A stretch of DNA of 26,144 bases from a candidate division FCPU426 bacterium (GTDB lineage: Bacteria > Oederibacteriota > JAAXVQ01 > JAUVAV01), in assembly GCA_030637655.1 (NCBI GenBank), contig DAOWGI010000038.1:1-26144 (forward strand), read 5' to 3'. Under the pieces are notes generated by a model. It had not been told where the DNA came from. It was given only the letters and a program-made list of their open reading frames with translations, and ran no database searches. This document shows, piece by piece, positions 1 to 26,144 of the stretch. The position numbers were made by a program, and so were the translations under genes. Each line of letters opens with the position of its first letter. Position 1 is the stretch's first letter.

Positions 1-87
1 CGGCAATCATTAAGCCGGGATCCAGTGACTTTAAAGCATTTAAAGATCAAAGCCACTGGATTCCTGCTAAAAACATGCAGGAATGAC
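1..87. repeat. REP-doublet (REPIN-like) palindrome of GTCAT...ATGAC type, truncated by the window start
   Basis: Hairpin CGGC..GCCG (1-17), inner inverted repeat ATCCAGTGACTTT (20-32)/AAAGCCACTGGAT (49-61), and hairpin TTCCTGC-N9-GCAGGAA (61-83) ending in GAATGAC. Same architecture as 17280-17351. Confidence 0.75.
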
Positions 88-171
88 GATCTAAATAGAG
101 AAGTACTTTCAGTTAAGGATGTTGCAATATGAGTTACAATCTGCCACATTACGGGATTAAAAAAAGAGTCC

Positions 172-199
172 TTGACAAATTTATTATAATTGATATGGT
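172..199 (+). promoter_or_regulatory. sigma70-type promoter for the KamA-family gene
   Basis: TTGACA (172-177), 16-nt spacer, extended -10 TG-A-TATGGT (191-199). Confidence 0.6.
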
Positions 200-226
200 G
201 AGCCTTTGTCTTTAAATCCATATTAG

Positions 227-1378
227 GTGAGAAATATGGAAATTAACGTACTCTCAAAGGCTGTGAGGTCCTCGCGTATGAATTGGATGGAAGAATTACA
301 GAAAAATATCCGTACTATTGATGATTTAAAGCAATATTTCTCGATTCCGGAGTCGCAGGCAGAGGAATTGCGGAAAATTGTGGATATGCATCCTATGAGC
401 ATCACCCGCTACTATATGTCCTTGATCAATAAGGAAGATCCCAATGATCCGATCATGAAAATGATTATTCCCTCGACCTGTGAGTTGGATCAAGAGGGAA
501 CCTATGATACCAGCGGTGAGCTAAGCAACACCGTTACCGATGGATTGCAGCATAAATACCAGAATACCGCTTTGATAACCATTACCAATCAGTGCGCAAC
601 CTATTGCCGCTACTGTTTCCGGAAACGCATGGTTGGTCTGCCGGATGAACAAGTAAAACTCAAGATTCATGAAGTTGCCAAATATATTCAGGAGAATCCC
701 AGCATTAATAATGCCCTGATTTCGGGTGGCGATCCATTTGTTCTGGACAATGATATGATCAGTTTCATTCTGGATGAATTAGGAGATATTAATTCACTTG
801 ATTTCATCCGTTTTGGTTCGAAAATTCCGGTGGTTTTCCCACAGCGGATTTTAGAGGATGATCAACTGGTTACGCTACTTTCGGAATACGCAGATAAACG
901 GATACAATTGTATGTGGTGACCCATTTTAATCATCCGCGTGAAATTACGTCGCAGTCTGTGGAAGCAATTCGTCGTCTACGTAAGGCCGGTTTGATTATC
1001 AATAATCAAACCGTACTTATGAAGGGAATTAATGATCAGCCACGGATATTGATTAAATTGTTGAAAGGACTCGTAAAAATAGGGGTCAATCCTTATTATA
1101 TTTTTCAGTGTCGTCCGGTTAAATGGGTGAAAAAAAGTTATCAAGTCTCCTTACTCGATGGGTACCGGGTAGTGGAGGCGGCCGGCGCTGCTTTGGATGG
1201 ACATGCCAAGCGATTTAAATATGTTATGTCTCATGTTACTGGAAAAATTGAGATTGTGGGTCTGCTGGATGGGAAAATGATATTTAAATATCATCAAGCC
1301 AAGGATCCTGCCAATATGGGTAGAGTTTTCAAATATGCGGTGGATGAAAAAACCGCCTGGCTGGATGAATTGAAGTGA
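227..1378 (+). CDS. KamA-family radical SAM/PLP aminomutase-like protein (substrate probably not lysine)
   Basis: GLQHKY..ALI, CATYCRYCFRKR (CxxxCxxC), ISGGDP, THFNHPREIT, NQTVLMKGIND, PYYIFQC, GKIEI (PLP lysine position). The real start is probably ATG 236, after GGTGA. Confidence 0.9.
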   Translation: MRNMEINVLSKAVRSSRMNWMEELQKNIRTIDDLKQYFSIPESQAEELRKIVDMHPMSITRYYMSLINKEDPNDPIMKMIIPSTCELDQEGTYDTSGELSNTVTDGLQHKYQNTALITITNQCATYCRYCFRKRMVGLPDEQVKLKIHEVAKYIQENPSINNALISGGDPFVLDNDMISFILDELGDINSLDFIRFGSKIPVVFPQRILEDDQLVTLLSEYADKRIQLYVVTHFNHPREITSQSVEAIRRLRKAGLIINNQTVLMKGINDQPRILIKLLKGLVKIGVNPYYIFQCRPVKWVKKSYQVSLLDGYRVVEAAGAALDGHAKRFKYVMSHVTGKIEIVGLLDGKMIFKYHQAKDPANMGRVFKYAVDEKTAWLDELK

Positions 1379-1421
1379 GCAAATTCTGGAAAGCTTAGGT
1401 AGTGCCGTATGTTTTCCCTCG

Positions 1422-2738
1422 ATGATGGATAAAAAACGCCAACTGAAAAGTGATCCTATTCAGCGGTATCTTATAGCGCAAGCGATACCTGTTAAAACCG
1501 AAGTCATATCTCCTCCAGCTTCTGAACTCAAATTATGTATTGTCATTCCGGCCATGGCAGAACGTGAGGATATCGGACCTGTGCTTGATTCGCTGGAAAA
1601 GGGCAATCAGAGACTGGCTGAAGCTGAAGTAATAGTTATAATTAACAATCCTGAAGATGCCTCCACGGATGTGATTTTGGAAAACAAAGCAACTCTGCAA
1701 TACTTACGCTCCCGTACTTCTCGTGGATTGAAAGTAATTGCCGTTGACTGCGCTTCAGCAGGCCGCGCTTTGGAAAAAGAGAAAGCCGGGGTGGGTCTGG
1801 CCAGACGCTTGGGTATGGATTTGGCATTACAGCGTTTGTATGAGTCAGGGAATGCGCAGCAGGCGACGATTGCCGGCCTGGATGCGGATTCGCCGGTAGC
1901 TCCGGGATATATTGATACTCTGTTGGAAATTTTTGCCACTACTCAGCAGCCATTGGGTGGTGTGTGTGCCTATGCGCATCCTATTCCTGAGCATCCCGGT
2001 TTGGCTGAGGCGATTGTGAATTATGAGCTGTGGCTCCGTTATTTTGAGTTAGGCTTGAGATTGTCAGGCTCTCTTTTTGCCTATACTACTATCGGGTCCT
2101 GTCTGATCGTCTCAGCTTACGGATATGCCTTGGCCGACGGCATGCCAATAAAAACCGTTGGTGAGGATTTTTATTTCTGGCAGAAATTGGTAAAAGTGAA
2201 TGGGCTATCCGCGTTGCCTAAACTTCACAAGGCAGTAGTGTTCCCGAAAGTGCGCGTTTCCGAACGCTTGCCCTTTGGAACCAGCCGGGCGATGTATAAA
2301 TATTTGGATGAGAACTATCAAGGGTATAAACAGGTGGAACCACCGGAAGCGTTTTTCACTTTGCGTAAGTTTATTCATATCATCCCTGATATTTATCGTT
2401 TTCAGGACAATAATTTAGAGGAGTTGTCATTGGAAATGCGATGCTTTCTGCAAGAGGAGGGGGCGTGGACTCTGTTTGCCAAGTTGCGCACCACGTATCC
2501 GAGTCCGGATCACTTCAGCCTGGCTGCGCAGCAATGGTTTGACGGGTTGCGCAGTATTCGTTACATTCATTATTATACCGGAATGAATCAGCGCGCTTGG
2601 ATATTGGATGCCCTGCGGGAAGTATTGCGCGATTTGGGGCAGGAACATGTGGTAGCTGATTTGCCGAATACTTCAGCGGATCAACCGGACTGGAAGGTTA
2701 TGCGTGCCTGGCTCAAACGATTGCGTGAGATAAGGTAG
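1422..2738 (+). CDS. GT-A fold (GT2-like) glycosyltransferase
   Basis: CIVIPAMAE, GVGLARRLGMD, DxD motif LDADS, GEDFYF. Starts 43 nt after the previous gene on the same strand. Confidence 0.8.
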   Translation: MMDKKRQLKSDPIQRYLIAQAIPVKTEVISPPASELKLCIVIPAMAEREDIGPVLDSLEKGNQRLAEAEVIVIINNPEDASTDVILENKATLQYLRSRTSRGLKVIAVDCASAGRALEKEKAGVGLARRLGMDLALQRLYESGNAQQATIAGLDADSPVAPGYIDTLLEIFATTQQPLGGVCAYAHPIPEHPGLAEAIVNYELWLRYFELGLRLSGSLFAYTTIGSCLIVSAYGYALADGMPIKTVGEDFYFWQKLVKVNGLSALPKLHKAVVFPKVRVSERLPFGTSRAMYKYLDENYQGYKQVEPPEAFFTLRKFIHIIPDIYRFQDNNLEELSLEMRCFLQEEGAWTLFAKLRTTYPSPDHFSLAAQQWFDGLRSIRYIHYYTGMNQRAWILDALREVLRDLGQEHVVADLPNTSADQPDWKVMRAWLKRLREIR

Positions 2739-2832
2739 GGGAAACCCTGTGTGATCACCTAAGAATAAAAAATGAGAACAGAAAAGAGAAAATAGATATG
2801 CGTAAGGGCGACTCTATACGGTCGCCCGGTAC
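2735..2832. repeat. Degenerate GTAG-family REP doublet
   Basis: GTAGGGGAAACCCTGTGTGATCACCT (2735-2760) and GTAAGGGCGAC-N8-GTCGCCCGGTAC (2802-2832). Related to 7944-7971 and 8771-8833. Confidence 0.6.
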
Positions 2833-3050
2833 CATAGGGTTTTGGTTGGGAGGAGTGGAGAAAATGCACATTTTATTATTATCCCTTTGCTAGTCAGAGC
2901 AAGCGGGAAATAGCAAAAAAAACTCAACTTCATATTACCCGGAGTATAGGAGAAAAGTATAAGAAATTCATTAAAAGGGAATAAAAACTTTAGAAAATCA
3001 AGGTAAAACCGATAACTAATAGCAGTTTTAAGTGCTCTGGTTTTTAGGCG

Positions 3051-3422
3051 GTGACTATGAATCCCGATGAAAAAACATTATTGGTTGTAGATGATGAAGT
3101 AGGTATCCGCTCGGCTTTGTTTAATTTATTGGAGGATTTAGGATACTATGTCATCACAGCCGGGGACGGTCGGGAAGCTTTGGATAAATTGGAACATGTG
3201 AAAGTAGATTTGGTGATTACGGATATTTTAATGCCTGAAATGGATGGCTTGGAGCTTATTAACCATCTGAAAAAACGAAATCCGGAAATCCGTTGTCTGG
3301 CTTTTTCTGGTGGGGACCCGACTTATTTAAAAGTGGGTGAGTATATGGGAGCTGATCGTGTTCTGGGAAAACCGTTCAGTAATGATGAACTACAGGATAT
3401 TATTGTAGAATTACTGACATAA
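3051..3422 (+). CDS. Single-domain response regulator (CheY-like receiver)
   Basis: LLVVDDE, DLVITDILMPEMDG (phosphoacceptor Asp), FSGG, GKPF. Start may be ATG 3057. Confidence 0.92.
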   Translation: MTMNPDEKTLLVVDDEVGIRSALFNLLEDLGYYVITAGDGREALDKLEHVKVDLVITDILMPEMDGLELINHLKKRNPEIRCLAFSGGDPTYLKVGEYMGADRVLGKPFSNDELQDIIVELLT

Positions 3423-3516
3423 TTTATTTTTTTGCTTGCCTGACAGGTTTCCGTTTCTCGATCACTTTACTTTATATTTTATTTCAAAAAAACCAACAAA
3501 TATTTTCGAATAACAG

Positions 3517-3545
3517 TTGCAGCCGATCCCCAAAAAGCGCATAAT
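3517..3545 (+). promoter_or_regulatory. Candidate distal sigma70 promoter upstream of the outer-membrane protein gene
   Basis: TTGCAG-17 nt-CATAAT. Confidence 0.4.
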
Positions 3546-3551
3546 GTTTGG

Positions 3552-3648
3552 GTGATGGGGACCGTGATGGGGACCGTACTTAACTTAGTAATTTTGATTT
3601 CAAAAGTTGATTTACTAAGTTGAGACTGACCCCGTTCACATGTTCACA
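3552..3648. repeat. GGGGWC...GACCCC-type inverted-repeat element with short tandem duplications at both ends
   Basis: GTGATGGGGACC twice (3552-3575). Arms GGGGACCGTACTTAACTTAGTAA (3569-3591) and TTACTAAGTTGAGACTGACCCC (3612-3633). Inner TTTTGA-TT-TCAAAA. GTTCACA twice (3634-3648). Confidence 0.65.
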
Positions 3649-3675
3649 AAAGCAAAATTTATTTATTTTGCTTTT
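3648..3675. terminator. AT-rich terminator-like hairpin
   Basis: AAAAGCAAAAT-N6-ATTTTGCTTTT. The stem is weak. Confidence 0.35.
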
Positions 3676-3740
3676 AAGGGGGGGGGGAGAGGATAAAGCA
3701 TACTTAGAAAAAAAGGTAGTAGAAAAAAGCAAAGCTCAGT

Positions 3741-3769
3741 TTGTACTAAAGTGAATTTCTTATTATATT
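3741..3769 (+). promoter_or_regulatory. Candidate proximal sigma70 promoter for the outer-membrane protein gene
   Basis: TTGTAC-17 nt-TATATT, followed by the RBS GGAGGGA and TTG start at 3789. Confidence 0.45.
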
Positions 3770-3788
3770 AAAAAATGGAGGGACAAAC

Positions 3789-5438
3789 TTGAAAAAGACA
3801 CTTATTTTCGCTCTCACAGTATGCTTTGCAACAACCTTGGCAAGTTCCGTTTTAGCGCTCCGCTGGCTGGATAATATGAGTTATCGTGTCGAAACAATGG
3901 GCGGCGCGACCTTGGCCATTGAGGATGAAACCACAGCCTTAACCGCCTATAACCATGAGAATTGTGCCGGGCTGGCTTTTGAGAAAAAAATGAACCGGTT
4001 AGATGGAGGTTTGATGTATAGCTCCACGAATTACTCGCAAGATATTACCGGCGGCACTTACAAGGTGACGAGCTCGGATATGGCACTCACGCGTCCGGGC
4101 GCCGAGTACCGTGGAGTAACTTACTGGCTGGGTGATGATTTGGTAATCAAGGCCGGGATTGAGGGAATGCTAATAAATGCTACGATGACGACCGAGGTTG
4201 GCGGGACTTCAACCGAAGAAAAAATCGATTTCTCCGGCTTGGGCGGCGGCGCCGGTCTGGTATACAAAACGGATTTTGGCCTGGCCCTGGGTGCCGGCCT
4301 GAAATATATCGGCGCTGGCGGCAAACCTGATCCGCTGGATGGAAGTTTCGATGTGTACAGAATGATAGCTCTCATGTTCGGCACAACCGGTACCACGGAT
4401 AAAATAGAAATGACAGCCACTAATTTAGGCTGGAGCGTAGGGGCTGCTTATGTTCTGGATGAAATCGGCGAGGACAACAAGCTGGCTTTGGGATTCCAGG
4501 TCGGCGCGGACGATACTCTACCGAATGTTGCCTCCTTCAGTTCTTTGGCTTCCATAGGTTCCACCTCGTTTGGTGATTATAATGCAGTTGTTGAGATGGG
4601 CGGTAATATTGTTGGTATAGGCGATGTTACAAATACGACGACTTACACCGCGACACCCCTGAAAATTTCCGGCGAAGCTATCTTTGATCTGGGAAGCACG
4701 TTACAAGCAGGCTTGCTTTTTGACTCCAAGACTCTCGCTGTCCAGGAAAAAACCGAGAGCTCGGGTTACGGTGTGTTTGCCGCCGATCCTACTGATTACA
4801 AAGCCATCTGCCAGAGCCAGCTGGGCATTAGCCCGGTTGTTACTGCCAAGCTTGCGCTGGGGGAAGATCTAAACCTGCTGCCAGGTGTGATGTTCACAAC
4901 TTGGGGAAGCGGAGCGCTGGATGCTTACAGTCTGGATTACAGTACCGCCGATGTAAATGATACTTACAAGTCATCCACAACCGAAATCAGCAGCGGTGTG
5001 TTTGCCATTGGATTGGGCCTGCAGGCCATGAGCAAGCAGCTCCAGGCGGGTGTGCAATATGAGTCCGGTTCCAACAAGAGTGAGAATACGCCCTATGCAG
5101 TAGATGGGACTGCCGGTACAGTTTCTGAAATCGAGGGTAGTTCCAGCACTATTCGTTTGGGCGCCGAGTTCTGGGTTATGCCCCTACTCGCAATCCGCGC
5201 CGGCTATGCCATGCTCTCTGATGTCACTAAAGACGGCACTTTCGATAGCGATGGTAATGTGGTAGATGACATTAACAACACCAGCCGCATCACGTTTGGC
5301 TTGGGTGTGGCCATGCCCGATGGGTTAAAAGCTGATCTTCTGGTTAAGCTGGATACTTACACGGATGATCCGGCAGATGATCCTGAGCCAACAAATACTG
5401 CCGCGGGTATTTTCCTGGGCATCAGTACTCCTCTCTGA
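3789..5438 (+). CDS. Exported, probable outer-membrane beta-barrel protein (FadL/PorV-like N-terminal motif)
   Basis: Sec signal peptide MKKTLIFALTVCFATTLASSVLA. R..MGGATLAIEDETTAL..N..GLA resembles the FadL/PorV hatch motif. Amphipathic strands LGWSVGAAY, IRLGAEFW..LAIRAGY, ITFGLGV. Strong RBS and its own terminator. Confidence 0.75.
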   Translation: MKKTLIFALTVCFATTLASSVLALRWLDNMSYRVETMGGATLAIEDETTALTAYNHENCAGLAFEKKMNRLDGGLMYSSTNYSQDITGGTYKVTSSDMALTRPGAEYRGVTYWLGDDLVIKAGIEGMLINATMTTEVGGTSTEEKIDFSGLGGGAGLVYKTDFGLALGAGLKYIGAGGKPDPLDGSFDVYRMIALMFGTTGTTDKIEMTATNLGWSVGAAYVLDEIGEDNKLALGFQVGADDTLPNVASFSSLASIGSTSFGDYNAVVEMGGNIVGIGDVTNTTTYTATPLKISGEAIFDLGSTLQAGLLFDSKTLAVQEKTESSGYGVFAADPTDYKAICQSQLGISPVVTAKLALGEDLNLLPGVMFTTWGSGALDAYSLDYSTADVNDTYKSSTTEISSGVFAIGLGLQAMSKQLQAGVQYESGSNKSENTPYAVDGTAGTVSEIEGSSSTIRLGAEFWVMPLLAIRAGYAMLSDVTKDGTFDSDGNVVDDINNTSRITFGLGVAMPDGLKADLLVKLDTYTDDPADDPEPTNTAAGIFLGISTPL

Positions 5439-5459
5439 TAACTGTTGCTGCGTTTAGCC

Positions 5460-5496
5460 AAAAGGCAGGTGGGTATGTATCCCCCACCTGCCTTTT
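5460..5496 (+). terminator. Rho-independent terminator
   Basis: AAAAGGCAGGTGGG-N9-CCCACCTGCCTTTT, 21 nt after the stop codon. Confidence 0.88.
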
Positions 5497-5561
5497 GTGT
5501 GCACCCGGCAGGGTGTACCTGCTGGAAGGTGAAGGGGGGGGCGGTATGGAGTTCTCCTTCA

Positions 5562-5797
5562 TTAACAGATCAGTCATGATTTTTTTTGTTTGTCATCCCC
5601 GAATGCTTGTATCCCCGATAAGAGCATTCGAGGACGGATACGGTTTAAAAAACCAGATTCCTGCCGAATGCGTCCCTATATATCTTTTCCGGTCGGGGCC
5701 GATTAAATCCTCGGGCTGCGTCAGCGTCCCTTTTCGATATTTTTCCGGTCGGGGAATGACAATCTTTGTTTAACTGCGCAGTTTACTGACATGATAC
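5562..5797 (-). mobile_element. MITE-like element copy A (expanded by nested insertions), inverted relative to copy B
   Basis: Matches the reverse complement of 17250-17373 apart from three insertions and a few substitutions. Ends TTAACAGATCAGT / ACTGACATGATAC. Flanking direct repeat TCCTTCA at 5555-5561 and 5799-5805. Confidence 0.85.
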
Positions 5798-5989
5798 TTC
5801 CTTCAACTCATTGAGATTGACGAAAGACAGAGGAAAGTGATAGGTAGAATGCTTAAAGAAGAATTGGAAGCATTCAAAAGTGGTATGCCTACTCGAAAGT
5901 ATGTTAGTATGGCAAAAGCGAGTAGAGCAACTGCATTTAGGGAACTTGGTAATTTAGTTAAAAAGGGTTCCTCCGCAGCCCTGACCTGA
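5795..5989 (+). pseudogene. C-terminal remnant of a Fic/DUF4172-type protein (winged-helix tail)
   Basis: Frame starting at 5801 reads LQLIEIDERQRKVIGRMLKEELEAFKSGMPTRKYVSMAKASRATAFRELGNLVKKG, which resembles the NERQ.KV...F.GG.T..KY.S..K.SRATA.REL..LV.KG tail of such proteins. The N-terminal part and Fic motif are absent. Not in the ORF track. Confidence 0.7.
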
Positions 5990-6095
5990 GAAATTATTGA
6001 AAAGTTAGGACGCTTCGCTGCAGACGGAAATCTCCCGCGAAAAACAAGGACAAGCAGGACAAAAATATCACAGGCGTGAGCCTGTGGAGTTTTAT
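5965..6095 (-). mobile_element. Probable non-autonomous IS200/IS605-family remnant (one end hairpin)
   Basis: Perfect hairpin CACAGGC-GTGA-GCCTGTG (6069-6086) followed by GAGTTT, the style of IS200/IS605 subterminal palindromes. Fic similarity stops where this GC-richer segment starts. Family assignment is from recall only. Confidence 0.5.
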
Positions 6096-6130
6096 TAATA
6101 AGGAGGGATAAGAAAATTAAAATCAACAAA

Positions 6131-7264
6131 TTGCCAAAGCTTAAAATTGGCTCACTTGAGGCGGAACTTCCAATTATTCAAGGCGGGATGGGCGTGGGCA
6201 TTTCATTATCCGGATTAGCGTCCGCAGTGGCCAACCAAGGCGGTATTGGTGTTATCTCAGCGACGGGTTTGGGTTTGCTAAAGACATTGCCTGGGAAAAC
6301 ATATCGGGAATCAAATATACTGGCGCTGTACAGCGAAATACAGACGGCACGCGCCAAGACTAAAGGTGTTCTCGGAGTGAATGTGTTGGCGGCAGCGACT
6401 GATTATGGAGATTTGCTTCTGACTGCCCTGGAGGCAGGCATCGACTTGATATTTATTGGCGCCGGATTGCCCTTGCACAAACCTCGGGAAATATCAGATG
6501 ACAAATGGTTAAGTATTTTAAGTAAAACTGTTCCGATTATCTCTTCCGGACGAGCGGCTCGTCTTATTTGCACGTATTGGCAAAGGCACTATAACCTTAT
6601 ACCCAGCGCTTTTGTCATAGAAGGTCCTTTAGCCGGGGGGCATTTGGGGTTTAAAAAAAATAAAATTTTTCATCCTGACAATCATCTTGAGAAATTATTT
6701 ATTGAAACATCTTTGGAAATACGATCTTTTGAGCGGGAATGGAACAAGCCTATTTCACTTATCCCAGCCGGCGGTATTTTCGATGGCGCTGACATATTTC
6801 GCTTCCTGCGACTCGGTGCTCAAGGCGTGCAAATGGCTACGAGATTTGTTGGCACGCACGAATGTGATGCGGATATTTCCTTTAAACAAGCCTATATTAA
6901 GTGCGAAAAGAAAGACATTGCGATAATTGATAGTCCGGTTGGATTGCCGGGACGGGCGATCCAAAATGAATATTTGGTAAAAATATCGCAAGGACGCATG
7001 TCTCCTGTCACCTGTTTTTGGAAGTGTTTAAAAACATGTGATTATAAAAAAGCGCCATATTGTATTGCAGAAGCATTGCGTAACGCTCAACTGGGAAAAT
7101 TTGAAGAAGGATTTGCCTTTGCCGGCGAAACAGCATATCGCATTGAAAAGTTAGTGTCTGTTAAGGAGTTGATAGATTCGCTTGTTCAGGGATATACCAA
7201 GGAGCTTCAGTATTTTAAGCAAAAAACCAGGCTACTGCAATCATCGCATAGGCGGGCTAGGTAA
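6131..7264 (+). CDS. Nitronate monooxygenase/FabK-family flavoprotein, FabX-like with a C-terminal 4-Cys cluster
   Basis: PIIQGGMGVGIS, GAGLP, EGPLAGGHLGF, AGGIFDG, GVQMATRF, SPVGLPGRA, CFWKCLKTC-x7-C. RBS AGGAGG upstream of a TTG start. Confidence 0.88.
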   Translation: MPKLKIGSLEAELPIIQGGMGVGISLSGLASAVANQGGIGVISATGLGLLKTLPGKTYRESNILALYSEIQTARAKTKGVLGVNVLAAATDYGDLLLTALEAGIDLIFIGAGLPLHKPREISDDKWLSILSKTVPIISSGRAARLICTYWQRHYNLIPSAFVIEGPLAGGHLGFKKNKIFHPDNHLEKLFIETSLEIRSFEREWNKPISLIPAGGIFDGADIFRFLRLGAQGVQMATRFVGTHECDADISFKQAYIKCEKKDIAIIDSPVGLPGRAIQNEYLVKISQGRMSPVTCFWKCLKTCDYKKAPYCIAEALRNAQLGKFEEGFAFAGETAYRIEKLVSVKELIDSLVQGYTKELQYFKQKTRLLQSSHRRAR

Positions 7265-7426
7265 GTGAAGAGAAAAGATTATACCGTCCCCCTTTAACAT
7301 TATTTCGGCATTGAAATTGAATATGGTTTGGGAAATTTTCAGGGACTCGATTTTTTTTTATATTTACGTTGTCTGACACTCGACTAGTGTATTTTCGGCT
7401 CGATAAGGAAAATATTGGAGATGCCC

Positions 7427-7831
7427 ATGCCCAAACTTCTGATCATTGAAGACCAACCCAATTTTCTGGAATCCCTTCGCTTGGCGCTGGAGGGGCCGTA
7501 TTATAGGGTCCGCTGTGTTGAGGATGCGGAGCAGGGGATGCTGTATGTTCTGAATTGGGAGCCGGATGTGGTGATTGCGGATTATGCTTTGCCGGGCATG
7601 GATGGGATTGAATTAATAAAAAGGATTAATATTGCAGGGGTGTTGCCGGTTGCGCCCCTGGAGGGGAAAGGCGATAAGGGAAATAATAAACCCGGGATTA
7701 TCCTTCTCTCGGCGCGAATGGATGAGGACTTGGAGCAAAAAGCATTGGCAGCCGGGGCGGATAGGTGTTTGGCAAAACCCTTTGATTTGGCAATGCTGAC
7801 GACGATGATTAGGGAGCTTATAAAGATCTGA
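7427..7831 (+). CDS. Single-domain response regulator (receiver)
   Basis: LLIIEDQ, PDVVIADYALPGMDG, LLSAR, GADRCLAKPF. Start moved to ATG 7427, 6 nt after GGAG (ORF track start 7415). Confidence 0.88.
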   Translation: MPKLLIIEDQPNFLESLRLALEGPYYRVRCVEDAEQGMLYVLNWEPDVVIADYALPGMDGIELIKRINIAGVLPVAPLEGKGDKGNNKPGIILLSARMDEDLEQKALAAGADRCLAKPFDLAMLTTMIRELIKI

Positions 7832-7913
7832 TAGGGGGGAATTACATTAATTCAACCCATCCGCCTGATTTTTCTTCCCATTATACTTAAATAGATTATT
7901 GTAATCACTTACA

Positions 7914-7943
7914 TTGACAGGTACAATCTATATTTTATACATT
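7914..7943 (+). promoter_or_regulatory. Candidate sigma70 promoter for the methyltransferase/GT-C operon
   Basis: TTGACA (7914-7919), 18-nt spacer, TACATT (7938-7943). Confidence 0.4.
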
Positions 7944-7971
7944 GTAGGGGCGACCGGCCGGTTGCCCCTAC
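7944..7971. repeat. GTAG-family REP palindrome
   Basis: GTAGGGGCGACCGGCCGGTTGCCCCTAC, a 28-nt palindrome with one G:T pair. Confidence 0.85.
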
Positions 7972-7986
7972 ATAAATATTAAATAT

Positions 7987-8760
7987 TTGGACATGGTTAT
8001 GGAAAAACAGATTTATCAGGCCTTGGCCAATGCGGGGAGCCGTTACTGGTGGAATCAGGGGCGGCAGTATTTGGTCACACAATTATTTAAAAAATATAGC
8101 CGGGCTAAAACGAATTTTGAAGCTCCGCTGCGGATTCTGGATATCGGCTGCGCGGCCGGCGGGACTTTGTTTTATCTTTCGCAGTGGGGAGAGATATGGG
8201 GCCTGGATATTTCTTCCGAGGCCATTGCTCTGTGTGAATTCCGGGGCATACCTCAAGAGCGCTTGGTACTGGGCAATGCTGAATCCATGATGCAGTTTGA
8301 GGAGCAAAGCTTTGATCTGGTTACTGCAGTTGAAATATTGGAGCATTTAGAGCATCCGGAAAAAGCCTTGCGGGAAATCTTAAGGGTTCTCAAACCCGGG
8401 GGTACCTTGATTATTACAGTGCCGGCAGATATGAAGCTCTGGAGTGAGCGGGATGAGCGTTTGGGGCATAGGCACAGGTATACGGTCGCGGATTTAATTG
8501 CTTCAGTAGCACAAGCGGATTTTGAGGTGCTGAAAGCATCGTATGCTAATGTTTTTTATTATTGGCCCTTTCGTTTTTTATTACGGCTGCGGCGAAATCG
8601 GTCCGGTAAAGCGCCTAAGGTGAAGACCAACACTTTGGATATGAATTCGTTGGTAAATTGGTTTTTTGTGCAGTTGTTAAAAATTGAGACCTGGATTATT
8701 TTACGGGGACAATGGCAGCGCGGGGTCTCGGCAATATGCATAGCAAGGAAAAAGGCGTAA
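7987..8760 (+). CDS. Class I SAM-dependent methyltransferase (glycan-locus type)
   Basis: ILDIGCAAGG, GLDIS, FDLVTAVEILEHL, RVLKPGG, WSERDERLGHRHRY. Start is probably ATG 7993 or 7999. Confidence 0.9.
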   Translation: MDMVMEKQIYQALANAGSRYWWNQGRQYLVTQLFKKYSRAKTNFEAPLRILDIGCAAGGTLFYLSQWGEIWGLDISSEAIALCEFRGIPQERLVLGNAESMMQFEEQSFDLVTAVEILEHLEHPEKALREILRVLKPGGTLIITVPADMKLWSERDERLGHRHRYTVADLIASVAQADFEVLKASYANVFYYWPFRFLLRLRRNRSGKAPKVKTNTLDMNSLVNWFFVQLLKIETWIILRGQWQRGVSAICIARKKA

Positions 8761-8770
8761 GGAATAAAAT

Positions 8771-8833
8771 GTAGGGGCGAATTGCGTTCGCCCTATTCAA
8801 TAAATTGTAAGGGCGAGGTGACCTCGCCCCTAC
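8771..8833. repeat. GTAG-family REP doublet (REPIN)
   Basis: GTAGGGGCGAA-TTGCG-TTCGCCC, an AT-rich spacer, then GGGCGAGGTGACCTCGCCCCTAC in inverted orientation. Confidence 0.85.
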
Positions 8834-8850
8834 TAAATTTAAAGGATGAA

Positions 8851-11100
8851 ATGACAATACCTACATTTATTCTACAATTTATTCTGGCCTGGATTGCCAT
8901 AGCTGCAGTTATTTACCTGCCCGGTCGTTTGCTGGTGCGTGTGCTGCGTCTGGAACTGGACCAGCTTGAACATATGGTTGCTTCGCTTATGGGTGGCACC
9001 GGCCTATTTGTACTGCTGTACTATGTTTTTGCCGCTTTGCAGCAGCGTTGGTTAATCTGGCCTGTGGTGCTGCTCGGCATTGCCTGGGAAATTTTTTTTG
9101 CGATTTGTGATTGGAAGAAGTCCAAGGATTTTATTCCTGATCCCGGAGTACCACCACCGGTTCTTTTAAAATCGTTTTGGCCTTTGGGTCTGCTTATGCT
9201 CGCAGGCCTGCTGGTACAAGGCCGCTATACCTTATTCACCGGCTGGTTGGGGGAGACCGGTTTTTCCTTGCTGGCCTGGCATGCGCATGACGCGCCCTGG
9301 CATATTTACAATATTGCTCAGTTGGCCGGAGTATTTCCGCCGGAGATGCCGGGATTTGCCGGCAAAATTTTACAGAATTATCATATATTTTCTGATCTGT
9401 TGTGGAGTGGTTTACTCCAGTTTGTTCCGATTCATCCGTGGCATTGTTATTTCCGTGTGGCTCCGCTTTTTTATTCCGGTCTTTTAACTTTGACAACATT
9501 TGTGGCTGCGCGTTATTGGTCCGGGAAAAATATGGTGGGTTATATTGCCGTCGCTATAACAGTCTTGCTTTCCAATTTCGGATATTTCATACCGCTTTTT
9601 TGGGGGGTGGAAAAATATCCGATTTGGGAAAGTATTTTTTGGATCCAATCTCCGCAGGCGTTGATATTTAATCCAGGCGTATCCTCTTCGTTTTCATTTT
9701 TGCTCTTTGGTTTTTGGGCTCTGCTGCAATGGTTGCGTAGTTCCGGGAAATGGGGATTTTTAATCCTTTTGGCACTGCTCTGGGGTGTGCTGCCGGGTTT
9801 CAAGGTGTATCCGGCAGTGCTGGCCATGTGCGGTCTCTTGGTCACCGGCGCTGTGCTGGCCATGGCGCAGCGTAATTATAGAATGTTGATAGCCTTGGGT
9901 GCCATTCTACCCCTGTTTTTACTGGTGTTTTTACCGGGGAACAGTGGCGCTTCCTCTTTGCTCCGCTTTTTGCCGGGCTTTAATCTGGGGGCCATGCTGG
10001 TAGCTCCTGACCGCTTGGCTTGGATGACTTCAGCAGAATTAAAACTACTCTATGTGAGCAAACCCTGGCTGGTAGCCTTGATTATGGCCGGCTTGGCAGG
10101 TCTCTTTTTACTTGGCAATCTTGGGGTGCGCGCGCTTGGGCTTATTCCCATGCTGCGCTCACTCCTGAATTTGCGTACAACAGAACCTGGAATTCTATTT
10201 ATTACAGTCGTGGTAGGCGGTGCCTTTATGGCTCCGCTCTTGTTTGTGCAGCATGGGATTCCCTGGAATGTGGTTCAGTTTTTTTATTATGCTGTTCTGC
10301 TGTCCGCCCTGCCGGCAGCGGATCAGTTCTGGAAATGGATTGAACATAAGAAAGTGTGGTTGAAGTACTCAGCCCTTGCGCTTCTGCTTATTCTAGGTAT
10401 TCCGGGTACCATACAGTCCCTGCTGGCGATTAACTGGAGTTATAAAACCAAGGCTGAAGTTATGCGGGGATTGGAGTGGTTACAAAAAAACACAAACCCG
10501 CAGGATGTGATTCTGCGGCCTCTGCCGGATGCGCTGATGACAGAAGCCGGGTATAAAGAATGGAAACGCTCTCAAGTCCGCGGCCGCATGACTAATATGG
10601 ATGCTTGGCAGAAAGAGGCAAAGGGTATGGCCAAAGCTGCGCAAGAGGATACTAACGGTACCACAACCAATGCGGCAACTGGACAGAAAACAGCCCTGCC
10701 AACTGAGGAGCAGCTGGTGGCAGTGACATCCCTGGCTGCTGTTGCCGGGAATACAGAGACAGTTGCGGCCGGCCAAACAAAAATCCCTGACCCGGACTTG
10801 GAACGGACCGATACTGCCATTGTGGCCGGTTTGGTCTTACGTAATACATATATGGAAGATACAGTTTCGTCACAGATTATGAATTTTCCGGTAGAGACCC
10901 GTCTGAAGGCAGTGCGCTATTTTTACTCTGTCTCGGATGTGGTGGAAGCCCGGGTTTTTCTTGAAAAAGAAAAGATTGCTTATGTCATTCTGTTTGCGGG
11001 GCAGAACCTGCCCTTTGATCCTGCGGGAGTGCCATTGAAAAATGTGTTTGAGAACAAGAGCATTACAGTGTACAAGTACATCTTTCCCGGAGGATGGTGA
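8851..11100 (+). CDS. Multi-pass membrane protein, probable GT-C fold glycosyltransferase with a C-terminal extracytoplasmic domain
   Basis: Many hydrophobic segments, loop motif HDAPWH..P.MPGFAG..L.NYH, tail GLEWLQKNTNPQDVIL...FLEKEKIAYV...VFENKSITVYK. Start moved to ATG 8851 (AAGGA upstream); the 8782 start lies inside the REP. Confidence 0.7.
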   Translation: MTIPTFILQFILAWIAIAAVIYLPGRLLVRVLRLELDQLEHMVASLMGGTGLFVLLYYVFAALQQRWLIWPVVLLGIAWEIFFAICDWKKSKDFIPDPGVPPPVLLKSFWPLGLLMLAGLLVQGRYTLFTGWLGETGFSLLAWHAHDAPWHIYNIAQLAGVFPPEMPGFAGKILQNYHIFSDLLWSGLLQFVPIHPWHCYFRVAPLFYSGLLTLTTFVAARYWSGKNMVGYIAVAITVLLSNFGYFIPLFWGVEKYPIWESIFWIQSPQALIFNPGVSSSFSFLLFGFWALLQWLRSSGKWGFLILLALLWGVLPGFKVYPAVLAMCGLLVTGAVLAMAQRNYRMLIALGAILPLFLLVFLPGNSGASSLLRFLPGFNLGAMLVAPDRLAWMTSAELKLLYVSKPWLVALIMAGLAGLFLLGNLGVRALGLIPMLRSLLNLRTTEPGILFITVVVGGAFMAPLLFVQHGIPWNVVQFFYYAVLLSALPAADQFWKWIEHKKVWLKYSALALLLILGIPGTIQSLLAINWSYKTKAEVMRGLEWLQKNTNPQDVILRPLPDALMTEAGYKEWKRSQVRGRMTNMDAWQKEAKGMAKAAQEDTNGTTTNAATGQKTALPTEEQLVAVTSLAAVAGNTETVAAGQTKIPDPDLERTDTAIVAGLVLRNTYMEDTVSSQIMNFPVETRLKAVRYFYSVSDVVEARVFLEKEKIAYVILFAGQNLPFDPAGVPLKNVFENKSITVYKYIFPGGW

Positions 11101-11186
11101 AGCACCTGAAACCGCACTGGCGGCGGACGAAGATACCGGGCTTGCCTGTGGGGATTCATTAAATCCCACTAATAAGAAAGGGATGT

Positions 11187-12995
11187 ATGCAAGAGCAAAG
11201 TGAGCAAACATCGCTAAAACAATATGCCTGGATCCCGATCGCTGTGCTGGGAGGATTGGCAAGCGCGCTGCATGCTGAACAACTCTTTGTGGCTCCCTGG
11301 CTGCTCGGTCTGCTGGTTATTGGTTTTCTCTTGCTTTCTTCCCTGGGATTGGCTGTACTCCTGAAAAAAGCCGGGTACAACCGGGTGGCGGAATATCGTT
11401 GGTGTGAAGCGATGGCCATGTTGCCTATGCTATTACCCTTTGTGCTCCTGTTGATCAGGCCGATCATTTTTACCTTAAGTACTTATTTTTCTTTTTCCGT
11501 AGCTGGTTTTGTACGCTTTCCCTGGATGACAGAAGGGATAAAACTCAGCACTGAGCAGTATTTTATGCTGCTGGGATTTGGTGCAGGTTGGCTTGGTACA
11601 GGATTGTTGCGCCTTCTCTTTTGGTTAAGAGCACTCTATTCCTTGTTTGCTGAAGCTAAAATAAAACAGCCGGGTGTGTGGCTGACCTTGACTGCTCTCG
11701 CCGGCGGTTTGTGGCTGCAGGGCTGGGCAGCAGCCATCTATCCTCCGACTGGGGATGAAGTCCACTATTTATTAATGGCCACGAGTTTTGTGGAAGATGG
11801 CGACTTTGATCTGAAAAATCAATTTGCTCAGCAGGAGTGGAAAGTTGATTATCCCAGTGAGACCCTGGATTTTCACGGGCATCCGGATGCTGCCGGGCGT
11901 TGGATCTGCCGGCATATGCCTGTTTTATCTCTCTTGATTTTACCGGCCTATATGTTTAATGGACCGTGGTGGGCTGCGGCTATGAATATACTTATTTTGG
12001 CTTTAGCGCTCTGGCTGCTCTATGGTTTTGCCCGGGATCTGGGAGCAGAACCCAAACAGGCCTATTTTATGTATGCTCTGGCAGTTCTGGTTGCACCCTG
12101 GACCATCTGGGGCTATCTGATCTATCCGGTAGCTGCGGGGATTTTGCTAATTCTGATGGCGTGCCGTCTGCTCTTACGTCTTGAGCAGTGGCAAGCAGCC
12201 CTGTGGTTGGGAGTGGTGAGTTGTCTCTTGCCCTGGTTTCATCATGGGTTTGGCATTGCCGGTATGCTGCTCTTGGCTGTGGGCATGTGGCATATGCTAT
12301 GGCGCAAAAGATGGAAAAGCCTGTCGGCCATGATACTGGCCGGCTTGACAGTTGGCTTGCCTTTTGTCTGGGTATTTTTAACCTTTTATCAGGAGGCCCT
12401 GGCCTCAGGGGACTATGCTTTTACTTTTCGTGCGCACTTTTTTATAAATGCCATGCTTGGTCAGTTGGTAGATCGTAATTATGGTATTCTTACAGCAGCA
12501 CCTGTGCTCTTGTCGGCCTGGGCAGGACTTACCTTTCTGAAACAGGATATTCGTAAGTGGATATTGGTATTCTTGCTGGGTATGCCGTTTTTATGCGCTT
12601 TGCAAGCAGCACTCTTTGTGGATTGGACAGGTTTTTCAGCCGGTTTTTCCCGTTTGCTGGCGCCGGTCTGCGCGCCTTTGTTTGCGGGATTGGCCTTCAT
12701 GCTGCCGCAGGAAAAAAAATTGTTGCGAGCGACCTGGGTACTGGGCATATGGTCTGTGCTGGTGAGCCTGAGTACCTGGGTGCTGCCCATTCTATTATAT
12801 GAAATGCCAAAGATGAAAATGTTGCCGGCTTTGGCAGCACGCGGTGTGCCGCCGGTCTGGCAGGTATTTCCGTATTTGAAAGCGGAAACGTCCTGGTGGG
12901 TAACGGCTTGGGGAGTGATCCTGGTTGTGGGTGCAGGTGTGCTTACCTTTTTTTTGTACCAATGGAAGCGCTTGGAACAGCAGGCAACTGCTTAA
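11187..12995 (+). CDS. Multi-pass membrane protein, GT-C fold (ArnT/PMT-like) glycosyltransferase
   Basis: PPTGDEVHYLLMATSFVEDGDFDLKN acidic loop, many TM segments, GQLVDRNYGILTAAP, RLLAP. Confidence 0.72.
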   Translation: MQEQSEQTSLKQYAWIPIAVLGGLASALHAEQLFVAPWLLGLLVIGFLLLSSLGLAVLLKKAGYNRVAEYRWCEAMAMLPMLLPFVLLLIRPIIFTLSTYFSFSVAGFVRFPWMTEGIKLSTEQYFMLLGFGAGWLGTGLLRLLFWLRALYSLFAEAKIKQPGVWLTLTALAGGLWLQGWAAAIYPPTGDEVHYLLMATSFVEDGDFDLKNQFAQQEWKVDYPSETLDFHGHPDAAGRWICRHMPVLSLLILPAYMFNGPWWAAAMNILILALALWLLYGFARDLGAEPKQAYFMYALAVLVAPWTIWGYLIYPVAAGILLILMACRLLLRLEQWQAALWLGVVSCLLPWFHHGFGIAGMLLLAVGMWHMLWRKRWKSLSAMILAGLTVGLPFVWVFLTFYQEALASGDYAFTFRAHFFINAMLGQLVDRNYGILTAAPVLLSAWAGLTFLKQDIRKWILVFLLGMPFLCALQAALFVDWTGFSAGFSRLLAPVCAPLFAGLAFMLPQEKKLLRATWVLGIWSVLVSLSTWVLPILLYEMPKMKMLPALAARGVPPVWQVFPYLKAETSWWVTAWGVILVVGAGVLTFFLYQWKRLEQQATA

Positions 12996-13076
12996 GTCGT
13001 AGAAAAAGCAGGGAAGGCATATCAATTTTTATTGGTCTTCGTTATAATATCCAGTACCAATTATGCCGGAGGATGT

Positions 13077-13784
13077 TTGCAGCACATGGATGAAATGTCA
13101 TTGAATACGCTGGAAAAATTGACAGCCGCCAAAAATTACAATCAATGGGTGTATGATTTGTGCAGCTCCTTTGTTGGAAAAAAAGTAATCGAGGTGGGAT
13201 CAGGCATTGGTAATATGACCGAGTTTTTTATTAACACCACAGAGATGCTGGCTACAGATAAAAATCCTGCCTATCTGGAAGAGATAAAAAAGCGTTTGCA
13301 GCAATGGAAAAATCCTCGAACTTTAGGCTGGGATGTGACGCATCCGGTGCCGGATGAAATTACAGCTTTTGCGCCGGATACCGTGATCTGTATTAACATA
13401 CTGGAACACATTAAAGAGGATGAGTTGGCTCTCGAAAACTTCTATGACATGCTGCAACCGGGTGGTTATTTATTGCTGTATGTGCCGGCGCTCTCCTTTT
13501 TGTACGGATCACTGGATAAAGAACTGGATCATCAGCGCCGGTACAACAAGAAAGCAGTGGAAAAAATGGCAGCCAAGGTTGGATTTGTTAAGGAAAAGTC
13601 GCATTATGTAAATTTTTGCGGGATTGCGGGTTGGTGGTGGAACGGGGTGGTCTTGAAACGGAAGTATTTTTCGCATCGTCAGATATGGTTGTACAACAAA
13701 TTGATCCCAATTCTCTCGGCCTTTGAGCGGGTGTTCAAGCCCTGCATTGGCCAGTCATTGTACTATGTGGGGAAAAAACCTTGA
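13077..13784 (+). CDS. Class I SAM-dependent methyltransferase (glycan-locus type)
   Basis: NYNQW, VIEVGSGIGN, INILEHI, LQPGG, YGSLDKELDHQRRY. Start is TTG 13077 or ATG 13086 after GGAGG (13068-13072); ORF track start 13032. Confidence 0.88.
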   Translation: MQHMDEMSLNTLEKLTAAKNYNQWVYDLCSSFVGKKVIEVGSGIGNMTEFFINTTEMLATDKNPAYLEEIKKRLQQWKNPRTLGWDVTHPVPDEITAFAPDTVICINILEHIKEDELALENFYDMLQPGGYLLLYVPALSFLYGSLDKELDHQRRYNKKAVEKMAAKVGFVKEKSHYVNFCGIAGWWWNGVVLKRKYFSHRQIWLYNKLIPILSAFERVFKPCIGQSLYYVGKKP

Positions 13785-13790
13785 AAATGC

Positions 13791-13832
13791 AAAAAAGCTA
13801 TCCGCACCCCTTCGGGTACGGATAGCTTTTTT
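13791..13832. terminator. Bidirectional rho-independent terminator between convergent genes
   Basis: AAAAAAGCTATCCG(C)ACCC-CTTC-GGGT(A)CGGATAGCTTTTTT. Confidence 0.9.
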
Positions 13833-13859
13833 CTATGCTTGGTTTAGCGCAGTTGGGCC

Positions 13860-15761
13860 TTAGTGGGTTTTTAGAGAATACACTTTGGTTCCTTGCTCGG
13901 AAAAGCGTTCTTCGCCATAGATACGGAGCAGTTCATCCACCAGTGAAATGACCCGGGGTGAATAATAATTTTCTGCATACTGAATATCCTCCCGATACAA
14001 TATCCAGCGAATTCCTAATTCCCGCAACCCCTGATACAATTCCTCCGCACTTGTGTGTTCGCGGTAATTGATCAGACTTTGATTAAGCGGATCACCCCAG
14101 AGGTAATCCACATCCAGATAAAATCCGCGGTTATCCTTGAACAGGAGTACGCGCTCGTTTTTTGCCACATGCTCATTCAAATATTTACCAGCCGGATAAA
14201 TCTCCAAATATTTGGCTAAAAAAGCGTCCGCCGATTCCAAGCCAAGTATTACTTTACCTTGCTCCAGTGAATTTCTGTGTACAGGTGGATGTACCAGAAA
14301 GAGAAGGATGCCACATATAATAGCCAATCCTTTTGCCAAACGCTGCTCTTGCTTCCACAAGTTGGATAATGCGTGAGCCGCGCCCCAGGAAAGAATAGGA
14401 AACAAGGGCAGTAAATAGCGTACTTGCGGCGAGGTAAAAAACCAGATCACTATAAAAATGAATATTCCGCCGCCCAATAGCCAGGGGCGGGGTTTGAGCT
14501 GTTCTTTCTGCTTCAGCAGATTTTGTAATTGATAAAAGAGCGCAATGACCAGCAATAGTAAACCACCCAGCAGGGGCCAACGCAATTCATGCCCGCCAAC
14601 ACCAAAAGCACTTCCAAAAAGCGTTAAATCAATGGGCAAGCGAAGAAAACCCTGCCAACCGCGCATCATACCGGCAAAGTTGAAAACAAAATTGGTCATT
14701 TCCTTGGCAACTACAGGATCAAGCACATTTCCGCCAAACAACGGTTGGCCCAAAGGCCAGATCGGATTCCCGCCCATAATCCAGGCGCGCGCGAAATATG
14801 GAATAACCGGCAGCCCGCCGAAGCCCAGGATCAAGAGCCAAGTGGTCAGTCGTTGTTTAAAGGTAAGTGTTTTCTTTGTCCAGGCATGAAGTAGTAGAAA
14901 AGCTCCTATAAGAGCCAGTATAATCAGACCATGCCACTTGGTAGCGCCGACAATGCCGGCAAATAGCGCGGCCGCATAATACCATTTTTGCGAACCGGTT
15001 TTTAATGCCTGCTGAACAGCCAAAATGGATAAACCCACGTAAGCAGCGCTCGCCAGTTCAATAAACGTGGTCCCGGATTCAATGTGTACAAGGTATTGGG
15101 TATAAAAAATAGCGGCGCCTACCAGCGCGGCAAGCTTAAGTTTGTTTTCCCGGCCCAGAGCATAGACCGTTATGGCTGCCAGTAGGCCGAAGCTGAAATG
15201 AATCAGTTTGGCGGCAGATCCGTACGGAAATACCAGACCTAACATATAGAGCATTTCTGTGAATTGGGGGAGCAGGTTGTGATAAATGTCCGGCCGGAAT
15301 ACAAATCCACCTGCTGCCAAATAAATTTTTGGCAGTGCCAGATGATAGGCCACTCCATCCCAGTCCCAGGAAGGTGTGAATACAGTTAGGGCTGTTAGAG
15401 CGGCGGTGATGAATAAAAAAAAGAGTAAAACGCGTGAACTGGTTTGAGAAAATATTTTTCTGTCATTCTCAGCAAGCAGAGGTTGGGGAGACGTGAAGAG
15501 AAGGATGATTCCACTTAGGGACCACAGCAGGGTAATGACCCAGAGCATGGGCAAAGAGAGCAGCTGCGCGGCAGAAAGCGTAAATACCAGATAGGAGAGC
15601 AGAGCCAATCCCAAACCAGCGGCACATGCCAGTTCTGTGATGGGCTGGATTTCTCGCGGGATAAACCGGCGCAATAGAAAACGTCCAATACCAGTACTGC
15701 CGGCCAGGAGTGCTGCCAGCCAAACCGATTGGCCGAGTATGAGCAGGAGATTTGTTGTCAC
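13860..15761 (-). CDS. Multi-pass membrane protein, GT-C fold (GT39/ArnT-like) glycosyltransferase
   Basis: PSWDWDGVAYHLALPKIY, PQFTEMLY, GATKW, GGNPIWP, QVRYLLP, and a soluble C-terminal domain with LRELGIRWIL. Confidence 0.78.
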   Translation of the reverse strand: MTTNLLLILGQSVWLAALLAGSTGIGRFLLRRFIPREIQPITELACAAGLGLALLSYLVFTLSAAQLLSLPMLWVITLLWSLSGIILLFTSPQPLLAENDRKIFSQTSSRVLLFFLFITAALTALTVFTPSWDWDGVAYHLALPKIYLAAGGFVFRPDIYHNLLPQFTEMLYMLGLVFPYGSAAKLIHFSFGLLAAITVYALGRENKLKLAALVGAAIFYTQYLVHIESGTTFIELASAAYVGLSILAVQQALKTGSQKWYYAAALFAGIVGATKWHGLIILALIGAFLLLHAWTKKTLTFKQRLTTWLLILGFGGLPVIPYFARAWIMGGNPIWPLGQPLFGGNVLDPVVAKEMTNFVFNFAGMMRGWQGFLRLPIDLTLFGSAFGVGGHELRWPLLGGLLLLVIALFYQLQNLLKQKEQLKPRPWLLGGGIFIFIVIWFFTSPQVRYLLPLFPILSWGAAHALSNLWKQEQRLAKGLAIICGILLFLVHPPVHRNSLEQGKVILGLESADAFLAKYLEIYPAGKYLNEHVAKNERVLLFKDNRGFYLDVDYLWGDPLNQSLINYREHTSAEELYQGLRELGIRWILYREDIQYAENYYSPRVISLVDELLRIYGEERFSEQGTKVYSLKTH

Positions 15762-15781
15762 AATGTTTCCTTACCTTAGAA

Positions 15782-17158
15782 TTAATGCATGGCATCAAAA
15801 AAGCGTTTCAGGAGCCGGCCGAAATGCTTAAACGACATAATTTCCTTAAATATGTTGAGAATAATTTTTGGGCGCAAATAGAATTGCAAATACGCTTTAC
15901 GCTGCAGATTTTTCATTTCCTGGTGGGTCATGCCTTTTGGCACATAAGCCACATCATGCACAAAGAAACGGTCATAATCAAGGTGTTCCAGGCCTTTTGC
16001 TTTGAGATCGCGATGGATTTCAGAACCGGGCAAGGGCATGAAATTATTAAACTGAGCCCGATCAATATCCAGGGATTTGGCAAAACGGATGGTTTCCAGC
16101 ATTTCTGCTTTGGACTCGCCCGGCACCCCGAATAAAAAGAAGCCCGTAATCTTGATCTTGGTTTTTTTTATAAGTTGTAATTTTTCCCGGATGATTTCCA
16201 AGGAAAGATTTTTTTTGGTTAAATCATGAATGCGCTGGGAACCGAATTCAATACCCACAGCCAGAGAATAACAACCGGATTTTTCCATAAGCAGCAGACC
16301 CTCTTTTGTCAACGTGTCCAGGCGCACGCCGGAAGGGCAGGACCAATGAATGGTATGGTTTTTAGCAATCAATTTCTCGCAGAATTCTTTTAAGAGGTTC
16401 TTATGTACTGTGAAATTTTCATCTTCCACCAGAAAATCCGCGACTCCGTAGGTGGCTTTCAAGTACTCGATTTCCCGGATAATATTATCCGCCGAACGGA
16501 CACGGATTTTGTTGGTGGTAACGGATTTGCCGGAACAAAATGTGCATTGAAAAGGACAGCCGCGCGTGCAGATAATCGGGGCAGTGGGAAAGCTTTTGAA
16601 GAAAGCGCCGTGCGGTGCTTCCGGGTATTCGCGCGGGTCCATTAGATCCCAGGCAGGGAACGGAATCTGATCCAGGTCATCAATTACCTGGACTGGGTTA
16701 GTCTGGATTTTCCCTTGCTTACGCCAGATTAAATTGGGAACAGACGCCAGGTTTGGTTCGCTTTTTTGAATTTCCTGTAGAAGCGCGGGGAAGGCCAGTT
16801 CAGCTTCACTGGCAATCGCGTAATCCACCTGAGGCAGAGTTATCAATACGCCTTCGCGGTCACCGGAAGGATGATACCCACCTACAATGGTCACAGCTTG
16901 CGGCTGGTGTTGTTTAATGATGGCCAGATGCCGCTTGATGGGTGTGATATCAAAAGAGAACATCTGCATGGCAATCACATCGAATTGATGTTCTTTCATA
17001 TAAGCAGTGAAATCAGCAAACGTATAGTTTTCCTTGAGACAGTGCAGGATGAAGGCCTCATGTCCGGCCGCCCGGGTCATAGCCGCAATATAGCCAAGTC
17101 CCAGGCTGGGCATAATGACATAGGTCCGATTGATGGGGATCACAAATAAAACGCGCAA
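15782..17158 (-). CDS. B12-binding radical SAM protein (class B methyltransferase-like)
   Basis: PSLGLGYIAA, VGGYHPS, DLDQIPFPAWDL, TRGCPFQCTFC, EDENFT, GIEFGSQ, FLFGVPGE, PLPGS. Confidence 0.92.
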   Translation of the reverse strand: MRVLFVIPINRTYVIMPSLGLGYIAAMTRAAGHEAFILHCLKENYTFADFTAYMKEHQFDVIAMQMFSFDITPIKRHLAIIKQHQPQAVTIVGGYHPSGDREGVLITLPQVDYAIASEAELAFPALLQEIQKSEPNLASVPNLIWRKQGKIQTNPVQVIDDLDQIPFPAWDLMDPREYPEAPHGAFFKSFPTAPIICTRGCPFQCTFCSGKSVTTNKIRVRSADNIIREIEYLKATYGVADFLVEDENFTVHKNLLKEFCEKLIAKNHTIHWSCPSGVRLDTLTKEGLLLMEKSGCYSLAVGIEFGSQRIHDLTKKNLSLEIIREKLQLIKKTKIKITGFFLFGVPGESKAEMLETIRFAKSLDIDRAQFNNFMPLPGSEIHRDLKAKGLEHLDYDRFFVHDVAYVPKGMTHQEMKNLQRKAYLQFYLRPKIILNIFKEIMSFKHFGRLLKRFFDAMH

Positions 17159-17194
17159 AATGCATTCACCTATAATTATGAAGATAAAAACATC

Positions 17195-17223
17195 ATAATA
17201 GCCAATGGAAACTTAATTATCAA
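17195..17223 (-). promoter_or_regulatory. sigma70-type promoter for the leftward radical SAM/GT-C operon
   Basis: Minus strand TTGATA (17223-17218), 17-nt spacer, TATTAT (17200-17195). Confidence 0.6.
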
Positions 17224-17242
17224 GGGAATTTAAGGCGTCAGG

Positions 17243-17380
17243 GTAACGGGTCAGTAAACTGCGCAGTTAAACAAAGATTGTCATTCCCGAGGGTTTAATC
17301 GGGAATCTGGTTTTTTAAACCGTATCCCCGATAAGAGCATTCGGGGATGACAAACAAAAAAAGCATGACTGACATATTAC
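17243..17380 (+). mobile_element. MITE-like element copy B (compact, 138 bp) carrying a GTCAT-type REP doublet
   Basis: Ends GTAACGGGTCAGT / ACTGACATATTAC (10/13 inverted match). Flanking direct repeat CGTCAGG at 17236-17242 and 17382-17388. Internal GTCATTCCCGA..TCGGGAAT and ATCCCCGA..TCGGGGATGAC (17280-17351). Confidence 0.85.
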
Positions 17381-17418
17381 ACGTCAGGAATTCGTTCCAT
17401 TCGAAAATCTCATCCATA

Positions 17419-17447
17419 TTGCGTGATGCCTGAATATCTGCTATAGT
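17419..17447 (+). promoter_or_regulatory. sigma70-type promoter for the flippase operon
   Basis: TTGCGT-17 nt-TATAGT with extended -10 TG at 17439-17440. Confidence 0.65.
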
Positions 17448-17519
17448 CGTTGAAAAATAACAGGAAATAATCAGAACTGAAATATATTCGCTTCAGGTTT
17501 TGGGTATGAAGGAGCAGGT

Positions 17520-18998
17520 ATGTCTGATGAAAAAGAAAAGGTAAAATTGAACTCAGCAGCCAGGATTGCCAAGAATTCCTTGGTCCAGATGGTGGCCGGG
17601 CTTTTAAATAAAATACTGGGTGTGGCACTGATCATTTATGCAGCCCGGCAATTAGGAACCGACGGATTTGGGCAGTATACCTTTGTATTGTCCATGCATG
17701 CTATTTTCTACATTCTTACGGATTTTGGTCTCGGTATTCTAACCACGCGTGATCTGGCACAAAATCCTAAACAGGAATCACGCTATTTAACAAATATTGT
17801 AATCCTACGTTGTCTGCTCTCGGTTCTAGCCGGTGTTGGCATGATTGGAACCGTGATATTGCTTGGACATCCGGCTCCAATTGTACAGTTGACCTCTATT
17901 TTGGCTTTCGCCTTCTTTTTTAACAGCAATATTGACACGGTCACAGCTATTTTCAATGCACATCAGCGCATGGAAATACCCTCGACCGTATCGGTGATTG
18001 CCAATACTTTTCGGGTAACAGCCTCTTTGGGTGCCCTGGCAGCGCATGGCGGTGTGGCGGCGTTGATTTGGATTCATGCTATTTATGCTGCGGTGCACAT
18101 GAGTATCTTATTCTGGCTCTTGTTTTATTTTATTCGTCCGGTGTTTGTGCTGGATCTTAAGTTTTGGAAAAAGATGATCAAACAGGCCTATCCCCTGGCT
18201 TTGGCAAGCCTTTTTTCCATAATTTATTTTCGGATCGATACAGTTATGTTGGCGTCCATGCAAGGTCAGGATGCTGTGGGTATCTACGGCGCTGCCTATC
18301 GTCTCCTGGAATTCACCCTGATCATTCCGGCCTATTATTGCACTGCCATTTTCCCGGTAATCTCTACCAGCTATGAAAAAAATCCCAAGCGCTTCTTACT
18401 GATTTATCGGCGTTCCTTAAAATACATGTGGATTATTTCGCTGCCCGTGGCTATGGGGGCCGTGGTCTTGGCACCGCGCTTTATTTCCGTGCTTTTTGGT
18501 GATCCTTACGCAGCCAGTGTGCCGGTGCTGTCGGTTTTGATGTGGACCTTTGTACTGATTGCTGTGAATAGTATTAATTCACCCTATCTTATTGTGATGG
18601 GGAAGCAGAAGGTCGTTACAGTATTGATTATGATCGGAATGATTGTCAATGTGGTCTTTAATTTTATTTTTATACCCCAATACGGTGAATTGGGCGCGGC
18701 CTGGGTGACCCTGGGTTCTGAGATTCTGAATGTTCTTCTGTTTACCATCGTATTGTTCAAACCCTTGAAAATGGAATTTAGCATGGTCCGGCATTTTATT
18801 CGTCCGGCCATCGCGGTAGCGGTTATGGCAGGTGGTTTATATTATATAACGCATTGGGATCTGGGTTATCTGATTGTTTTGGGTGGTCTGGTGTATGCGG
18901 GCCTGCTCTGGCTGCTGCGCACTTTTGATGAGGTGGATCGGGAATTGTTTAACCGTATTTTACGGCCCACCAAAGAGAGTGACGTGAAAATAACCTGA
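17520..18998 (+). CDS. wzx: Wzx-type oligosaccharide flippase (MOP superfamily)
   Basis: RIAKNSL, ARQLGTDGFGQY, DFGL, IYFRIDTVML, AVGIYGAAYRL, NFIFIPQYGELGAAW; about 14 hydrophobic segments. Confidence 0.92.
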   Translation: MSDEKEKVKLNSAARIAKNSLVQMVAGLLNKILGVALIIYAARQLGTDGFGQYTFVLSMHAIFYILTDFGLGILTTRDLAQNPKQESRYLTNIVILRCLLSVLAGVGMIGTVILLGHPAPIVQLTSILAFAFFFNSNIDTVTAIFNAHQRMEIPSTVSVIANTFRVTASLGALAAHGGVAALIWIHAIYAAVHMSILFWLLFYFIRPVFVLDLKFWKKMIKQAYPLALASLFSIIYFRIDTVMLASMQGQDAVGIYGAAYRLLEFTLIIPAYYCTAIFPVISTSYEKNPKRFLLIYRRSLKYMWIISLPVAMGAVVLAPRFISVLFGDPYAASVPVLSVLMWTFVLIAVNSINSPYLIVMGKQKVVTVLIMIGMIVNVVFNFIFIPQYGELGAAWVTLGSEILNVLLFTIVLFKPLKMEFSMVRHFIRPAIAVAVMAGGLYYITHWDLGYLIVLGGLVYAGLLWLLRTFDEVDRELFNRILRPTKESDVKIT

Positions 18999-19027
18999 AA
19001 AAATAAACGAGAACGGAAATTCAACCT

Positions 19028-19762
19028 ATGTTTACAACTATGTTGGGATACGTTTTGTTGGGTGTGCAGAAGTTATATAATCTTTTTATCTCGCGAGCCA
19101 AACCGTCGGCGCATCAGTTTTCGAATATGAAAGAGTTCCAAGAAATCCAGGAACGCGCTTATCGCTATACGGATTTTAGTGATCACCTGGTTACACTTTT
19201 CGAAGAAACACTAAGCGCTCAACCCAAATTGATTGTCGAATTGGGTACACGTGGTGGTGACAGCACGTATGTTTTGGAACGGGCGGCACGCTTGTGCCAG
19301 GCGGATTTTGTTAGTGTTGACATTGAGGATTGCTCGAAGGTAGCCACCTATGATAGATGGTATTTTGTGAAAAGTGATGACATCGAATTTGCCAAACGCT
19401 TTAGTGCCTGGTGCCGGGAAAAAGGGTTGCCGGAGCATATTGATGTTTTATTTATCGATAGTTCACATTTTTATGAACATACTTGTCAGGAAATCGAGGC
19501 CTGGTTTCCGCATTTATCTGAAAAAGCCAAGGCGGTTTTTCATGACACCAACTTGAAGCGGATTTATTTCCGTAAAGACGGAAGTATGGGTATTGCTTGG
19601 AATAACCGGCGAGGCGTGATTCGAGCAATTGAGGAATATTTTTCAACTGTCTTTCAGGAGAAAAAAGATTTTAGGGATACGCGGCCAGGGTGGAGGATAA
19701 AACACTTGGCTTATTGCGCGGGATTCACAGTCCTGGAGAAATTAGGGAAAAACAGGGAGTGA
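19028..19762 (+). CDS. Class I SAM-dependent O-methyltransferase (Methyltransf_24-like)
   Basis: IVELGTRGGDST, SVDI, IDVLFIDSSHFYE, VFHDT, GVIRAIEEY. Confidence 0.85.
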   Translation: MFTTMLGYVLLGVQKLYNLFISRAKPSAHQFSNMKEFQEIQERAYRYTDFSDHLVTLFEETLSAQPKLIVELGTRGGDSTYVLERAARLCQADFVSVDIEDCSKVATYDRWYFVKSDDIEFAKRFSAWCREKGLPEHIDVLFIDSSHFYEHTCQEIEAWFPHLSEKAKAVFHDTNLKRIYFRKDGSMGIAWNNRRGVIRAIEEYFSTVFQEKKDFRDTRPGWRIKHLAYCAGFTVLEKLGKNRE

Positions 19763-19766
19763 ACCA

Positions 19767-20831
19767 GTGATGAACGGATTTGGATATCATCCGGAGGAGT
19801 ACGCTTGTGTCATGCCACAACCGAGAGTAACAGCAGTAATTATTACTTACAACGATTGGGATATGCTGCGCCAATGTCTGGAAACCGTACTAGTCCAGGA
19901 TTGGCCTAATCTGGATATCCTGGTGGTGGACAATTGTTCGTCGGATGGTACTGCTAAAAAATTACCGCCGGCATTTCCGCAGGTTCGTCTACTGGTTTTG
20001 CAGGAGAATTTGCATTATGCCGGCGCCTGCAATGCCGGGGTGGAGCATTCCCAAAGTGACTATATCGCTCTTTTGAACAATGATATTTATTTGCCCAAAG
20101 ATTTTATCCGTCGTTTGGTTGAGGCTTTGGAAGCGCGTACGGATGCGGCGGTGGCAGGTCCGGCAGTGGACAATATGAATATGGACATGAGTCAGTATCC
20201 GTATAATGGCGCCATGAGCTTAACCGGCGCTGTTATTCACAATGTGTTTAAGGATCGCACACTGGCTTTTGGCGCAGCCGGTTGTTCGCTGGTCTTTAAA
20301 CACGAATTGGTGGGTTTGCCGTTTGATTCGGATTATCGTTTTACGCATGAGGAAATTTATTTGGCTTGGCGGGCACGCTTGCGCGGGTATGAGGTGTTCT
20401 GTGTGCCTGAGGTGGTGGTGAAACATATCGGCGGCGCTACGGTCAGCAATTTTTCCGAGCAAAACCGGTTTTTGCTGGAAAGAAATCGGAGGCTGAATTT
20501 TTTGACGCTTTTTTCCACGGCTACGCGAATGCGCATCTGGCCTTTGATGCTCTTGTCCAGATTAATGGAAAGGTTCAGTGATTTACGCGCTGGTCGGTCT
20601 TTGGTTCCGATTCGTAAAGCTGCCAGGTGGATACGAGAACACAAGGAAATGTTGAAGACCAAACGGACAGCCTTGCAAGCACAACGACGTGTTCCGGACA
20701 AAAAGGTTATTCAATGGATGAGTTATAAGATTACTAACAATACTACGCTTTCCGGGCGTCTGATCAATGCGGCGGCATATTTCTGGTGTATGCTGGTTGG
20801 CTTGAGCACGTGGGAGTTACGAAAAAAGTAA
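19767..20831 (+). CDS. GT2 glycosyltransferase (rhamnosyltransferase-like subgroup)
   Basis: VTAVIITYN, VVDNCSSDGT, NLHYAGACNAG, LLNND, EEIYLAWRARLRGY, HIGGAT. Start may be ATG 19812. Confidence 0.9.
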   Translation: MMNGFGYHPEEYACVMPQPRVTAVIITYNDWDMLRQCLETVLVQDWPNLDILVVDNCSSDGTAKKLPPAFPQVRLLVLQENLHYAGACNAGVEHSQSDYIALLNNDIYLPKDFIRRLVEALEARTDAAVAGPAVDNMNMDMSQYPYNGAMSLTGAVIHNVFKDRTLAFGAAGCSLVFKHELVGLPFDSDYRFTHEEIYLAWRARLRGYEVFCVPEVVVKHIGGATVSNFSEQNRFLLERNRRLNFLTLFSTATRMRIWPLMLLSRLMERFSDLRAGRSLVPIRKAARWIREHKEMLKTKRTALQAQRRVPDKKVIQWMSYKITNNTTLSGRLINAAAYFWCMLVGLSTWELRKK

Positions 20832-20909
20832 AAAGCAGAGAACGCATATATATGTTTTTGTTCATACCATTTTGACTGAGCTATTCAAAGGTTAGGGAGA
20901 CTACGTAAT

Positions 20910-22007
20910 ATGAAAATTGCCATGTTGACAACCTGGGATGAGCCGTGTGGTATTGCGGATTACGCGCAAGCCCTGGTGGGAGCTTTGCAAACCAAGATGG
21001 AAATCAAGGTGGTGCCTATGAAACACGGGCAACACAGTGCTGCCTATTTTCGCGAACTCGGCCTGCAATGCAATGATTGTGATCTGACCCATATCCAGCA
21101 TGAATACATTTTTTTTGGCGGACGTGATCCCTGGAACAATTATTGGAAAGATCTGCTCTCCACCCTAAAGACTCCGTATATTATTACCTCACATACCTGG
21201 CTGCAAAACTTTCGAGGCGGATCTTTTTGGAAACGAATACTGCGTGGGTGGCGTGATGCCCTGTACCGAATTTTCGGCTGGAGCCGCTATTTGGAAGTCG
21301 GACAATTTGCCAAAGCTGAAAAAGTACTGGTGCATACCCAGGCCTATGCCAAGGTTTTGCAGCAACGCGGTCTGCCTGAGGAAAAAATTATGGTCATTCC
21401 CCAGGGGATTCCCGAATCCCTGCCAAAAGGAGATGCCAACCGCGCCCGCCGGCGTTGGTCAATGTCCGGCCCGGTGGTGACCATTTTCGGATTCTTAATT
21501 CCATCCAAAGGACATTTACTGGCTTTACAAGCCTGGAAAAAATTATTCAGGCAAGCGACGTTGCTGATTGTCGGCAAACCCTTTTCTAAAGCAGATCAAG
21601 CCTATGCGGCCGCTGTCCAGCGTGCGGCAGATCAATATAAGGGAAATGTGCAGCTGACCGGTTATTTAGCGCCGCCGGAATTGACTGATCTACTGGCTGC
21701 TTCGGATGTGGTGCTAATGCCGTATCTGAAGGGGACGTCATCCTATTCTTTGTCTGTTTTGTTGGCGCAGGGCAGGGCGGTGTTGGCCTCGGATATTGAA
21801 TGCTTTCAGGAGATTGTCGCGCAACAGCCGTGTTTAGAACTGTTCAAAACCGGGGAGGCCCGGGATTTGGCAGATCACTTGGAAGGGCTCTTGGCAAATA
21901 AGGATCGCCGGCAGAAACTGCAGAACGCAGCCCGTGCGTGGGCGCAGGAGCATACCTGGGATACCATTGCTTCGTGTTTAATAAAAGTGTATGCAGAGAT
22001 TATATGA
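20910..22007 (+). CDS. GT4-family (GT-B) glycosyltransferase
   Basis: MKIAMLTTWDEPCGIADY, HIQHEY, FGFLIPSKG, ASDVVLMPY, HTWDTIA. Confidence 0.88.
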   Translation: MKIAMLTTWDEPCGIADYAQALVGALQTKMEIKVVPMKHGQHSAAYFRELGLQCNDCDLTHIQHEYIFFGGRDPWNNYWKDLLSTLKTPYIITSHTWLQNFRGGSFWKRILRGWRDALYRIFGWSRYLEVGQFAKAEKVLVHTQAYAKVLQQRGLPEEKIMVIPQGIPESLPKGDANRARRRWSMSGPVVTIFGFLIPSKGHLLALQAWKKLFRQATLLIVGKPFSKADQAYAAAVQRAADQYKGNVQLTGYLAPPELTDLLAASDVVLMPYLKGTSSYSLSVLLAQGRAVLASDIECFQEIVAQQPCLELFKTGEARDLADHLEGLLANKDRRQKLQNAARAWAQEHTWDTIASCLIKVYAEII

Positions 22008-22139
22008 ATTAAGCGGAATTCCATTCGTGTTTCAGATGATTTCACTACTCAGTCGCAATTGGCGGTTTTCTATGATAATATCCATTGATAGTGGAAATTA
22101 TTGCATCCATATTACTAGTAGTAATGGAAATATATTCTC

Positions 22140-23318
22140 ATGACTCAAAACCATACAAAACCCTGGACCTTATTGGTGATTTCAGGAACCTGGCCGCCGC
22201 TGTCCTGTGGTGTGGGCGATTATTCCTCGAAATTATGCGAACATCTGATCCGACAGGGAATTCGTGTGCAGGTATTAACCTCCAAACACGCGCGTCCGGA
22301 TTTTTATTTGGCAGGGGAATCTCTGCTGGAGGTGCATACGCGCATTGATCGCTGGTCATGGTCAACGTTGCGTATCGTTGAACAGACGGTTCGTGAAACC
22401 AAACCGGATTTTATCCTTTTTCAATGGCCTACAGCTAATTATGGCCGTTCCTTAGCAGTGAATTTTTTGCCAAGAATACTGAAAAAAAAGTTTCCGGAAA
22501 TTCCATTACTTACCACGTTGCACGAATTTCGCTATTTTCGGCCCTGGACTCAAATGCGAGTGATACCCGCCTTGCGGCACTCGGATAGAGTCATACTGGT
22601 GGATCCGCAAGATGGTGAGAACATAGAAAAAAAGCATACTTGGGTCAGCGCGCGTCTGCGGTTTATTCCTATTGGTTCGAATGTGCCGCCAGTGACAGCC
22701 TCGTTTGATCGCGACCAACAAAGAACTGTTTTAGGTATACAACCGAAGGATTTTATAGTGGCGTTTTTCGGATTTGCCAATCCACCGAAAGGGTTGGAAA
22801 CGCTTTTTCCTGCCATTCGGCTGCTGCGGGAAAAGTATCCGTATGTTAAACTGTTATTATTGCCGCAGCTATCGTCTCAAGTGAAATATCATCAACACTT
22901 GTTACAGCAGTTAAAAAAACTGGATTTGATCGATCACACTATTCAGTTGGAATACGCGCAACCACGGCTAGCCGCAAAAATACTGGCTAGCGCTGATTGT
23001 GCTGTTTTACCGTTTGAGGATGGGGCCTCATTAAAACGAGGGAGTATGCTGGCATGTCTGGAACAAGCACTGCCGGTCATTACGACAATTCCGAAGCAAA
23101 AGAAGTATTTTCCTTTTTTAGATAGGAAACATATGCTTTTGGTCCCACCGGGAGATATGACGGCAATAACCCAGGCAGTTGAAATGTTATTGCAAGAACC
23201 AAAGCTAAAGGAAGCTTTATCAGAGCAACGGCGCGAACCGCTGCGCGCTTATGCTTGGGATACTATTGCCAAACAGCATTGTGCGTTGTTGGCCGAGCTA
23301 CAGGAGGGAGGACGTTGA
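22140..23318 (+). CDS. GT4-family (GT-B) glycosyltransferase
   Basis: PPLSCGVGDYS, TTLHEF, IPIGSNV, FFGFANPPKG, ADCAVLPFEDGAS.KRGS, WDTIA. Confidence 0.88.
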   Translation: MTQNHTKPWTLLVISGTWPPLSCGVGDYSSKLCEHLIRQGIRVQVLTSKHARPDFYLAGESLLEVHTRIDRWSWSTLRIVEQTVRETKPDFILFQWPTANYGRSLAVNFLPRILKKKFPEIPLLTTLHEFRYFRPWTQMRVIPALRHSDRVILVDPQDGENIEKKHTWVSARLRFIPIGSNVPPVTASFDRDQQRTVLGIQPKDFIVAFFGFANPPKGLETLFPAIRLLREKYPYVKLLLLPQLSSQVKYHQHLLQQLKKLDLIDHTIQLEYAQPRLAAKILASADCAVLPFEDGASLKRGSMLACLEQALPVITTIPKQKKYFPFLDRKHMLLVPPGDMTAITQAVEMLLQEPKLKEALSEQRREPLRAYAWDTIAKQHCALLAELQEGGR

Positions 23319-24793
23319 GTCTTGAGCATTTCGGAAGTTTAACCTGGGACATTGCGCTCATTGATCCGGATGGATTTTTAGCGGCGCGCAATCGACGGCG
23401 GCCCGGCAAAAGACTTTTTCCGCATCTGGGTCTGGGATATTTGGCTGCTTGTCTGGAAAAAAACGGGGACCGTGTATCTGTGTTGGATACCGCGGTGGCC
23501 ACCAATCGTGAAATCCAGCGTTTTTTATCACAACCCTATAATGTTGTAGGCATCACCACAACTAGTTTTACTTTTCGCGAGGCTCAAGCTGTGGCCCGGG
23601 CATGCAAACGCCGCTATCCCTCCACTCCGGTAATTATCGGTGGTCCTCATGCTTCCATTGATCCGGAAGGGTGTTTGCAAAGTGCTGAGATTGATTATGC
23701 GTTACGTGGCGAAGGGGAAACGGCGCTTATCGATTTTATTGAGGTTTTAAAACGTACCAGTCCGGCCAAGCTGGATGTATTTGCTCAGGTTCCGGGCTTG
23801 ATTTTTCGGGACCAGGGTCAGGTACGCGTTAATCCTTCGGCTGCTCGAATTCAAGAATTGGATCAACTGCCATACCCGGCGTGGCATTTGTTTCCCATGC
23901 GCCGGTATCGTCAGCATGTATTGCTGAGCAGTCGTGGTTGTCCGATGGATTGTGCTTTTTGCGCGATCCGGTCGATTTGGGGGACACTCTGGCTCAGGCG
24001 TGATCCGGAACAAGTCGTGAATGAAATAGAATGGTTGCGACAACGCTGGGGAAAGAAGCTGTTTCATATCAATGATGATAATTTAACTATGAATCCCGAG
24101 CATATCACCCGGTTTTGTGATGAGATTTTACGACGCCGGTTAACCGTCAATTGGGTGGCTCAGGGCATGCGCGCGGACGCGGCGCAACCCGAAATATTGG
24201 CAAAAATGCGAAAGGCTGGATGCCATCGCGTTTCTTTAGGGATAGAATCCATAGATGAGACGGTGTTGGCAGCCGTAGGTAAAAAAGAAACTCCGGAAGA
24301 TATGGCCCGAGCGATTGCTTTGTGCCGAAAGGCTGGAATTCAGGTATTGGGCATGTTTATGATAGGGAATCCACAGGATTCGGTGTCCACGGTTAAGGCG
24401 TCGCTGAAGTTTGCTAAGGCCGTGAAAATCGATTTGCCCGCATTCTATATGGCTTTGCCTTATCCCCGGACACGCTTGTGGAATTTTGTGAAGACACATG
24501 GGCGCTTATTAAATGAAGATTATCTCTCTTTTGACCATATGAGCGCAGAACCGGTTTTTGCGACCCCGGAATTTTCAGCTGAGCAACGGCGAAAAATATT
24601 TGCTCAAGCTGATAAATTTTGCCGCCGACAGGTCTTTAAATATCATATGATATTCTGGTGGCCTACGAGACTGCTGCGACGGAATGGCTATGAAATCGCC
24701 CAGGAAGTAAAACTGTGGCTAAAAGCGGTGTTTTTTCCCCTCAAAGTATTCCGCTTTCTGTTTCGGCGATGGAGTCCGGGAGGAACGAAATGA
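23315..24793 (+). CDS. B12-binding radical SAM protein (class B methyltransferase-like)
   Basis: PHLGLGYLAA, IGGPHAS, RGEGE, LDQLPYPAW, SRGCPMDCAFC, NDDNLT, LGIES, FMIGNP, PYPRT. Start moved to TTG 23315 (RBS GGAGGGAGG; TTGA overlap with the upstream stop); ORF track start 23255. Confidence 0.92.
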   Translation: MSLEHFGSLTWDIALIDPDGFLAARNRRRPGKRLFPHLGLGYLAACLEKNGDRVSVLDTAVATNREIQRFLSQPYNVVGITTTSFTFREAQAVARACKRRYPSTPVIIGGPHASIDPEGCLQSAEIDYALRGEGETALIDFIEVLKRTSPAKLDVFAQVPGLIFRDQGQVRVNPSAARIQELDQLPYPAWHLFPMRRYRQHVLLSSRGCPMDCAFCAIRSIWGTLWLRRDPEQVVNEIEWLRQRWGKKLFHINDDNLTMNPEHITRFCDEILRRRLTVNWVAQGMRADAAQPEILAKMRKAGCHRVSLGIESIDETVLAAVGKKETPEDMARAIALCRKAGIQVLGMFMIGNPQDSVSTVKASLKFAKAVKIDLPAFYMALPYPRTRLWNFVKTHGRLLNEDYLSFDHMSAEPVFATPEFSAEQRRKIFAQADKFCRRQVFKYHMIFWWPTRLLRRNGYEIAQEVKLWLKAVFFPLKVFRFLFRRWSPGGTK

Positions 24794-25932
24794 CAGCAAG
24801 TGTGCTGATAGACGGTCGGCCGGCCCAAGGGCATCCGCGAGGCGTGGGTATTTATGTACAACGCCTGCTGCCTGCCTTGCTGGCGAATAAAGCTAGAACC
24901 CTTGGGTTGAAAATTGCCCTGGACCGCCGCCGAGGAGAGGATCCCTGGCCTAAACTGGAAGGCATTGAAAAAGTGTGGGGCAATGGTATGAATCCCGCGC
25001 ACTGGGAACAGCGTATTTTACCCCGGTTGGCTGAAACCTCTAAAGCGAGTTTGCTCCACGCGACAGCCAATAGCGCTCCTTGGCGTTTAACCATTCCGTA
25101 TGTGGTCAGCATTCATGATGCCATTTTTATGCGGCCTTTATCGGAAATTACCGGTTCTATTTATGCGCGCCAGTTTTTATCGCATCTCTATTATCGCTAT
25201 GGAGTGGGGTATGCGGCCAAACGGGCGCTTAAAATAATTACGGATTCCGAGTATTCGAAATATGAGATTGTAAAAAAACTCCGTATGGATCCTGAAAAGA
25301 TACATATCGTTCGTTTGGCCAATCCTCACGCTACATCGCCTTTGCCTGAAGACAAAGTCAAGGAAACCATTCAAGCCTATGCTTTGAAACGTCCCTATCT
25401 TTTGGGATTTGGCGCCATTGATTTGCGGAAAAATACGGCCAACTTGGTTCGAGCTTTTGCCCGCTTGCCGCGCTCAGCTGCATATTCTTTAGTTTTGGCG
25501 GGATTTGAGAGAGCTGAGAGATCTGTGGTGCCAACACTTATCAAACATTTAGGTATTAAAGATCGGATTAAAATTCTCGATTATATTCCTGACCGGGATT
25601 TAACAGCTCTGTTTCAAGGCGCAGCGGCTTTTGTTTATCCGACCAGGGTTGAGGGGTTCGGACTACCGATTTTACAAGCGTTTTATTTGGGGGTTCCGGT
25701 AGTGACCTCGCGTGTTGGTTCTGTTCCGGAAGTTGCCGGTAAGGCAGTCCGGTTTGCGGATCCCGATGATCCGAGGAGCATTAGTCAGGAAATATTAGCC
25801 ATCCTAATTGATTCCAACGAAGCTCATCGTTTGACATTGAACGGATATCTTCAGGTCAAGCAATTTTCTTGGGAAACTACCGCGGCAGAAACGCTGGAAA
25901 TCTATATGACTGCCTTGCGGAAAAAAAGATAA
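24790..25932 (+). CDS. GT4-family glycosyltransferase (mannosyl/rhamnosyltransferase-like subgroup)
   Basis: RGVGIY, HWEQ, VSIHDAI, RKN..LVRAF, FVYPTRVEGFGLPILQA, FSWETTAAETL. Start moved to ATG 24790 (ATGA overlap, GGAGG upstream); ORF track start 24715. Confidence 0.92.
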   Translation: MTASVLIDGRPAQGHPRGVGIYVQRLLPALLANKARTLGLKIALDRRRGEDPWPKLEGIEKVWGNGMNPAHWEQRILPRLAETSKASLLHATANSAPWRLTIPYVVSIHDAIFMRPLSEITGSIYARQFLSHLYYRYGVGYAAKRALKIITDSEYSKYEIVKKLRMDPEKIHIVRLANPHATSPLPEDKVKETIQAYALKRPYLLGFGAIDLRKNTANLVRAFARLPRSAAYSLVLAGFERAERSVVPTLIKHLGIKDRIKILDYIPDRDLTALFQGAAAFVYPTRVEGFGLPILQAFYLGVPVVTSRVGSVPEVAGKAVRFADPDDPRSISQEILAILIDSNEAHRLTLNGYLQVKQFSWETTAAETLEIYMTALRKKR

Positions 25933-26061
25933 CCGGCTCCTAGTATAGAATAGGATATTATCACTTTGCCTCAATAATTTTAAAAAAAAACATTGAAAAA
26001 ATCAACGAAATATATTACTAATATTAAATACTTTTAAGGGAGCGTCGCCAATATTCGATTT

Positions 26062-26144
26062 GGATTCTCCGGGCAGGCCCGGGAGTATCTATGTAAACCC
26101 TTGATTAACAAATGTTCTATGAGAATCCTCGGTCGAGCCCCGGA
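26062..26144. repeat. Degenerate REP-like palindromic element cut by the window end
   Basis: CTCCGGGC-AG-GCCCGGGAG hairpin, GGATTCTC (26062-26069)/GAGAATCC (26121-26128), then CCTCGGTCGAGCCCCGGA. Confidence 0.35.

Follow-up and report, generated by a model that had tools for sequence, protein, structure and literature searches.

A very short non-coding DNA unit that behaves like a mobile element inside the hairpin repeats of one bacterial family

A non-coding unit of 38–45 nt, given its precise presence or absence inside hairpin repeats and its head-to-tail arrays, shows the behaviour of a mobile DNA unit, among the smallest known; no enzyme that would move it was found. We recognised the unit in the window, i.e. 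the whole analysed stretch of 26,144 nt, which belongs to a 3.28-Mb cold-seep MAG (the source genome, G000) assembled into 120 contigs. It is specific to one bacterial family and does not seem to correspond to a described family, judging from searches of Rfam (no gathering-score match in the window, with only weak, chance-level matches in 5500–5850 and only tRNAs in the arrays) and of plasmid and phage collections, in which nothing matched 5577–5800. The observation made in the first-pass annotation, two short inserts in the two arms of one hairpin, is confirmed, and the interpretation given there is partly supported.

The element that carries both inserts, copy A (5571–5790, plus strand; 220 nt), is palindromic and MITE-like, and is built from two inverted TGTC-tagged hairpins and a central A-tract hairpin; as single-stranded DNA, 5577–5800 folds with −31.4 kcal/mol (z = −2.53). 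Along the plus strand, it consists of the left hairpin Ha (5591–5637, TGTC-ATCCCCGA..., delimited by alignment with copy B), the central hairpin Hb (5642–5654, GGTTTAAAAAACC), the outer 5' half of the Hc stem (ATTC, 5657–5660, assigned from the sequence and the fold of copy B), the 17-nt Hc cap CCGATTAAATCCTCGGG (5699–5715, an inner stem CCGA/TCGG plus loop, lying between the inserts) and the right arm AATGACAATCTTTGTTTAACTGCGCAGTTTACTGAC (5755–5790). In GAAT, the partner of ATTC, the G is the final base of insert 2 (5754) and the AAT lies at 5755–5757; GACA in the right arm is the complement of the Hc tag TGTC, and this type of right arm has 87 blast matches in the genome. The empty host element, copy B (17250–17373, minus strand; 124 nt), comprises the three hairpins Ha, Hb and Hc closed by TTGTCAT/ATGACAA and folds with −19.1 kcal/mol (z = −3.81; none of 200 shuffles folds as well). 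The empty form CAGATTC^CCGATTAAACCCTCGGG^AATGAC is present there without mismatches (17280–17309, minus strand; 0 expected in shuffles).

Insert 1 (5661–5698, plus strand; 38 nt, CTGCCGAATGCGTCCCTATATATCTTTTCCGGTCGGGG) belongs to the CCGAAGG/CCGAATG subfamily and occupies site 1 (ATTC^CCGA), and insert 2 (5716–5754, plus strand; 39 nt, CTGCGTCAGCGTCCCTTTTCGATATTTTTCCGGTCGGGG) belongs to the GCGNNAGC subfamily, here GCGTCAGC, and occupies site 2 (TCGGG^AAT). Both are clean gaps in the alignment of copies A and B, where a T/C difference at 5708 is the sole substitution in that stretch, and they split the central hairpin of the host, breaking its stem between the 4th and 5th base pairs. Removal of the inserts restores this part of copy B as originally claimed, whereas the pairwise alignment also shows a change that the claim had not listed, namely, a gain in length of some 20 bases within Ha (~5613–5634). 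This form of Ha is rearranged: it contains an additional inverted arm and loop, is about 20 nt longer than in copy B, and recurs in 6 aligned MITE copies of the genome and upstream of a GIY-YIG gene on contig C11. The exact breakpoint is uncertain by 1 nt (C) at junction 1 and by 3 nt (GGG) at junction 2. Within the window, TTTTCCGGTCGGGG is found in these two inserts only (shuffle mean 0.28; 2 reached in 5 of 100 shuffles). The two inserts point the same way when referred to the host as a whole, but not when referred to the palindromic target at each site, the half-sites of which are mutually complementary. The exact 38-mer of insert 1, with its imperfect CCGAATG, is found at site 1 of 10 host copies, and 14 sister copies have CCGAAGG in place of CCGAATG. 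Because the two inserts come from different subfamilies, each with further copies elsewhere, a simple local duplication, already considered unlikely in the first-pass annotation, is excluded. A further, degenerate unit copy (CTGCAGCGAAGCGTCCTAAC...CAGGTCAGGG; 5979–6023, minus strand; nhmmer E = 0.65), of a type arrayed on contig C64, lies within a repeated stretch (~5960–6100) where contig depth is raised.

Filled and empty copies are both present among paralogues in the genome. Of the 87 host copies, 49 are empty, 31 are filled at site 1 only, 4 at site 2 only and 3 at both, so that site 1 is filled in 34/87 and site 2 in 7/87. Empty, single-filled and double-filled states occur within a sub-lineage of six copies that have the rearranged left hairpin in common (C56 empty; C47, C49 and C77 with only site 1 filled; C43 and C72 with both), in each case with exact boundaries and no target duplication. 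The lack of target duplication is borne out by alignment and by filled and empty paralogues. On the host tree, occupancy required 24 changes, compared to 27.2 ± 2.1 in shuffled data (45/500 shuffles as low), and is not clustered, whereas the type of hairpin cap is clustered (17 changes vs. 23.1 shuffled; 0/500 as low). Insert 2 may be lost via slippage between the 5-nt direct repeats TCGGG.

We consider it extremely improbable that the double-filled form is a chimaera of paralogous repeat copies created by short-read metagenome assembly. Logan contigs of four runs break inside the repeat, which has 30–200 times the depth of its flanks, and none spans copy A from unique flank to unique flank, as would be expected of such a chimaera. 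However, the order insert 1–cap–insert 2 was assembled independently on C43, with substitutions of its own; the junctions are carried by a 109-nt Logan contig of run X4, which covers insert 1 and the cap and reaches into insert 2; and each single-filled state was seen many times. Given its 2 differences, the 109-nt contig may derive from the paralogue on C43, which has the same arrangement. Loose contig ends with empty or differently filled junctions are most simply explained as paralogues.

The proposal that the inserts represent a distinct family of very small units holds: nhmmer found 120 unit matches in the genome at E ≤ 1, of which 77 had E < 0.001. From 5' to 3', the unit consists of a DNA mini-hairpin (GCGNAGC, GCGNNAGC or CCGAAGG), a (C/A)GTCCC box, an A/T-rich spacer of 8–25 nt and a TTCCGGTCGGGG box, and it begins with CTGC or with CGACC/AACC. 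A perfect hairpin of at least 3 bp is adjacent to the box in 65% of 114 distinct 5' segments, compared to 15% of shuffles, and the stems differ in sequence (GCC/GGC, GTC/GAC, AGTCATC/GATGACT). By the definitions of Kimoto and Hirao 2026 (excerpts of PMC13037366), mini-hairpin motifs are GCGTCAGC in insert 2, GCGAAGC in the arrays of the sister genome G005 and CCGAAGG in the versions found in REP loops and at site 1; these excerpts describe GCGNAGC, GCGNNAGC and CCGAAGG as extraordinarily stable DNA mini-hairpins. In the REP-loop version, the long stem is 82.9% paired, no more than in column shuffles, and no covariation was detected.

A stricter search pattern yielded 42 matches in the source genome and 0 in 40 relatives. 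With a looser pattern, there were 71 matches in G000, 29 in G005, 22 in G008, 14 in G003 and 7 in G002, and 0–2 per genome elsewhere among 99 genomes of the phylum, where controls gave 0–3. The four other carriers (7–29 matches each) represent three further genera of the family, and in the other 88 phylum genomes searched the unit did not exceed the control level. Among 185,579 species genomes and metagenome contigs, only chance-level single matches were found, except for the metagenome contigs L046 and L050, which carry the unit in flanks that are not orthologous to the source genome. Across the four genera, both boxes and the mini-hairpin are conserved and the spacer drifts.

Units are located in CGTC/TGTC-tagged hairpin stems, in GTAG REP loops, in other MITE-like hosts, in head-to-tail arrays, at tRNA-Pro ends and in unique sequence. 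The nesting that the annotation called a parasite of a parasite is real, in that units lie inside other hairpin repeats, whereas specific targeting of REP stems does not hold, given the presence of units in GTAG REP loops, arrays, other MITE-like hosts and tRNA-Pro ends. The left flanks of 92 CTGC-type copies are ATTC (34), CGGG (12), GGGG (9), CCGG (6), CGGA (2) and others (29), and no single target rule appears to hold across these copies, 34 of which follow ATTC and ~29 follow ...GG.

These contexts bear on a serious rival to mobility, which we nevertheless regard as unlikely: the unit could be a mosaic module, one among interchangeable arms, caps and units that are shuffled by slippage, unequal crossing-over and gene conversion at TCGGG/TCGGGG, with the composite hosts themselves spreading. 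Modules between ATTC and GAAT all end with CGGG(G), and they occur in various combinations: a unit replaces the cap (C83), two units occur without a cap (C11, C1), a cap is followed by two units (C8), or the order is unit–cap–unit–unit (C45). The outer arms of the host are mosaic as well (ungapped identity of 41–50% in the outer upstream block), uniformity is equal in the unit and in the host core next to it (95% in both), and C43 and C72, although different loci, carry near-identical composite copies. Slippage also fits REP nests that have 4 left and 2 right arms, and a REP with half a unit; the architectures 555533 and 533 are more simply explained by slippage or unequal recombination. Neisserial NIME arrays are likewise thought to grow via recombination, according to parts of PMC1797815. 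However, recombination alone leaves unexplained why the same core is present in hosts as unrelated as SRM stems, GTAG REP loops and unique sequence, why the CTGC...GGGG boundaries are exact at site 1 in spite of just 1 nt of flank homology, the conservation of both boxes across four genera and the arrival of units at three separate tRNA-Pro genes in one lineage.

The last of these observations comes from G005, in which arrays start exactly after ...CCCCGACCA of the tRNA-Pro genes GGG, CGG and UGG (3/3 tRNA-Pro genes) and are fused to them in antisense; one array consists of 13.3 copies of a 42-nt unit that match at 99%, and another, after a tRNA-Pro gene, of 7.5 copies. In the congener G008, the orthologous flanks of the GGG and CGG genes (~80%) align up to the tRNA ends and the array is absent, and no array follows tRNA-Pro in the examined loci of G002, G003, G008 and G009, nor in G000. 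Comparison of these orthologous sites, filled in G005 and empty in G008, demonstrates the gain of units in a sister genus. That such gain, confined to one lineage, affected three tRNA-Pro genes suggests that targeting follows a sequence rule. The 3' box of the unit is the complement of the tRNA-Pro 3' end (CCCCGACCA) bar one base, and the distal end of the array at the GGG gene is a second CCCCGACCAG.

Conceivably, the unit is itself derived from the tRNA-Pro 3' end and trailer, with tRNA-primed or rolling-circle copying (reverse transcription or strand switching) giving concatemers that were later dispersed. This derivation would account for the near-complementarity of the 3' box to CCCCGACCA, for antisense arrays on all three tRNA-Pro genes, for the closing of the GGG-gene array with CCCCGACCAG and for the single unit being a circular permutation of the array repeat. 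However, the tRNA link exists in just one of the unit-carrying genomes examined, and a simpler reading is that the tRNA end is targeted as a mimic of the unit end, so that we consider a tRNA origin very improbable.

A functional cis-element under selection, the spread of which would be secondary, is another explanation, e.g. a signal in single-stranded DNA (primase/ssi-like, or a site for a nuclease or binding protein) or a transcript-processing signal. Conservation of the boxes and mini-hairpin over four genera with a drifting spacer fits such a role, as does the mostly intergenic position of the unit (94 of 120 copies lie between ORFs, 15 inside crude ORFs of at least 100 aa and 11 at contig ends), and the same mini-hairpins are present in single-strand initiation signals (CCGAAGG, RSF1010 ssiA) and phage origins, according to excerpts of PMC13037366. 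Against this explanation, copy number ranges from 0 to ~120 within one family, many copies are degenerate, and long arrays of 13 identical units are unexpected for a regulatory site. Nor is there any rule of orientation relative to neighbouring genes (27 same, 42 opposite) or GC skew (48 copies on the G-rich strand vs. 65, p = 0.13, with replication direction inferred from local skew in the 120-contig assembly). Selection for a cis-function as the main cause is improbable in our estimation.

The reading we lean towards, with a confidence somewhat short of even, is that the unit is a non-autonomous single-stranded DNA element moved in trans. The unit would be processed as single-stranded DNA and cleaved at GGGG^CTGC; copying or pasting would place it on the 3' side of G-rich hairpin feet similar to the 3' end of the unit. 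Targets of this kind would include the end of the unit itself, which would generate arrays, the TCGGG that forms the foot of hairpin caps, and TGGTCGGGG, located opposite the end of tRNA-Pro; site 1 (ATTC^CCGA) falls outside this simple target rule. The actor would be a site- and structure-specific nuclease or transposase encoded elsewhere. Weighing against this reading are the lack of an enzyme linked to the unit, of a significant strand bias, of an evident common target rule and of covariation in the long stem, as well as the constant orientation of the two inserts within the host despite complementary half-sites and the architectures better explained by slippage or unequal recombination. 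A bolder version, possible but on the whole doubtful, is that the 38–45-nt unit is a self-contained mobile single-stranded DNA element, the smallest with ends conserved across genera. Such an element would combine an ultra-stable mini-hairpin with a 12-nt end box and target mimics of its own 3' end, giving rise to self-arrays and to insertions in two classes of hairpin repeats and at tRNA-Pro 3' ends; its mover would be a not yet recognised site-specific single-strand nuclease or transposase.

The first-pass annotation had proposed Y1 (HUH) chemistry. The source genome does have GTAG REPs and RAYT-like genes; it encodes three Y1 proteins (C87, C82 and C60) and four small GIY-YIG proteins (two on C86 and one each on C82 and C11/C76). 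However, a survey of the 15 genomes of the order for two kinds of Y1 gene and two of small GIY-YIG gene revealed none that tracks the unit, and the Y1 mechanism remains conjecture. The 214-aa RAYT type was not found in the unit carriers G005 and G003, and the 335-aa Y1 type is present in 11/11 family genomes, including those free of the unit. Among 12 Y1 loci in 8 genomes, a unit box lies near the gene only at C87 (~320 nt upstream) and in G002 (~1.5 kb away); in the orthologous Y1 loci examined, no unit lies beside the gene, except for the C87 copy itself. The annotation had suggested a search for a Y1 gene bordered by the motif; only the RAYT-like gene at C87 has a copy nearby, which is divergent. 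No RAYT-like gene is flanked by the unit as a cognate gene would be, and phyletic patterns do not match. In 2/16 loci (G000 and G003), the universal 93-aa GIY-YIG gene has a composite of REP and unit at most 400 nt away, which we did not count as an association. In a search for an autonomous parent, obvious transposases were lacking between paired right-arm repeats (for two pairs ~2.9–3.0 kb apart, at the level of ORFs), and no split unit, with a gene between its 5' and 3' halves, was found in the genome.

The origin and spread of REPs, dRS3/NTS and SDRs, abundant as these repeats are, is largely an open question, and the present family offers an unusually clean system: a unit below 50 nt with sharp ends and a single-stranded DNA mini-hairpin, in empty, single and double states within near-identical hosts. 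Three repeat systems are stacked in one genome, namely, GTAG REPs, SRM-like hairpins with Ssn-like genes and the unit, so that oligonucleotides allow a direct test of the pairing of enzyme and hairpin. A dedicated enzyme, should there be one, would be a candidate tool for site-specific work on single-stranded DNA.

Among known systems, the closest to the host, as opposed to the unit, is the CGTC class, with tag variants CGTC (TGTC/CCTC), stems of 8–9 bp starting with A and T, loops of 3–5 nt, and dimers (PMC3733652). Excerpts of PMC11893778 give NTS as CGTCATTCCCGCGMAVGCGGGAATCYRG with ends CYRG, and parts of PMC1797815 give dRS3 as ATTCCC-N8-GGGAAT and describe NIMEs that interleave dRS3 with short RS modules. 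On the minus strand, Hc reads TGTC-ATTCCCGA-GGGTTTAA-TCGGGAAT-CTGG and resembles both NTS and the CGTC families: the tag is present in Hc (TTGTC-ATTCCCGA) and in Ha (TGTC-ATCCCCGA), the 8-bp stem ATTCCCGA/TCGGGAAT has an ATTCCC...GGGAAT core, and CTGG, i.e. C after the palindrome in the form CYRG, follows the stem, whereas the loops, of 8 nt in Hc (TTAAACCC) and 9 nt in Ha, are longer than 3–5 nt. NIMEs (neisserial intergenic mosaic elements) have their RS modules between dRS3 hairpins that are complete; in the present host, it is the hairpin stem itself that is split by the unit. Repeats of the CGTC class (REP/dRS3/NTS/SRM, Ssn-related motifs) have been linked in print to GIY-YIG Ssn nucleases, not to RAYTs, and SsnA reportedly cleaves outside the stem, a few nt upstream of the motif. 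The host is assigned to the dRS3/NTS/SRM class, and from its motifs it is the host hairpin, not the insert, that appears SRM-like. A small GIY-YIG gene flanked by an SRM-like motif is present, its likeness to ssnA consisting in a Pfam GIY-YIG domain match: the 86-aa ORF at C82:30769–31026 is flanked by CGTC-ACCCCGGC-GAAA-GCCGGGGT-CCAG and by an inverted CGTC-ATTCCGGC... hairpin. The C11/C76 GIY-YIG gene is flanked by TGTC-ATCCCCGA hairpins.

The unit resembles GTAG REPs, BIMEs and REPINs as a short, abundant, intergenic hairpin in mosaics with conserved extra motifs, such repeats being handled as single-stranded DNA, as stated in portions of PMC3333891 and PMC3116915. It was rejected as a GTAG REP because it lacks a GTAG tag at the 5' foot, and its boundary G^C differs from the C^T at which E. 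coli TnpA-REP cuts (parts of PMC3333891). With mini-hairpin DNA, the likeness is one of sequence, the 5' module of the unit being exactly such a motif (GCGAAGC, GCGTCAGC, CCGAAGG), although mini-hairpins are a structural motif and not a repeat family; portions of PMC13037366 associate them with priming, and with the start sites of transcription, in the single-stranded DNA of phages and plasmids. A full-text literature search returned no paper that joins 'mini-hairpin' with 'repetitive extragenic palindromic'.

With IS200/IS605 elements, the unit shares hairpin-bearing ends, the lack of target duplication, what may be insertion 3' of a short sequence, and a head-to-tail form equivalent to their circular junction, whereas it differs in the lack of a cognate TnpA and of strand bias and in the apparent lack of a fixed tetra- or pentanucleotide target. 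To our knowledge, it is far smaller than any described IS200/IS605 member or gene-less derivative. For mobility in a unit of less than 50 nt, the closest precedent is provided by the SDRs of Elhai (2008), reportedly dispersed non-coding units of tens of nt that are possibly mobile and nested in other repeats. SDRs are mentioned in passages of PMC3116915, PMC3733652 and PMC2884548. The unit is similar to SDRs in being very short, non-coding and nested in repeats, whereas its lineage and sequence are unrelated, and it is distinguished by a mini-hairpin, two conserved boxes, long arrays and an end that mimics that of tRNA-Pro.

The two inserts reported in the first-pass annotation were found, with the sequence it gave, at positions 5661-5698 (insert 1) and 5716-5754 (insert 2), separated by the 17-nt CCGATTAAATCCTCGGG, and the uninterrupted form, CAGATTC-CCGATTAAACCCTCGGG-AATGAC, lies as described at 17280-17309 on the minus strand. 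These sequences belong to two copies of the same palindromic element, host copy A (5571-5790, plus strand) and host copy B (17250-17373, minus strand); when the copies are aligned, both inserts appear as clean gaps, with neither target duplication nor terminal inverted repeat, as had been claimed, and with boundaries ambiguous by one C at junction 1 and by GGG at junction 2. The statement that removal of the inserts restores copy B except for one substitution is accurate for the enclosed 17-mer, which carries a single base change, but overlooks some 20 further bases in the left hairpin of copy A. An inverted additional arm and loop are present there (5613-5634), yielding the order 5′ arm, loop, 5′ arm, reverse-complemented loop, 3′ arm, which looks like a template-switch or inverted duplication. 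The rearranged hairpin recurs on contigs C43, C47, C49, C56 and C77 and, on C11, upstream of the GIY-YIG gene, and is the marker of a sub-lineage of six host copies. Upstream of copy A, directly 3′ of a 549-aa ORF, there is a terminator-like inverted repeat (5446-5510; 28-nt arms, 79% complementary), and GTAG-type REP palindromes, TGTAGGGGCGACCGGCCGGTTGCCCCTACA and the pair GTAGGGGCGAATTGCGTTCGCCCT/AGGGCGAGGTGACCTCGCCCCTAC, lie on either side of a methyltransferase-like ORF (7987-8760), at 7943-7972 and 8771-8833.

In the source genome, G000 (3,281,327 nt, 120 contigs, 45% G+C, 91.6% complete), both filled and empty forms, which had been proposed as a check, exist among the 87 host copies located through the left anchor: 49 are empty, 31 are occupied at site 1 (ATTC^CCGA), 4 at site 2 (TCGGG^AAT) and 3 at both. 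Every unit is oriented alike relative to the host, as had been noted for the two inserts. Further arrangements include a unit replacing the hairpin cap, a pair of units with no cap, and a cap with two units after it. The clearest presence/absence series comes from the six copies with the rearranged left hairpin, which have exact unit boundaries and different genomic flanks: the copy on C56 is empty, those on C47, C49 and C77 have insert 1 alone, and those on C43 and C72 (the window) have both. Direct repeats of TCGGG stand on either side of insert 2, such that its precise loss through slippage would be possible; insert 1 lacks such repeats. Mapped on a tree built from the host flanks, occupancy of site 1 takes 24 changes, compared with 27.2 ± 2.1 after label shuffling (as few or fewer in 45 of 500 shuffles), and cap type takes 17, compared with 23.1 (as few or fewer in 0 of 500). 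Thus, on this tree, built on about 120 mosaic columns, the filled copies form more than one clade.

The proposal of a family of very small units was borne out by a genome-wide motif search with a profile made from 109 seeds, which gave 120 matches at E ≤ 1 and 77 at E < 0.001. For insert 1, nine further copies are identical and many nearly so; for insert 2, one further copy is identical and several show 95-97% identity. The copies are mostly intergenic. Site-1 context (...GATTC to hairpin cap) accounts for 34 of the 120 matches and the interior of GTAG REP loops for 23; about 20 lie between a CGGG-ending hairpin foot, or a preceding unit, and AATGAC, i.e. at site 2 and comparable positions in further MITE-like hosts. 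The remainder comprise head-to-tail pairs and triplets (C82, C64), other repeats and apparently unique sequence. Common to all copies are (C/A)GTCCC, an A/T-rich spacer and TTCCGGTCGGGG, and 5′ of the box is a short hairpin whose stem varies and whose loop is GNA- or GNNA-type (GCC-GAA-GGC, GC-GAA-GC, GTC-GAAA-GAC, GCC-GTAA-GGC and GC-GTCA-GC in the source genome, AGTCATC-GAA-GATGACT in one sister genome). A perfect hairpin of at least 3 bp adjoins the box in 65% of 114 distinct 5′ segments vs. 15% of shuffles. The 5′ sequences are identical to mini-hairpins described by Kimoto and Hirao 2026 (PMC13037366), namely the extraordinarily stable GCGNAGC and GCGNNAGC, and CCGAAGG, which belongs to the RSF1010 ssiA signal; this identity points to a role of the unit as single-stranded DNA. 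Units in REP loops start with CGACC or AACC-GAAGG and have complementary ends (CGACCG/CGGTCG, GAAG/CTTC); 82.9% of cells pair, vs. 23-55% with partners slid, and in the 2-bp mini-hairpin all 48 of 48 cells pair, with no covariation in the stem above column shuffles.

Some GTAG REPs, such as GTAGGGAACGGTCGCGACCGTTCCCTAC, are empty and some carry a unit between loop and 3′ arm. In the pattern 5533, a complete REP lies within the spacer of a unit that itself lies within another REP. Asymmetric nests (555533, or a REP followed by half a unit and one arm) are also present and show that slippage or unequal recombination between the 13-nt REP arms operates as well. Recombinational shuffling of modules, being clearly also at work, stays the main rival to a mobile unit, if the less probable of the two.

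Targeted insertion finds its strongest evidence at tRNA-Pro genes. In G005, antisense units stand behind all three (GGG, CGG and UGG), the first base falling exactly after ...CCCCGACCA; the GGG array ends distally in a second CCCCGACCAG, and the unit's 3′ box, CCGGTCGGGG, complements the tRNA-Pro end at all but one base. At the GGG and CGG loci of its congener G008, the two compared (the match to the third gene lies at a contig end), alignment at about 80% extends to the tRNA end and resumes downstream, with no array; nor were arrays found at the tRNA-Pro loci retrieved from G002, G003 and G009, or in the source genome. This pattern amounts to a lineage-specific gain at three sites sharing a mimic of the unit end. 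Head-to-tail arrays in G005 and G008 include a 42-nt repeat of 13.3 copies (99% identity), a 44-nt repeat of 4 copies, and 62-nt units with a long 5′ hairpin. Where units adjoin in an array, the terminal GGGG of the first would join with the mini-hairpin and the TCCC of its successor in one longer hairpin, and the single unit would therefore be a circular permutation of the array repeat. Duplicated 23-25-nt tRNA-Pro 3′-end fragments, 150-200 nt downstream of the genes in G003 (C72:555-579) and G009 (C1:1096501-1096523), resemble what small integrated elements might leave, and the ends of tRNA-Pro genes seem to have been targeted repeatedly in this bacterial family. In the source genome, many tRNA genes have a perfect hairpin directly after the CCA end, e.g. 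GATTTTTCGC-TTCG-GCGAAAAAATC or CCATGCACC-ATCG-GGTGCATGG, often followed by AGAGCA, which may be a conserved trailer structure of the lineage.

The strict unit pattern has 42 matches in the source genome and none among 40 relatives; the species-genome and metagenome collections scanned gave single chance-level matches, except for two metagenome contigs with true unit copies in host context, their flanks not orthologous to those of the source genome. The looser pattern TCCC-N6-18-TTCCGGTYGGGG has 71 matches in G000, 29 in G005, 22 in G008, 14 in G003 and 7 in G002, compared with 0-3 for reversed patterns and 0-2 per genome in the other 94 genomes of the phylum searched. Given these counts, the unit is common to four genera of one bacterial family; in no other genome searched did it exceed control level, and three g2 genomes and one g5 genome of the same bacterial family lack it.

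The fold predicted for copy B as single-stranded DNA has three hairpins, closed off by pairing of TTGTCAT with ATGACAA (−19.1 kcal/mol, z −3.81). The left hairpin, TGTC-ATCCCCGA-loop-TCGGGGAT, and the right one, TGTC-ATTCCCGA-GGGTTTAA-TCGGGAAT-CTGG on the minus strand, match the CGTC/TGTC-tagged repeat class of Di Nocera et al. (PMC3733652), although the host loop, at 8 nt, is longer than in the families described. To this class belong neisserial dRS3, ATTCCC-N8-GGGAAT (PMC1797815), and NTS, CGTCATTCCCGCGMAVGCGGGAATCYRG (PMC11893778); Chenal et al. link NTS-like motifs (SRM), often present on the flanks of Ssn genes, to these small GIY-YIG single-strand nucleases. The source genome has four small GIY-YIG ORFs in addition to UvrC. 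One Ssn-like gene, split over overlapping contig ends (C11:16229-16423 and C76:14687-14832), has inverted TGTC-ATCCCCGA hairpins on its flanks, the left of which is the same rearranged hairpin as in copy A, i.e. the left end of the host MITE; another (C82:30769-31026) has CGTC-tagged hairpins of unlike sequence on both sides. Because of its tagged hairpins and their presence beside such genes, the host looks like a gene-less hairpin doublet, and may derive from an Ssn-like gene cassette. A REP, GTAGGGAACGGTC...GACCGTTCCCTAC, is identical across two genera (G003 C233:335-430, G000 C86:16350-16420) and, with a unit, lies within about 130 nt of an orthologous 93-aa GIY-YIG gene in both; with 2 of 16 loci only, this may be chance.

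Among candidate mover genes, small GIY-YIG genes were rejected as their distribution does not track the unit, the 214-aa Y1 type as it was not found in the unit-carrying G005 and G003, and the 335-aa Y1 type as it occurs in all 11 genomes of the bacterial family, including those without the unit. A Y1 gene bordered by the motif had been suggested as something to look for; only the RAYT-like gene on C87 (84.6 bits on NF047646, cut-off 80) has a divergent unit, about 320 nt upstream, and orthologous loci have none. Two other RAYT-like genes, on C60 and C82, score below this cut-off; the former is flanked by its own GTAGAGACGCG REPs. At C60:1-1100, arrays of GTAGAGACGCGATAAATCGCGTCTCTAC REPs flank the RAYT-like ORF, one REP copy lies inside it, and the family match is split in two stretches. 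No unit split around a gene was found in the source genome, and unit strand showed no bias with respect to GC skew (48 vs. 65, p = 0.13); local GC skew in this genome is very strong (mean absolute value 0.10 in 20-kb windows).

The reading that best fits the data, which we hold tentatively and at somewhat less than even confidence, is a non-autonomous unit that is processed as single-stranded DNA. Cutting would occur between GGGG and CTGC, and the unit would be attached 3′ of G-rich hairpin feet resembling its own end, the candidate feet being that end itself, the cap sequence TCGGG and, opposite tRNA-Pro, TGGTCGGGG; neither site 1 nor the constant orientation with respect to the host fits such a simple foot-targeting rule. 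Among the closest precedents for such a unit are the RS modules of neisserial mosaic elements, the additional motifs of BIMEs and, reportedly, the small dispersed repeats of cyanobacteria.
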